A DNA stretch of 64,000 nucleotides from Acidilobus sp. GTDB taxonomy: Archaea; Thermoproteota; Thermoprotei_A; Sulfolobales; Acidilobaceae. Each line of letters opens with the position of its first letter. The stretch's first letter is position 1. Where the stretch lies: the NCBI GenBank assembly GCA_049977005.1, contig JBMFHE010000003.1, forward strand, positions 92,694 through 156,693, read 5' to 3'. The notes beneath the pieces were generated by a model that was not told the origin of the DNA, did no database searches, and worked only from the letters and a program-made list of their open reading frames with translations. A program made the translations under genes and the position numbers. Below are positions 1 through 64,000 of this stretch, in pieces.

Positions 1-648
1 GACATATATGCCGCGTTCTTCCTCAGCCTTGCAATAGTCGCGGCCTTCAGGGAGAGGCTGTTGCTGTCCTCAGTTTTTGAGGGCCTTGCCTGGGCCTCCA
101 AGGAGACGGCCCTTCCAGGGCTCCTAGCGATCTGGGTGCTCGCAGCTGTAAGGAACCCGCCAAGGAAGGCGGTGAGGCTAATAGGGCTCTCCACGCTAAT
201 TGTGTTCGCCGTCTTCATAGCCACCTACGTACCGTTGTTCCTCCACTTTGGCGTCATGTACGTAATCCGTCAGACCATCGGGGGCTACAAGTGGGACCTC
301 GAGAGCAGACCGCCAGGACCACCTACAAGTACTCCGAGCGGTTGGTTCTTCAACGTGGACCCCTTCGTACTATCATATTCCCCCCTCCTGGAGGCGTCCA
401 TGACGGTAGCCTTTGAGGCGCCGGCCCTCGTGGCGGGCCTTTCAATATTTGTCGCAGGCATCCTGTCCAATAGGTCCATCGTCAGGGCGGGGGACGCGTT
501 CTTCGTATCTGAGTTCGTCGGCCTTTGGCTGGTTTACCTAGTCGGTAATCACACGCTTTACAGCTTCTATTCCGTGATATTTACCCCCGCCTCAGCTGTA
601 GTAATTGCCGAGGTGATGGACCTCTTGCTGAGAAGGTTTAATAAATAA
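1..648 (+). CDS. Membrane glycosyltransferase (GT-C/PMT-like), 5' end truncated by the window edge
   Basis: Frame is open from base 1; multiple hydrophobic helices; LAWASK and NHTLYSFY segments resemble archaeal PMT-like proteins. Confidence 0.6.
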   Translation, partial: DIYAAFFLSLAIVAAFRERLLLSSVFEGLAWASKETALPGLLAIWVLAAVRNPPRKAVRLIGLSTLIVFAVFIATYVPLFLHFGVMYVIRQTIGGYKWDLESRPPGPPTSTPSGWFFNVDPFVLSYSPLLEASMTVAFEAPALVAGLSIFVAGILSNRSIVRAGDAFFVSEFVGLWLVYLVGNHTLYSFYSVIFTPASAVVIAEVMDLLLRRFNK

Positions 649-739
649 TCGTCAATAAAAAGATTTTAATGATATTTGATTCTATATAGAGCCAGGATCA
701 CTGTTTATATACTTTCTAGCGCTAACTATGTAATAAGAG

Positions 740-1159
740 GTGGGACCAGTGGTAAACCCGAGCGCGATAAGGAGAGAGCCGCTGATCGAAAGGGTCAGGA
801 CAAGGATACTCAAGGAATACGAGGAGCTGAGGACGAGGCTCGTTGACGAGAGCGGCCTTCTGGTTACGACGGCCCTTGACGACTCAGACGTAGAGAGGCT
901 TGTAATGATAGCCCTTGACGAGGCCAAGTCGCCGGTCAGCTGGAGGGAGCTGAAGGCAATATTCCAGGGCGTGGTCGGCGAGGACAGGCTGAGGAGGATA
1001 CTGAGCGGTCTAAAGGCCAGGAACGTAGTGGCCGAGCTGACGCACACCAGGTATAGCCTGCCCAAGTACGTGCCGGAGCCCGAGCTGAGCAAGGTCAAGA
1101 ACCCAGTAGTCATTAGGCAGATCCTGGAGGAGTCCTCCAATAACGAAAGCCTTAACTAA
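740..1159 (+). CDS. Hypothetical protein, probable winged-helix DNA-binding domain
   Basis: Helix-turn-helix plus wing pattern (SWRELKAIF..GEDRLRRILSGL..VAEL..TRYSL); AT-rich promoter upstream. Confidence 0.6.
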   Translation: MGPVVNPSAIRREPLIERVRTRILKEYEELRTRLVDESGLLVTTALDDSDVERLVMIALDEAKSPVSWRELKAIFQGVVGEDRLRRILSGLKARNVVAELTHTRYSLPKYVPEPELSKVKNPVVIRQILEESSNNESLN

Positions 1160-1188
1160 CTCCTTCTCAGACACGACCTAAGAGCGCG

Positions 1189-1527
1189 TTGAACCTGTGC
1201 GAGGTATGTAACCTAAGACCGGCGCTGCACGTCTGCAGGATATGTGGAAGGAGGGTCTGCGAGGAGCACTACGACGAATCGAGGGGAATCTGCGTTATAT
1301 GTGCGTCGTCCCTCTGTGAGATCTGCAAGGAGAGGCTAGCGATAACCTTCTGCCCGGTCTGCGGAAGGCTCATCTGTTACGAGGACAGCGTCCAGGTCGA
1401 TAACGTCAGGAGGGTCTGCAGGGAGTGCTTCGACAAGGGGTTCAGGGGGCCCGTCATGACGCAGGCCAGGACCTTTGTAGGGGGTCCTGTAAGGCTTGCG
1501 AGAAGGGTGGTCACTCTGGGGGCATGA
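1189..1527 (+). CDS. Cys-rich zinc-finger protein with two tandem units
   Basis: Eight CxxC/CxxH/CxxD pairs arranged as two similar repeats. Confidence 0.75.
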   Translation: MNLCEVCNLRPALHVCRICGRRVCEEHYDESRGICVICASSLCEICKERLAITFCPVCGRLICYEDSVQVDNVRRVCRECFDKGFRGPVMTQARTFVGGPVRLARRVVTLGA

Positions 1528-1595
1528 GTGGGTAGAGATAGGAGATATAGTTAAAGCCTCTCACTCTCTCCTACGTGCGTGGGGGCAATAAATTA

Positions 1596-2171
1596 ATGTC
1601 AGCCGAAAGCCCTAGCGTGCTTGTTCACGTTGAAGACATGAGGGTTAAAGTTGATGGTAGACTATACGAGAACCCTCACATAATAATTGTGGGGGTTTCC
1701 CACCTAGCTGGCGAGATCGCCCCCAGGGCCGTAAGAATTGACGCAAGGTTTGACGGCTACCCCAGGGTCGACCAGCTCGATGAGGTGCTGAGGGTCAGTA
1801 TGGGCGGGGACTTCATGGCTGACCTTACTGGGTCAGGGGTCGGCAAGGCGATCGAGACGGAGGAGGGTTACATAATCGAGGGCTCCAGGATTACAATCAG
1901 GTTTGAAGTTGACGAGCAGTCGGAGAAGGTGATCGTCAAGATCCCAAGAGTTGGAACCCTCAAGGCGGAAAAGCTTACAATTAGCATCAATAAGGAGGCC
2001 TCGCTCAACTTAATCTCAAGCCCATTCGTCCTGGGGGCACTGACATTAACCGGTCCTGTCAAGCTTACCGTGACCATCTCTGGGGACAGCGTCGGAATCA
2101 GCACGAGCGAGGGCGGTGAGACGAGAAAGAAGGAAATTCAGAGTGCGGCGGCTGAGAGGGCTAGCTCCTAG
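1596..2171 (+). CDS. Hypothetical beta-rich protein
   Basis: Long ORF with genome-typical codon usage; ATG at 1596. Confidence 0.65.
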   Translation: MSAESPSVLVHVEDMRVKVDGRLYENPHIIIVGVSHLAGEIAPRAVRIDARFDGYPRVDQLDEVLRVSMGGDFMADLTGSGVGKAIETEEGYIIEGSRITIRFEVDEQSEKVIVKIPRVGTLKAEKLTISINKEASLNLISSPFVLGALTLTGPVKLTVTISGDSVGISTSEGGETRKKEIQSAAAERASS

Positions 2172-2502
2172 GTGTCTGAGGCCTGCTCACGGCAGCTATG
2201 AACTTGGCCTTGTCAAGGATCCTCTGGACTATATCCTTGTCATCACTCCCTATTACGTAAAGGCCCCTGGGAGAGTATAGGATCTCTTCGCACCCACCTA
2301 CGTCAGGTGAGACCTTAACGATGACGTCATCGGTGTACCTGCCGTCAAAGAACGCCAAGACCAGGACGGTGCCGCAGCACTCCAAGTAGCTTTCAAGGCA
2401 GCCGTCAGCCTCTCTAGGGGTTGACGCCCTGTAACCGCTCTCCCTGAGGGCATCAACTACGTTCTTAGCCCTCATCCTCGTCTGATTCTTCAGAGGGCTC
2501 AA
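2161..2502 (-). CDS. Hypothetical protein
   Basis: ORF at the distal end of a minus-strand gene run; start uncertain. Confidence 0.55.
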   Translation of the reverse strand: MSPLKNQTRMRAKNVVDALRESGYRASTPREADGCLESYLECCGTVLVLAFFDGRYTDDVIVKVSPDVGGCEEILYSPRGLYVIGSDDKDIVQRILDKAKFIAAVSRPQTPRS

Positions 2503-2704
2503 CCTCTAGGCTCACCTCCTCGGCGGTTACAGTCCTCGAGCTTATGCACTTCGGGGCCTCGCCGCCAACGACTTCGACCTCAAGGCCGTACCTCGCTATT
2601 ATGTTGCACAGCGTATCCCATGGAACAACGGCCTTCTGCCCCAGCTCAGTAACTATGAATGCCAGGTTCCCCCTCTTCTCAACCCTGGCCTTCAGGGGGC
2701 TCAC
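2465..2704 (-). CDS. Small hypothetical protein
   Basis: ORF 18 nt downstream of the GlmU-like gene; acidic tail. Confidence 0.55.
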   Translation of the reverse strand: MSPLKARVEKRGNLAFIVTELGQKAVVPWDTLCNIIARYGLEVEVVGGEAPKCISSRTVTAEEVSLEVEPSEESDEDEG

Positions 2705-2721
2705 CTAGCGCGTTAAGGCGT

Positions 2722-3969
2722 TCAGCACTTATAGACCTCCCCCTTGGCGACGTCCCTGTAAACGACGCAGCCAGGGTAAATTATGGCATAGGCGCCCACC
2801 TTGACCCCAGGCATCAGCGACACGTTGATGCCCGTCTGCGAGTGGCCCCCCATCACGGCGCCCAGTTTCTTAAGGCCTGTGTCAACGCGCTCCCCCTTGA
2901 CCGTCATCTTTACGGTCTTATGGTCAAACCTAAGGTTAGCCGTTATTGTTCCAGCCCCGAGGTTTACGTCCTCACCGATGACGCTATCCCCCACGTAGTT
3001 GAAGTGGGGCGCCCTGGCCTCCTCCATCAGGACCGAGGCCTTGACCTCAACGGCGTAGCCGACCTTTGCCTTCTCCATTATTATGGTCTCAGGCCTTATG
3101 TGTGACGATGGCCCAACCTTTGCGCCCCTTCCAATGTAGGCGGGTCCCTCAACAACGGTGAAGGGTCCTACCTCAGCGCCTTCCTCAACGATTACTGGAC
3201 CCTCGATGACGGCCGTGCTATGGACCTCACCCTTAATCTTCTGGTCGGCCTTGCCGGCCATTTCCGATAGGGCGAGTCTGTTTGCTATGAGGTAATCCCA
3301 GGGCCTACCTACGTCAAGCCAGTCCTCACTGCCTACCCTGACAACCCCAACGTCGGTCACCTTGGCGAGCTCGTTTAAAGCGTCGGTGACCTCAAGCTCA
3401 CCCCTCGGCGATGGCTTCAATGCCTTGAGGTACTCTATGAACTCGTAGTCAACCGCGAGGGCGCCCGCGTAAACTAGGTTTGACGTGACCTTGTCCCTTG
3501 GAGGCTTCTCGACGATACCGGTGATGGTGCCGTCCCTCAGGTTTACTACACCGTAGTTCCAGGGCTCCGACGATTCGGCCGCGAGGACTGAGTAGGGCTT
3601 CATCCGGGAGACGGCTTCATAAGCCCTCTCTGTGAGGAATACGTCTGAGTAAACTATGATGTATTTGCCGGGGCCTGAGGTCTCCAGGGCCACCCTTATT
3701 GCATCCCCCGTCCCCCTCTCCTCGCCCTGGTCAACGATTGTGGCCTTTCCCTCATAGCATCTCACGACAGTATCCTTTAGTTGGTCCTTCATGTATGAGG
3801 CGACCACTATGACTTCGCTTGGGTTTATCCTAGCGCTCAGCATCCTCAAGTGTCTGCAGATCATGGGCTCATTGATGATGGGCAGAGAAGGCTTTGGCCT
3901 GGTGTCGGTCAGGGGCTGCATCCTTACGCCTTTCCCAGCAGCTAGGATAACCAGCCTGAGGCTCGACAT
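2722..3969 (-). CDS. glmU: Bifunctional sugar-1-phosphate nucleotidylyltransferase/acetyltransferase (archaeal GlmU-like)
   Basis: LAAGKGVRM..T..PK motif, VEKP, SPRGELE, C-terminal hexapeptide repeats (HFNYVGDS, NLGAGTITAN). Confidence 0.9.
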   Translation of the reverse strand: MSSLRLVILAAGKGVRMQPLTDTRPKPSLPIINEPMICRHLRMLSARINPSEVIVVASYMKDQLKDTVVRCYEGKATIVDQGEERGTGDAIRVALETSGPGKYIIVYSDVFLTERAYEAVSRMKPYSVLAAESSEPWNYGVVNLRDGTITGIVEKPPRDKVTSNLVYAGALAVDYEFIEYLKALKPSPRGELEVTDALNELAKVTDVGVVRVGSEDWLDVGRPWDYLIANRLALSEMAGKADQKIKGEVHSTAVIEGPVIVEEGAEVGPFTVVEGPAYIGRGAKVGPSSHIRPETIIMEKAKVGYAVEVKASVLMEEARAPHFNYVGDSVIGEDVNLGAGTITANLRFDHKTVKMTVKGERVDTGLKKLGAVMGGHSQTGINVSLMPGVKVGAYAIIYPGCVVYRDVAKGEVYKC

Positions 3970-4847
3970 TATTGGTCCCTAGCCCTAATTGTCCAGGGCT
4001 GGGTACTGGTATTAAGCTCAGCCAACCCCATCCGGGCCAGGGATAGCGCGTAGCCTAGGAGGCTCCTGGCCCCTATCCACTTTACAAAGGGGTCCTTAGA
4101 CCCGTATAGCGCGTCAAGGTAGCTTACCAAAGGGGTCCACTCCTTAGAGAGGATTGACCTAAAGGTCACGATCCTCCTTATCTTGCCTGTGATGTTTTCT
4201 GAGGCCCACTCGGCCACGTAGGCCCTGTCAACATCTCTGCCGTGTCCGGGGTGCGCTATTTCCCAGCCGGCGTCGGAAAGGAGCCTCACCAGAGACTTGA
4301 TGTAATCCTCAAGGCTCATTATTGAGAGCCCTGAGTCGGGATTTATTGCGTCACCGACGAAGGCGTGAGGCCCAGCCACATAGCACACGTGGTCATCGCT
4401 GTGGCCAGGGCATTGTAAGGCCTTTATAATGCCTGTCTGGACGGGCTCGCAGCTGTCAAGCTCTACCAGCTTTGCAGTCCGCATGTAGTCAAGGACCTCG
4501 CGAAGCCTTGCCAAGCTGACCTCAAGGAACGGCCTGACGTTGTCAGGCACCTCACCGAAGGCCTTCAACACGGCGGCCGAGCCCTCGAATGCGGGGAGGG
4601 ATCCCCTAAGGTACTGAAGCGTCAGCGTGGAGGCGCATATGGCCCCCTTATATCCGCCTCTGGCCAGGCCAAGTACGTGATCCCAGTGCCAGTGCGTCAG
4701 CAGCGCAAACCGGGCGTTAAGGACCTCGCTGGGGGGCGGTTCAACGCCCCCGTCTATCAGCAATGTCTGGCCCTCGACCTCGACCAGGTAGCTGTTAGCG
4801 GGCCTGTCGAGGGGCTCAACCCACGAGCTAAACCTCTTTACCGTCAC
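3969..4847 (-). CDS. MBL-fold metallo-hydrolase
   Basis: THWHWDH, PGHS, GD and HPGHG motifs. Confidence 0.9.
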   Translation of the reverse strand: MTVKRFSSWVEPLDRPANSYLVEVEGQTLLIDGGVEPPPSEVLNARFALLTHWHWDHVLGLARGGYKGAICASTLTLQYLRGSLPAFEGSAAVLKAFGEVPDNVRPFLEVSLARLREVLDYMRTAKLVELDSCEPVQTGIIKALQCPGHSDDHVCYVAGPHAFVGDAINPDSGLSIMSLEDYIKSLVRLLSDAGWEIAHPGHGRDVDRAYVAEWASENITGKIRRIVTFRSILSKEWTPLVSYLDALYGSKDPFVKWIGARSLLGYALSLARMGLAELNTSTQPWTIRARDQ

Positions 4848-4987
4848 GGGCCCCGTGATGGACTCCTAAGACCCTTGGGGTGAAGCGGCTATTGTGTTTA
4901 CCGCCTTGCCGCTTATAGGGCCCATTAACAGACTACGCTCATAACTTCAGCAGAGCTTTTAATGGCACTAATGGGCCGAAGAGCCGG

Positions 4988-5419
4988 GTGCCCTTGATGA
5001 TCGAGAGGACGCTTGTGCTGATAAAGCCTGACGGGGTCAGGAGGGGGCTCATAGGCGAGATTATATCAAGGTTTGAGAGGAAGGGCTTCAGGATAGTTGC
5101 GATGAAGATGATAAGGATGACAAAGGAGCAGGCGGCCCAGTTTTACTCGGTCCACGCTGATAAGCCGTTCTACAAGGACCTCGTCGAGTTCATAACGAGC
5201 GGTCCCATAGTAGCGATGATACTCGAGGGGGACTCCGCGATATCAGTGGTGAGGAACATGATAGGCGCAACCGATGGCCGGAAGGCCGCGCCGGGCACCA
5301 TCAGGGGGGATTACGCGCTGTCGATACAGGAGAACGTTGTTCACGCCAGCGATTCCCCTGAGAGCTACGAGAGGGAGTCCAAGATAATCTTCTCAGAGGA
5401 CGATATAGTGACCTACTGA
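4988..5419 (+). CDS. ndk: Nucleoside diphosphate kinase
   Basis: [26 protein letters not shown]. Confidence 0.97.
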
Positions 5420-7263
5420 CCCTTGCCCATCACTGAGTCAAGCTTGGCCAGGACTAGAACGTACTCCTTTGAGCCGAGCTTTCTCTTCAGCTCGGCTATC
5501 TCCTTAAGCGTGACGAGCTCGTCGTCAGATATGTAGCTCCTGAACTCCGTTAGGAGCTTCATAGCGTGGTCCGGGGGGACATCGGTGTAGACTATGTCGC
5601 CCTCGTCAACGTGCCTTCCAACCATTACCTTACCCTCAATCGAGATGGCGACCTTGGCCCCGACCCTGGCTATGTCAAGGCTCTTGTCCCTGTCCTTAAT
5701 GGCCATTATCCTGCCGAGCTCCCTCCCCTTAGCTGTGATAAGCGGGTAGCCCGGCCTTATGACGCCCCCCAGAACTTCAACGCCAACGATCGCCGGGTCG
5801 CTCCTCCTGAAGACATAGCCAGGTATTATCATGAACTTGCCAGGCCTCACGAGCTGGTTCAGCTTAGCTATTATCTCCTCTTCCTTGAGCTTCTGCCTCC
5901 ACTCCGTGTACTGGTCTAATAAGTGATATATTATATTGTCCTGAAACACCTTCACCCCAGCGGCGGCGGCCTCCTGCTCGGCCTCGGGAAGAACCTTGAC
6001 GTTGAACGCCAGCACGGCCCCCAGGCTCTTATCCCTCTTTGCGCTGAAGGCGGCCTCCATTACGTCGGTCTTGCTGACGTTGCCTACGTCGGCCGACCTG
6101 ACGGGAACCCCCTGTCTCCTCAGGGCCTCGAGGAGCGCCTCGAGCGTGCCGAGCGTGTCAGCCTTTACCACGACCCCTACGTTATCGGTCTTGAAGATTA
6201 GCTCCTTTATCTCGCTCCTCAGCGCCTCGGCCAGCTTCTTGGCCTCCTCATCACTTCTAGCGGCCATGAGCGAGGAGCCGGCGAGCGCGTCCTCAAGCCC
6301 GGCGGCGGCTATTCTGACGCCGGCGGCCGCGTGAACCTCGTCAACGTTGACGAACTTTACGCCCTTGGCCCTCATGTCGCTTAGAGGCGCCGGCATGAGG
6401 AGCGACCTGACGGTAGTTATTATCGGGCCGTTCTTTCCGTTGAGCACAATAATGTCGCCAACCTTCAGGACGCCATCGTATATTATGGCGTCAATTACGG
6501 TGCCCAGCCCAGGTATCTCCTTGACTTCGAGGACAGACCCCTTGGCGGGCCCCTCAGCGTACTGTAGCCTCCGGCGCAGGTACTGCTGCGCGAGGCCTGC
6601 CAGAACGGCCAGCAGGTCAGGTATTCCCTCCCCGGTCTTGGCCGAGACTGGCACGACGGCAACGGTCCTTGTGAAGTCCTTGATCCGGGTGAAGAGGTCA
6701 GCGCTGAAGCCCTGCTCTGACAGGCTGAGCACGATCTTCCCATAGATAGCCTCCTCGAGCGCCCTCCTGGCCTGCTCCGTCTGCATCCTATAGGACTCTA
6801 TGAAGGGCGTGTCAGGGTGGGAAACCCAGCCAGGTATCCTGTCTATCTTGTTAGCGGCCACAAGGAAGGGAACCTTTCTAGACTTGAGTAAGTCGAGGCT
6901 TTCATAGGTCTGATTCTGGAACCCCTTAGTAACGTCAACAACCAATATCGCGAAGTCGGCGACGCTTCCGCCCCTCCTCCTTAGGTTTGAGAAGAGCTCG
7001 TGCCCAGGCGTGTCGATGAACAGGAGGCCAGGGATAGTTAGCTTAATGGGTATGACCTTCTTAAGGGGCTCAGCGATCTTCTCAATTACATCAGACGGGA
7101 CTATGCTGGCCCCTATGTGCTGGGTTATGCCTCCAGCCTCCTTGGCCGCCACCGCTGTGCTCCTGATCTTGTCAAGAAGCGACGTCTTTCCGTGATCCAC
7201 GTGGCCTAACACAACGACTATCGGCTGCCTTAGCCTCGGCTGTTCAGCGGCTGTGGCGCTCAC
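5413..7263 (-). CDS. infB: Translation initiation factor aIF5B (IF-2)
   Basis: [28 protein letters not shown]. Confidence 0.97.
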
Positions 7264-7322
7264 GAGCGCACGCCCCTCTCTCAGTTAGGCCTGGCCGTTA
7301 AGAGCACCAAGGAGCTATGACA

Positions 7323-7964
7323 TCAAGCCTGCTGAGGACCTGCAGACGCCTGGAGGGCCTCGAGGGCGTACTGGGGCGGGGTGAGGACCTTAACCTTAGC
7401 TATCTCGACCTTCCTTATCGAGCACAGCTTACGGACCCTCGCCGTCATCTCCTGTGCAAGGCTGCCCTCCTGGTCGCTGAAGACCGCAGCCCTCACGAAC
7501 TCGTCAAATGACATCTGGGGCACCTTGCTGTCAAGCACCTCCTTCATTATTGACCTAATTGCGCGCTTCTGGCTTGTTCTGCACCTGAACTGAGTCCAGG
7601 TGACCGCAGTGACCCTGACAACTACGCCGTCCTTGGTCGAGATCTTGTAGATAAGCGCTATCTTGCTGCTCTTCCTCCTGGTCAGGCTCCTCAGGTAATC
7701 CCTCATCATCTCGACCCCCTTCACAAAGGTCTCAGCGACGTTCCCCTCGACCTTATATACCTGGAACTTGAGCTTAGTGTTGACGTGCGTTAGGTCGCCC
7801 GTTATGTCGTACAGCGTTATTTCAACGGTCCTCTTGATCATTTGTGAGGGGTCCAGCGCGGGCACAGACGCTATAACGACCTTGCCGAAGACGTCGGGCG
7901 CCACTACGTCGTACCACTTCTTCAGCTTCCATGTATCCCTGACAGCACCCTTAGGCTTAGGCAT
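7323..7964 (-). CDS. rps3ae: 30S ribosomal protein S3Ae (eS1)
   Basis: WKLKKWYDVVAP, DYLRSLTRR, RKVEIAKVKVL. Confidence 0.95.
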   Translation of the reverse strand: MPKPKGAVRDTWKLKKWYDVVAPDVFGKVVIASVPALDPSQMIKRTVEITLYDITGDLTHVNTKLKFQVYKVEGNVAETFVKGVEMMRDYLRSLTRRKSSKIALIYKISTKDGVVVRVTAVTWTQFRCRTSQKRAIRSIMKEVLDSKVPQMSFDEFVRAAVFSDQEGSLAQEMTARVRKLCSIRKVEIAKVKVLTPPQYALEALQASAGPQQA

Positions 7965-8082
7965 TAGCTGTCCAGCACCCCAGCCTTCCTCTACAGATCA
8001 CGTTATAAACGTAACTCTCGTCATGATGCCTGAAGGTTAGCCTTTAAAACCTCCTTTCCTGAGCAAGCCGAGGTGCCAAGGG

Positions 8083-8541
8083 TTGCACAAGAAAAGCCGT
8101 AAGGGTCAGTCGCACTCAACAAGGCCCGCGCACCCGAGGCCACCCTCTTGGCTTAACCTAACGCCTGAAGAGATAGAGACCATTATAGTTCAGCTTGCCC
8201 AGAAGGGGTACACGCCGAGCCAGATAGGCCTGATACTTAGGGACCAGTTCGGCGTACCCCTCGTAAAGCCAATCCTTGGCAAGAGCATAACACAGGTCCT
8301 TGAGGAGAAGGGCGTTGCACCGAAGATCCCTGAGGACCTCTTCGCCCTGATCAAGAGGGCAGTGAACCTCAGGCGTCACCTCCAGGAGCACCCCAAGGAC
8401 ACGGACAGCATGAGGGGGCTTGTGCTCATAGAGTCCAAGATCAGGAGGCTGGTAAAGTACTATAAGAGGGTCGGCAAGCTGCCGCCGGACTGGGAGTACG
8501 ACCCCGAGAAGGCGAAGCTCCTCGTGGCCGGCGCTGGCTGA
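8083..8541 (+). CDS. rps15: 30S ribosomal protein S15 (uS15/S13e)
   Basis: [30 protein letters not shown]. Confidence 0.96.
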
Positions 8542-8594
8542 GGCCTCTGGCGCCCTAATTACCTCCTGGCCTATAGCCGTAGCGGAGAGGAAGG

Positions 8595-9875
8595 TTGCTC
8601 AGCGTTAAGGTTGAGCCAGGTCAAAACCTAGAAAAGAGCCTGACGGCTTCGTCGGCCGCGCTTAAGGCGTTGCTGAGGAGGGCTGCCGAGGCAGGGTTCG
8701 TTAGGATCGTCACACTCCCGTCGTCCGAAAGCCTTATCGCCGCCCTGACGCTTTTCTCTTATCTCTCGAGGAGGGGCCTAAAGGCCTCGATATCGGTGTC
8801 TGTAAGGCCGCCCTCGAGGGTTGACGAGCCGACGGCCCTCTTCGGCTTCAGCTCCCTGGGGTACACCAATGAGACTGACAGGGACGCCCTGTTCGCGATC
8901 TCAACGTCTATCGCTGAGCCGCCGCCCCTGAACGCCACCTACGTCAGCGTTGACGGAAGCGTTGGCGTAGTGCTGGTGATGATGCTTAGGTCTATCGACG
9001 AGAGGCCCCTAGAGCCCGACTACAAGGTGCTGGCGCTGGCCTCGACCATGGGAAGCAGATACATTGATGAGAAGGGCAACCTAATGGGGCTAGACAAGAT
9101 ATACGCCGAGTCGCTTTACGATGATGAGTCGGTCTCCCTTAACCTTCTGACCTACGTAAAGTCCTACAGGCCTCACGTCCTAAGCCTGTGCGACTCGTTA
9201 AGCGTCACGCTAGACCCCTACTACCCTGGCATGACTGGTGACAAGGAGGGCTGCTTGAAGTTGCTTAACAACGCTGGCCTAGGAGGTCTTATTAATAAGA
9301 ACGCCCTTGAGGTAAGCGTTGAGGACGCCTCGCTTATAGCGAAGACCGTGTTAAGTCTAGTCATGGAGAGGAGCCGCAGGAAGCCCGAGGTTACTGACTA
9401 CGTGGGGGGCGTCTACGTGGCCTCGGAGAGGCTCACGATCTCGGACCCCAGGGAGGCCAAGGGACTTATTGAGCTCTCCTATGACATGGGGGGCCTAGGT
9501 CTAGCCGCCGCGCTGGTCTCAGCCTACGAGGAGGAGTACCCTCAGGCCGCGGCATCCCTACCCTACGCTGCCGCTTGGCTGTCCGAGCTTGTCAGCTCAT
9601 CGTCCATATCCGAGGCTGGCACGGTCCTTGGCGTTAGGCTTTACAAGGTCAAATCGGAGGCGAGGCCGCCCCTTTATCTCCTGTGGAAGGCGTTGACCCT
9701 CACCGGCCTGATAGAGAGGCAGTCGCTCCTGGCCTCCGAGGAGGAGAACGGCTTAAGGATCTCGTTACTTCAGGCCGGCGAGGCGCTCGGCGGCCCGAGC
9801 CTGGCAAGGTTTGCCTCTGAGGACTTTGAACTGGAGGGCGGCTTCGCTTGGGTGAAGAGGGGACCTGCTCAGTAA
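8595..9875 (+). CDS. Degenerate RecJ/DHH-family protein
   Basis: Conserved position between rps15 and a Pcc1-like gene; SVTLDPYYPGMTGD segment; DHH catalytic motifs not visible. Confidence 0.6.
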   Translation: MLSVKVEPGQNLEKSLTASSAALKALLRRAAEAGFVRIVTLPSSESLIAALTLFSYLSRRGLKASISVSVRPPSRVDEPTALFGFSSLGYTNETDRDALFAISTSIAEPPPLNATYVSVDGSVGVVLVMMLRSIDERPLEPDYKVLALASTMGSRYIDEKGNLMGLDKIYAESLYDDESVSLNLLTYVKSYRPHVLSLCDSLSVTLDPYYPGMTGDKEGCLKLLNNAGLGGLINKNALEVSVEDASLIAKTVLSLVMERSRRKPEVTDYVGGVYVASERLTISDPREAKGLIELSYDMGGLGLAAALVSAYEEEYPQAAASLPYAAAWLSELVSSSSISEAGTVLGVRLYKVKSEARPPLYLLWKALTLTGLIERQSLLASEEENGLRISLLQAGEALGGPSLARFASEDFELEGGFAWVKRGPAQ

Positions 9876-10138
9876 TCGTAGAGGTTAAGGCGACGGACCC
9901 GAGGACGGCTGAGTCGCTAGCGAGGTCGCTTAACGTAGATAACAGGACTGCCCCGCCCGGGGTCAACGTCAGGTGTGAGCCTGTCGGCCCCATTCTGAGG
10001 TGCGAGGTAACAGTCAAGGGATGTGATAATCCGAGGAGGCTCTTAACAGCGAGAAACACCGTTGACGACCTGCTGTTGGGCTTGAGGGCGGCCCTGAGCT
10101 CAATAAGCGCGGTGGACGGAACCCGTAAAGGCCTTTAG
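9848..10138 (+). CDS. KEOPS Pcc1-family protein
   Basis: About 90 aa; SLNVDN and ARNTVDDLL pattern; rps15-DHH-pcc context. Confidence 0.7.
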   Translation: MGEEGTCSVIVEVKATDPRTAESLARSLNVDNRTAPPGVNVRCEPVGPILRCEVTVKGCDNPRRLLTARNTVDDLLLGLRAALSSISAVDGTRKGL

Positions 10139-10176
10139 CTTAAATTTCTCGCCCTGACCTCAAAAGGGGGAAGGCC

Positions 10177-11457
10177 TTGAAGAAGCTGATATACGTAGTG
10201 CTAGACGGGGCGGCCGACGGGCTTAATCCTCCCAAGAGCTCCCTTGGATCTGCTTCGAAGCCCAACATTGACATGTTAGCAAGGTCTGCCAAGTGCGGGC
10301 TGGTGTACACGGTAGGTAAGGGAATAGCCCCGGAGAGTGACGAGGCCGTTATAAGTATCCTAGGGTATGAGCCGGAAAAGTACTACACTGGCAGGGGCCC
10401 ACTTGAGGCCCTCGGCGCTGGCATTGACTTTAGGGAAGGCGAGGTTGCCCTACGCGCTAACTTCGCTACAGTCGACCCAAGAGACCTCAGGATCATAGAC
10501 AGGCGCGCGGGACGCGGCGTCACTAGGGAGGAAGCCATCGAGCTAGCCAAGGCACTGGACGGGATGAAGCTCGACAACGGCCACGGCGTGGCGAGGTTCG
10601 TGCCGACCGTTGGGCACAGAGCAGTCCTAGTGCTGGCGCACGACAGCGTTAAGCTCAGCGCCAACATAACTAACACGGACCCGGCCTATGAGAAGGTGGG
10701 ACTTATGAGCAAGGCCAAGGCGAGGTTCGACCCCTACGTTCAGCTGAGCAGGCCACTTGACGAGAGTGACCAGGGGGCCGTCAAGGCGGCCCAGCTGCTT
10801 AACGAGTTCACGAGGAGAGCAGTCGAGGTCCTTAGCTCCCACCCTGTAAATTTGAACAGAGCGTCAAGGGGTCAGCTTCCTGCGAACGCAATCCTTGCCA
10901 GGGACGCCGGCGACAGGCTGCCGTCCGCCCCACCTATAAGTCAGAGGTTTGGCATGAAGTTCGCCAGCGTCACCGAGATGCCTGTTGAAAGGGGGATAGC
11001 CAGGGCCTTCGGCCTCGTGGACCTTCACTATGAAACCGAGGGAAAAAGCAAAGAGGAGATACTCAGCGAGGAGGCAGACCTGGTCGCTGACAACCTTGAT
11101 CGCTATGACGCCTTTTACGTCCATCTGAAGGGACCCGACGAGCCGGGGCACGACGGGAACTTCGATGCAAAGGTCAAAGCTATCGAGCTTATCGACAAGT
11201 TCTTCTTCTCAAGGCTCCTGTCTCATGTAAGACTTGACGACGTGCTCTTCATAGTGACCTCGGATCACTCAACCCCCTGGTATCTAAAGAGCCACAGCGA
11301 TGACCCTGTCCCAATCATGTTCTCGAACCCAAGGCTTGGCCCAGGCCCCGGGAAGTTTGACGAGAAGGCCTGCTCAGGCGGCGATCTGGGGCTGCTCGAG
11401 CGGGGCACTATGATACTGCCCACGGCCGTTGGCTTGCTGAGGTCAATATCTTCTTAG
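10177..11457 (+). CDS. apgM: 2,3-bisphosphoglycerate-independent phosphoglycerate mutase
   Basis: VLDGAAD, PESD, YTGRGPLEA, HLKGPDEPGHDG, TSDHSTP. Confidence 0.93.
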   Translation: MKKLIYVVLDGAADGLNPPKSSLGSASKPNIDMLARSAKCGLVYTVGKGIAPESDEAVISILGYEPEKYYTGRGPLEALGAGIDFREGEVALRANFATVDPRDLRIIDRRAGRGVTREEAIELAKALDGMKLDNGHGVARFVPTVGHRAVLVLAHDSVKLSANITNTDPAYEKVGLMSKAKARFDPYVQLSRPLDESDQGAVKAAQLLNEFTRRAVEVLSSHPVNLNRASRGQLPANAILARDAGDRLPSAPPISQRFGMKFASVTEMPVERGIARAFGLVDLHYETEGKSKEEILSEEADLVADNLDRYDAFYVHLKGPDEPGHDGNFDAKVKAIELIDKFFFSRLLSHVRLDDVLFIVTSDHSTPWYLKSHSDDPVPIMFSNPRLGPGPGKFDEKACSGGDLGLLERGTMILPTAVGLLRSISS

Positions 11458-11497
11458 TCGCGCCATCATAACTTAAAAACTTGCTGACGTTGAACCT

Positions 11498-12253
11498 TTG
11501 GCGCTAAGGGAGAAGGAAGTGCCGGGAAGGGAAGAGCGACCGCCGCTGAGAATTGTGATCTCGGACCCAACAGGAGGCAAGGTTCAGCTCAAGGTGAAGG
11601 TGAAGGGGGTAGAGGACGAGGCGATAGAGTATAAGGACACTATGAAGAAGACCAAGGAGCAGGAGAGGACAGAGCTCCCCCTAGCTAAGATATCTCCGGC
11701 CATGTATGAGAAGCTGTCGCTGTCGCCGACGGGCGTGGCAACGCTGAGCGTGACTGTAGAGGGGTCGAAGACCAACGTCCCCCTTAAGGTCATCCAGGAT
11801 CAGGCGGTCCCGGATGGTGAGGTGTGGGTCCACAGCAAGCTCCTGGCCGAGTTAACGGGCGGACAAGAGGTCGAGGGCGTGATCTATAAGGCGAAGGCAT
11901 GGCAGATAGCAGTCCCTGACGAGGTCGCGATAAGGCTGGCCGGACTCGAGATCGGGGACGAGTTCGACGGCATAATAATTGGAATGCCTGGCGTCACCCT
12001 GAAGATAACTGGGGGCACCGACGCATCCGGGTTCCCGATGCATCCCGGCGTCCCTGGATCCGTGAGGAAGAAGGTCCTGCTCAGCGGCCCGCCGGGCTTC
12101 CACCCGAGGAGGAGGGGCGAGAGGAGGAAGAAGACGGTCAGAGGCAACAGGATACCAGATCCAAGGGCCGAGAGGCGCAAGACCGCCCTGGCGCAGCTTA
12201 ACGTGGTTGTGGTCTACCCTGAGGCCAAGGAGGCCAAGGCCCCTGCCTCATAA
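11498..12253 (+). CDS. rps6e: 30S ribosomal protein S6e (long form)
   Basis: IVISDP, LKITGGTDASGFPM, GERRKKTVRGN, QLN. Confidence 0.93.
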   Translation: MALREKEVPGREERPPLRIVISDPTGGKVQLKVKVKGVEDEAIEYKDTMKKTKEQERTELPLAKISPAMYEKLSLSPTGVATLSVTVEGSKTNVPLKVIQDQAVPDGEVWVHSKLLAELTGGQEVEGVIYKAKAWQIAVPDEVAIRLAGLEIGDEFDGIIIGMPGVTLKITGGTDASGFPMHPGVPGSVRKKVLLSGPPGFHPRRRGERRKKTVRGNRIPDPRAERRKTALAQLNVVVVYPEAKEAKAPAS

Positions 12254-12294
12254 GCTATCTTTGGGTCATTTAAATAGCCGAGAGTAGCTCCTGG

Positions 12295-13563
12295 GTGGGA
12301 GAGGTCTTGGCGCAGCCCGAGTTACCGCCTGAGAAGCTGCAGCCCGAGGTCAACGTGGGCGTAGTGGGTCACGTGGACCACGGAAAGACTACGCTCGTCC
12401 AGGCACTGACAGGCGTTTGGACCATGAGGCACAGCGAGGAGATCAAGAGGGGAATGACGATAAAGTTAGGCTATGCTGACGGGGAGGTATGGGAGTGCGA
12501 GGGCTGCGGCTTCCCTGATAGGTATTCAACGGAGCCTGTCTGCGAGTGTAACCCTGGAGCTAAGCCGAGGCTGATCAGAAGGCTATCATTTGTTGACGCT
12601 CCTGGACACGAGATCTTGATGGCAACGATGCTCTCGGGCGCGGCCCTCATGGACGGCGCAATCCTAGTGGTGGCTGCTAATGAGCCGGCCCCGCAACCGC
12701 AGACGAAGGAGCACTTCCTCGCGCTTACAATACTAGGCATAAAGAACCTCATAGTGGTTCAAAATAAGATTGACGTAGTCAGCCCTGAGAGAGCCCGCGA
12801 GAGCTACAAGGAGATAAAGAAGTTCCTCGAGGGGACCTGGGCCGAGGACGCGCCGATAATTCCCGTGAGCGCCCTGAAGAGGGTCAACATTGATGCCGTG
12901 CTGGCGGCGATAGAGAAGCTCATACCTACCCCAGAAAGGAACCTGTCAGGGCCGCCCATAATGTATGTGATAAGGAGCTTTGACGTTAATAGGCCCGGCA
13001 CGAGGCCAGATGAGCTCGTTGGGGGCGTAATAGGGGGGTCCATACTGTCTGGCAGGATTAGGGTTGGGGATGAAATAGAGATCAGGCCTGGGGTCCAGGT
13101 CAAGGAGGGCGGCAAAGTCAAGTACGAGCCCCTTCGCACCACTGTGACCAGCCTGAGGTTCGGCAAGTATGAGGTAGAGGAGGCAAAGCCCGGCGGGCTG
13201 GTCGCCGTAGGCACGAAGCTTGACCCCTCGCTGACCAAGGCCGACAACTTAGCAGGCAGCGTCGCTGGCGACCCGGACAGGATGCCTGACTCCGTCTATG
13301 ACCTTACCATAGACTACAACCTCTTTGAGACAGTGGTCGGGGCTAAGGAGTCCGTGAGGGTTGAGCCTATTGGCAAGGGCGAGCTATTGTTGCTGGCCGT
13401 GGGGCCAGCCCTAACTATGGGCGACGTGGTCACGGCTTCGAAGGACAGGGTCGAGCTCAAGCTAAGGAGGCCCGTCGTGGCCTGGGAGAAAATGAGGGTC
13501 GCGATCAGCAGAAGGATAGGCGGCAGGTGGAGGCTCATAGGGTGGGGGACCGTTAGGGAGTGA
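12295..13563 (+). CDS. eif2g: Translation initiation factor aIF2 gamma subunit
   Basis: [44 protein letters not shown]. Confidence 0.97.
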
Positions 13564-13973
13564 GGGTTACCATACTTCTCGACACGAACTTCCTCATAAT
13601 GATGGCAAGGGGCCTGATACCCCCATCCTCAATAGGTGATGTCGTAAAGGCCAGCTATACCCTGGCAACGACCGATGCCGTTATCAGGGAGCTCTCGTCA
13701 ATGAGGGAGAGGGGCGGGCTTCTCGGAAGGGCTGCCTCCTTCGCGCTTGAGCTGACCAAAAGGCTTGACGTCGCTGTGATAGCTACTGGCCATGGGGACG
13801 CTGACAAGTCCCTCCTAGAGCTCGCTAAGGCCTTGAGGTTGAAGGGTGAGGTTGTAGCGGTCGCGACGAGTGATAAAGAGCTCAGGAGGAGACTTAAGGA
13901 GGCCGGCGTACCAACGATTTACTACAGGGAGGAGGGGGCTACCCTGGAGGTAGACTGGGAGCCCTTGCAGTAG
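13560..13973 (+). CDS. PIN-domain protein (Fcf1/Utp24-like)
   Basis: LLDTNFL, REL, AD, VATSD motifs; overlaps the eif2g stop. Confidence 0.88.
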
Positions 13974-14019
13974 GCCCTCTTAAGGAATTTAATGCTCCTG
14001 GCCGGCGCTAATTTTCGGT

Positions 14020-14094
14020 GCCGCCGTAGCTCAGCGGGAGAGCGCCCGGCTGAAGACCGGGTGGTCGGGGGTTCAAGTCCCCCCGGCGGCACCA
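14020..14094 (+). tRNA. tRNA-Phe(GAA), no intron, CCA encoded
   Basis: GCCGCCG/CGGCGGC acceptor stem, CCCGG-CTGAAGA-CCGGG anticodon arm, GTTCAAGTC T-loop. Confidence 0.97.
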
Positions 14095-14114
14095 CCAGAT
14101 TTAGGGTGTTAGGT

Positions 14115-14822
14115 TTGACGTTAGCGCTCATATTGGCAGGAGGCTATGGTAAAAGGCTGAGGCCTCTTACTGACGACAGGCCTAAGCCGCTGGTCGAGGT
14201 CGCTGGAAAGCCCATAATCGTGTGGCAGATAGAGTGGCTGAGGAAGCACGGCGTTAACGACATTATTGTCCTGGCCGGGTACAAGAAGGAGAAGATAATT
14301 GAGGCCCTCGGCAGCGGGTCCCGGTACGGCGTCTCGGTCACCTACGTCGTTGAGGACGAGCCCCTCGGCACCGGCGGTGCCGTAAGGAACGCCAGGCTGG
14401 CCCTCTCCGTCAAAGAGCCCTTCCTCGTGCTCAACGGCGACATAATAACCAACATAGACCCGTCCCTCCTCCTCAAGGCATTAGAGTCGAGCGACGCCGT
14501 CGGGGCGATAGCCCTGGTCCAGCTGAGGAGCCCGTATGGAATAGTTGAGGTGGGAGAGGGGGGCAGGGTTTCGAGCTTCAAGGAGAAGCCGATACTGGAG
14601 GGCTACTGGATCAACGCTGGCGTATACGCGTTCAGGCCCGAGGTTGGGGAGTACCTCCCAGAGAAGGGTGACCTTGAGTCTTACACGTTCCCCCTCCTGG
14701 CCAAGGAGCAGAGGCTGCTGGCCGTCACGTTTGATCTGAATAGGTACTACTGGAGAAGCATAGACACGTACAAGGACCTTGAGGAGGCCAGCGCCGACAT
14801 AGAGAAAAGGCTGGTGTTTTAG
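14115..14822 (+). CDS. Sugar-phosphate nucleotidyltransferase
   Basis: ILAGGYGKRLRPLT..PKP, EPLGTGG, NGD, EKP, INAGVY; start moved downstream of the tRNA (TTG at 14115). Confidence 0.9.
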   Translation: MTLALILAGGYGKRLRPLTDDRPKPLVEVAGKPIIVWQIEWLRKHGVNDIIVLAGYKKEKIIEALGSGSRYGVSVTYVVEDEPLGTGGAVRNARLALSVKEPFLVLNGDIITNIDPSLLLKALESSDAVGAIALVQLRSPYGIVEVGEGGRVSSFKEKPILEGYWINAGVYAFRPEVGEYLPEKGDLESYTFPLLAKEQRLLAVTFDLNRYYWRSIDTYKDLEEASADIEKRLVF

Positions 14823-15112
14823 GGACTGCTCTGCTCCCCGTACTCGCCCATCTCGTCAAGTACCAGCTCATAGTAGTCCTCCTTTGCCTGCTCCAGCTCC
14901 TCCTTGTTCTCCTCCATATTCACCTTCACTTCCTTGCTGACAACCTTGGTCGTCAGCACCTTCTGCCCGGCCCTCGTCGTGGCCGCGTACTCCTTTGAAG
15001 ACTTCGCGTCTATCTCCATTTCGTATCCGCACTTCGTGCACTTGAGGACGATCGTCTTGTCCTTTCTCTTAACCGGAACCATTACACCTCCGCAAACCGG
15101 ACAGAATCTCAC
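14819..15112 (-). CDS. RpoM/TFS-family protein with the N-terminal Zn ribbon only
   Basis: MRFCPVCGGVM...CTKCGY; no C-terminal ribbon with the QxRxADE motif. Confidence 0.8.
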   Translation of the reverse strand: MRFCPVCGGVMVPVKRKDKTIVLKCTKCGYEMEIDAKSSKEYAATTRAGQKVLTTKVVSKEVKVNMEENKEELEQAKEDYYELVLDEMGEYGEQSSP

Positions 15113-15224
15113 CGGTTACACCCTGCCTCCACTGGGCATTGGAGTCTTTAACTCGCGGGACCTAATAATACTTTACCCTAACGCAGGCGACCAGGAATCT
15201 ATGGCTGGCAGCATAGGGTATTGC

Positions 15225-16316
15225 TCACATCAATGGCATAGGGCCCACGCCCTTTCCCCTGAACTCGCCCACTACGTCAATCTTGGCCCCGCACCTGGGG
15301 CACCTCCCGTCCTTGGTGAGCCGCCACTTAGTGACGTAGAAGCCGTACCTTTCTATGACAGGATAGCCGCACTTTGGACAGTAGGTGTGCTCAAGTGGGT
15401 GCCCTGGTACGTTCCCTATGTAGACGTACTTCAGCCCCTCATCCTTAGCCGCCTTGGCTAGCCTTTCCAAAGTCTTGACCGGCGTGCTCTCCAGGTCAAG
15501 GAGCTTGTACTGAGGGTAGAACCGGAGAAGGTGGAAGGGAACGTGGTCACCTAAGTTTTCAACGATCCACCTAGCAAGCCTCCTGACGTCGCTCTCGCTG
15601 TCGCCATACTTAGGTATCACTAGGTTCGTAATCTCTATCCACATGCCTTTCTCCTTCATGGCCTTCAAAGTCTCAAATATCGGCTCGGGGTCAGGGACCG
15701 CCATCAGCCTTCTGTAAACGTCCTTGTTGCCGCCCCCCTTGAAGTCAACAGTGGCGGCGTCCATGTAGGGACCTATCTCATCCACTGCCTCAGGGGTGAT
15801 GTAACCGTTCGTCACCATCGTGTTGAACAGGCCGCTCCTTTTGGCAAGCACGGCTGTGTCGAACATGAACTCATACATTATGGTGGGCTCATTGTAAGTG
15901 TAAGATATGCCGTCAGCCCCCACCTCTTTTGCGTCAGCGACCACTTGCTCTGGGGTCCTGACCTCTCCATAGAGCCCCCTCTCTAGCCTGCTCTGACTAA
16001 TCTCCCAGTTCTGGCAGAACTGACAGTAGAAGTTACAGCCGACCGTTGATATGCTCAGCACGGCGCTGCCGGGGTAGAAGTGCATCAGGGGCTTCTTCTC
16101 TATGGGGTCAAGGTTGTAGGCTGTCAAGAGCCCATACACGTAAGTCAGCAGCCTGCCCCCCTCGTTCTTCCTGACCCCGCACACCCCCCACTTGCCCGGC
16201 GCGATCAGGCACCTCCTGTGGCACAGGTCGCAGCGCACCCAGCCAGGTCTGTCTTTCAGCGGCGCCCAGAACTTCGCCTCCCTTACGTAAGACGGCGTCA
16301 CTGTTCTAACGGTCAA
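15225..16316 (-). CDS. amrS: AmmeMemoRadiSam-system radical SAM enzyme
   Basis: CDLCHRRC, DPIEKKPLMHF, GCNFYCQFCQNWEISQ, YTYNEP, RFYPQY, YVYIGNV, C-terminal CPKCG/CPRCG. Confidence 0.92.
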   Translation of the reverse strand: MTVRTVTPSYVREAKFWAPLKDRPGWVRCDLCHRRCLIAPGKWGVCGVRKNEGGRLLTYVYGLLTAYNLDPIEKKPLMHFYPGSAVLSISTVGCNFYCQFCQNWEISQSRLERGLYGEVRTPEQVVADAKEVGADGISYTYNEPTIMYEFMFDTAVLAKRSGLFNTMVTNGYITPEAVDEIGPYMDAATVDFKGGGNKDVYRRLMAVPDPEPIFETLKAMKEKGMWIEITNLVIPKYGDSESDVRRLARWIVENLGDHVPFHLLRFYPQYKLLDLESTPVKTLERLAKAAKDEGLKYVYIGNVPGHPLEHTYCPKCGYPVIERYGFYVTKWRLTKDGRCPRCGAKIDVVGEFRGKGVGPMPLM

Positions 16317-17203
16317 ACCCTCATCACCGCCCTTGGGTCATACCACCTGGTCTGGCCACCGGATAACATCAGTACGCGCTCAGGGGTTTTCTTTGCAACT
16401 ACTTGCAGGAACGGCAGGGGAGCGCCGCACCTCCAACAGCCCCCCGAGGGGCTTAGCTCAAGGCTCCTGAGAACCCCTTCATCCCTGTACGCGACCGGGC
16501 TGCCGCACCTGGGGCAGAACGTGATCAGCTCGCTATAGAGCTCAACGTGAATGTAGGTGAACGGGTTCACATGCCTGAGCCTCTCATACATGTCCCTGAC
16601 CGCGCCGCCGCCCTTGTGCTCAAGTAAGAAGACGTGAAGGGGCACCCCATGGTCTGACGTAATATAGGCCAGCCCCAGCACGCTCTCAGCTATGGGGTCC
16701 TTAAGGTATGCCGCTACCTCAACCCACGTCCCCTGAGACCTGAGAGCGCCAAGCGTCCTATCTATGAGGTGGCCAGGTATTTCGTAAGAGGGGTCACAAG
16801 TGCCTATAGCGTCGGCGAGTAAGAAGTCTACGCCCTTCGGCACGTCGCCAAGTATAGTCCTAGCTCCCACCATCACGTTAAGCCCCTTCAGCCTGCTGAG
16901 GAACTCGGACAGCCTGCTAACCTGATACCCCTCAATGATGACCCCGTTAACCTTCCATGACCTGGCTAGTCTTTCCAGTTGCTCTGGCGTGACGAACTTA
17001 AGGGGAGGCCCTGCAATGGAGGACTTATAGAGCTCGGTCAGCGATTCGAACCCCTCACACTCCGGGGGCGAGGCGGCCGCCTCGGCGTCGACGTACGGCA
17101 CAACCCTTAGCAGGCTCCCGCCCGAGAGGACGTGATATAATGGTATTGCCTCGGCCGTCGAGAAGCCTATCGAGACCAGGCCAACGCTCTCAGGGGCTGA
17201 CAT
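16313..17203 (-). CDS. Degenerate AmrS paralog lacking the radical SAM Cys triad
   Basis: Colinear similarity to the adjacent AmrS (E.IPLYH, TPEQ, WVEV, VPLH, CPRCG..CWRCG). Confidence 0.75.
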   Translation of the reverse strand: MSAPESVGLVSIGFSTAEAIPLYHVLSGGSLLRVVPYVDAEAAASPPECEGFESLTELYKSSIAGPPLKFVTPEQLERLARSWKVNGVIIEGYQVSRLSEFLSRLKGLNVMVGARTILGDVPKGVDFLLADAIGTCDPSYEIPGHLIDRTLGALRSQGTWVEVAAYLKDPIAESVLGLAYITSDHGVPLHVFLLEHKGGGAVRDMYERLRHVNPFTYIHVELYSELITFCPRCGSPVAYRDEGVLRSLELSPSGGCWRCGAPLPFLQVVAKKTPERVLMLSGGQTRWYDPRAVMRV

Positions 17204-17209
17204 CTTCGG

Positions 17210-17737
17210 CTACTCGAGGACCCCTAGGTCCCTTAAGGCTGACAGCAACCTGTCCCCAAGCCTCCAGGACCTGGCCAGGAGCCTCAGCCCCTCAACGCTG
17301 GTCTCCTCGATCTCACTAACGTCAAAACCCAGCCTCCTATAATATCTGCTCACCAGTAGCGTGGCCGCCAGGTCCGCAGCCCTGGCCAGGAGGGCTTCGT
17401 CGCTGTTGCCATCGTAGTACTCCCTTACCAGCCCCTTGATCACCGCACTAACCTCGAGGCTGTCGAGGGCCGTGGCCTCAGCCGACCTCTTAGCCTCGTC
17501 GATGTTGGCCACCTTAGCTATGTCGCCTATCCTGGACTCGGCTATGTCGTGAACTAACGCAATGGCGGCCGACCTATAGGGGTCCAGCCCGAGCCTCTGG
17601 GCCAGCTCGAGCGCTATCAGCGCTGCGGCGAAGGAGTGCGACGAGACGCTCTCCGCGATCGAGGCAGGCACGCCCCTAAGCATCCACCCGGTCCTCGCGA
17701 GTGACCTGGAAGAGTTTATGATCTCCTCAAGTTTCAT
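17210..17737 (-). CDS. HD-domain phosphohydrolase (YfbR/HDDC2-like)
   Basis: RTGW, ESVSSHS, ALVHDIAE..GDI, AAD. Confidence 0.9.
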   Translation of the reverse strand: MKLEEIINSSRSLARTGWMLRGVPASIAESVSSHSFAAALIALELAQRLGLDPYRSAAIALVHDIAESRIGDIAKVANIDEAKRSAEATALDSLEVSAVIKGLVREYYDGNSDEALLARAADLAATLLVSRYYRRLGFDVSEIEETSVEGLRLLARSWRLGDRLLSALRDLGVLE

Positions 17738-17746
17738 CTAGGGCCC

Positions 17747-20647
17747 TCACCTCTCAACGTATATCGCAGGCTTGCCTGGCAAGGCCTGCTCCCTTCTCGG
17801 CGCCGTCGAAGTCTCCTCGGGCTCAACTCGCACGGGCACGCCGAGCTCTCTTGAAAGGAACTCGCTAGACTCAAGGAGGGACCTCAGCTCAAGGTCCCTT
17901 TCAACGAAGAGGTTGACTACCTCGGGCGACCTTAGGACGGCCTGGGTGACCTTCGCGACCTGGTCCTTAGGCACCCCGTAATCCCTGTTCATAACCTCCC
18001 TCACAGCGTCCCTGAGCGGCACACCCTTGGAGGTCAGCGATATGAGGTCTGAGAAGACGGCGTACTTCCATCCGGCAGCGACTATTATGGTGACCGACTT
18101 GGCGCCTCTCAGGAGCGTCACGACCTCCTTCACATCATCGAGGGTCCTCTCAACTATCTCCTCGCCCTTCTCGACGTCAGGCCTTATCTTGCTCTCGTCG
18201 AAGGTTGGCCACCTCTCCGTCACCACCAGGCTCTCCTTACCTATCCTGTGCCAGGTTTCCTCAGCGACGTGCGGGGCGAAGGGCGCCAACATTAAGGTGA
18301 CGTACTCTACGAACTTCCTCGTGAGCTCCCTGTTAGGGCTCCCGGCCCTCCTCACGTACCATTTGAAGGAGTTCTGCAGGCCGTAGAAGAGCTTGACGAA
18401 GGCCGACTTGAACCTCTGGTTCTCCATGTCATTCGTTACCTCCTTGACGACGCTGTTGAGCTTGCTCTCGAACCATGAATCGATGGCAAGCCAACCCTCC
18501 CTTCCCTTACCGTAAAGCTCGGTGGCTGCGTCAATCCACGAGAGCAGGTCGTTCGCTGCCGAGACTAGGTCGTTTAAATTGAAGTTGGCGTCGTCAAGGC
18601 CGGCATCAGCGCCCGCGAGGACCTCGGCGACCCTTGTAGCGTCGGCGCCGGCTGCGTCGAGGACCTCCCTAAGCGTTATGAAGTTCCCCTTGTGCTTGCT
18701 CATCTTCTCGCCGTTTATGAGGACCCACCCATTTATGCCAATGCCTCTCGGCCACTTGTCCTCATCGAATAGCGCTGCGTGGTGGTAGATGAAGAAGAGG
18801 AGGTGGTTCTGCATGAGGTCCTTGCCGCTTATCCTCATGTCGACTGGGTACCAGTACTCGAACTCCCTCCTCGCCGCCTCAACTAGCCCCCTGTCAAGGC
18901 CTGTGGCCCTCGAGACCGAGTCAGGGTCCCCGCGCCCGAGGAGCACGTAGTCGAAGAACTCTGGCTTGAGCTGATCCGGGTTAACCTTACCCTGGATCAG
19001 GTGTGATATGGTGTAGTACGCCATGTAGATGGTCGAGTCGCTCAGGCTCTCTATGACCCACGTGGGGTCCCAGGGCAGTGGGGTGCCAAGCTCGTTCTGG
19101 TGAGTGAACGCCCAGTCCCTCAGCCAGTCGACAAGCTTCAGGAACTCGGCCTTAAGCTCAGGCGGGTAGAAGCTCATCCTTTCAACGGCGGCCTTCGCCC
19201 TCTCCTTCCACTGGGCGTCCCCGTACGTCAGGAACCACTGGTCCTCCACAAACTTCACGTGGGTTCTAGCGCCGCACCTGCAGTAGACCTTGGACGGGAG
19301 GGTGTAGACCTTCAGGGCGGCCCCAGCGGCTATTAGGTCCTTCTCGACAAGGGGCCTAGCCTCCATGACCTTTAGGCCCTCATATTTGCCGGTCCCCTTA
19401 CTCATCACGCCAGAGTAGAACTCCTTGGCATAGAGCTCCTTGGTGGCCTTGTCTAACAGATCCCTGTCATCCTGGCTCTTCACCTTGAGCCTCTTGACGA
19501 CCTCCTCGGCTGGGACACCCCTTATGTCCGGGACGTCTATGATCTTAATGGGCCTCAGGCGCTTGACCAGGTCGGGGCTGAGCCTCATCTTGGCCAGCTC
19601 GTCGTCCTGTAGCCTAGTGAGGTCCACCAGGGCCTGGTAGTCATAGGGTGCGTGGGCTGGGACGCTCATTACCAGCCCCGTGCCCTCGTCGGGTATGACG
19701 AACGAGGCCGGGAGGACCGGTACCTCACTCCCGTTGACGGGGTTTATCGCAATCCTCCCAACGAGGTCTATTCCCTTAACCTCGCCGACCCTTTTCACGC
19801 TGTGCTTCTGGTCAGCCAGCTCGTCAGCCATGTAGTCGTTCATTACAACCTTTTTGCCGTCAAGTTCAACTATGTAATAAATGGCGTCAGGCCTCACCCA
19901 GATGTTAGTTACGCCGAATATCGTCTCGGGCCTGTAGGTGAGCGTCGCCAGGCTGAGGTCCTCGTCCTTGAGCTTGAAGAGTATAATGGTGGCCTCGACA
20001 GGGCCTATGCCCACATAGTCGTCAGGCCTATCATGATCCCCGACGACCTTCTTCTCACGGGGGCACCAGACGACCGGGTGGCTGCCCTTCCTTACGAGGC
20101 CGAGGTCCTTGAGCCTCAGGTACTGCCACTCGACGAACTTGCTGAAGTAGGGGTTCAACGAGGTCGTGTAGAACTTCCTCCTCCAGTCAATGCTCAGGCC
20201 GTATCTTCTCAGGTCCTTCTCCCACTCCTTGGTGAAGTACGTCACCCACTTGGCGGGATCCTTAAACTGGTCTATCTCATCGTCAGGCACGCCCATAGCC
20301 TTAAGCTCCGCTCGGACCTTCTCGTCGCCCTCGGCGAGCCTCCTCGCCGACGCTACTATGGGCCCTCCCGTGGCATGCCATCCTTGGGGAAAGAGGACGT
20401 TAAACCCCCTCATCCTCTTATAGCGGGCAATTATATCAACCCTCAGTATAGTGAACGCGCTCCCTATGTGAGGAAGGCCGTTCATGTATGGGAAGGGGAA
20501 GGTGACGAAGAACTTCGGCTTCCCTGGGTCGGCGTCGGACTCGTAGACGTGTCGCTCCTCCCAGACCCTCTGCCACTTGGCCTCGATCTCCTTGAGCCTC
20601 TCCGAGAGCGGCCTAAGCTTATCCACCACGTCACTTGGCAGCGGCAA
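17747..20647 (-). CDS. leuS: Leucyl-tRNA synthetase
   Basis: FPYMNGLPHIG (HIGH-like), KMSK, IESLSDSTIY, SGKDL; probable start TTG at 20647. Confidence 0.96.
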   Translation of the reverse strand: MPLPSDVVDKLRPLSERLKEIEAKWQRVWEERHVYESDADPGKPKFFVTFPFPYMNGLPHIGSAFTILRVDIIARYKRMRGFNVLFPQGWHATGGPIVASARRLAEGDEKVRAELKAMGVPDDEIDQFKDPAKWVTYFTKEWEKDLRRYGLSIDWRRKFYTTSLNPYFSKFVEWQYLRLKDLGLVRKGSHPVVWCPREKKVVGDHDRPDDYVGIGPVEATIILFKLKDEDLSLATLTYRPETIFGVTNIWVRPDAIYYIVELDGKKVVMNDYMADELADQKHSVKRVGEVKGIDLVGRIAINPVNGSEVPVLPASFVIPDEGTGLVMSVPAHAPYDYQALVDLTRLQDDELAKMRLSPDLVKRLRPIKIIDVPDIRGVPAEEVVKRLKVKSQDDRDLLDKATKELYAKEFYSGVMSKGTGKYEGLKVMEARPLVEKDLIAAGAALKVYTLPSKVYCRCGARTHVKFVEDQWFLTYGDAQWKERAKAAVERMSFYPPELKAEFLKLVDWLRDWAFTHQNELGTPLPWDPTWVIESLSDSTIYMAYYTISHLIQGKVNPDQLKPEFFDYVLLGRGDPDSVSRATGLDRGLVEAARREFEYWYPVDMRISGKDLMQNHLLFFIYHHAALFDEDKWPRGIGINGWVLINGEKMSKHKGNFITLREVLDAAGADATRVAEVLAGADAGLDDANFNLNDLVSAANDLLSWIDAATELYGKGREGWLAIDSWFESKLNSVVKEVTNDMENQRFKSAFVKLFYGLQNSFKWYVRRAGSPNRELTRKFVEYVTLMLAPFAPHVAEETWHRIGKESLVVTERWPTFDESKIRPDVEKGEEIVERTLDDVKEVVTLLRGAKSVTIIVAAGWKYAVFSDLISLTSKGVPLRDAVREVMNRDYGVPKDQVAKVTQAVLRSPEVVNLFVERDLELRSLLESSEFLSRELGVPVRVEPEETSTAPRREQALPGKPAIYVER

Positions 20648-20762
20648 CTCGTTATCCCCGCGCTCGGCGCCTTCATTGGAAGAACGAGTTAAATGTGTTA
20701 GGAGGACCTGGTGAGCGTTAAGGGGCCCAGGCTTATATGGCCCGTAGGGCTTAGGGCGCGAG

Positions 20763-21104
20763 GTGCTGTGCGTGGGCTCTGAGGAGAAGCCTGAGGTCGT
20801 GAGGACTTTTACCGGCGAGGGGAAGGTCGGCAAGGCCCTGAAGAACGTCGCCATGATCAGCCTTAGACCTGAGGACTTCTCGAGCCCCGTGGCCTTTCAG
20901 ATGGCTCTATCAAGGCTCTACGAGTCGGTCATGAAGATGTTCGAGTCAGGCGGGCCAAGGCAGACCTACGTAGTTGAGGTCAAGTTCACTGACGACCTGG
21001 GGAACCCCATAAGCTTCGCCGTCGACCTTGGGGAGTCGGTCCCGCCCTTCTCAAGCGACAAGGTAAAGGTTGAGGTGTCCGTCAGGATCTACGAGGAGCA
21101 GTGA
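20763..21104 (+). CDS. Hypothetical protein
   Basis: Clean ORF divergent from leuS, typical codon usage. Confidence 0.7.
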   Translation: MLCVGSEEKPEVVRTFTGEGKVGKALKNVAMISLRPEDFSSPVAFQMALSRLYESVMKMFESGGPRQTYVVEVKFTDDLGNPISFAVDLGESVPPFSSDKVKVEVSVRIYEEQ

Positions 21105-21147
21105 ACCCCAAGACAACTTATAGCCCCTTGAGGTACTCCTCCACCTG

Positions 21148-21215
21148 GCTGGATGATGACTAGAACCCGGACTGCCAAGGGACACCTATGAGGAATCCTA
21201 GTCCAGCTGACAGCT
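21148..21215 (+). ncRNA. Candidate C/D-box sRNA
   Basis: Box C ATGATGA 21153-21159, 12-nt guide, D'-like CTGC, C'-like ATGAGGA 21188-21194, 12-nt guide, box D CTGA 21207-21210; flanks GCTG/CAGC can pair. Confidence 0.75.
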
Positions 21216-21323
21216 AAACTTCCGGTGGACGCAACGTCAACGCCTGGCCAGGGGTATTTCAGGGGTGAAGCTCTGGGCAAGGCGCTTGAACCTGATTTAT
21301 GCTATGCCGCATAGACACTCGCG

Positions 21324-21833
21324 GTGCCGCAGGTCTTGTCAGTCGACTCAAGCCCCGAGGCAAGGACGGGGTCAATAGGACTCGAGCACGGCCTCGAGGG
21401 AGTTGACGAGCTGGCCGACGAGGTTGCGAGGCTCCTCTTCATAGCCGGGTCTCAGAGGGGCGAGGTAGCGGTACAGCTCTCGCTGCTGGCCTCGATGATA
21501 TTTGACGAGCTTATATCTAGGTCTAACCTGAAGGACCACGCCCAGGGGGTCGCCCTGTATACGGGCTTCCCCATGACCGACGCCGCGGACCTAGTAGACT
21601 GCCTCGGCGACAGGAGGGTTGGGGGTCTTCTGGGGGCCGCCGCCAAGGCCCTCATCACCGGGGTACTTGAGGTTGACAACAAGGACCTAGAGCTCTACGC
21701 GGACTGCCTCGGGTGGGCCGTGAGCCCTGACAAGCTCCCAGACGATGTATCGAAGGCGGCGGCGGTCCTGGTGTCGTTCACAGGGGCCTTGAACAGGTGG
21801 CTTAACGAGCTCGCCCATGGCGTTGTTGGATAA
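21324..21833 (+). CDS. Hypothetical helical protein
   Basis: 169-aa ORF with no recognised motif. Confidence 0.55.
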   Translation: MPQVLSVDSSPEARTGSIGLEHGLEGVDELADEVARLLFIAGSQRGEVAVQLSLLASMIFDELISRSNLKDHAQGVALYTGFPMTDAADLVDCLGDRRVGGLLGAAAKALITGVLEVDNKDLELYADCLGWAVSPDKLPDDVSKAAAVLVSFTGALNRWLNELAHGVVG

Positions 21834-21938
21834 TGATGGATTCTTCTTTAAAATAACATATTATTTGGTAAAATGGCCTAGTTGAAAAGCTTTCACATAA
21901 AGTACGCTTTTATATCAGTTCCTATTAAAATAAGACCA

Positions 21939-23618
21939 ATGAGGGGCCCACAGGTGAACGTATGGACCCAGCTCGTCAGTTACGGCTTCTGGGACCTCAG
22001 GGCCCTCTCAATAATTGGCATTGGCCTTCACTGGGGCATACTGCAGTACGTGCTCGGGCTCCCCTTCATGGCCTTCATAGCTGAGCTCATATATTTTAAG
22101 ACCAAGGACGAGGACTGGATGAGGATAGCCAAGGTCCTCGTGAAGGCGACGGCGATAGTGTTCGCTGTCGGGGCCGCGACAGGCACGCTCGTGGAGTTCG
22201 GCCTAATAACGGTCTGGCCGAGGGTCTTGGCGGCGGTGGGCAAGTGGCTCTACTTCCCCATGTACGCCGAGGTCTTCGCCTTCATAATGGAGGTCCTGGT
22301 GATATACATGCTTTGGTACGGCTGGGACAAGCTCTCCCCGAAGGCTAGGCTCGTACTGACGTTCTTCGCCTTCATAGGCCCTTGGTACTCGGGGGCTATG
22401 ATCGTTGCCGCGAACTCGTACATGCAGGTCCCTACGGGCCTGGTGCCGGACTACAACCCTTACACGGGGCAGTGGCTTTACTCTGAGGGGTACCCCAAGA
22501 TACTTGTCGCCATACCCACGTCGATAGCATCGCTGCTCAACGTGACAACCCTTCAGTCGCTCGGGGTTCAGATCAAGGGGACGGCCGGCAACGTTGTCCT
22601 GGCCTATGTGCCGGTCAAGATAGTTGACAGGCTTGTCTACGAGTCCTTCGCTGGGTACACGCTGAACCAGAGCGTGCTGAGGCTGGTCTTAAAGGCCGGC
22701 GCGCTTAACGACCCAGGGCTCGCGTCAACTCCCGTCCTGACGGTCCTGACTGCGATACTTGACGCGACCGTGAAGTACTACAACCCGTATGCGTACCTCT
22801 TCGAGTCCCCTGACTTCGTCCCGTCGCTGATGCATAGCATAGGGGCAGGCCTCGTGGTCTCAGGCTTCACCACGATGGCGGCCTATGGGACGAGGCTTAT
22901 GAGGGCCAAGGACGAGAGGTACAGGAGGTACCTTGAGAAGGCCTTCAAGTTCGCGATAGTCTTTTCGCTCGTCGCGATAGCTTACGAGGGCCTCATAGCT
23001 GGCCATGAGATGGGCGTCACTGTGGCCAAGTACCAGCCAGAGAAATTTGCAGCCATTGAGGGCCTTGGGGTGCCGGGCTTCACCTCAATAGCCGAGATCT
23101 TTCACACGGGGCCTATAGAGAAGCTCCTGGCCTACGGCACCCTGAGCGCTCACCTGCCCAAGTATGGGCAGATACCGCCTGGGTGGGGTAACATATCAAG
23201 CACCCTCGGGGTCCCAGGGACGTCAACCTACCTCCCGCCGCTAATCGTGGACTACACCTACTACGCCATGGTCTTCATAGGGATAGCCCTGGGCGTCTAC
23301 GCCCTAATACTCACGGGCTACGTAGCCCTGGGCAGGACGGCCAGGATCCACAGGGTGTGGCTCTACCTCCTAATACCCGCTGCAGTCCTCGCCCAGTTCG
23401 CCAGCTACATGGGCTGGGCGACCAGGGAGATAGGGCGGCTGCCCTGGGTCGTCTACGGCGTCATGACGCTGAGCGACACGGTGACAGTCAACCAGCCCCC
23501 CGCCTGGGGCGTGGCGCTCTACTCCGTGTTCTACGTCCTCCTGGGCGTGTCGCTGGTCTACGCTGTCTACAGGTTCCTCTGGGTGCCGTCGAGGTCTGAG
23601 AGGCTTGAGCCGGTCTAG
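21939..23618 (+). CDS. cydA: Cytochrome bd-type oxidase subunit I
   Basis: GLHW, FAVGAATG..EF, ANSYMQVP, QPEKFAAIEG, GWATREIGRLPW; start at 21939 or 21954. Confidence 0.93.
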   Translation: MRGPQVNVWTQLVSYGFWDLRALSIIGIGLHWGILQYVLGLPFMAFIAELIYFKTKDEDWMRIAKVLVKATAIVFAVGAATGTLVEFGLITVWPRVLAAVGKWLYFPMYAEVFAFIMEVLVIYMLWYGWDKLSPKARLVLTFFAFIGPWYSGAMIVAANSYMQVPTGLVPDYNPYTGQWLYSEGYPKILVAIPTSIASLLNVTTLQSLGVQIKGTAGNVVLAYVPVKIVDRLVYESFAGYTLNQSVLRLVLKAGALNDPGLASTPVLTVLTAILDATVKYYNPYAYLFESPDFVPSLMHSIGAGLVVSGFTTMAAYGTRLMRAKDERYRRYLEKAFKFAIVFSLVAIAYEGLIAGHEMGVTVAKYQPEKFAAIEGLGVPGFTSIAEIFHTGPIEKLLAYGTLSAHLPKYGQIPPGWGNISSTLGVPGTSTYLPPLIVDYTYYAMVFIGIALGVYALILTGYVALGRTARIHRVWLYLLIPAAVLAQFASYMGWATREIGRLPWVVYGVMTLSDTVTVNQPPAWGVALYSVFYVLLGVSLVYAVYRFLWVPSRSERLEPV

Positions 23619-23629
23619 GGGGTGAGAGC

Positions 23630-24823
23630 GTGACGTTCTACAGCTCGGTGTTCTGGCTCGCCTTCAACTTCGGCATACATATAGTTATGGTTAACCTAGT
23701 GATAGGGCTCGCTGTGCTCGTGCCGCTGCTCAAGTACCTGGGCGAGAAGAGGGGCGACCAGCTAACAGTCAACATCGCCAGGAGGCTCATGAAGTACTAC
23801 GCGGTGACCTATGGCGTCGCAGGAGTCTTCGGGACGGCCTTTACCGTGTTCCTGTTCTCTTACTACCCGTTCGCGACGCTCCTGCTAGGGACAATAGCGA
23901 TAATACCCTTCGCCATAGCCATAGCGTTTGTCGGCCTGAACTTCTTCTCACTTATAGCATACTGGTACGGCTGGGACAGGTGGAGCCCCAGGACGCATAA
24001 CCTGATCGGCATCCTCATGGCCGCCTCCGCCGTCATGATACCCTTCGGCTTCAGGGGCGTCTTCGCGTTCCTCAACGAGCCTGTCGGCCTTGAGTTCACG
24101 CCAAGCGGGCCCACCCTCAACGGCCTTCAGGCCTACTCCAACCCAACTTTCTGGCCCCTCTACCTGTCCAGCGTGGTTGGCGCCCTCACCGCGACCATGA
24201 TAGCCATAATGGCCGGCTTCGGCGTCGCCTACCTCAGGAGCCCCGACCCAGAGAGGGCCTACTTTGAGGCGTCGCTCAGGAAGTTCCTTATCCCGTCGCT
24301 CATAGGGCTGCTCGTCATGATTCCACTGATGTTCGCCTACCTGATGTCACTTGTCAGCGTCCCCTTCAAGTTCAACAGCATAATGGAGGGGTTCGGGGTC
24401 GTCATAGGTGACACCGGCTCCTACGACTTCTCATGGATATTCGTCCTGCACCTCGCAATGGTCGCGATTCAGTTCCTGTCCCTCCTCTACCTAGTTTACG
24501 CGGGCTTCAGGGGGTCACTGGTGTCAAGGGGGTCGGCGCTGGCAGCGATAATCGGGGGCGCCGCGGCCTTAGGTGGAATAGAGGCTGGGGAGATGCTCAA
24601 CGCCTTCTCGCAGTTCCCAAGGTTCATCGCGTCCCTCACGAGCCAGCAGGCCCTCTCGTTCCCGCAGCCCTACGGTCAGCTGCTGGCGACCTATAACAAC
24701 CTGACAAACTACAACTCGCTCGCAGCCGCGCCATTCGCCCAGTTCTTCACGTCGTTCATGATGGCCGTAATGATCGTGGTCCTGGTGGCGTTCATCTACG
24801 TCATCTTCTTCAAGAAGAAGTAG
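23630..24823 (+). CDS. CydA'-type second subunit of the bd oxidase
   Basis: N-terminus parallels CydA (IHIVMV.., YGVAGVFGT, YWYGWDR, FLNEPVG); GGGGTGA SD; directly follows cydA. Confidence 0.8.
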   Translation: MTFYSSVFWLAFNFGIHIVMVNLVIGLAVLVPLLKYLGEKRGDQLTVNIARRLMKYYAVTYGVAGVFGTAFTVFLFSYYPFATLLLGTIAIIPFAIAIAFVGLNFFSLIAYWYGWDRWSPRTHNLIGILMAASAVMIPFGFRGVFAFLNEPVGLEFTPSGPTLNGLQAYSNPTFWPLYLSSVVGALTATMIAIMAGFGVAYLRSPDPERAYFEASLRKFLIPSLIGLLVMIPLMFAYLMSLVSVPFKFNSIMEGFGVVIGDTGSYDFSWIFVLHLAMVAIQFLSLLYLVYAGFRGSLVSRGSALAAIIGGAAALGGIEAGEMLNAFSQFPRFIASLTSQQALSFPQPYGQLLATYNNLTNYNSLAAAPFAQFFTSFMMAVMIVVLVAFIYVIFFKKK

Positions 24824-24920
24824 GCGTTAGGCGTCCCTAACCGCCAAGGGAGCTTTTCTTCCCTCCCTTCTATGCGTTTAGATGAACATGGTAAAAGCGC
24901 TTTTTATGGCTGAGACTGTG

Positions 24921-24936
24921 TATCGGTTAACCGATA
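24921..24936. promoter_or_regulatory. Perfect 16-bp palindrome, putative operator
   Basis: TATCGGTTAACCGATA, between a TTTTTA box and the CDF start codon. Confidence 0.6.
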
Positions 24937-24946
24937 GTGGTGGCCG

Positions 24947-25807
24947 ATGCAAGGGGAAGTAGGCCCAGGAGCCGCTGGCCCAGCGAGGTCACTCCTGCGT
25001 ATAACGATAGCCGCCGCTGCCATAGCCTCGGTCGCTAACATACTGGGCGGCATAACGTTCCATAGCAGGCTGCTCGTGTTGAACGGCTTGACGTGTATAG
25101 CAAACCTCGTGACGACCGTTGTCAGCTCCTTCTATTACCTTAAGTCAATGATGCCGCCAGACAAGGACCACCCCCTCGGCCACGCAGGCTACAGCTTCAG
25201 CTCCGCCGTCTTCGCGCTCCTGGTCTACGCGTTCGTGCTTGGGCTCGGAGTTGACGAGGTCCTTAACCCGTCACCCTATAGGGTGTCCGGCATCGCGTGG
25301 ACGGTCCCCCTAGGTGTCGCCGTCCTATACTCAATTGCGGTGTTGGCTGGCAAGAGTGTCGGCGGCGAGGTCGAGGTCTACGCCAACCTGACGACGAGCG
25401 AGATAGCCGAGAGCCTGGTGGCCCTCGTCATAACCCCCCTCGCCCACAGCTACGGCTACTGGATCGACAGGCTCGGCGCGTTAGGCATGTTGATCTACCT
25501 CGCCTACCAGGTCGTCACGAACGGCAGGAGCGTCCTCTACGAGCTCTCGATGCCATCCCCGCCTCCAGAGCTAGTTAACAGGCTGATTAACGACATAAGG
25601 TCTATGGGCTACGAGGTGAAGGACCTGAGGCTCAGGTCCATAGCAAGGTCCCAGGTGATAGGCTACGTGGTGATAGGGGTTCCCTCGGACCTAAGCGTTG
25701 AGGAGGCCCACAAGGCCGCGGACCTCCTTGAGAGGCTCGCGAAGTCCAAATACAACGTGGACCTCGTGGTTCACGTGGAGCCTAAAGGCCCTGAGAGAAA
25801 CGCTTAA
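24947..25807 (+). CDS. Cation diffusion facilitator (CDF) transporter
   Basis: [12 protein letters not shown] helices, C-terminal SVEEAH...VVHVEP. Confidence 0.88.
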
Positions 25808-25841
25808 TAGGCAACCGAAGTTTAACGCTGAGGGTGCAGCC

Positions 25842-26033
25842 ATGCCGAAGGAGATGACCTGCGCGTTCTGTGGGAGGCCCATAGAGCCGGGGACAGGCAG
25901 GATGTACGTCACGGAGAGAGGCGAGGTTCTGTGGTTCTGCAGCAGCAAGTGTTATAAGAACGCGATAAAGTTGAGGAGAAACCCCAGGAAGCTCAAGTGG
26001 GCCAGGCCGTGGCTCCTGAGGTCGCTAGCCTAG
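25842..26033 (+). CDS. rpl24e: 50S ribosomal protein L24e
   Basis: [28 protein letters not shown]. Confidence 0.95.
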
Positions 26034-26165
26034 CCCCTGTACCGAGGTCAGGCTTCACCTTACTATTGCCCGTTAAGGCCAGGCCTTACACGGGTCACGT
26101 TGAACGCTCGTGCGGGATAGGTGTTTAAAAGAGGCAGAGCCATCCATACCCTGGGTAGCCTAAAT

Positions 26166-26933
26166 ATGGCGATGGCTGCGCCCCCGTCCGCGTATGATCG
26201 GGCGATTACTATATTCTCCCCAGACGGCGAGCTGTACCAGGTTAGGTACGCCTTTGAGGCCGTCAGGAAGGGGTGGACAAGCCTTGGAATATTGACGAAC
26301 AGCGGTGTCGTCCTGGCCGCCGAGAAGAGGAAGACCATGCTCCTGCTAGACCTTGACGGCATTGAGAAGATATACAGGGTCGACGACCACATAGGTGTGA
26401 CCTTCGCGGGCATGGGAAGCGATGGAAGGGTTCTGATCGACTACGCAAGGCTCGTCGCAGTTAGGCACAGGCTGACGTACGGTGAGCCCCCCTCAACTGA
26501 GTACGTAGCGAAGGCCGTGGCTGACGTTAAGCAGCTCTATACGCAGCACGGAGGCGTCAGGCCCTTCGGCGTAGCCCTCATATTTGGCGGCGTTGACCCT
26601 GACGGAACCCCTAGGCTCTACAGGACTGAGCCGGGAGGCCAGTACTTCAGCTACTACGCGGTCGCGATAGGCCTTGGCGGGGATGCCGCCAACAGCTACC
26701 TTGAAAAGGTCTACAGGAGGGACATGAGCCTCGAGGACGCAATAAAGGCCTCTATAGTCGCGCTCTTCAAGGGCAGGCTGGCCTCAAGCGACGAGAAGAA
26801 GGATGAGCTCCTGGCCTTCTTTGACAGGTACATCGAGATAGCCTACGTTGACGTTAAGGAGAAGGTCTTCACGAAGGTAAAGCCTGACGTGATAAGGAGC
26901 TACATAAACGAGGTTAAGGGGGAGCTAGCTTAG
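26166..26933 (+). CDS. psmA: Proteasome alpha subunit
   Basis: YDRAITIFSPDG.LYQV.YA, YTQHGGVRPFGV. Confidence 0.96.
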   Translation: MAMAAPPSAYDRAITIFSPDGELYQVRYAFEAVRKGWTSLGILTNSGVVLAAEKRKTMLLLDLDGIEKIYRVDDHIGVTFAGMGSDGRVLIDYARLVAVRHRLTYGEPPSTEYVAKAVADVKQLYTQHGGVRPFGVALIFGGVDPDGTPRLYRTEPGGQYFSYYAVAIGLGGDAANSYLEKVYRRDMSLEDAIKASIVALFKGRLASSDEKKDELLAFFDRYIEIAYVDVKEKVFTKVKPDVIRSYINEVKGELA

Positions 26934-26984
26934 AGGCGCTCCACTAAATAGGCGCGGGAAGCCCTTGCCTCTGAGGGAGGGAGC

Positions 26985-27689
26985 TTGCCAAGAAAACAGG
27001 AATACGTTATAGCTTGGATTGAGCTGAAGGGGCAGAGGTTTGAGATACTGGTAAAGCCTGACGAGGCGTTCAAGTTCAAGGAAGGCGAGAAGGTACCGAT
27101 CTCTGACATTCTTTGGTCCGACACAGTGTATAAGGACGTCAGGAAGGGCCTGAAGGCCAGCCCTGACGCCCTCAAGAAGGCATTTGGAACCGAGGACATC
27201 AACGTGATCGCCGAAAGGATCCTGAGGGAGGGGCAGATCCAGCTTACCGAGGAGGAGAGGAAGAAGATCATTGAGATGAAGAGGAGGCAGATCATAAACT
27301 ACATAGCGAGGAACGCTGTTGACCCAAAGACGGGGGCCCCGATACCAGAGAGCAGGATAGAGTCCCTCTTTGAGCAGCTTCGTATAGGTGTTGACCCATT
27401 CAAGCCCGTGGAGGCCCAGGCGCTAGAAGCTATCAAGAGGATCGCCAGCGTGATACCTATAAAGATCGCAAGGGCCCTCCTAGAGGTCACAATACCTGCC
27501 ATGTACGCCGGCAGGGCGATCGGCGAGATAAAGAGGCTCGGGGACGTCAAGAAGACCGCCTGGCTTGACGACGGCAGCCTCAAGGTAGAGCTTGAGATCC
27601 CTGCCGGCATGCAGCTCGAGGTCATAGATAAGATACAGAGCCTGTCGAGAGGCCAGGCGCATGTTAACGTCAGGGTGACGTCGGCTTGA
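26985..27689 (+). CDS. Ribosome maturation factor SBDS
   Basis: RFEILVKP, GQIQLT, VDPKT..P, IPAG. Confidence 0.95.
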   Translation: MPRKQEYVIAWIELKGQRFEILVKPDEAFKFKEGEKVPISDILWSDTVYKDVRKGLKASPDALKKAFGTEDINVIAERILREGQIQLTEEERKKIIEMKRRQIINYIARNAVDPKTGAPIPESRIESLFEQLRIGVDPFKPVEAQALEAIKRIASVIPIKIARALLEVTIPAMYAGRAIGEIKRLGDVKKTAWLDDGSLKVELEIPAGMQLEVIDKIQSLSRGQAHVNVRVTSA

Positions 27690-28396
27690 TGCAGCAGGGC
27701 CCTCAGGCCCCAAGAAGACGCATAGTCTTGCCAGGGGAAATAATAGAGGGGCTTGAGGACTACGAGGGCATTTACGCCTATCAGCAGGGTAACATGATAA
27801 GGGCTGCTGTCGTAGGCCTTGTCGACACGGGCCAGGAGGGCGTCAACTACGTCCCCCTCAAGGGGTTCTACTTCCCGAGGGTGGGCGATGTGGTTATTGG
27901 GCTCGTCACGTCGCACGGAGCCGCCAACTGGTTCCTTGACATTAATTCCCCTTATCAGGCCGTCCTGAGCGTCCAGGACTTCTTTGGCGTTAAGCAGGGA
28001 GGACAGGTCCCAGACGACCCCTTCTCTTACTTAAGCATAGGCGATTACGTGAAGGCCAAGATAATAGCGTTCGACAGGACCAGGGACCCCGTCCTGACCG
28101 TCCAGGAGAAGGGCCTGGGACGGATCTTAGAGGGCACCGTGGTCACGGTGAAGCCTGTCAAGGTGCCAAGGATAATTGGCAGGAAGGGCTCAATGCTAGA
28201 GGTTCTTAAGAGTAGCACGGGCTGCGACTTCTTCGTCGCCGTCAATGGGAGGGTACACATAACGTGCCCCAACGAGGTGCTTCAGGAGATAGCCATAATG
28301 GCGATAGAGATGATAGAGGAGCAGTCCCACGTGGCCGGCCTCACAAAGAAGGTTAAGGACTTTATAGAAGAGGAGCGCAAGGTACGGGGGGTGTGA
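27689..28396 (+). CDS. rrp4: Exosome RNA-binding subunit Rrp4
   Basis: PRVGDVVIG (S1 domain), [11 protein letters not shown] (KH domain). Confidence 0.95.
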
Positions 28397-28397
28397 C

Positions 28398-29126
28398 GTG
28401 AAGCAGAGGCCAGAAAGGTTCTTCGACGAGCACGGGAGGAGGCTGGATGGCAGGCTACCTGACGAGATGAGACCTGTCGATATAAAGGTCGGGGTGCTGT
28501 CGAACGCTGATGGCTCCGCCCTCGTCAGCTACGGGAAGACCAAGGTGATAGCCGCCGTCTATGGGCCCCGAGAGCCGCCGCAGAGGTATACCCTCCTGCC
28601 CGACAGGGCGTCGCTTTTCGTCAGGTACCACATGGCTCCCTTCTCAACAGAGGAGAGGAAGAACCCAGCGCCTACCAGGAGGGAGATAGAGCTCTCAAAG
28701 GTCATAAGGGAGGCCCTGGAGCCGGTCGTGCTCACTGAGCAGTTCCCGAGGACGGCCATCGAGGTCTACGTTGAGGTCCTTCAGTCAGACGGGGGGACTA
28801 GGACTGCAAGCATAACAGCAGCGTCAGTTGCGCTGGCCGACGCTGGCATTCCGATGAGGGCCCTGGTGGGAGGGGTCGCGGTGGGGAAGGTTGACGGCAC
28901 GCTCGTCCTGGACCTCAACGAGCCTGAGGACAACTTCGGAGAGGCCGACATGCCGGTCGCGGCGGCTCCCGACCTAGGATTAATAACGCTCTTCCAGCTT
29001 AACGGCGTGCTGACCCCCGAGGAGGTTCAGAGAGGAGTTGACATGGCCTTAAAGGCCATCTCTTCAATTGTAGAGAAGGAGAAGGAGGCCTTGAGGTCCT
29101 CGATAGAGGAGGTGGAGGTAGAGTGA
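28398..29126 (+). CDS. rrp41: Exosome subunit Rrp41
   Basis: RLDGR, ADGSA, YGPRE, SDGGTR, EADMP. Confidence 0.96.
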
Positions 29127-29980
29127 GCTACACCCCATACAGGCTTCCCGTCGTGTCTAAGATCAAAAGCGAGAGCCTCCTCAACATGCTGAAGAGGGGC
29201 ATAAGGTCTGACCAGCGAGACCTTGTCAGCCCCCGTAACATATCAATTGAGGTAGGCGTCATAGAGAAGGCCAATGGCTCAGCCCTCGTCAAACTTGGGA
29301 AGACCCAGGTACTGGTTGGCGTAAAGATAGAGCTGGGGAGGCCCTTCCCCGACACGCCGGACGAAGGCGTTCTGCAGGTCAACTCTGAGCTAGTCCCTAT
29401 GGCGTCACCTGTGTTCGAGCCTGGGCCCCCAGACGAGAACGCCATTGAGCTTGCGAGGGTCATAGACAGGAGCCTCAGGGATCCGAAGGTCATAGACCTC
29501 AAGTCCCTCGTAATAAGGCCAGGCGAAAAGGCGTGGACCGTCTGGGTTGACATCTACGTGCTCGACTACGACGGGAACTACTTTGACGCGAGCATGCTCG
29601 GGACCATGGCAGCCCTGATGAACACCAGGCTCCCAGAGTACGAGGAGACGGAGTCCGGTGACGTAATAGTCCACAGGGACAAGCTCACCACGCCCCTGAA
29701 GCTGAACAAGAGGGTTGTCCTCGTTACCTCGGCTAAGATAGGCGATTACATCGTCATAGACCCTAACCTGGACGAGGAGCTAGTCGCGAGCTCAAGGCTC
29801 GTGTTGGCCTTCGATGAGCAGGGCACCATAGTTGGGGCCCAGAAGACCGGCATCGGCGCCTACACCAGGGACGAGCTGTTCAGGGCCATAGAGATCTCGA
29901 GGAGGGCCTCACAGATTTACTTTAAATTGCTGGACCAGGCTCTGGGGCTGGGCAAGGCCCAGAGCACAGGGGTGAGCTGA
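29123..29980 (+). CDS. rrp42: Exosome subunit Rrp42
   Basis: [32 protein letters not shown]. Confidence 0.96.
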
Positions 29981-29981
29981 G

Positions 29982-30251
29982 GTGGTCTATAGCCACACCA
30001 AGGTCGTCGGTATAGCTGGGAGGTATGGAGCAAGGTACGGCTCAACCCTGAGGAAGAGAGTTAAGGCGGTCCTCGAGAAGAGGTACGCCCCTCACCAGTG
30101 TCCCTTCTGCGCAAGCGTAGGAACCGTGAAGAGGATTTCGACGGGGCTGTGGAAGTGCGTTAAGTGCGGCCACGTGTGGGCCGGAGGGGCCTATGTCCCA
30201 AGGACGGAGCTGGCCACCTACTTGCCCAGCTACTTCTCCACAGGGTCGTAA
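29982..30251 (+). CDS. rpl37ae: 50S ribosomal protein L37ae (eL43)
   Basis: GRYGARYGSTLRK, CPFC, WKCVKC, AGGAY. Confidence 0.96.
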   Translation: MVYSHTKVVGIAGRYGARYGSTLRKRVKAVLEKRYAPHQCPFCASVGTVKRISTGLWKCVKCGHVWAGGAYVPRTELATYLPSYFSTGS

Positions 30252-30850
30252 TGGGGAAAGCCCCTTTGTCAGATGAGGGCGTGCTCCCTCTCAGGCTCCT
30301 TAGGCAGCTCCAGGGTAAATCTCGGCGGCCACGCATAATAATAACGACTAGCCACAGGCCGAGCAGGAGGACCAGGTCTCTGGTTAAGGACCTAGAGGCC
30401 GTCATAGATGGCTCCGTCAGGCTCACGCGGGGCCACCTGTCGTTCCAGGAATTGGCCGCCATAGCCCGAGAGCTGGGGGTCACCAGGGTCGTCATGATAT
30501 TTGAGAGAAAGGGCAACCCCGGCCTCATAGTTAGCTACGCCCTAAGCGACGCCGGCCTGTCGGAAGTTGCTAGGATCCAGTTATCAGGCGTCACCCTTAG
30601 GAGGGAGCTCAGGTCAAGGGCCGATATAAGGTGTCAGGGCGTGTACTCGGCCACTCCCGACGCGGAGGCCGTGGCGGACCTGATAGCGAAGGCCTTTGAC
30701 CTTAACCGCGTTGAGGGCCCCGTTGGAGGGTACCTCGAGGTTAAGAAGGAGGAAGGGGTCTTCGTGGTCATGCCAAGGTATGGCAGCTCCTTCTCTGGCC
30801 CGGTGTTGAGGGTACGGTGGAGGGAAGGTGGAGGCGCTGGCAGAGGTTGA
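30251..30850 (+). CDS. Brix-domain (Imp4-like) ribosome biogenesis protein
   Basis: ITTSHRPSRRTRSLVKDL, RG, ERKGNPG; ATG overlaps the rpl37ae stop. Confidence 0.85.
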   Translation: MGKAPLSDEGVLPLRLLRQLQGKSRRPRIIITTSHRPSRRTRSLVKDLEAVIDGSVRLTRGHLSFQELAAIARELGVTRVVMIFERKGNPGLIVSYALSDAGLSEVARIQLSGVTLRRELRSRADIRCQGVYSATPDAEAVADLIAKAFDLNRVEGPVGGYLEVKKEEGVFVVMPRYGSSFSGPVLRVRWREGGGAGRG

Positions 30851-31109
30851 GCTCTGCCTAGGCCAGCTGGTCTCGCCACTGCTAGCCGCGCTCAAGGCTG
30901 AGGCCTCTCAGCCGGCCCAGCCATCAAAGGGCTCAGTTGCCGTGAATTTGGAAGGGGGCTGCCTAAGGTTGACGTTGGAGGCCAAAGACGTAGGAGACCT
31001 GAGGGCCCTGCTGAACTCCTACCTGTACCTGATACACGCTGCCTACAGCAGCCTGGTCAGGCTTGACCAGGGCTCTGCGTCGACTCAAGGACGTCAAGCC
31101 ACCACTTGA
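30828..31109 (+). CDS. KEOPS Pcc1-family protein
   Basis: LTLEAKD..LRALLNSYL motif; follows the Brix gene. Confidence 0.8.
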   Translation: MEALAEVELCLGQLVSPLLAALKAEASQPAQPSKGSVAVNLEGGCLRLTLEAKDVGDLRALLNSYLYLIHAAYSSLVRLDQGSASTQGRQATT

Positions 31110-31356
31110 TCTCATCAAGGGGTATGGGGGTCCTTCCGGCGGGACCCTCTACATATGCGTCCTTGGGCGTCAGTTCCCCGTCAGCCTCCACTTTCAGTAT
31201 AACGACGACCTCCCTCTCCTCCTCAGGTACCCCCTCAATGGAGGCGGCCTCCTGCATCGAGGGGGCCCTAGCCCTCAGCTCGACTATGTCGTCCCTTACC
31301 GTGATTGAGTACATGGGGTTGCCCCCCAAGGCCTGCATCAGCTCGCTAAGCTTCAC
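31057..31356 (-). CDS. Hypothetical protein
   Basis: 99-aa ORF divergent from rpl15e. Confidence 0.6.
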   Translation of the reverse strand: MKLSELMQALGGNPMYSITVRDDIVELRARAPSMQEAASIEGVPEEEREVVVILKVEADGELTPKDAYVEGPAGRTPIPLDEIKWWLDVLESTQSPGQA

Positions 31357-31427
31357 GGCTTATCAACAACCCTATGAGCGAATAGGTTTTAAAAACCCTT
31401 GAAGTCAGATGGCGGGGAAGGGTAAGG

Positions 31428-32081
31428 ATGGCGCACGGGCTCTACCACTACATCGCTGAGGCCTGGAAGAGGCCATACGACGGCGACCATGGCCAGCTCA
31501 TGAAGGAGAGGCTGATAGAGTGGAGGAAGCAGCCGACCGTGGTCAGAGTTGACAAGCCGCTGAGGCTTAACAGGGCAAGGGCCCTGGGCTACAAGGCAAA
31601 GCAGGGAGTCATTGTCGTCAGGGTAAGGGTCAGGAAGGGAGGACAGAGGAAGCCGAGGCCCAGGTCCGGTAGGAGGCCTAAGAGGATGGGCGTAGAAGGC
31701 TACACGCTAGCCAAGGGCCTTCAGGTGGTGGCTGAGGAGAGGGCGCAGAGGAAGTACCCAAACCTAGTCGTCCTCGGGAGCTACTACGTCGGCGAGGACG
31801 GCCAGTATAAGTGGTACGAGGTCATAATGGTTGACCCTAACGCCCCCACGATCAGGTCGGACCCGCAGCTGAAGTGGGTGGCCGAGAGCGCCAGCGCGAA
31901 GGGGAGGCCGTTCAGGGGCCTTACCATGGCTGGGAAGAGAGCCAGGGGCCTCCTGAGCTCAAGGGGCCTGAAGGGGACCCACATACACAAGTGGAAGAAG
32001 AAGCAGAAGGAGAGGGAGGAGAAGAGGAGGCACGAGGCGAGCAGGGGGGCCAGGCTAATAGAGCCAGAGGATAAGAAGTAA
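31428..32081 (+). CDS. rpl15e: 50S ribosomal protein L15e
   Basis: [38 protein letters not shown]. Confidence 0.97.
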
Positions 32082-32094
32082 TTGGTGCAAGTCC

Positions 32095-32526
32095 TTGACC
32101 GTTGCCGTACGTTCACTTGAGGCCAGGGTCTTCGTTCACGCCACCGAGGACAAGTCGAAGGTACTAATAGCCCTCAGGAACGTAATTGGGGAGGCGCAGG
32201 TAACGGAGGAGGACCTAAGGGGGTATTTCGGCAATCAGATCATAGTTATGACAGCCCATTGCGGCCCTGAAGCGGCCGGCCAGGTGTTTGACAGGATACT
32301 TCAGGGGCTGTCAGAGCCTGACAGGAGGTTTCTGCTCTCGACGCTTGAGGAGCGGCTGACGAAGGACGGCGCCCTACACCTAAGGCTTGACAAGCAGAAG
32401 GCGCTCAAGGGCAAGTTCGTCCTAAACGACTCCGATGACGTAATCAAGATCGTTGTAAGGTTCTCAGGCGGAAGGAAGGGCGCTGAAGAATATATTAGGT
32501 CCAAGGCCCAGGTAAATAGCTCCTGA
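32095..32526 (+). CDS. RNA-binding protein (DUF54 type)
   Basis: VHATED.SKV, GYFGN.I, LRLDKQ. Confidence 0.85.
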   Translation: MTVAVRSLEARVFVHATEDKSKVLIALRNVIGEAQVTEEDLRGYFGNQIIVMTAHCGPEAAGQVFDRILQGLSEPDRRFLLSTLEERLTKDGALHLRLDKQKALKGKFVLNDSDDVIKIVVRFSGGRKGAEEYIRSKAQVNSS

Positions 32527-33167
32527 TGTTACGTCTGTCGTTCATAGACCTGTCCGTCAGCCCGAGGAGTGAGGAGGAGCTCCTTCGGCTAGCTGAGAGA
32601 GCGAGGCTTCTCGGCTATGCTGCCCTTGGCGTCGACCATCAACTTTATCAAAGGCTCAGGGAGGGCCCTGCGGCTCTTAGGCTGAGGGCGTACCCGAGGA
32701 TAACGGTAGAGGCCAGCGGAAAGGACGACCTGTTCAGGGCGCTTTCAAGGGCCCCCTCGGACGTAATAGTGGCGGCTGACGTGAGGGGGCTCGAGGCCTA
32801 CAGGTACGCAGCTAGGTCGAAGAGGGTTGACATTATTCGGCTCGACCCCAGGACAGGCCTGTTCCCGGACAGGTCAACACTTAACTTATTTAGGGTAAAG
32901 GGAGGAGGGGCTATAGAGATTTCCCTGAGGCCACTGCTGGAGGGGGAATGGGGGCTCAAGGAGCTGAGGGACGTGCTTCAGCGGGCTCTGAGAAGGGGCC
33001 TCAGGGTCGTCCTGGTCAGCGACGCCGCAAGGGCAGAGGACCTTTGGCACCCCCTACACGTGATAGGCCTCGTAAGGTCCCTGGGGCTGCCTTCGGAGCT
33101 TGCCCTGATGGGCTTAGCCAGCGCCCCCGGCTTTATCATCTCCAGGCGGGGCCTCAGTCCACCTTAA
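32526..33167 (+). CDS. rnp3: RNase P protein Rpp30
   Basis: VDII, IEISL.PLL, VLVSDA; context after rpl15e-DUF54. Confidence 0.8.
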   Translation: MLRLSFIDLSVSPRSEEELLRLAERARLLGYAALGVDHQLYQRLREGPAALRLRAYPRITVEASGKDDLFRALSRAPSDVIVAADVRGLEAYRYAARSKRVDIIRLDPRTGLFPDRSTLNLFRVKGGGAIEISLRPLLEGEWGLKELRDVLQRALRRGLRVVLVSDAARAEDLWHPLHVIGLVRSLGLPSELALMGLASAPGFIISRRGLSPP

Positions 33168-34130
33168 CGGGTTCCCTGACAGAGACCTGTAGGCGAACAG
33201 GAGGCAGCTGCGCACCTTATGCCTCTCGACAAGCTCAGGGCACCTACTTATGACAAACTCGGCCTTCCCGTTCAGGTAATCTTCTAGTGGGGCGGGATTG
33301 TCGAGCTGGGCGTTGTTCAGGAAGACGCAGCTTGGGCCCGCGTACTTAAACAGCTGCGGGTGGACGCTGACCAGCTCCTTCCAGGTAAGCCATGCGACGT
33401 GCCTTATCTCCCACTGGGCGTGAGAGCACATGCGCAGGGGTAAGAATGACTGGATCAGCTCCCTGGCGTTCATAGTGAAGGTGATCTTTGTCCTGACGGA
33501 CATAGGTATCACAAACCTCGCGTCCTCGCGAGGAGCTCCTCTCGCGAGGAGCTCATAGTACCTTGACGTAGCTTCGAGGAGCTCCTTGGCGTACGTCATA
33601 AGCCTCTCATCGCTTACTGCGAGGCTAGGAGGTATGACGTAACTCGTCCAGGCGAGCCTCACGACCTCAGCCCCCTCGAGCGCTTCTGCAGCCTGCCTCA
33701 GGGCCCTCGCGTAGCAGCTGTACGCCTCGCGGGCGCCCTCGCCCTTCGGCCTAGCCGGGCACTCGACCCCGACGAGCCCTGACGCCCTGAGCGCCATATC
33801 CCTGAGGGAGGCCTCCGTGTACCTCATGCTCTGCTGGGTGTAGCTGGCGATCCTATGCCTCACAAGCTGGTGCGAGCAGACCCTTGAGCACCCCTCGGCA
33901 ACCAGGGTGTAGCTTGCGTGCTCCCATGGGCTTAGGTGCCCCCTCTTCAGGGTCTCCCTGATCCAGACCTCTATCTCTTCATCGCCTATAGAAAGGAGAT
34001 CCTCGGCCCCCTTCCTGGACACGCTCATCTTTGACGCGGCAGCGACAATCCTGGGGGCGTCCTGGGCGTACTGTATCAGCTTGACCGTTATCCCAAGGCC
34101 CAGCTCAGAGATAATCGCCGTAGCCCTCAA
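33114..34130 (-). CDS. thyX: FAD-dependent thymidylate synthase
   Basis: GHLSPWEH, SHQLVRHRIASYTQQSMRY, EDARFV, MNAREL, AQWEIR; start uncertain (TTG at 34130). Confidence 0.93.
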   Translation of the reverse strand: MRATAIISELGLGITVKLIQYAQDAPRIVAAASKMSVSRKGAEDLLSIGDEEIEVWIRETLKRGHLSPWEHASYTLVAEGCSRVCSHQLVRHRIASYTQQSMRYTEASLRDMALRASGLVGVECPARPKGEGAREAYSCYARALRQAAEALEGAEVVRLAWTSYVIPPSLAVSDERLMTYAKELLEATSRYYELLARGAPREDARFVIPMSVRTKITFTMNARELIQSFLPLRMCSHAQWEIRHVAWLTWKELVSVHPQLFKYAGPSCVFLNNAQLDNPAPLEDYLNGKAEFVISRCPELVERHKVRSCLLFAYRSLSGNPLRWTEAPPGDDKAGGAG

Positions 34131-34191
34131 GCTTCCCTTGATAGCTGACAGGCCGAGGCCTATTAGGGTGATCAGCCAGGTGGACAGGCCC

Positions 34192-34647
34192 CTACTTCGC
34201 TTCAAGGAGCAGGTCGCTTATCGTGTTGTAGAGTTGGGGGTCACGCTCCCTCAGCTTCTCAAGAGTCCACGGCTTCCAGCCGCCGACCTTCACTTTCGAG
34301 ACCACGTTCCTGATCCATGACTCGTAGACCTTTGAGCAGTTCCCATAGTTCTTACAGCTCCTCTGTACGAAGTCGAGGATCTCAGAGATTGCGTCCCTTT
34401 CGTCAAGCCCTTTAACGTTGACCAGGTACCTCGCTATGACGTAGAGGATGAGCCTGTGCCTACCGTCAGGGACTCCCCTCTCCAAGACCCGCTCAACCCA
34501 TTCATAGGAGGCGGTCCTCTTGCCTTCCTGCTTGGCTGAGCACATGTCCGGTTTAGGGCACATGTCCTCAAGGATGGACTTAGCTATCTGCTCGCAGGAC
34601 GCTTCATCGACGCACTTCAAGATAGCCTCCTCAAACTTTATCGCCAT
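34192..34647 (-). CDS. priX: DNA primase noncatalytic subunit PriX
   Basis: YEWVERVLERGVPDGRHRLILY..RYLVNVKGL, KVYESWI. Confidence 0.85.
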   Translation of the reverse strand: MAIKFEEAILKCVDEASCEQIAKSILEDMCPKPDMCSAKQEGKRTASYEWVERVLERGVPDGRHRLILYVIARYLVNVKGLDERDAISEILDFVQRSCKNYGNCSKVYESWIRNVVSKVKVGGWKPWTLEKLRERDPQLYNTISDLLLEAK

Positions 34648-34708
34648 GTCCCCGGCACAATGTTGTCGTGGAACCCTTATTAACCCATGCAGGCAGGTAA
34701 CGGTGGGT

Positions 34709-34816
34709 AGCCGGGTCGTCTAGCGGCCCAGGATGCGGGGCTCTGGACGGGGCCGCTAGACAGCTGGCGCCGGGAGATCCCCCGTGACCGGGGTTCGAAT
34801 CCCCGCCCGGCTACCA
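34709..34816 (+). tRNA. tRNA-Gln(CTG) with a 32-nt intron at 37/38 (34747-34778), CCA encoded
   Basis: AGCCGGG/CCCGGCT acceptor stem, CGGGG/CCCCG anticodon stem, BHB (CTCT pairing GGAG, outer helix CGG/CCG), GTTCGAATC. Confidence 0.93.
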
Positions 34817-34866
34817 CATCGCTTCTTGTAACCGCTTATTTAGGCGGCCGGAATCCCACATAGCTG

Positions 34867-35553
34867 GTGGCAGGCTTGCCATTCGACGTTGCTAAGCTTC
34901 AGGTGTTCGGCAACAGTAACGTTGGGGTCTACATGTATGCCAACGATAAGTTCGCCCTCGTCCCTCCCGGACTGACGCCGAAGGACATAGATACTATCTC
35001 AAAGGTGCTTCAGGTCGACGTCTATGAGGCCACAGTACTGGGCACCAGGCTCGTCGGAGTGCTCGTCGCTGGCAACAACAACGCCCTTTTAGTCCCAGAG
35101 GGCGTGAGCGAGGAGGAGCTCAGCAGGCTGAAGGGCAACCTGGGAGACTTTAACGTAGTCGTGGTCAGGAGCAGGAACAACGCGCTGGGCAACCTCATAG
35201 TCGCGAATAGTCATGGCGCCCTCGTGTATCCAAACCTTGAGGATGAAGTTGTCAGGACCCTGAAGGACGCGCTCGGAGTAGATGTCGTAAAGAGGTCTAT
35301 AGCAGGCGTCAGCACCGTTGGGGCCGTCGTGGCCGTCACCGACGTAGGAGGGCTCGTTCACCCTGACGCAACGGATGAGGAGATCGAGTTCCTGAAAGAC
35401 CTCTTCAAGGTCCCGTTCAGGACGGGCACGGTTAACTTTGGGGTCTCCTTCGTTAGGACAGGGCTGGTGGTTAACACCAAGGGGGCCATCGTTGGAAGCG
35501 ATACGAGCGGCCCCGAGATAGCTAGGATACAGATGACGTTTGCAGGGCTTTAG
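34867..35553 (+). CDS. eif6: Translation initiation factor aIF6
   Basis: [27 protein letters not shown]. Confidence 0.95.
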
Positions 35554-35888
35554 CCCTTCTGCTTCTCGGCGGGCGCCTCCTTGACGACCTTCCCAGGCGG
35601 AAGCTTGGCCTTGGCGAGCGACACGATGGCCTTCGTGACGCCCTCTTCGCTGACTATAGTCACGAGGACCCTAACCCTCCTCGGGGGCCGCCTTATACCC
35701 CTGCTCCACACGTAGTTGTTGACGTCGTTTAATATGACGACCCTCTCCGGTGGAACCTTTGAGTGCCTTGAGATGAACTCCCTAAGGAGGTCCACGGCCC
35801 TCTTGGCCCTGTTGGTGCTCCTCCCGTAGTAAACCCTGCTCAGGTTGACGACGTATACCGCGCTCTCGCCAGGCTCCATATCTGTCAC
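35550..35888 (-). CDS. rpl31e: 50S ribosomal protein L31e
   Basis: [17 protein letters not shown]. Confidence 0.93.
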
Positions 35889-35889
35889 C

Positions 35890-36045
35890 TCACACCTTCA
35901 GCTTCACAGACCTCCAGTGCCTCCTCTTGGGGTTCAGCGTGAACTTCCTCAAGGTCTTTACAATCACCCACGCAGGCACTGGCTGGTTGCTCTTAAACGC
36001 CCTGGCGAGCCTGAGCTTCCGCGCGAGAGGCTTATGCCTTGACAT
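35890..36045 (-). CDS. rpl39e: 50S ribosomal protein L39e (not in the ORF track)
   Basis: Manual translation: [51 protein letters not shown]. Confidence 0.95.
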
Positions 36046-36053
36046 GCTCCCAC

Positions 36054-36419
36054 CTACTTGCGCTTAAACCTTATCTCGAACTCCCTCCGCGAGCGGCTGT
36101 CCAGTTCCATTAATATGCTTTTAACCGTTTCGTCGTCAACGGGCGGACGGAGCCTTCCGGACTGAACCAGGGTTATTATCGTCTGTATGGCCGCCTGCGC
36201 CAGCTCGGGCCTGACGAGCCTCAGGTTCGTAATCCTGTTCATGGCGTCAGGGTCAAGAATGGCCCTTAGAACGGCCATGAGCTCGGCCTCCTTCCTTGCC
36301 TGCTCCTCCTGGGCCCTCCTCTTCTCCTCTATCTGCCGCCTCAGCTCCTCAAGCTTTCTCCTCTTCAGCTCCTCGAGCTCCTCGTCATATTCGTCCTCAG
36401 AGTCGTCATAGACACTCAT
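36054..36419 (-). CDS. PDCD5-family DNA-binding protein
   Basis: [32 protein letters not shown]; sits upstream of rpl39e. Confidence 0.9.
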
Positions 36420-36498
36420 GGTAGCCCTAGCCTCTTGAACCTGGAGGGCTAATAAAATATCTTAAAAATCTAATACCGTGAGGCTGAGGGGGCGCGGG

Positions 36499-37050
36499 TT
36501 GAGGCTGTTCATAGCTGTCGACATAGATAGGCCCGAGTTAGTAAAGAGGCTCGAAGAGATAGAGGACGAGCTCCTGTCGCTTCGTGTACCGATGAAGCTC
36601 GTGGAGCCGGAGAACTTTCACATAACTATAAGGTTCATCGGAGAGGTCGCGGACTACGTCGCAAGCGAGATCAGGGGCAGGGTCCTGCCAAGCCTCAGGT
36701 TTAAGCCCTTCAGGTTAAAGCTCGCAGGGGTCGGCGCGTTCCCGAACCCATCTAACGCAAGGGTCATATGGGTCGGAATCGTTGAGGGGTTTGAGGAGCT
36801 TAAGGAGATAAGGGAGCAGGTCGACAGGGGCCTGAAGGAGATAGGCCTGAGCCTGGAGGAGGAGGAGTTCACCCCCCATTTGACCATAGCCAGGGTGAAG
36901 GAGAGGGGCTCGCCGGCCGTGCTCAAGTTCATAATGGAGAAGGCAAACTATGAGATAGGTGAGATGGAGGTCAGGTCGGTCAGGCTGAAGAAGAGCACGC
37001 TCACGCCGAGGGGCCCAATATATGAGACCCTGGCGGAGGCAAGGGTTTAA
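36499..37050 (+). CDS. thpR: RNA 2',3'-cyclic phosphodiesterase (2H family)
   Basis: Two HxT motifs (HITI, HLTI), RLFIAV, SxLTxxGPIY. Confidence 0.92.
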   Translation: MRLFIAVDIDRPELVKRLEEIEDELLSLRVPMKLVEPENFHITIRFIGEVADYVASEIRGRVLPSLRFKPFRLKLAGVGAFPNPSNARVIWVGIVEGFEELKEIREQVDRGLKEIGLSLEEEEFTPHLTIARVKERGSPAVLKFIMEKANYEIGEMEVRSVRLKKSTLTPRGPIYETLAEARV

Positions 37051-38408
37051 TGGGGTGCCCAGACAGGACCGACTTAGAGGAGAGGGCTCTCGAGGCCCTT
37101 AGGCCTACGCGGCTTCAGCTCAGGACGCTGGACAGGGCGTTTCACCTCATCAGCTCCGCGCTCGAGTCAGGCCTTTCATCAGAGGGCTTAAGCTACGTAA
37201 TAGAGCCCGAGGGAAGCTACGCCAAGGGGACGCTCCTCAGCGATAGGTGGGAGCTCGACGTATTTGTGCTGTTTAAGGGTGTCGATGAGGGGTGGGTCAG
37301 GAGCGAGTCAGTGAAATACATTAGGCAGGCCCTCTCAGGCCTTCCAGTGGTTTCAAAGTACAGCGAGCACCCGTACGTGACGGTCTCATTGATGGGCCTT
37401 GAGGTCGACGTGGTGCCTACGGTCTACTCTGAGAAGCCGACCCCTGGGCTGGGTGTAGCGAGGACGCCCTTTCATACGAGGTACGTCAAGTCGAGGCTGA
37501 GCCAGTGTCAGGCTGACGACGTGAGGCTCCTGAAGTCTTTCCTCAAGGGGATTAACGCCTATGGGGCTGAGGTCCAGGTGGGCGGATTTTCGGGCTACCT
37601 GGCTGAGCTGCTGGTCCTGAGCTACGGTTCGTTTAGGTCGGCCCTAAAGGCGATGAGTGAGTGGCGCCCTCGCGTGTACCTAGACCCGGAGAAAAGGGGG
37701 CTCAGGAGCAGGCTCGAGGAGAGGTACCCGGAGTCCCCTCTGATAATAGTTGACCCCACGGACCCCGAGAGGAACGCCGCCGCTGCAGTAAGTGAGGAGA
37801 AGCTGGCCTTGGCTGTAATGGCCGCAAAGCTTTACCTAAGGCGCCCCTCACTTTCGTTCTTCCACGTCTTCGGCGGCCGCGTGGAGCTCAAGGAGAAGCC
37901 GCCGCTGGTGCTCGTCATCTGCCGCGGGCGTTATTTTGACGAGCCCCCTGAGAACGTGTGGGGCAGGCTGACCAGGGCATCGAAGGCCCTGCAGTCGGAG
38001 CTGAGGAAAAGGGGGTTCACTCCGTTGAAGGCCAGCGTCTTCACGGATGAGGGAACGCTGGCCGCTATAGGGGTGTCGCTCGCCTTCGAGAGGCTACTCG
38101 GCCTCGAGGTCCTTAGGGGGCCTGACGCGTGGGCGGACCCTGACAACATATTGGCGTTCATCACGAGAAGGCTTGAGGAAGGCGGCCTCTGGGTTGGCGA
38201 CAGGCTCTACGGCTTCAGGAGGTGGAGGGTCACGGAGGCGTCCACCGTTGTTGAGGAATGGCTTTCCAAGGGCTGGGGCGAGCTTGGCGACTTGTGCTCT
38301 GTGGTCACGGTTAACAGCGACCACGGGCTGAGCGGACTGCCAGCCCCGGTGAGGGGTTGGGCTTGGAGGGAGTTCTTTACGGCGCCTTCATGGCTGGCTG
38401 GCCTTTAG
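37050..38408 (+). CDS. cca: CCA-adding enzyme (class I)
   Basis: GSYAKGT.L...LDVF, SEHPY, RTPFH, GFSGYL.ELL, DPTDPERN. Confidence 0.95.
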   Translation: MGCPDRTDLEERALEALRPTRLQLRTLDRAFHLISSALESGLSSEGLSYVIEPEGSYAKGTLLSDRWELDVFVLFKGVDEGWVRSESVKYIRQALSGLPVVSKYSEHPYVTVSLMGLEVDVVPTVYSEKPTPGLGVARTPFHTRYVKSRLSQCQADDVRLLKSFLKGINAYGAEVQVGGFSGYLAELLVLSYGSFRSALKAMSEWRPRVYLDPEKRGLRSRLEERYPESPLIIVDPTDPERNAAAAVSEEKLALAVMAAKLYLRRPSLSFFHVFGGRVELKEKPPLVLVICRGRYFDEPPENVWGRLTRASKALQSELRKRGFTPLKASVFTDEGTLAAIGVSLAFERLLGLEVLRGPDAWADPDNILAFITRRLEEGGLWVGDRLYGFRRWRVTEASTVVEEWLSKGWGELGDLCSVVTVNSDHGLSGLPAPVRGWAWREFFTAPSWLAGL

Positions 38409-39151
38409 ACTCCCCTCAGGCAGCCATCACTATGTGTTATCCTCGCGTGGCAGGCTGTGACGCAGCCAGGTTAGCGTCCGAGATGAGGCGGGCCGGGGTA
38501 TGCTGCCTCCTTGACGTGGGGCGCTCAGAGCTGGTCTACGGCGGCCTCAGGGTGAGGATTCTAGGCAAGGGGCACGCAAGCGTCGTCGTGGCGGCCGCGC
38601 TTGTCGGCGGCGGGATAGTTGCCGTGAAGATCAGGCGAACGGACAGCAAGAGGCAAAGCCTTGAAATGGAGGCGCACATGCTTGAGGAGGCCAGCAGGGC
38701 CGGGGCCTCCCCGAGGCCCATTTACTACGCAAGGGACTTCATCGTTATGGAGTTCGTGGGGGTGGAGAGCCTTGAACGGCTCTTGAGCTACGCCCCAGCA
38801 AACGTCATAGTTGACTTAGTTATACAGGTGCTAAGGGCGGCGAGGGCCCTTGACGCCGTTGAGGTTCTACACCAGGAGCTCAACAGGCCCCTGAGGAACG
38901 TCTTCTTTCCGGGCTGGCCTAACAGCCTGATCGCGAGGATCATAGACCTCGAGTCCGCTTCAAGGGGGTGCGGTAACGTGAATAAGGTCGTTGGGTTCTT
39001 GGTCTCAAGGGGCCTCATAAATAAAGATAGGCACGTCATGGAGCTCCTGAGGAGTTATAAGTCGAGCGGATGCCAAAGAAGTCTCTATAATGATATAGAG
39101 AAGGAAATAGCCAGGGGGCTAAAGGTCAAACTCCTCAACGGGCTGGCTTGA
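38390..39151 (+). CDS. Atypical Ser/Thr protein kinase
   Basis: LGKG, VAVK, IVME, HQEL...N, IID. Confidence 0.8.
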   Translation: MAGWPLDSPQAAITMCYPRVAGCDAARLASEMRRAGVCCLLDVGRSELVYGGLRVRILGKGHASVVVAAALVGGGIVAVKIRRTDSKRQSLEMEAHMLEEASRAGASPRPIYYARDFIVMEFVGVESLERLLSYAPANVIVDLVIQVLRAARALDAVEVLHQELNRPLRNVFFPGWPNSLIARIIDLESASRGCGNVNKVVGFLVSRGLINKDRHVMELLRSYKSSGCQRSLYNDIEKEIARGLKVKLLNGLA

Positions 39152-39478
39152 CGGCGCTGACGCGATTGATGGAACTCCGCCTATGTTGACAACGTTTACC
39201 CTTTCAGACCTGAGCACCAGCCTGAACTCGTCCTCTGCGAAAAGCCTGTTAAAGTCGTCTAATGGCATGAACCTCACCTGCATTGCCCTTGGGGAGAGCT
39301 TCGCCCCACATACGGGGCACGTCATATCGTCATAGCCGGCTAGAACCTTCTTAGGGACTGGAGGACCATTGAACTTATTCTTATCGGCCTTGTCCCCGAT
39401 GGCGTACTTGTAAAGTATCGCTCCGCACTTACGGCACCTTATGATGATTCTCCCTACGTCGGAGAGGTGATTTGACAA
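39119..39478 (-). CDS. Zn-ribbon hypothetical protein
   Basis: CRKCG and CPVCG pairs. Confidence 0.65.
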   Translation of the reverse strand: MSNHLSDVGRIIIRCRKCGAILYKYAIGDKADKNKFNGPPVPKKVLAGYDDMTCPVCGAKLSPRAMQVRFMPLDDFNRLFAEDEFRLVLRSERVNVVNIGGVPSIASAPSSQPVEEFDL

Positions 39479-39758
39479 GCTTACGCACCAGGTATTACCC
39501 TGGCCGTCACCCTCTTAATAGGGGGTTTCAGCCTAGACCGGTTGCACCCCCTTCAATGGCTCTGTGAGTTACCAAGGGAGGAATAGTTGAAAGGCCGCGG
39601 GCGTCTTCTTATGTATACTTTCCGAACAGCCCCAATACTGAGGTAAACCTCTTTAGCGTTACAGCGAGCTCTTTACTAAGTTATCGCACCAGCTGGAGGG
39701 GTTGAGATTCAGTTGACTGTAACGCTTTAAAGTCAGCCAAACCGATGTAGGGGGTGGT

Positions 39759-39864
39759 GGGGCCGTCGTCTAGCCTGGTAGGATGCCAGCCTGGGGAGCG
39801 GGCCCCCATGCCAGGCCGCCTGGATCGCTGGTGGTCCGGGGTTCAAATCCCCGCGGCCCCACCA
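39759..39864 (+). tRNA. tRNA-Pro(GGG) with a 29-nt intron at 37/38 (39797-39825), CCA encoded
   Basis: GGGGCCG/CGGCCCC acceptor stem, CCAGC/GCTGG anticodon stem, BHB with outer helix GCGG/CCGC, GTTCAAATC. Confidence 0.92.
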
Positions 39865-39894
39865 CGCTTATAATTTCCTGGGCTCGACGGCAGG

Positions 39895-40161
39895 ATGGTG
39901 CCAGCCATGGAAAGGCCTAAGATAAAGGTCGGAGATAAGGAGATAGAGCTCACCGATGAGGTTATCGAGGTGCTTAGGAAGTACGTGAAGACAAACATGA
40001 CCCTTGAGCAGCTGGCCGCCGAGCTAGGCCTGAACGGGTGGGAGGAGGCCTACGAGCTAGTGAAGGCCGTCCCCGCCTGGCTCCTCAGGACGTACACCTA
40101 CGTGATAAAGGCTAAGGGAGCGCCCCAGGATATGAAGGCCGGGGCTTCTAGCGGAGGCTGA
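39895..40161 (+). CDS. Small hypothetical protein, possible HTH
   Basis: MTLEQLAAELGL helix-turn-helix-like segment. Confidence 0.65.
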   Translation: MVPAMERPKIKVGDKEIELTDEVIEVLRKYVKTNMTLEQLAAELGLNGWEEAYELVKAVPAWLLRTYTYVIKAKGAPQDMKAGASSGG

Positions 40162-40693
40162 CGGGCTGGAGCTCGAGCCTTAGGAGTCTTGTCTGCGCCT
40201 CCCTGGCGATGGCCTGGTCTACAACCACTAACGAGGCCCCCTTGCCAGGGATTCCATATATTACGAGAGACCCTGGCTCAGCGCACATCAGGGCCGCCAG
40301 GGCCAACATGTCCTCCTCACCCCTCACGACAACGAGTGACCTGGAGGGCCTCTTCATGGCATCACAGAGGGCCTCTATGGCTGCGGGCGATATCCCACCT
40401 GCGGGGTTGTCGAGGACTAGCTTCTCGAAGTGCTCCACACTAACTTGGGACGCCGCGTCCGCCATCTCCTGCCTCCTCGTCTTGCCGTCGATAACGATAA
40501 CGTCTGGGGGCCTGCCTGAGGAGAGGCAATAGCGCGAAACCACGTCGCCCACGCATATCACCTTCCTCCACGGGGCGGCCCTGATGAATTCGCTTAGGTC
40601 GCCGGAGACGAGGAGGCCTCTGGGCCACGAGAAGTCCTCCCTATCCTTATCCTTAACTCTGAACTGAAGCAGTATCCTTACCTCACTTGACAA
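40148..40693 (-). CDS. GTP-dependent dephospho-CoA kinase (DUF359)
   Basis: VGDVV, DGKTRR, NPAG.I, GEEDML, YG.PGKG; follows spt4. Confidence 0.9.
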   Translation of the reverse strand: MSSEVRILLQFRVKDKDREDFSWPRGLLVSGDLSEFIRAAPWRKVICVGDVVSRYCLSSGRPPDVIVIDGKTRRQEMADAASQVSVEHFEKLVLDNPAGGISPAAIEALCDAMKRPSRSLVVVRGEEDMLALAALMCAEPGSLVIYGIPGKGASLVVVDQAIAREAQTRLLRLELQPVSLR

Positions 40694-40913
40694 CGTAGGT
40701 CCCAGCGACCTTTATCGCAAAGGTGCCCTTGTAATTTACCTTCAGCCTCTTCGCCAGCTCAGAGTTGTCCAGGAAAATCATAATTCCCTCCCAGTCGTCA
40801 ACAAACGTGGTCCCCCCGCAGACCGGGCATACGTTCACGTCCCTTGGAACAAGGGCCCCGCAGCTCTTGCAGGCCTTCATGGACACCCTCCTTGTTATTG
40901 TCCTCGCCGGCAT
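40683..40913 (-). CDS. spt4: Transcription elongation factor Spt4
   Basis: KACKSC, CPVCG, DWEG, G.FAIKV. Confidence 0.92.
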   Translation of the reverse strand: MPARTITRRVSMKACKSCGALVPRDVNVCPVCGGTTFVDDWEGIMIFLDNSELAKRLKVNYKGTFAIKVAGTYVVK

Positions 40914-41103
40914 ACGCCTAAGCCCCTCCGCGCGTTGGCGTGGGGGAAATTAATCTAATTTACCTTTAAGTGAACGAAAAGGCCTGTAAAAATCACTACG
41001 TAGCGCTTTATTTTAAACAATCTACAGCATTATATGTAAAGGTGTAGAAGTATACGCTCACATAATTTTGCCTCAAAGGTCTAGCGTAACGTGAGTGATC
41101 GGG

Positions 41104-41280
41104 ATGCCAAAGAAGGTCTGGAGCGAAGAGGAGGAAGGCGAAGAGGAGGAGTTCGAGGAAGAGGAGCCTGAGGAGGAAGAGGAGCTGGGCGAAGAGGAGT
41201 TCGAGGAGGAAGAGGAGTTCGGAGAAGAGGAGGAAGGCGAAGAGGAGGAGTTCGAGGAGGAAGGTGAGGAGGAGTTCTGA
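41104..41280 (+). CDS. Small extremely acidic protein (39 of 58 residues Glu)
   Basis: GTGA SD-like element and ATG, AT-rich upstream region, T-rich downstream, synonymous GAA/GAG alternation. Confidence 0.65.
   Translation: MPKKVWSEEEEGEEEEFEEEEPEEEEELGEEEFEEEEEFGEEEEGEEEEFEEEGEEEF
41125..41258 (+). repeat. 35-bp perfect direct repeat within the Glu-rich ORF
   Basis: GAAGAGGAGGAAGGCGAAGAGGAGGAGTTCGAGGA at 41125-41159 and 41224-41258. Confidence 0.85.
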
Positions 41281-41366
41281 GCACCAGGCCCATAGGCTTT
41301 TGTTCCATGTAACTGTTTTAAAGTCCCGTTAATGCCCTTTGAAGCGCAAGGAGAGAGTTCAGGCCT

Positions 41367-42209
41367 ATGAGTTCCACCCCCCTAGATCAAGATAAGGGGG
41401 AGCTTGCTCAGGGCAAGCCGAGCTCCTTAGCGACGTCCCATACCAACGGCGATGGCAACATTAAGTTCGTGCTGTTCAAGGTCCTCAGCGCCCTCAAGCA
41501 CTTTTACTCGTTCAAAGAGCTTGAGGAAAGGCTTGGGGTATCGGCGCAGATACTGTGGAGGTACGTCTCCCTCAGGAGCGTCCCAGAGAGGCTTACGGCG
41601 GAGAGGCTGCTTCAAAGGATAGATGAGGAGGGGCTTGTCGACGAGGCCTTGAAGAGGGCCCTTGAAGGAGGAGATGAGCTCTGGCAGGTCCTCAGCAGCT
41701 CAGGCGTAATGGCCCTTGCGGAGCTGAAGGTCCTGAACTCCCTGAAGGGTGACAAGGTCAACGCGGTGGTAACAGGTCCTGACGGCTACTCGGCCGCCTT
41801 TGGAGCCGTAATAGCTGACGCCATCCATGCGAGGCTTTGCGTGGCGAGCAGGTCCCCGTACTCTAGACACGTGATTGCAAAGAACTATAAGGTCTCGCAG
41901 GACTACTATGACACCTTAATGTTCCCGAGGGAGTGCATCCCGAGGAGGGGGAGGGCCCTTGTAGTCCTCGTTGACGGCAACAAGACCTCCCAGCTCTCAG
42001 CCATCTTAGACATCGTGAGGGCTAGGCAGGCCTCGGTGGCCGGCATCCTCGTAGTAGTCGGTTCAGAGGCGAAGGTTCGTGAGCTCGTTAAGGCCAAGCT
42101 GGGCTCTGACACCAAGGTCCTGACGCTGACAAGGTACTGCGAGGCCCAGGATCAGCAGTGTGAGGGGGACAAGGAGCCTGTCCCCCCGAAGGGCAACGGA
42201 CAACCTTGA
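41367..42209 (+). CDS. HTH plus phosphoribosyltransferase-like domain protein (putative regulator)
   Basis: N-terminal HTH (SFKELEERLGVSAQILWRYV); C-terminal PRT-like fold with a degenerate PRPP loop. Confidence 0.7.
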   Translation: MSSTPLDQDKGELAQGKPSSLATSHTNGDGNIKFVLFKVLSALKHFYSFKELEERLGVSAQILWRYVSLRSVPERLTAERLLQRIDEEGLVDEALKRALEGGDELWQVLSSSGVMALAELKVLNSLKGDKVNAVVTGPDGYSAAFGAVIADAIHARLCVASRSPYSRHVIAKNYKVSQDYYDTLMFPRECIPRRGRALVVLVDGNKTSQLSAILDIVRARQASVAGILVVVGSEAKVRELVKAKLGSDTKVLTLTRYCEAQDQQCEGDKEPVPPKGNGQP

Positions 42210-42277
42210 GGCGTCCATTCCGAAGCCTTAAAACTGGCCTAAGCCTAAACAATAATAATTGGCTGAGGGCCTGGTGA

Positions 42278-43132
42278 ATGGCAAACTCAACTTTTGTTAG
42301 GCAGAGGGCGTCCGTTTCCTCCCTCATGTCCTTACGCGTGTCTGATGTAATTGACTCAGGCTCAGCGCAGGCAAAGGTGGTGGCTGACGCCAGGGCTTCT
42401 GAGGTCAGAAAGCTAATGAGGGAGCGGGGCTACAGGACCGTCGCCGTCGTCGATGGGAGGCCTGAGAAGTTCGTCGGCATAATAACTAGGGGGGACCTGC
42501 TTATGGTATCGTCTTCTAAGAGCGAGGCCACGGCCGGCTCCCTGGCCTCTCCATCCCCAGTCCTGTTGAACCCCTCCACTACCGTTCAGAGCGCGCTGGA
42601 CCAGATGCTGCGCTACGACCTTTGGGAGGCGCCCGTCTTGGAGGGCCCTTCGTTCGTCGGGTTCTTTGGGCTCAGCGACGTGATAAGGGCCGTCCTTGAC
42701 AGGGCGCCTGAGATCCTGGAGGAAGCGCTCGTTAAGGACTACATGACCCCAAACCCCGTCTCCGTGTCCTCCGAGGACTTCATAGCAAAGATCTGGAGGA
42801 AGATGGTCGAACTTAAGTACGCAGGACTACCTGTAACTGATGAGAACGGGAAGCTGGTGGGCATGATAACTCAGTATGACCTCCTGGTCAAGGGCTACAC
42901 GAGGATACATCTTGAGAGCGAGTCAGGCGCGTCGAGGGGGCCTAAGGTTAAGGAGGCCATGACGAGGTCCGTGAGCTACGTCACGCCGTGGTCCAAGCTG
43001 TCCGAGGTCGCGAGGCTCATGGTGACGAGAGGTTTCGGCCGCGTCCCTGTCGTTGAAGACCAGAAGTCTATGAAGCTCGTCGGGATCGTTGACAGGGAAG
43101 ACGTAGTTAAGGTCCTGAGGGTGAGAGCGTGA
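42278..43132 (+). CDS. CBS-domain protein (about 4 CBS repeats)
   Basis: Repeated LPV..GIIT..D motifs. Confidence 0.9.
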   Translation: MANSTFVRQRASVSSLMSLRVSDVIDSGSAQAKVVADARASEVRKLMRERGYRTVAVVDGRPEKFVGIITRGDLLMVSSSKSEATAGSLASPSPVLLNPSTTVQSALDQMLRYDLWEAPVLEGPSFVGFFGLSDVIRAVLDRAPEILEEALVKDYMTPNPVSVSSEDFIAKIWRKMVELKYAGLPVTDENGKLVGMITQYDLLVKGYTRIHLESESGASRGPKVKEAMTRSVSYVTPWSKLSEVARLMVTRGFGRVPVVEDQKSMKLVGIVDREDVVKVLRVRA

Positions 43133-44115
43133 GCAAGGGCGCCCAGTTCAGGCCCAGGATATCGAAGGCCGTCAAGCTCGTCAGCGGCGTCGCTGTGAGG
43201 AAGGTGGAGGGCTACCGTTATCTAAGGGCTGACTCAGAGCCAAACTGGAGCCAGAGGGTAAGGGAGAGGGAGGGCGAGGTTCTCCAGGTTGCCTCAAGGC
43301 CCGCGATAACGACGACCGCTACATCTACGATAATGAAGGCGATAGAGCTTATGCACATGAAGAGGGTCAGGGGGCTTATAGTTGTCGACTCAAAAGGGGT
43401 CCTCAGGGGAACCCTCACGGCAACTGACGTCATAAATTACCTGGGGGGCGGCCACCTCTATAATATAGTCCTGGAGAGGCACAAGGGTGACGTCTATGAC
43501 GCCCTCAACTCGGAGTTCGTGGAGTCTATCATGAACCCCTCACCAATCTACGTGCTAACTACTGCCAAGGTCTCGGAGACGCTCAGGGTCATGGTCTTAA
43601 ACGGTGTTGGGCTCCTCCCCATCGTCGATAAGCAGGGCATACCGCAGGGCGTCGTCACGGAGCATGACATGGTTAGGCACCTCTCAACCAAGGAGGTCGG
43701 CGTAAAGGTCTCCGACGTGATGACGTCAAACCTAGTCATAGCATATGAAGACGACAGCCTGAGGAGGGTCCTTCAGCTTATGTCAATCTATGGGTTCAGG
43801 AGGCTCCCAATAGTGTCAAGGCAGGAAAGCTCAATAGTTGGCGTCGTCAGCGCCATCGATGTAATATCGTTCTTCGGGTCTCACAGGGCCTTTGAGAGGT
43901 TGACCAGCCGCAGCATCGAAGACGTCCTGTCCGTTAAGGCGTCCGAGATAATGACTAAGGACGTCTACACGGTTTACGAGGACGAGGACGTTAATACTGC
44001 CGCCGCCCTCATGGATAAGTACAACACGAACAGCCTCATAGTTGTCGACAGGAACGGTGAGGCCAAGGGGATAATAACTGAAAGGGACGTCCTGTTGGCG
44101 CTCGCCCTGAGGTGA
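43129..44115 (+). CDS. CBS-domain protein (about 4 CBS repeats)
   Basis: FRRLPIV, GVVTEHD, GIITERD. Confidence 0.9.
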   Translation: MSKGAQFRPRISKAVKLVSGVAVRKVEGYRYLRADSEPNWSQRVREREGEVLQVASRPAITTTATSTIMKAIELMHMKRVRGLIVVDSKGVLRGTLTATDVINYLGGGHLYNIVLERHKGDVYDALNSEFVESIMNPSPIYVLTTAKVSETLRVMVLNGVGLLPIVDKQGIPQGVVTEHDMVRHLSTKEVGVKVSDVMTSNLVIAYEDDSLRRVLQLMSIYGFRRLPIVSRQESSIVGVVSAIDVISFFGSHRAFERLTSRSIEDVLSVKASEIMTKDVYTVYEDEDVNTAAALMDKYNTNSLIVVDRNGEAKGIITERDVLLALALR

Positions 44116-44121
44116 ACAACT

Positions 44122-44985
44122 ATGGCGCCCAGGGTCTCAAGCTACATGAGCTCACCAGTATACGTCGTCACGCCCTCCGACACCCTTGCCTATGCCAGGA
44201 ACCTGATGTTCAAAAGGAACGTGGGGAGGCTCGTCGTAGTCGACTCTGCCGAGAGGCCTGTCGGGGTCATAACGAGCGGGGACATCGTCGATGCGGTTCT
44301 CGGGATCAACTTCAACAGGACCCTTGACGAGATTAAGGTCTCAGAGGCCATGTCAAAGGACCTGATAACTATCGACCCCACCAAGTCACTTAAGACAGCA
44401 GCGCACCTTATGGTTAAGCACAAGGTTGGCGGTCTCCCTGTCGTCGGTAAGGAGAACAAGCTCGTGGGCATAATTACGAGAACTGACCTAGTGAAGGCCT
44501 ACGGGGAAAAGTACCAGGGCGAGCTGAAGGTGGCTGACATCATGAGGACCGACTTCCCAAGGGCCAAACCCACCCACTCGATATATTACGTGCTCAAGCT
44601 GATGGAGGCTGACCCGATAAAGAAGGTCGTCGTAACTGATGATGAGGGCCGGCTTTTAGGCGTGATAGCTGAAAAGGACCTCGCGTTCGCCTACGTGCCC
44701 GCGTTCCTACTCAAGGTTAGGGGCAAGGACCGTTACCTCAGGACAAAGGTAGTGGACCCCCTAAAGGATAAGATTGTAAGCCTCAGGAGCTACCTGGTGC
44801 CCGTCGCAGAGGACATAATGACCCGCGACCCCATCGTGGTCTCTCCCACAGATGACGCAGCCGAGGCGGCAAGGACTATGGCAAGGGAAAGGATTGGGTG
44901 TCTGCCTGTGGTAGACAAGGATGGCAGGTTAGTCGGCCTCGTTACCAAGTATGACTACGTTTACCTCATGTCAAGGGGCGGATAA
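44122..44985 (+). CDS. CBS-domain protein (about 4 CBS repeats)
   Basis: GGLPVV, GIITRTD, GCLPVV. Confidence 0.9.
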   Translation: MAPRVSSYMSSPVYVVTPSDTLAYARNLMFKRNVGRLVVVDSAERPVGVITSGDIVDAVLGINFNRTLDEIKVSEAMSKDLITIDPTKSLKTAAHLMVKHKVGGLPVVGKENKLVGIITRTDLVKAYGEKYQGELKVADIMRTDFPRAKPTHSIYYVLKLMEADPIKKVVVTDDEGRLLGVIAEKDLAFAYVPAFLLKVRGKDRYLRTKVVDPLKDKIVSLRSYLVPVAEDIMTRDPIVVSPTDDAAEAARTMARERIGCLPVVDKDGRLVGLVTKYDYVYLMSRGG

Positions 44986-45001
44986 ACGCTGTAATTAGCC
45001 T

Positions 45002-45919
45002 TCAAGAGGAGAGCAGCCTTTTAGCGAACTCCTCAGGCTCTATCCTCTCCAGGTCATCATAGCCCTGCCCAACACCTACGAATATGACGGGCTTCCTTAT
45101 GGCTGCCGCCACCGACACGACCGTCCCTCCCTTGACGTCTGCGTCGACCTTCGTCACTATTATCGCGTCGACGCCAACCTGGTCGTTGAAGAGCCTGGCC
45201 TGCTCGACGGAGTCGCTCCCGGTCAGCGAGTCCACTACGAGGACCTTCAGGTCCGGCTTGGAGACCCTAACTATCTTCTTGAGCTCATTCATGAGGTCAA
45301 CGTCAACGTGCATCCTACCAGCGGTGTCCAAGAGCACGACGCACGCGCCCCTCTTTTGCGCGACGGAGATCGCATTGTAGGCCACGCTCGCCGGGTCAGA
45401 GCCATAAGCCCCCCCGACGAAAGGAACCCCTAGCCTTTCGGCGTGCGCCCTGAGCTGCTCTTGAGCTCCTGCCCTGAAAGTGTCTGATGCGGCGATCAGA
45501 GGCCTCACGCCGTTGTTGATGAAGTACTTGGCCACCTTCGCGATGGTCGTGGTCTTGCCAACACCGTTTACGCCGAAGAACGCTATAACGTAAGGCCTTC
45601 CCTCGGAGCACTTCCTCTTGGCCTCAGATATTATATCAGGTCCCGGCTGTCCAAGCACGGAGGTGATAGAACTTATGAGCGCTTCCTTAACGAGGCCCTC
45701 TATGTCAGTCCCTCTTGAAACCCTAGACCCCACTAAGGACCTCCTCACGGCGTCCGCTATGTCAGCAGCGACGTCGTAGGCGACTCCAGCCTCGACTAAG
45801 TTCATGACGAGCTCTTCTAGGGAGTCATTTACGTCGTCCAGCTTTATCTCCTTGGTCCCTATCTTCTCCTTGACACTTGACGTGAACCTGGCGAAGGCCT
45901 CCCTTATCTTATCGAACAA
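45002..45919 (-). CDS. ftsY: SRP receptor FtsY
   Basis: GVNGVGKTTTIAK, DTFRAGA, DTAGR, TKVD, GVGQ. Confidence 0.96.
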   Translation of the reverse strand: MFDKIREAFARFTSSVKEKIGTKEIKLDDVNDSLEELVMNLVEAGVAYDVAADIADAVRRSLVGSRVSRGTDIEGLVKEALISSITSVLGQPGPDIISEAKRKCSEGRPYVIAFFGVNGVGKTTTIAKVAKYFINNGVRPLIAASDTFRAGAQEQLRAHAERLGVPFVGGAYGSDPASVAYNAISVAQKRGACVVLLDTAGRMHVDVDLMNELKKIVRVSKPDLKVLVVDSLTGSDSVEQARLFNDQVGVDAIIVTKVDADVKGGTVVSVAAAIRKPVIFVGVGQGYDDLERIEPEEFAKRLLSS

Positions 45920-45920
45920 C

Positions 45921-46382
45921 TCACATACCCTTGGCCTGCTGCCTGGCCTGCGCGGCGGCGACCGCCTGCTGAATGACGGCCTCGTACTGCCCCTGCAGTC
46001 GCTCCACCTCGCTCAGCCTCCTCGCCACCTCGTTTATAGCCCTGGTTATCTCGCTCTCCTCCTCGCTGAGCAGCCTGAGGCCCTCGGACACGTCTACCTT
46101 TGCGTACACCTCAGCGCCAAGGTGGACTATGACCTTGTCCCTGCTCTGAGGCTTGGCCTCTACGAGGGCGACGTAACCTGTCGAGAGCGGGAAGAGGATT
46201 GGCGCGTCCGGCGCTGACTTAACTATTGCGTCGATCCCCTCCTTGGCCCTTGATATAAGGTCCCTTTCAGCGACGAGCTGGTTAAGGAGGTCCCTTAGCC
46301 TTGAGGCCTCCGCCCTTATAATGTCCAGCTGGGCCACGAGCTCATCCAGCGTTACGACCCGTTTCTGACCTTCCTGGGACAA
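45921..46382 (-). CDS. pfdA: Prefoldin alpha subunit
   Basis: Coiled coil, beta hairpins (VIVHLGAEVY), coiled coil; between LX and ftsY. Confidence 0.88.
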   Translation of the reverse strand: MSQEGQKRVVTLDELVAQLDIIRAEASRLRDLLNQLVAERDLISRAKEGIDAIVKSAPDAPILFPLSTGYVALVEAKPQSRDKVIVHLGAEVYAKVDVSEGLRLLSEEESEITRAINEVARRLSEVERLQGQYEAVIQQAVAAAQARQQAKGM

Positions 46383-46643
46383 TTACATCACCCGGGTTGC
46401 CTGGGAGAGGGACTTGATGTGGAGGTCGTCAACCTCCTCAGGGCTCACCTCGGTTATTGATGTTATCCTGATGTGCCTTCTCTTAAGCTTGTGGTGGCTG
46501 CCGAGCTCTGAGAGGACCTTCTCCACGGCGTCAGAACTCTTAAGGGCCCTGACATATATCGTGAACTTACGCCACTCCGGGAAGCTGTCATGCGACAACA
46601 TCATTTCGCCTGTTACCTTGAATATCTTGACCTCCCCCTCCAA
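46383..46643 (-). CDS. rpl18a: 50S ribosomal protein LX (L18Ae/eL20)
   Basis: AVEKVLSELGSHHKLKR..I.I. Confidence 0.92.
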   Translation of the reverse strand: MEGEVKIFKVTGEMMLSHDSFPEWRKFTIYVRALKSSDAVEKVLSELGSHHKLKRRHIRITSITEVSPEEVDDLHIKSLSQATRVM

Positions 46644-46722
46644 GGCCTTATCCCTCTAGGCCCGCCTGATGCTGGACTTTAAATTTATAAAGTCAGCCCG
46701 AAGGCTCCAGGAGGTAACGAGT

Positions 46723-47010
46723 ATGCCCAAGAAGCGCGAGAGCAGGGGTAGGAGGAAGGGCGACAAGGGCAAGGCCAAGATGATCCAGTGCGACAACTGC
46801 GGGAGGCTGGTGCCAGAGGACAAGGCCATTTGCGTGACAAGGATGTACAGCCCTGTCGACCCCCAGCTGGCGGCTGAGCTTGAGAAGAAGGGCGCTATAG
46901 TTCCGAGGTACCCCGTGACCAAGTGCTACTGCATAAGCTGCGCCATACACTACGGCATAGTAAAGATAAGGCCTGAGGAGGAGAGGAAGCCAAGGGTAAG
47001 CATCTTTTGA
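46723..47010 (+). CDS. rps26e: 30S ribosomal protein S26e
   Basis: MPKKRESRGR, CDNCGR.VP.DKAI, YCISCAIH; GGAGG SD. Confidence 0.95.
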   Translation: MPKKRESRGRRKGDKGKAKMIQCDNCGRLVPEDKAICVTRMYSPVDPQLAAELEKKGAIVPRYPVTKCYCISCAIHYGIVKIRPEEERKPRVSIF

Positions 47011-47675
47011 GGCGTCACGGCCTTCCGTCTTGGGTTAAGGTCTCAGCCCCCTTCGTTGTGTACGTCCAGGGGGAGGGCCAGCTAGACCTCAGCATCGCCC
47101 TGAGGGAGCCGAGGGTACTTGTTGAATACCCGCCAAAGCCAGGAGGAGAGGTTGACGAGATCTCCACCCCCTGCGGCCCCGTTAAGTTCTCTTACACGAT
47201 TTCGAAGCCTGACCTTTTGGCCAAGGTTCAGGCCCTTGAGGTCTATGCGGGGATAATAGCGAGGAGCGCCCTGTCGTTGTCAATGGTGAGGCTGTGCCTT
47301 GGGGGCTCTACCTCCATTTCGGAGGCCGTAAGGCTAGCCCAGGACATGGGCTCAGAGCAGTTGGCCTACGCGATATCGTTAGGGGGTGCCGTAGTTTCGA
47401 GGAGGGTAGGGGGCAGAGGCGCCTTCATAGGGAGGTGGCACCTACCCGAAGACCTCGTCGTGGCGCTAGGGCCTGGGGAAGCCCACGGCTCCAGGTATGA
47501 CGTAGTTGACCTGCTCTCTAAGCTACTAACCCCCGAGTTGACGGAGGTCTGCACCTGTTTTGACGCGAGGCTTGGGGTCAGCGTAACGATAACGCGGGGG
47601 ACGACGCCTAAGGCGGCGTTCCTAGTAACCCGCTTCGATAACAGGGGGGCGGAGGTCCAGGTCCCTCAGGCTTAG
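47007..47675 (+). CDS. Hypothetical protein, possibly a degenerate GHMP-kinase-like fold
   Basis: Overlaps the rps26e stop; GGAVV..RW.LPED segment weakly recalls RFAP-synthase-like proteins. Confidence 0.5.
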
Positions 47676-47845
47676 GCCGTCTTTATCTTAGCCAGCTCCT
47701 TCCTCTTCGGCCTGAGGTCAGTGCTGTGGCACCTCCTACACTTCTTAGCGCCCGGCGGGTTGTGAGCTCCGCACCTTCTACATATCAGCACGTTGAACAC
47801 CCTTTCCTGGACTATTCTGATCAGCTCGGGGTCCGTGACGGGCAC
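47672..47845 (-). CDS. rpl40e: 50S ribosomal protein L40e (not in the ORF track)
   Basis: Manual translation: [57 protein letters not shown]. Confidence 0.95.
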
Positions 47846-47942
47846 CTAGGGTCCCTACGACGCCCCTATGGCTTCGTCCTTATAAGCCTTAATAAAAGAG
47901 TTTATTAAAAGAAAGCTTTTTTCTGATCCTACCATCTGTGGG

Positions 47943-48575
47943 GTGAGTGATAGCATGGCGGCGATCTCGGGCAGGCTCACGATAGGTGAGGAGGCTTACC
48001 TAAGGGCTCTGACGGGCAGGCTCGTCGGGAGGGAGCTCTTCAAGGGCTATAACAAGGTGGCAATAATATCATACCCAGACAGGATCTGCGAGTCGGTCGC
48101 CGCGGCTGCAGCCGTCGCCTACCTGGAGAGGTTTGGCTACGGGCCCGGTAAGGTTGCGATCTTTGACTACCAGCCAGACGTTGACTCCCTTGCTGAGAAG
48201 GTCGTCAGCTGGGGCCCGGAGGCCGTCTACTTGGCCTTCGGCGGCGAACAGAGAATGTCTGACGTGTCAGACATGACTGTCAAGGTCCTGAGGGCGCTCG
48301 CCAACAAGGGGTTCAAGGGGGCGCTGCTGATACACGTTAGGGCGTGGCTTGCCACCAAGCAGTTCTCTTCAGTCACGGCTGACCCAAGCCTTAGGTCCTT
48401 CCTGAGGTCGCTGAAGGAGATAAGGCTGTTCACAGCGGACGCCAACGCCAAGAAGTTCTTCTTCCACGTGGTCAAGGTCAATGAGGATGGGAGCGTCTCG
48501 CTGACAAAGATAGGCGAAGAGGACATAACTGACGAGCACGCCCAGCTCCTTAAGCTCTCCCTGCCGCCAGGATGA
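47943..48575 (+). CDS. Hypothetical alpha/beta protein
   Basis: 210-aa ORF with typical codon usage; strong AT-rich promoter. Confidence 0.7.
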   Translation: MSDSMAAISGRLTIGEEAYLRALTGRLVGRELFKGYNKVAIISYPDRICESVAAAAAVAYLERFGYGPGKVAIFDYQPDVDSLAEKVVSWGPEAVYLAFGGEQRMSDVSDMTVKVLRALANKGFKGALLIHVRAWLATKQFSSVTADPSLRSFLRSLKEIRLFTADANAKKFFFHVVKVNEDGSVSLTKIGEEDITDEHAQLLKLSLPPG

Positions 48576-48643
48576 AGTAAGGGCGAAACCTGCTAGAGGA
48601 AAAGCTGGATTAGGCCTCTTTCACGCATTTTATTTCGGACCAG

Positions 48644-49882
48644 ATGGCCTTCAGGGACCTCTGGATCTGGAAGTACATGAAGGACGACCTGCCGTGGTAC
48701 TATGAGGTAGCCAATAACCTCAGGCCGGCGAAGTTCCTCATAGCGGACAGGGTCCCAGTAGACTTCTCTGACGACGAAGATCTGCAGACCCTGTGGGGTC
48801 GCTTTGACAAGGCGGAGGCGGAGTTCCTCAGGTTGTGGTCTGACGTAAGGTTCAACGATGAGGATATTACGAGGCTTGAGAGGCCCCAGAGGAGCCTGCT
48901 CGACCTTCTTTCAGCCATAGCCAGGAAGACGTTAGGGAGGTGCACGTTTTGCGAGTGGAAGTGCAGGGTAGACAGGACGAGGCCCAAGCTCCTTGGGACC
49001 TGCATGTTGGACGTGACAACAAGGGTTGCCTCTTTCTTTCATCACCATGGGGAGGAGCTAGTCTTCAGGGGGATATTTGGGTCAGGGACCGTCTTCTTCA
49101 CCTCATGTAATATGAGGTGTGCATTCTGTCAGAACAGCGACATAAGCAGGGACCGATTCAACGGCGCCGTGTTTACGCCCAACGACCTGGCCTTCGCCAT
49201 GGTCAAGCTTAGGCTTGAGGGCGCCCACAACATTAACCTGGTTGGCGGGGAGCCGACCCCTCACATACATACGATATTGGACGCCCTGAGGATAGTCGCA
49301 AGGAGGGGCCTAAACGTTGAGCCTGACAACTGGGAAGCCGTGGTTAGCGCTAACGCGGACCCGATATATTACCCAATCTCGCCCTCCTTAGCGCTCTACA
49401 AGGGCCTCGTCAACTTGCCCATACTCTGGAACAGCAACTTCTACATGACGGCAGAATTCACAAGGCTGCTCCGTGTTGTAGTTGACATATGGCTGCCCGA
49501 CTTCAAGTTCGGCAACGACCGCTGCGCGATAAGGCTGTCGAGGACTCCCTTTTACGTCAGGACGGTGACCAGGAACCTTAAGTTGGTGTACGACTGGGGC
49601 GAGGACATGGTCATCAGGCATCTCGTGATGCCAAACCACGTTGAGTGCGACACGAAGCCGGTGCTGGACTGGATATCTAAGAACACCCCTAGGGTGTGGG
49701 TCAACATAATGGACCAGTACAGGCCTGAGGCTCTCGCTGACCCGTCATCGCCACAGTTTGACCCTAGGTACACCGACATAGCGAGGAGGCCCAGGCCCGA
49801 GGAGATAAAGGAGGCCTATGAGTACGCTAAAAGGCTTGGCATAAAGTTCGACCTTGTAAGCCTTGAGAGGTTCTACGGATAA
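48644..49882 (+). CDS. PflX-like radical SAM protein
   Basis: CTFCEWKC, HHGEE, GSGTVFFTSCNMRCAFCQN, NINLVGGEPTP, LPDFKFGN, RHLVMPNH. Confidence 0.9.
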   Translation: MAFRDLWIWKYMKDDLPWYYEVANNLRPAKFLIADRVPVDFSDDEDLQTLWGRFDKAEAEFLRLWSDVRFNDEDITRLERPQRSLLDLLSAIARKTLGRCTFCEWKCRVDRTRPKLLGTCMLDVTTRVASFFHHHGEELVFRGIFGSGTVFFTSCNMRCAFCQNSDISRDRFNGAVFTPNDLAFAMVKLRLEGAHNINLVGGEPTPHIHTILDALRIVARRGLNVEPDNWEAVVSANADPIYYPISPSLALYKGLVNLPILWNSNFYMTAEFTRLLRVVVDIWLPDFKFGNDRCAIRLSRTPFYVRTVTRNLKLVYDWGEDMVIRHLVMPNHVECDTKPVLDWISKNTPRVWVNIMDQYRPEALADPSSPQFDPRYTDIARRPRPEEIKEAYEYAKRLGIKFDLVSLERFYG

Positions 49883-49891
49883 GCGAAGTGA

Positions 49892-49983
49892 TGGTGGGCC
49901 CGGGGGGATTTGAACCCCCGACCGCCCGGTCTCTGACCTGGCTGTTATCAGCCGGGCGCTCCACCGAGCTGAGCTACGGGCCC
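49892..49983 (-). tRNA. tRNA-Ile(GAT) with a 15-nt intron at 37/38 (49931-49945), CCA encoded
   Basis: Reverse complement: GGGCCCG...CCCGG CT GAT A [intron] A CCGGG...GTTCAAATC...CGGGCCCACCA; BHB helix CTGA/TCAG. Confidence 0.93.
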
Positions 49984-50047
49984 TTCAGGTGTTAAGCCCT
50001 CCTTGAGGATATAAAAAACCTTCCACGGACCCTAGCCGTGAGCAAAG

Positions 50048-50692
50048 ATGTCGGACAGCGTTGAGAAGACTATAAACGATATCGAGAACGTGGTCAGGGA
50101 GGCGGACGAGAGGCTCAGGAAAATAGACCTTGCCAGAGAGGAGGCGGTCAAGATAAGCAGGGACGTAATAAGGCTGAGCGGCTACAGCATTACGTTCCTC
50201 CACAAGGGTGAGCTGGAGAAGTCCAAGGAGGCTCTCGACCAGTGCGAGGCCCAGGTGAAGAGGCTCATGGAGGTGGTTTCGCCCTACCCGGAGCTGATGT
50301 ATTCAGGGCTGATCTATAACGCCCTCAGCGAGTACGTCGAGGCCAAGGTCTTCTTTTCAATAGCCACCGAGAGCAGGGTGCCCTCATTCACTGACCTGGG
50401 CGTTCACCCAGTCCCATACCTTCAGGGCCTCGCTGACGTGGTGGGCGAGCTGAGGCGCAGGGCCCTGGACAGGATCGCGAGGGGGGACCTTGAAGAGGCC
50501 AAGAGGTCCCTTAGCCTGATGGAGGCCATCTACAACGCTTTGAGGGGCCTTGACTACCCCGACGCCGTGCTGCCGAATGTGAGGCATAAGGTTGACGTGG
50601 CGAGGGCCCTCATCGACTCAACCAAGGCAATGATTGTCGACATAGAGTCAAGGGAAAGGCTCATGAAAGCGCTTGCTCAGCCGCGCTCCTAG
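50048..50692 (+). CDS. Translin/TRAX-family protein
   Basis: SRDVIRLS, EYVEA, YLQGLADVVGELRR, RHKVD. Confidence 0.88.
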   Translation: MSDSVEKTINDIENVVREADERLRKIDLAREEAVKISRDVIRLSGYSITFLHKGELEKSKEALDQCEAQVKRLMEVVSPYPELMYSGLIYNALSEYVEAKVFFSIATESRVPSFTDLGVHPVPYLQGLADVVGELRRRALDRIARGDLEEAKRSLSLMEAIYNALRGLDYPDAVLPNVRHKVDVARALIDSTKAMIVDIESRERLMKALAQPRS

Positions 50693-50747
50693 GTCAGCCG
50701 GAGCTTTCCTTATACCCTCCGTTGGCGGTAAACAATAATGGGACAGA

Positions 50748-51878
50748 ATGACAGGCGCTGCCGAACTCCCCCTGCACGATGGGCACGTGCCGCCGAGCCT
50801 ACTGAGGATTATGAGGCAGCTCTCGAGCTCCATCGTCAAGGTTATAATTGATGAAAGGGGGCCCGACCAGTTCGTTAGGGCCCTCTCGGACCCCCTATGG
50901 TTTCAGGCGTTCAACAACGTGATAGGGATGGACTGGGACAGCAGCGGCAGCACTACAGTCGTCCTGTCGGTGCTAAAGGAGATCAGCTGGTCTGAAGATA
51001 TGGGCTTTCTCGTCCTTGGGGGAAAGGGCAGGAGGATGCTGCAGCTGAAGGACGAGACCAAGGAGGCCGAGAGGAGGCTTGGCATAGACTCTGAAAGGCT
51101 GTTCAGGTTCAGCAAGGTTTCCGCGAGGGCCGCCTCAACGTTCCTCCAGGACGGTTACGACACTTACGTCCACGCGCTCATAGCGTCAGAGGGCGGCGAG
51201 CTAGTCGTGATCCAGCAGGGGATGAACCTGGCCGCCCGCATGGCTCGGAGGTACCACATAGACAAGGAGTCTATCGAGGAGCCCTTCAGCGGGGTCGCTG
51301 GGGTAAAGGGCAACGTGACCTTAAACGCGACCGCGAGGGAGAGCAGGGAGGCGAGGAAGGCCTACCTCGATATAATAGCCGAGGGCAAGGAGAGGTTCCT
51401 CAGGCTCCTTGCTGAGGCCAATGCTGCCGTCGGGGCCCCATCCCTCTTAAGGTACATAGAGGGCGGCGTTAAGGTAAGCCCGCCCAGAGCCTACTACAGG
51501 CCACTTATGCCATCAAGGCAGTTCCTGAGGATGGTCGAGCAGCTCTTCACTTCTCAGCCCAGCACCGAGGAGGAGCTCGTGGTGGCGCCGGGGCTCGGTC
51601 CAAAGGTCGTCAGGGCCCTGGCCTTAATAGCTGACGTAATCTACTCCGTACCGACGTCAGTGAGGGACCCAGTAACTATATCGCTTGACCCGTTCGCCTA
51701 CGCGTACGCTGTCGGGGGAAAGGACGGGGTCCCCTACCCCTACGACCGGGAGACCGCGATGAAGGTCATAGAGTACCTTAGGCAGGCCCTTGAGGAGGCT
51801 AGGGTCGGGAACGCCGTCAAGTTGGCCGCCATGGCGAGGCTGAGGGCCATGGCAACCCGGCTGGGGGAGACTCTTTGA
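50748..51878 (+). CDS. DUF763-family protein
   Basis: LPLHDGHVP, GMDWDSSGSTT, QQGMN..ARRYH, GLGPK, A.GGKDGVPYP. Confidence 0.88.
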   Translation: MTGAAELPLHDGHVPPSLLRIMRQLSSSIVKVIIDERGPDQFVRALSDPLWFQAFNNVIGMDWDSSGSTTVVLSVLKEISWSEDMGFLVLGGKGRRMLQLKDETKEAERRLGIDSERLFRFSKVSARAASTFLQDGYDTYVHALIASEGGELVVIQQGMNLAARMARRYHIDKESIEEPFSGVAGVKGNVTLNATARESREARKAYLDIIAEGKERFLRLLAEANAAVGAPSLLRYIEGGVKVSPPRAYYRPLMPSRQFLRMVEQLFTSQPSTEEELVVAPGLGPKVVRALALIADVIYSVPTSVRDPVTISLDPFAYAYAVGGKDGVPYPYDRETAMKVIEYLRQALEEARVGNAVKLAAMARLRAMATRLGETL

Positions 51879-52462
51879 GGATCCTTCACGTCAGCGACGT
51901 CCACTGCGGCTCGGAGATCTTGTCGTCGGTGCTGGCGAACGAGACCTACGACCTGGCGGTGGTCAGCGGGGACTTCGTATGTCTCGACGCAACTGACGTC
52001 TTAGAGCCTTACAAGGAGAGGGTTCTAGCGGTAACGGGCAACATGGACGACGTCTCTATTAGGAGGAGGCTGCTGTCAATGGGGGTCTTGATGGATGGGA
52101 GGTCCCGTGAGCTGCAGGGCCTCCGGTTCGGCGGGATAGGCGGCATAGACCCAAGGGCTGACATAGCTGCGCTGAGGACCGACTTAGGGAACCACAGGTT
52201 AGACGTCCTTGTGACGCACCACCCACCTCATGGGGTCCTCGATAGGACTTATCTCGGCGTTAGGATAGGGCTCAGGGACTTAAGGGACTTCGTCGCGGCC
52301 GTCAGGCCAAGGCTTCACCTATTCGGCCACGTACATGAGTCGCCAGGCCATCAGGTCTTCGGAAGCACGCTTGCCGTTAACCCAGGCCCCCTGTTCCAGG
52401 GAAGGTACGCAATAATAGACCTCTCAGGTGACAGCCTAAAGGTCGAGCTAAGGAAGCTCTAG
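51875..52462 (+). CDS. Calcineurin-like metallophosphoesterase
   Basis: SDVH, GD, GNMD, THHPP, GHVHE, NPG. Confidence 0.92.
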   Translation: MRILHVSDVHCGSEILSSVLANETYDLAVVSGDFVCLDATDVLEPYKERVLAVTGNMDDVSIRRRLLSMGVLMDGRSRELQGLRFGGIGGIDPRADIAALRTDLGNHRLDVLVTHHPPHGVLDRTYLGVRIGLRDLRDFVAAVRPRLHLFGHVHESPGHQVFGSTLAVNPGPLFQGRYAIIDLSGDSLKVELRKL

Positions 52463-52465
52463 CTG

Positions 52466-52888
52466 TCAGGACCCCACGTACTTGACCTTGATCGTCCTAG
52501 TCCTCGGCCCGTCCATCTCTACCAGTAGGACCCTCTGCCAGGTCCCGAGCCCCAGCCTGCCGTCCTCGACAGGGAGGCACTGAGAGAACCCAATGAAAAC
52601 CGAGGTCAAGTGGGCGTGAGCGTTATCATCGATGAGGTTATGCCTCCACGGGCCTTCCGGCTTAAAGAGCTCCTTAGCGGCGTCAACGATGTCCTGCATT
52701 AGCCCCTGTTCAGCTTCATTAACGGTAAGGGCGGCCGTCGTGTGCGGGACGCTGATCAGGGCCACGCCGTCCGTGGCTCTAATTGATGTAAGCCACCTCT
52801 GTATCTCGTCAGTAACGTCGATTACCTCAAATCTCTTTGAGGTCCTAACCGTGAACGAGAACCTCTCGATCCTCAACAGGCCCACCAA
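52466..52888 (-). CDS. YjbQ (UPF0047) family protein
   Basis: HTTAAL.VNE, DNAHAHL, LGTWQ, EMDGPR. Confidence 0.93.
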   Translation of the reverse strand: MVGLLRIERFSFTVRTSKRFEVIDVTDEIQRWLTSIRATDGVALISVPHTTAALTVNEAEQGLMQDIVDAAKELFKPEGPWRHNLIDDNAHAHLTSVFIGFSQCLPVEDGRLGLGTWQRVLLVEMDGPRTRTIKVKYVGS

Positions 52889-52929
52889 AAATAATTGCGG
52901 CCTGAGGGCTATGAAAGCTTGAGGCTAAA

Positions 52930-53586
52930 TTGAGGCCCTACACGATAGTCTTTTCCACGGAGACCGTCGATGGAAGGATAGCCGACCCAACCGGCTTCTC
53001 AAGGCTTAGCTGTGATGAGGACTTCAGGCTCCTTCATGAGCTCAGGGCTTGGGCGGACGGCGTGATGGTCGGGGCGAGGACAGTCATGCTCGATGACCCC
53101 CTGCTTAACGTTAGGCTGACGGTGGGCAGAAACCCGGTCAGGATAATCTTGGACGGTAACCTCAGGGTGCCGCCTAGCTCGAGGGTCTTTTCAATACCTG
53201 GACGATCAATAATAATAACCAAAAGGGGTCACCAGAGGGAAAAGATAAACTCCTACGTATCAAGGGGGATCAACGTTATTGAGACAGGGACCGCGTCCGA
53301 GGTCGACCTTGTCGAGGCTATGAACATCCTTTGGGAGAGGTTCGGGATCAGGAGGCTCCTCGTAGAGGGTGGGGGGTCAACGACGTTCAGCCTCCTGAGG
53401 GAGGGGCTCGTTGACGAGCTGTGGGTGACAGTCTCGCCTTTCGTCTTTGGGGCAGGCACGCCGATCGTTAATGGCGATCCAGGGGGCGTCAGGGTGAGGC
53501 TCTACCTGAGCTCATACAAGGTCATGTGCGGTGGCTGGGTCAACCTGAGGTACGTAGTGCTGGACAGAAGGCCGTTGAACTCTTAG
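52930..53586 (+). CDS. RibD C-terminal-type pyrimidine reductase
   Basis: DGRIA, MVGARTV..DDP.L, LVEGG, LVDE. Confidence 0.88.
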   Translation: MRPYTIVFSTETVDGRIADPTGFSRLSCDEDFRLLHELRAWADGVMVGARTVMLDDPLLNVRLTVGRNPVRIILDGNLRVPPSSRVFSIPGRSIIITKRGHQREKINSYVSRGINVIETGTASEVDLVEAMNILWERFGIRRLLVEGGGSTTFSLLREGLVDELWVTVSPFVFGAGTPIVNGDPGGVRVRLYLSSYKVMCGGWVNLRYVVLDRRPLNS

Positions 53587-53601
53587 CCCGTCTAATCCTG
53601 C

Positions 53602-55377
53602 CTAATAGATGAGCCCTTTGTAGGCCTCTATGTAAAGCGGGTCCTTCTTGATCCTCAGGATGTACTTCGACCTGTCGTACTTTTCCCCAGGGTTGAAGGT
53701 CTTGAGGGATTCCTTGGGCAGCTCGGCCTTCTTGTACTTAGCCTGTATGTAGTCCCTGTAGAGGCTCTCTAGGACGTTAAACGTGCAGAAAGGTATCACC
53801 CTTCCGTCGGGGAGCGTGTAATGTATGTTGCACCTCCTCACCCTCTCAACGTCGTAGTTGTACAGGTCCATGAAGTGCATCATCCCTATGAACAACATCT
53901 TGTAGTGCAGCTGCCCTAGGGCCTCATAGTTTCTCTTAATCAGTATGCTCCTCAACAGCTTTGAAAAGCTAAGCTCCTTTGGCATCTTCTCCTCATCGAC
54001 GAACTTCCTGAGGTCAATGAGCCCCTTCAGTAAGGCCAGCTTCTTGAACCTAGAGTCCTCGATGTTGAACCTCTCCTCATCGAGGTACTCTATGAAGCCC
54101 TCTACGTCGAAGAAGTCGGCCAGGGGGACGAACCTGGTCGGGATGCCGTCGGGCCCCCTCTCGACGAACACGTAGTTAGCTGCGCCGCACATAGGGTGGT
54201 TTGCCATGCAGAACTGCTCGCTGCCGACCGCAGCCTCAACGAACTTGGCGAACTTGGCTGCGACAGGTATGGGGTACCAGGTGTACCTACTTATCTGGCC
54301 GTCGGTCTGCTCCTCAATGCCCTTAATTGCGTCAGCTATAGTCACCCTCATCTTCTCCCTCTCGCTCTTCTTGAGCTGCCCCGTCAGGCTGACCGGCTGG
54401 AAGTTAACGGCCCTCACTATGTCCATGTTCTTGCCGGCGAACTTAAGTATAAGGCCCATCTCGTTGAAGTTCATGTTCTTGATCAACGTAGGCACGAGCA
54501 CAACGCTGGTCATGTTGGCCTTCCTGAACACCTCGAAAATGTATGGAATCTCCCAGTGGTTCTTCGGGTTCGCCTTCGGCGTAACGCCGTCAAAGCTCAA
54601 GTATACGGTGTTGACGCCTGCCTCCCTCAGCTGCCTTGCGTAGTTGATCGCGGCCTCTGGGTTATTGAAGTACATCTCGGCGAACTTTATCCCTTCTGTG
54701 TTGAGCTGGATGTGCCTGACGCCCTCCTCCTTTAACATCTTGACTATCTCGACAAGGTCGTCGCGCATCGTGGGCTCGCCTCCGGTGATCTGAACCGCCA
54801 GCGTCACGCCCTGCTTCTTGACCTGCCTTATCTGATACCTCAGGAGTTCGATGCTGGGCTCATAGATGTACCCAGCCCTCTCGGCGTAGAAGAAGCAGTA
54901 GTAACAGCTGAGGTTACACCTGTTCGTCACCACAAGGTTGACGAGCGCCGTGTGGTTCTCATGCATTGAGCAGAGGCCACAGTTGAACGGGCACGGCGCT
55001 GAGAGCTGGACGTACGCCTTTACCCTGCCTGCGCCCTTGCCGGTCTCCTCGTATTTCATCATCTTGTGGTAGAGCTCAGCGTCGCCATAGTAAAGCTCCT
55101 CGAACTCCCCGTGCTCTGGGCAGACCTTCCTGATGTATACTTTGCCGTCCCTCTCCAGGATCCTTGCCGGTAGGAGCCTCATGCATACTGGGCAGAGGCT
55201 TGTGGTGTAGTTTAGGTGCCTCTCACCATCCCTGAGGGGCGGGATGGGGCCACCTATGGGTATCTTCCTCTCAGCTATCTCAACGTATGCCCTATCGCCC
55301 TCCCTGATAAGCCTCGCCGGGGATGGTAAGATCAGGTGGCCCTCCACGTCACGTTTACTTATCTGGGTTACGGCCAA
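53602..55377 (-). CDS. tes: Tetraether lipid synthase (Tes/GDGT-MAS) radical SAM enzyme
   Basis: SLCPVC..KVCPEHG, CPFNCGLC..H, TNRCNLSCYYCFF, VNFQPVS, HPMCG, RCNIHY..PDGRVIPFCTFN. Confidence 0.88.
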   Translation of the reverse strand: MAVTQISKRDVEGHLILPSPARLIREGDRAYVEIAERKIPIGGPIPPLRDGERHLNYTTSLCPVCMRLLPARILERDGKVYIRKVCPEHGEFEELYYGDAELYHKMMKYEETGKGAGRVKAYVQLSAPCPFNCGLCSMHENHTALVNLVVTNRCNLSCYYCFFYAERAGYIYEPSIELLRYQIRQVKKQGVTLAVQITGGEPTMRDDLVEIVKMLKEEGVRHIQLNTEGIKFAEMYFNNPEAAINYARQLREAGVNTVYLSFDGVTPKANPKNHWEIPYIFEVFRKANMTSVVLVPTLIKNMNFNEMGLILKFAGKNMDIVRAVNFQPVSLTGQLKKSEREKMRVTIADAIKGIEEQTDGQISRYTWYPIPVAAKFAKFVEAAVGSEQFCMANHPMCGAANYVFVERGPDGIPTRFVPLADFFDVEGFIEYLDEERFNIEDSRFKKLALLKGLIDLRKFVDEEKMPKELSFSKLLRSILIKRNYEALGQLHYKMLFIGMMHFMDLYNYDVERVRRCNIHYTLPDGRVIPFCTFNVLESLYRDYIQAKYKKAELPKESLKTFNPGEKYDRSKYILRIKKDPLYIEAYKGLIY

Positions 55378-55530
55378 ACGTCTAAACCTCCTACGTCCTC
55401 TCTTCTGCTCTCTTTTATAAGCTTGTGCAAATATATTAGGTTTTAGCCTTAGAACTAGGGGCTTATCGAGGTTCCGCAGGGAAAAGGTGCAGTATTATTA
55501 AGCCCTGGCCCTATAGGAGCTGGGTCCAGC

Positions 55531-55980
55531 TTGTCCGGCAACGAGCTGTGGCAGGAGCTCTCAAGGGCCCTTGACGAGAGGGCGGCCACGTTAGAGAAGA
55601 TCCTAAAGGAGTTCATCGTAGACGTAACGTCATCAAACCTGCAGGACCTCCTCGCCAAGAACAAGGTGGTATTCCTTTACTTTACTGCGGAGTGGTGCGG
55701 CCCCTGCGTCAACTTCTTCAAGACGTATAAGGAAGTCGCTGTTGAGAACATATCGCCGGGCGTCGTCTACGGCAAGGTTGACGTAGACGCTGCCTACAGC
55801 GTGGCTGACAAATACAAGGTGAGGCACATACCGTCCATTTTGATTATAGTCGACGGTAAGGTCATGGACACCGTCGTGGGGTCGGTCTCAAGGCAGGAGC
55901 TGGAAAGGAAGGTGAAGGCTTACGTCGCCCTCGCGAGGGGCCAACAGGTCAACGACGTCAGTGGGACGCGAGGTCAATAG
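55531..55980 (+). CDS. Thioredoxin
   Basis: AEWCGPC and cis-Pro IP motif. Confidence 0.92.
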   Translation: MSGNELWQELSRALDERAATLEKILKEFIVDVTSSNLQDLLAKNKVVFLYFTAEWCGPCVNFFKTYKEVAVENISPGVVYGKVDVDAAYSVADKYKVRHIPSILIIVDGKVMDTVVGSVSRQELERKVKAYVALARGQQVNDVSGTRGQ

Positions 55981-57385
55981 CCTCCTCGACGTCAAGTATC
56001 TTTACGCCCACAGCTGACGCCACGTTGGACATGAGGTCCTTTACGGACTTGATGACCTCAAGGAGCCTCGCGGGGGTAAGGGCCTGTGCGTAGGCCCTGA
56101 CCTTAAACTCGGTGCCGCTTGGCCTCATTAAGATCCAGGAGCGATCATCGGCCTGAAGCCTTACGCCGTCAATCTCAAGCCTGTCAACGACTTTGGCTGG
56201 GCTCAACGCCTTCTCAAGCTGGGCTACGGCCTCCCTGTATAGCAGCTCTCTCTCGCGCGGCCCAGCCACGACGAACGAGAGCCTGGCGCTGGGGTAGCTC
56301 GGCATCTTTGAGAAGGCCTCGTGGAACGTAGTCCCCCTCGACATGATTTCGTCGACGACGACCAGGGCCTGGTATATTCCGTCAGGCCAGGGCCCCCAGG
56401 CGGGCTCAATGTACTTCCAGGGCTCGGCGGCCATGAGGGCATCAGGAGTGGAGGCCAGGTACTCGTGAAGCCTGCCGAGAGGGGCCCTCAGCAGCTTCCC
56501 GTTGCTCTCCTCAACGACCTCCTCTACCTCATACCCTACGTCGACGGAGACTATGATCGAGCCCTTGTGGTCCCTCAGCGCCCTTTCCGCGAGCAGGGCT
56601 ATTACGAGGTCCTGTTTGACGAACCCGTACCCCCTCAGAACTATGGCGAGCCTGTCCGCGTCCCCATCGTGGGCAAGCATGGCCTCAGCGCTAGTGGCGT
56701 CAAGGACAGGCATCAGGTTCTGCAGGACGTCAGGTCTAGGCTCAGGAAGCCTGCCCGGGAAGGTGCCGTCGAGGTTGCAGTTCACGGTCACCACCTTCCC
56801 GATCCCTGCCTTACGGAGAAGCTTGGGGGTGACTATGCTCGCGGCGCCGTTTGCGCAGTCCACTATAAGGCGAGGCCTTTCGGCCCTCTTCCACTTAGAC
56901 CTGTCAATAGACTGAACGGCGTCATTTATGTACGATTCGATGGCCGACGGCTCGAGAAGGTACGAGCCGGTCTTACTCCACTCCACCTCTGAGTAGCTGC
57001 CTAGGGACCTCTCGATGACTTCCTCCTCGGCCCTGAAAAGCTCCATGCCGTTGGCCTTGAACAGCTTTATGCCGTTGTCGGCCGGCGGGTTGTGGCTGGC
57101 AGATATCGAGGCGCCGAGGACTGACCTTGACCTCTTCACTTCATATGCTATTACGGGAAGGGGGGCCTCGCCTATCAGTATCACGTCCAGCCCGCCAGCC
57201 ATGAAGCCGGCCGCCGACGCAAAGGCGAGGAGGGGGCTCGTGAGCCTTGGGTCGTAGCCTACGACAGCGCTCCCCACGTTCTTAGCGATGACGTTTGCGG
57301 CCGTCAGAGAGATGTCATAAACAAGCCTTGGGTTAATGCGTGACGGGTAAGGGCCCCTTGCGCCCGCTGTCCCGAAAAGCGGCAG
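55958..57385 (-). CDS. Phosphohexomutase (PMM/PGM/GlmM family)
   Basis: SASHNP, DGDADR, RPSGTE; the frame extends upstream to LFGTAGARG; proposed CTG start at 57385. Confidence 0.9.
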   Translation of the reverse strand: MPLFGTAGARGPYPSRINPRLVYDISLTAANVIAKNVGSAVVGYDPRLTSPLLAFASAAGFMAGGLDVILIGEAPLPVIAYEVKRSRSVLGASISASHNPPADNGIKLFKANGMELFRAEEEVIERSLGSYSEVEWSKTGSYLLEPSAIESYINDAVQSIDRSKWKRAERPRLIVDCANGAASIVTPKLLRKAGIGKVVTVNCNLDGTFPGRLPEPRPDVLQNLMPVLDATSAEAMLAHDGDADRLAIVLRGYGFVKQDLVIALLAERALRDHKGSIIVSVDVGYEVEEVVEESNGKLLRAPLGRLHEYLASTPDALMAAEPWKYIEPAWGPWPDGIYQALVVVDEIMSRGTTFHEAFSKMPSYPSARLSFVVAGPRERELLYREAVAQLEKALSPAKVVDRLEIDGVRLQADDRSWILMRPSGTEFKVRAYAQALTPARLLEVIKSVKDLMSNVASAVGVKILDVEEAIDLASH

Positions 57386-57476
57386 AGCTCTTCCCCAAAT
57401 CTGTTGGGGAGGCCAAGTTATATACTTGAAGCCCCTTCATCTCAAGGGGCGGCTTAAACCTGGAGGTCTCCGCCGT

Positions 57477-57719
57477 TCACTTCAGGGGGACGGCGGGGCA
57501 CTTGGCCAGACCAAGCAGGTCTCCTATGCTCTTAGGCTTTATACAGACGACCCCTGTGTCCTCGTCTACCTCTATTGTGAACTCTCGACCCCACCTCTCC
57601 ACGACGTGCTTCTTGACGTAGAGGTTTATGGGCAGGGTATAGTAGTCGTACTCATACACCTTGGAGCCTACCTCCTTTCTCCCCCTAATTTCCTTAACCT
57701 TGACGTGTCGGACCTTCAC
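57477..57719 (-). CDS. Small basic beta-rich protein, possible AbrB-like DNA-binding protein
   Basis: Own BRE/TATA and GGTGA SD; strand-helix-strand-strand pattern ending in IKP. Confidence 0.65.
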   Translation of the reverse strand: MKVRHVKVKEIRGRKEVGSKVYEYDYYTLPINLYVKKHVVERWGREFTIEVDEDTGVVCIKPKSIGDLLGLAKCPAVPLK

Positions 57720-57931
57720 TGCACATCACCATGTTCTTTTTAGAGAATAGTATGGGTTAAACGCTTTTCACCGAGCGCTGGGAATTCCTGATAAATACTC
57801 CCTTAATGTGGATAATGGCGTGAGTGACAGGTAGTAAGCTGAGGGCTTATGTCCGGGATACCCTTAGTGCACGGGTGGCCATCTGCACGAAGCTTATTTT
57901 TCCTGGACGGCTTTGGCTTTTGGGACCTTAG

Positions 57932-59119
57932 GTGAGGGAACCCAGGATATACGTCGCCAAGGAGTCCGAGATACTGAGCGGGGATGCGACGGACATATAC
58001 TTCAAGAGGACTCAGGAGGCCCTGAGGGCGGCAGGCCTCGATAAGGTCAGGGTAAGGATGGAGGTCCACCTCTACGGCAACCCGCCCGGCGGTGAGTGGG
58101 CGGTCTACGCAGGCCTCGAGGAAGCCCTAGCGATAATGAAGGGCAAGCCGTTCACCGTCTACTCCCTGCCTGAGGGAACTCTGTTCAGAAGCAAGACGCC
58201 GCTGATGCTAATCGAGGCCCCCTACGTGGACTTCGCCCCCTTTGAGGCCGCGATCTTAGGCGTGCTTAGGTTCGAGAGCAGCATAGCGACCAAGGCGGCG
58301 AGGGTAAGGATAGCTGCCGGCGACAAGCTCCTGCTGTTCTTCGGCCTAAGGGCCCTTCACCCTGCCGTGTTCCCAGCGGCCGACAGGGCAGCCTATATAG
58401 GCGGGGCGGACTCCGTCAGCGGGGTCCTCTCTGAGAAGTACTTGGGCCTTAAGCCTCAGGGGACTATGCCTCACGCCTTCATAATAACCGTCGGCGATCA
58501 GAGGAGGGCGTGGAGGCTCTTCGCTGACGTCTTCGGCGGAAAGGTGAACGTCACCGCGCTCGTGGACACGTTTGATGACGAGAGGAACGAGGCGCTAATG
58601 GCCGCTGAGGAGCTTCGCGATAGGCTGTGGGGGGTGAGGCTTGACACGCCCTCGAGCAGGAGGGGCAACATGAGGGACATAGTCGAGGAGGTCAGGTGGA
58701 CCCTGGACCTCCACGGTTACAGGCACGTCAAGATAATAGTTAGCGGGGGCCTTGACGAGGAAGAGATTAGGTCGCTCCGTGACGTGGTAGACGGGTTTGG
58801 AGTTGGAACGTCCATAGCTATGCCCCATAGCGTCGACCTAAGCATGGACATAGTTGAGGTCAATAGAGGGTCCGGCTGGGAGCCCATTTCTAAGAGGGGG
58901 AAGATGCCGGGCGCCAAGATGGTCTACAGCTGCGGCCCGCTTCAGCACATAGTGGTCCCATGGAGCTCTGCGCCGCCCGCCTGTCCCGATGGCAGGAGAC
59001 CCGAGCAGCTGATGGTCAAGTACATGGAGAACGGGGAGCTCGTTCGCGACCTGCCAAGCATCGACGAGATCAGGTCCTATGTGATAAGCCAGCTGAAGGG
59101 GCTCGGGCTCCTAAAGTGA
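57932..59119 (+). CDS. pncB: Nicotinate phosphoribosyltransferase
   Basis: TDIYF, FGLR..HP, GTMPH, LVDTF, VRLDT, SGGL, GFGVGT. Confidence 0.93.
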   Translation: MREPRIYVAKESEILSGDATDIYFKRTQEALRAAGLDKVRVRMEVHLYGNPPGGEWAVYAGLEEALAIMKGKPFTVYSLPEGTLFRSKTPLMLIEAPYVDFAPFEAAILGVLRFESSIATKAARVRIAAGDKLLLFFGLRALHPAVFPAADRAAYIGGADSVSGVLSEKYLGLKPQGTMPHAFIITVGDQRRAWRLFADVFGGKVNVTALVDTFDDERNEALMAAEELRDRLWGVRLDTPSSRRGNMRDIVEEVRWTLDLHGYRHVKIIVSGGLDEEEIRSLRDVVDGFGVGTSIAMPHSVDLSMDIVEVNRGSGWEPISKRGKMPGAKMVYSCGPLQHIVVPWSSAPPACPDGRRPEQLMVKYMENGELVRDLPSIDEIRSYVISQLKGLGLLK

Positions 59120-59125
59120 GGCGTC

Positions 59126-60619
59126 TTGCTTAAGGTTAGGGGGCCCTCGAGGGTCTCCGCTATAAGGGCAGCACTCTACGGCCTATCGCTCCTAGTAAAC
59201 ATTGGGACGAGCGTTATTCTTGCCCGAAGGCTCGTGGCTAAGGACTACGCAGCTTACCAGTTTGCGACGAAGAGGATAATACAGTACGCGTCGATACCAA
59301 TGTCATTCTTTGGCCTATGGGCTTACAGGTACCTTGTCACCAGGAAGAGGGGGGCCTTTGGGGCCCTGCTCACGCTCTTGCTGATAAGCGTCATCATCTC
59401 CATACCCCTCGGAGTTGTGCTGGAGCTGAAGGAGGCGAACGTTAGCTTCCTGTCCGCCTCACTCGCCGCCCTCGTACTTGTAAGTCAGAACGTCTACTTC
59501 ACGGCGACGAGCGCGCTAGACGCGCTTCGCCCCGTCAGGAGGGCCCTGCTCTCACTGGTTTACAGGGTGCTCTACTTCGCGTCCGTGGCCGTAGCGCTCT
59601 ACCTTGCCACGCCAAGCCTTGAGCACGCCTTTGAGGCCACGGTGGCCTCCCTAGTTATGGGGGCTGGGCTGGGGGCCCTATGGCTGCGCGACCTTATAAC
59701 GAGGCATGACCTTGAAGGGGCCTCTGAGACCCTTCTCGAGTGGGCTAAGACTTCAAAGCCCCTGCTGATAAGTTACGTGATAGGGTTCCTCGCGTCCCTG
59801 GACGCCCTCGTGGCCTATGAGCTTGCGGGCGACCTAGTGGTTGCCGCGTTCTTCATAGCTGCCGCCGTCGCGACGCTGGTGAGGGAGGCAGCCAACAACG
59901 GCCTCTCTTACCTTCACCAGTACGTCCTGAGGACTGGTGACTTCGAGGGGGCCGCGAGGGCGATTTATATCGTTATGATAGCAGCGTCTCCGTTCCTCCT
60001 CTACGCGGCAGCTCACCCCGTTTACGTGATCTACGTGTTCAACCCAGTTTACTCCTGGTCCTCAGAGGCCACGAGGATCTTCATGGTAGTGGCCGTGATA
60101 GAGATATTCAACGCAGGCGTGGCCAACATGGCCTACGGGTCGATAAGGGAGGTGGGGCCTGAATCTATCCCTGCGTTTACGAGGCTGAGCCTGCTGACGT
60201 CGCTTCCGTCAGCCGTTTACCTCGCTACGTTGGCCGGGCTTCTGGTCACGCTTCACGGCCTCGGTCTTGGCATGCTTATCTTGGGGTGGGCCATAGCCTA
60301 CGGGATCAGGTTCGTCATGTCGACGGTAATCACTTATAGGCTCCTTATACCTGGCGAGGCTAAGAAGGCGATAGCCGGTTACCTGGGCAAGCTCGGCGCT
60401 TTCCTTGCGGTGTCAGCGGCGTTGGCTGTCTTAATCGCCCCCTTCAGCGCCCCCAGGAAGGGGATAATATCATCGATCGCCGTTCTCGCCCCGCCAGGAC
60501 TTCTATACCTTGCCGTGTACTTCTCATTCATAGTCCTCGCTGACAAGGATGTAAGGCGGTCCGTCAGGGGCCTAGCCTCTCAAATATTATTCTCCGGGCC
60601 TATCGGCGCCCCCGAGTGA
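59126..60619 (+). CDS. MOP-superfamily flippase-like membrane protein
   Basis: Many TM helices; N-terminal ILARRL...Y pattern. Confidence 0.65.
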   Translation: MLKVRGPSRVSAIRAALYGLSLLVNIGTSVILARRLVAKDYAAYQFATKRIIQYASIPMSFFGLWAYRYLVTRKRGAFGALLTLLLISVIISIPLGVVLELKEANVSFLSASLAALVLVSQNVYFTATSALDALRPVRRALLSLVYRVLYFASVAVALYLATPSLEHAFEATVASLVMGAGLGALWLRDLITRHDLEGASETLLEWAKTSKPLLISYVIGFLASLDALVAYELAGDLVVAAFFIAAAVATLVREAANNGLSYLHQYVLRTGDFEGAARAIYIVMIAASPFLLYAAAHPVYVIYVFNPVYSWSSEATRIFMVVAVIEIFNAGVANMAYGSIREVGPESIPAFTRLSLLTSLPSAVYLATLAGLLVTLHGLGLGMLILGWAIAYGIRFVMSTVITYRLLIPGEAKKAIAGYLGKLGAFLAVSAALAVLIAPFSAPRKGIISSIAVLAPPGLLYLAVYFSFIVLADKDVRRSVRGLASQILFSGPIGAPE

Positions 60620-61797
60620 ACGAGATGCCTGAGAGCACCGACATAATTAAGGCCCAGTATGACCTAGCTCAGGACCCATTCTCAGCCGTGGTTCCCCCAA
60701 TATACCTCAGCGTGGCCTACAGCTACGTAAGCGACGATGAGGCAAAGCTAGATGATAGGGGTGTCGTGGTCAAGTACTCTCGGGAGGAGAACCCGACCCT
60801 CAGGCCCTTCGAGAGGGCCCTAGCCGAGCTTGAGGGAGGTCACGAGGGTCTAGCCTTCAGCTCAGGCATGAGCTCAAACGCCACGACGCTGATGGCGTTG
60901 CTGAGGAAAAATGTGAAGGTTCTAGCGTTAATGGAGATGTACAGCACCACAATTCAGCTGCTTGAGCACATGGTTCAGCTGGTCGGAGGAACCCTTAAGC
61001 TGGCCTTCCCTACCACGGAAAGCCTCGTCAATGAGATGAGCGGGGAAAGGTATGACTTAGTCTTCATCGAAGTTATGACAAACCCGACCCTTAAAGTAAT
61101 TGACGTTAGGGAGGTCGGTCGCCTGGCAAGGGATCAGGGCGCCAAGCTAATAGTTGACAACACGTTCACAACGCCCCTACTCGTGAGGCCTATACGTCAT
61201 GGGGCGCAGGTCGTAATTCACAGCGCCACCAAGTATCTCGCCGGCCACAACGATGTGGTTGGCGGGGTGGCAGTTACGACAAGCGAGGACTTCGACCTCC
61301 TGTGGGAGTGGAGGCGGGTGCTTGGGACAGCCATGTCGCCGCTCGAGGCCTACCTCTCTTACAGGGGACTGAAGACGTTACCGTTGAGGTTCGAGAGGCA
61401 AAGCAGAACCGCGCAGGCCCTCGCTGAGTTCCTGCGCGATAACTCTAAGGTGAGGGTCGTCCACTACCCTGGCCTCAAGGACGACCCATATCACGAGGTT
61501 GCGGAGAGGCTCTTTGAGAGGAGGCTTTACGGGGGCGTGCTCTCGTTTAGCGTGAAGGGAGGTGTCGAGGAGGCTAAGAGGGTCCTGAGGTCCCTCCGCC
61601 TGGCGAGGGCAGCGCCGAGCCTTGGGGGAACAGAGACCCTGGTCACCATACCCGCCCTGACGGCGGCCAGCCACATACCGCCTGAGGACAGGAAGGCGCT
61701 CGGCATAGAGGACTCGCTGATAAGGGTCTCGGTAGGCCTTGAGGACACTGACGACATAGTTGAGGACTTCGGGAGGGCGCTAGGCTCGCTAAGCTAG
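60616..61797 (+). CDS. Cystathionine gamma-synthase/lyase family PLP enzyme
   Basis: YSREENPT, FSSGM, DNTF, HSATKYLAGHND, SLGG.E, RVSVGLE. Confidence 0.93.
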   Translation: MNEMPESTDIIKAQYDLAQDPFSAVVPPIYLSVAYSYVSDDEAKLDDRGVVVKYSREENPTLRPFERALAELEGGHEGLAFSSGMSSNATTLMALLRKNVKVLALMEMYSTTIQLLEHMVQLVGGTLKLAFPTTESLVNEMSGERYDLVFIEVMTNPTLKVIDVREVGRLARDQGAKLIVDNTFTTPLLVRPIRHGAQVVIHSATKYLAGHNDVVGGVAVTTSEDFDLLWEWRRVLGTAMSPLEAYLSYRGLKTLPLRFERQSRTAQALAEFLRDNSKVRVVHYPGLKDDPYHEVAERLFERRLYGGVLSFSVKGGVEEAKRVLRSLRLARAAPSLGGTETLVTIPALTAASHIPPEDRKALGIEDSLIRVSVGLEDTDDIVEDFGRALGSLS

Positions 61798-61848
61798 AGT
61801 CCCAGTTATAGCTTCCCGCGGCCCTAAACACCAATAGGAAACGCGAGA

Positions 61849-62634
61849 TTGACCATAGAGAGACTCTCGACGGGGGTTCCAGGAGTCGACAGGATGTTAG
61901 CTGGCGGCATACCTAGGGGCTTCTTCGTAGCCGTCGTCGGGGAGCCGGGCACCGGCAAAACCGTGTTCTCCCTTCACTTTGCCTGGGAGGGCGTTAAGGA
62001 GGGGGACAAGGTCATCTATGTGACGACCGAGGAGAGCAGGGAGAGCATCATAAGGCAGGCGGAGATGTTCGGCATGAACCTTGGCAAGGCTGTCGACGAC
62101 GGCAGGGCAATCATAATTGACGCCCTTCTCAAGTCGCAAAGCGATGAGTGGTCGCTCGAAGACGTTGACGTTGAGAGCCTCGTGAACAAGGTCATAGAGG
62201 CCAAGAAGAAGCTCGGCTATGGGAGGTCAAGGCTAGTTATAGACAGCATGAGCACGTTTTGGCTCGATAAGCCGGCAATGGCTAGGAAGTACAGCTACGC
62301 GGTCAAGAGGGTCCTTTACAAGTGGGACTTCACCGTGCTCATGACCAGCCAGTACGCAATAACTACGTCTAGCGCGTTCGGCTGGGGCCTTGAGCACGTG
62401 GCCGACGGCATAATCAGGTTCGGAAGGAGGATAGTTAACGGTGAGCTGAAGAGATACATCCTCATTGAGAAGATGAGGCAGACGCCTCACGACCTGAGGG
62501 TTCACTATATAGACATAGTCGACGGCAGGGGGCTCGTGATATTGGAGCCGGCCGAGTTCACGAGGGAGGACCTGTCATTGCCTGAGGAGGTCAAGAGGAG
62601 GATCAGGGAGTCAACCAAGGAGACCCGCCTTTGA
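61849..62634 (+). CDS. KaiC-like RecA-superfamily ATPase (single domain)
   Basis: LSTG..GVD, GEPGTGKT, TTEE, VIDS, EHVADGII, EKMR. Confidence 0.92.
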   Translation: MTIERLSTGVPGVDRMLAGGIPRGFFVAVVGEPGTGKTVFSLHFAWEGVKEGDKVIYVTTEESRESIIRQAEMFGMNLGKAVDDGRAIIIDALLKSQSDEWSLEDVDVESLVNKVIEAKKKLGYGRSRLVIDSMSTFWLDKPAMARKYSYAVKRVLYKWDFTVLMTSQYAITTSSAFGWGLEHVADGIIRFGRRIVNGELKRYILIEKMRQTPHDLRVHYIDIVDGRGLVILEPAEFTREDLSLPEEVKRRIRESTKETRL

Positions 62635-62701
62635 GCTAGGCTAACACGTAGGGGGTATGTTTAAAAAGTCCCCCGATGCTGGGGGTAATGGTGTGTATGT
62701 G

Positions 62702-63922
62702 ATGACAAGAAACATAGTGGTCAGGGAGCTCTCGCAGCCGCCAGTTGAGCAGACTCAGGTCGAGCTCGTCGAGAGGAAGGGCCTCGGGCACCCAGACTAC
62801 ATAAGTGACGCCGTGGCCGAGGAGGCCAGCAGGCAGCTGAGCCTCTATTACAAGGATAGGTTCGGGGCGATAATGCACCACAACCTTGACAAGGTTCTGC
62901 TCGTAGGCGGTCAAGCGAGCCCTAAGTGGGGAGGCGGCGACGTGCTTCATCCCATCTACATCATAGTGTCAGGCAGGGCCACGACCGAGGTCAGGACGTC
63001 GTCAGGTATAGAGGAGGTGCCCGTCGGGAGGATCGTACTTAGGGCCGTGAAGGATTGGATCAAGAGGAACCTCAGGTTCCTTGACCCCGAGACCCACGTG
63101 GTCGTTGACTACAAGATAGGCAAGGGCAGCGCAGACCTCAGGGGCATATTCGAGTCGAGAACCGCTTCGCACAGGGCGAACGACACAAGTTTCGGCGCTG
63201 GCTTCGCGCCGTTCACGACGCTCGAGAGGCTCGTCTACGAGACGGAGCGTACCCTGAACAGCCCAGAGTTCAAGTCCAGGGTCCCTGCGTCAGGGGAGGA
63301 CGTGAAGGTGATGGGCCTCAGGACCGGAAAGACCATAGACTTAACGATAGCGAACGCCATAGTGAGCAGGTTTGTGAGGGATAAGGACGAGTACATGAGC
63401 GTCAAGGATGAGATTAAGGAGAAGGTGCTGGATCTGGCCTCTAAGATAGCCCCTGACTACGACGTCAGGGTTTACGTGAACAACGGCGACATACCTGAGG
63501 AGGAGGTGTTCTACATAACCGTCACGGGGACTAGCGCTGAGCACGGTGACGACGGCGCGACCGGCAGGGGCAACAGGGTCAACGGGCTCATCACGCCGAT
63601 GAGGCCCATGAGCCTCGAGGCGGCGGCCGGCAAGAACCCCGTCAATCACATAGGGAAGATCTACAACGTCGCCGCCCTTGAGCTGGCCCAGATGATCTAT
63701 GCGAAGGTCCCCAACATAAAGGAGGTATACGTAAGACTGCTCGGACAGATAGGCAGGCCAATTGACGACCCGCTGATAGCGGACGTGTCGCTGATTATGG
63801 AAAATGGGGTCCAGCTGACCAGCAACGTCAAGGGTGAGATCTCGTCTCTTGTGGACGAGTACTTGGCGAGGCTGCCCGAGCTGACCGAGAAGTTCCTCAG
63901 AGGCCAGGTGCAGCTCTTCTGA
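62702..63922 (+). CDS. mat: Archaeal S-adenosylmethionine synthetase
   Basis: [51 protein letters not shown]. Confidence 0.96.
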
Positions 63923-64000
63923 GGCCCCTTCGACGTTAAGTAGAAGTCTTAAAAGAGGGCCCCTGGCCAGCCCTGCTACGCCTATACTCGTCTAGCAGGC

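Follow-up and report, generated by a model that had tools for sequence, protein, structure and literature searches.

The window analysed here, a 64,000-nt stretch of an Acidilobus contig (JBMFHE010000003.1, positions 92,694 to 156,693), carries a tRNA-Gln(CUG) gene that was missed by window-level ARAGORN and Rfam searches and was called by ARAGORN on the genome. Its features are collected in Table 1. The A/T box predicted as promoter occupies a comparable place in all 10 orthologous loci; a scan for bacterial promoters and terminators, which is not applicable here, returned nothing. ARAGORN reports the intron as i(39,32), an insertion one base 3′ of the anticodon, which is the place of a BHB 37/38 intron. 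The splice motif has a 4-bp central helix between two 3-nt bulges, formed by C32–U35 with GGAG (one G·U pair), and the partner strand reads GGAG or GGGG in 10/10 loci. The outer stem h′ that closes the intron comprises 3 bp here and 2–7 bp in the orthologues for which folds were printed; it is extended by an imperfect intron hairpin. The splicing endonuclease family PF01974 gave one match over the cut-off in the source assembly, which is 64% complete, and two in each of four near-complete relatives. A split tRNA with its halves on separate genes is ruled out, because the gene is contiguous in 10/10 loci. On every feature testable here, the insertion is a BHB 37/38 intron, and it shares with the canonical archaeal introns of this class (reviewed in PMC4090602) its position, 4-bp central helix, two 3-nt bulges, outer stem and short hairpin interior.

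Table 1. Features of the tRNA-Gln(CUG) locus (window coordinates) and the candidate sRNA (genome and locus coordinates).
Feature	Position	Strand	Basis
Predicted TATA-like promoter box of tRNA-Gln(CUG)	34677-34683	+	sequence
tRNA-Gln(CUG) gene	34709-34816	+	ARAGORN on genome
5′ exon, positions 1-37; anticodon CTG at 34743-34745	34709-34746	+	ARAGORN on genome
D-arm target G10-C20b, including G15, G18 and G19; invariant part C12-C20a at 34720-34728	34718-34729	+	
BHB central helix, 5′ strand, C32-U35; partner 34773-34776	34741-34744	+	sequence
32-nt intron after G37, canonical 37/38 position	34747-34778	+	ARAGORN on genome
BHB outer stem h′, 5′ strand; partner 34770-34772	34748-34750	+	constrained fold
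12-nt antisense to D-arm; invariant 9-nt core 34751-34759	34750-34761	+	sequence and orthologues
Intron 3′ arm, can re-pair with core (masking strand)	34762-34768	+	folds
BHB central helix, 3′ strand, and 3′ bulge; 3′ splice site at 34778/34779	34773-34779	+	sequence
3′ exon, positions 38-76, CCA encoded	34779-34816	+	ARAGORN on genome
Candidate dual-guide box C/D sRNA, unannotated	G000:C2:96169-96219 (L516:270-320)		C, D′, C′ and D boxes

Unlike canonical BHB introns, this one contains a stretch complementary to the D-arm of its own tRNA, a property with no counterpart among the functions given in section 13 of the review (PMC4090602). The first-pass annotation had described a 12-nt exact reverse complement, and the sequence bears this out. 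The 12-mer is found three times in the 0.8-Mb assembly, namely in the D-arm of tRNA-Gln(CUG), in the identical D-arm of tRNA-Gln(UUG) and in the CUG intron. Dinucleotide shuffling of the intron produced a perfect complement of at least 12 nt to any part of the exon in 224 of 200,000 trials, i.e. about 0.1% per intron. For all seven distinct introns of the genus the own D-arm ranked first among 29–30 D-regions (shuffle p 0.003–0.013), and the complementarity is specific for the Gln D-arm. Within the 64%-complete assembly, the best complement of the core outside tRNA is 11 nt, and the longest non-tRNA complement of the whole intron, 13 nt, involves its variable 3′ arm. Ribosomal RNA was dropped as a target, because the complement never exceeded 7 nt in the 16S and 23S rRNAs of four congeners. 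Our literature search returned no account of a tRNA intron that is complementary to the D-arm of the same transcript; supplementary tables of archaeal introns and sRNA targets could bear on novelty.

To follow this element through the genus, we recovered the tRNA-Gln(CUG) locus from 10 of 12 genomes; in the remaining two, with a completeness of 61% and 72%, only the UUG gene was seen. The 10 loci represent seven distinct introns of 32–36 nt, and the 9-nt core that pairs with C12–C20a is invariant in all of them. Complementarity is kept in every orthologous intron, with 9–12 perfect pairs each. The flanks of the core, its offset (it starts 4–7 nt from the splice site) and its hairpin partner vary; the strand that re-pairs with the core inside the intron, the 3′ arm, differs between lineages and is variable in sequence, with a D-loop-like 3–5-mer in 10/10 loci. 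Across the same seven lineages, only 1 of 89 fourfold-degenerate sites in four neighbouring genes is invariant (pairwise identity about 50%, or about 30% for one genome), which argues that the core is actively maintained. The first-pass annotation had considered a trace of intron origin by inverted duplication; as no more than such a trace the element is unlikely to have persisted, because these silent sites are almost saturated.

Conservation of the core could also reflect recognition of the intron hairpin by a protein or RNA, with the D-arm match as a legacy of its origin. The Pro, Tyr, Thr and Met introns of the genus likewise have conserved interiors, mostly without D-arm complementarity. 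However, the invariant bases match the complement of the central D-arm exactly, most changes at the edges preserve pairing and, besides the two Gln D-arms, the 64%-complete assembly holds no 12-nt complement of the core; we consider recognition of this kind very unlikely. At the edges, four of the five non-Watson–Crick cells at positions 10–11 are G·U. Position 20b pairs as C–G in five loci and as A–U in two near-identical loci, with a mismatch in 3/10. This apparently compensatory change counts as a single event and offers weak evidence; it tracks its own gene and not the UUG sister, since the sister retains C20b in the genomes with A–U. The core, which never varies, gives no covariation.

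Alternatively, an inverted D-arm copy without any RNA function may have arisen once and been kept perfect by DNA template-switch repair of the quasi-palindrome, the 3′ arm merely limiting harm. Template-switch repair can keep quasi-palindrome copies perfect, and such an origin would agree with a core that is strictly Watson–Crick, with no wobble inside and frayed edges, with the further 5 bp to G2–G6 by which the helix is extendable in the source genome, and with the confinement of the module to one genus. The repeat should then extend, yet a U opposite A21 occurs in 0/10 loci and a G opposite C9 in 1/10, though these bases vary; moreover, the spacer varies by 3 nt, and the tRNA-Tyr analogue described below keeps U20·G in 11 of 34 rows. 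Maintenance by repair hence strikes us as quite unlikely. The same spacer variation led us to reject a fixed-spacing DNA-binding site.

Among the non-genus tRNA-Gln introns compared, no D-arm complement exceeds 8 nt, and the limit is 7 nt for a set of 76 loci fetched from the family, 21 of which bear introns; a wider spread of the antisense module in tRNA-Gln was rejected on these grounds. A metagenome scan returned eight loci (two already known variants) and no new intron variant. Left out of the counts were L051, L052 and L159, whose genes are identical with loci already counted; rows to which no 3′ exon was linked, for the most part orphan 5′ halves, were excluded from the orthologue complementarity count, and loci unparsed by the patterns from the intron-interior and Tyr counts. 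Nor is there a genus-wide rule of anti-D-arm introns: in the Gln(UUG), Tyr, Thr, Met and Lys introns the own D-arm did not rank first, and Pro(GGG) was marginal.

The tRNA-Pro(GGG) intron also lies in the window (39797-39825; core 39809-39816, D-loop 39773-39780), and its loop is nearly invariant in 12/12 genus genomes. It includes an 8-nt stretch, invariant in 12/12 genomes, that can pair with its own G15–A21 (8 bp, one G·U), and the five bases before this stretch can pair with U33–G37 in 11/12. The own D-arm ranks 2–6 of 29 (p 0.02–0.08), a marginal result, and the stretch resembles the Tyr motif. In the genus (L205-L227), a conserved motif of 9 nt is common to the elongator Met(CAU) and Thr(CGU) introns, and several genomes have variable-loop introns shared by Lys(CUU) and Lys(UUU); both cases suggest intron exchange between isotypes.

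Which structures the precursor could adopt was modelled with ViennaRNA at 75°C. Free folding of the full precursors favoured the D-arm/core helix, with probabilities of 0.58–0.99 in 10/10. In growing transcripts, its pairing probability was 0.97–0.99 from 53 nt onward, i.e. as soon as the core is made. BHB-constrained folds of the 10 precursors lay 4–9 kcal/mol above the free folds. However, the median penalty for forming the BHB (5.7 kcal/mol, n = 7) is no larger than that of 67 control tRNA-Gln precursors (5.0 kcal/mol; three introns > 80 nt excluded), and folding energy was therefore rejected as proof of blocked splicing. A more telling measure is the opening of U13–A21, which costs 3.5–6.7 kcal/mol, as compared with a median of 1.9 and a maximum of 4.6 in 20 control rows, which were not de-duplicated; UUG precursors require 3.4–4.6, more than CUG in two of six genomes although they lack the module. 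All these values leave aside tertiary structure, modification and proteins. What the models predict is a precursor with two alternative folds and capture of the D-arm during transcription. The conformational switch controlling splicing that the first-pass annotation had put forward is the best reading, although the modelled penalty does not exceed that of controls. Its other suggestion, competition with the BHB outer stem, applies to a single base: the antisense does overlap h′, but only at 34750, and the main competitor is the internal hairpin 34752-34757/34762-34768, which uses the same core. The conflict between D-arm helix and BHB is probably topological; with each helix longer than one full turn and the two crossing within the acceptor stem, they would be mutually exclusive.

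The intron might instead act after its excision, as a circle that binds in trans the D-arm of tRNA-Gln (CUG or UUG) or its halves and thereby competes with the G18 guide or affects ligation, charging or turnover. The free circle folds with -5 to -10 kcal/mol at 37°C and is unstable at 75°C; its weak hairpin masks part of the core, whereas the core/D-arm duplex reaches -22 to -28 kcal/mol. Excised tRNA intron circles have been detected in Sulfolobus (PMC3326292), and yeast free tRNA introns (fitRNAs) act on mRNA by complementarity (10.1101/2025.11.19.689297). On the other hand, a mature tRNA is already modified and folded, the pairing in cis is predicted to form first, and the sole compensatory change follows its own gene. 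In addition, m22G10 has been seen where G10 faces U25 (PMC7668247) and would weaken the outer pair. On balance, we think action in trans unlikely.

The loop addressed by the intron is also a modification target. In Sulfolobus acidocaldarius, tRNA-Gln(UUG) is methylated at G18 and U34 under C/D guides (PMC7668247), and for guides of this type the N+5 rule sets a distance of five bases from the target pair to the downstream D box (PMC6009581). In the Acidilobus genome we found a candidate dual-guide box C/D sRNA (Table 1), which lies between genes except for an antisense overlap of a few bases and gives a weak full-length match to Rfam sR14 (E 0.095; 15.8 bits, under the cut-off of 38 bits). Its D′ guide pairs with U13–A21 and puts G18 at N+5, while the D guide has U34 of tRNA-Gln(UUG) at N+5. 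The D′ half was seen in 11/12 genus and 7/7 sister-genus genomes; in Pyrobaculum, sRNAs with both guides aimed at a single tRNA are described as rare (PMC6009581). The intron core has the very sequence of the D′ guide. As the two have one sequence and one target loop, they would compete, and the intron duplex, reaching three pairs further, is the stronger in 6/6 genomes compared. The guide mismatches C20 in 4/11 genus genomes; an intron core was recovered from three of these and is intact there. In the sister genus the D′ guide occurs in 7/7 genomes, yet the introns are short and lack the antisense, which indicates that shielding is not generally needed.

Could the intron itself be a guide, box-less or degenerate, that directs D-loop modification via a C/D or H/ACA particle? 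It does share its core with the candidate D′ guide, its 9–12 bp in 10/10 loci fall within the 8–12-nt antisense of a C/D guide, and one intron (L002) has a C′-like heptamer downstream. As the first-pass annotation held, however, no C/D boxes are evident in the intron: we found no C box and no Rfam hit, and the C′-like motif is confined to one of seven distinct introns. The four bases where the D box for G18 would be needed differ among lineages, none of them CUGA-like, and the N+5 registers for G19 and G15 are no better. An archaeal H/ACA guide has a bipartite pocket around an unpaired U, an ACA box and a K-turn; here, the duplex is continuous and one-sided, the target is paired without a pocket, and ACA follows the core in 6/10 loci only. 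Since the motifs are not conserved, we rejected a reading of the intron as a K-loop, C/D or H/ACA element. With the boxes absent, a classical form of the guide element that the first-pass annotation envisaged is unsupported, and a box-less one seems highly improbable.

Further observations concern the candidate sRNA and its relatives. Its D′ guide also fits tRNA-Ser D-loops. Six more C/D-like candidates (G000 C1:157534, C1:222433, C1:195484, C2:5057, C3:74548 and C8:11988) have guides that match tRNA-Glu(UUC), Lys(UUU), Val(UAC), Ala and Gly(CCC). A version of the hypothesis in which the intron frees the anticodon predicts a C34 guide for Gln(CUG); matches to such a guide were at control level in 12 genomes, with none convincing in the source assembly, and such a guide was rejected. 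U33 is near-universal in tRNA. In tRNA-Gln(UUG) (G000:C3:39158-39250, L180), the base is C33 in 12/12 genus and 7/7 sister-genus genomes, and C33 is also found in Arg(UCU), Leu(UAA), Leu(CAA) and Gly(CCC) of the source genome (G000 C1:45550, C4:25935, C4:58592 and C2:61036). Opposite position 33, the candidate U34 guide has A in 7/11 genus and 6/7 sister-genus genomes, G in three and one respectively, and U in one. In the A-type genomes this guide binds about 4 kcal/mol better if position 33 is U, which together with the guide A hints at C-to-U editing at 33. The relevant passage of PMC7668247 notes C33 for Sulfolobales tRNA-Cys only.

A comparable arrangement was found in tRNA-Tyr of other archaea. 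Among 102 distinct intron-bearing archaeal Tyr genes, 19 have a 9–12-nt perfect complement to their own D-arm, nearly all of them labelled Caldarchaeales, other Nitrososphaeria or Bathyarchaeia. An anti-D-loop 5-mer lies 3–13 nt from the intron 3′ end in 34 of 42 parsed rows; one of the 42, L473, has a different D-loop and does not belong in the denominator. Because this anchor, opposite C16–G19, is paired by construction, the informative column is position 20, which is free: U–A in 14 rows, U·G in 11, A–U in 8 and a mismatch in 1, with G15 paired in 34/34. The A–U change counts as one event, as all A–U rows are from Bathyarchaeia, and L422, seen but unparsed in the 5-mer count, has A20 opposite G, against covariation. 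The tolerance of G·U favours pairing at the RNA level over DNA repair. That an analogous motif occurs in tRNA-Tyr of two further archaeal classes suggests that introns have this function recurrently and not as a one-off. The Gln, Pro and Tyr cases have G15–G19 in common, the bases that lock the tRNA elbow. Elbow contacts of G18 and G19 are treated in PMC12168002.

The tRNA-Tyr(GUA) introns (L369-L481, e.g. L441, L460, L469, L394 and L479) consist of a 5′ hairpin followed by an unpaired anti-D-loop stretch that adjoins the BHB helix strand, and in most rows a 4-mer complementary to G31–G34 precedes this stretch. As a separate observation, many Desulfurococcales, Sulfolobales and Acidilobaceae loci (L054, L061, L106, L148, L160, L166, L305, L325, L327, L334, L342, L344-L350, L358 and L359) have a 5′ half of tRNA-Gln with a GC-rich trailer behind it and no 3′ exon nearby, and are split-tRNA candidates. 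Six such trailers hold a 6–7-nt D-loop complement, possibly by composition.

Several known systems resemble the Gln intron in part. The archaeal pre-tRNA-Trp intron, a nested box C/D guide for Cm34 and Um39 (PMC4090602, section 13), likewise has a segment complementary to its own tRNA; it is 65–105 nt long and targets the anticodon arm, whereas the Gln intron has 32 nt, lacks C/C′/D/D′ boxes and targets the D-arm. The trans-acting sRNAs for Gm18 and Um34 of S. acidocaldarius tRNA-Gln(UUG) (PMC7668247; Rfam sR14) are aimed at the same loop. In contrast to these, the Gln intron is box-less, lies in cis and pairs three bases further into the D-stem, and for these reasons looks like a competitor of the guide and not a guide. 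In yeast, the tRNA-Tyr intron is needed for m1A58 (PMC12168002); there and in the fitRNAs a tRNA intron affects a distant modification or acts by complementarity, but through enzyme recognition of the precursor or pairing with mRNA rather than through a conserved helix with its own D-arm. The BHB intron itself is known; new here is the conserved candidate sRNA whose D′ guide matches the D-arm-antisense module.

Collectively, we give about even chances to the explanation we prefer, that the intron is a cis clamp on the D-loop of its precursor, released by its own 3′ arm for splicing. In the proposed sequence of events, the core would capture C12–C20a while the precursor is being transcribed, and the captured D-loop would be closed to the candidate G18 guide particle, to archaeosine transglycosylase (the gene is present) and to elbow folding. 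The intron 3′ arm and the 3′ exon would subsequently displace the core, whereupon the BHB splice motif could form. The purpose may be to order D-loop and elbow events, such as G18 methylation, archaeosine at G15 and T-loop access, relative to splicing. A 34746-34779 joint was encountered in four metatranscriptomes, whose tRNAs were those of other organisms and lay on contigs with foreign flanks; it may stem from intronless genes of other organisms and was set aside.

The clamp idea is testable in vitro via compensatory mutants. The precursor is short, GC-rich and fully synthesisable, with a predicted two-state fold and a named competitor in the candidate G18 guide sRNA, and tRNA-Gln(UUG), which has the same D-arm and an intron without the module, is a built-in control. 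It is still an open question for what reason tRNA introns are retained in archaea (PMC4090602, section 13). Tentatively, and as a proposal we hold to be possible but doubtful, archaeal tRNA introns may repeatedly have evolved a protein-free ‘anti-guide’ that clamps their own G15–G19 in competition with C/D particles and elbow folding, in Gln(CUG) and perhaps Pro(GGG) of Acidilobus and in Tyr(GUA) of Caldarchaeales and Bathyarchaeia, such that the intron would set the order of modification and splicing. If this were true, an anti-guide intron could make isoacceptors with identical bodies differ in G18 methylation.
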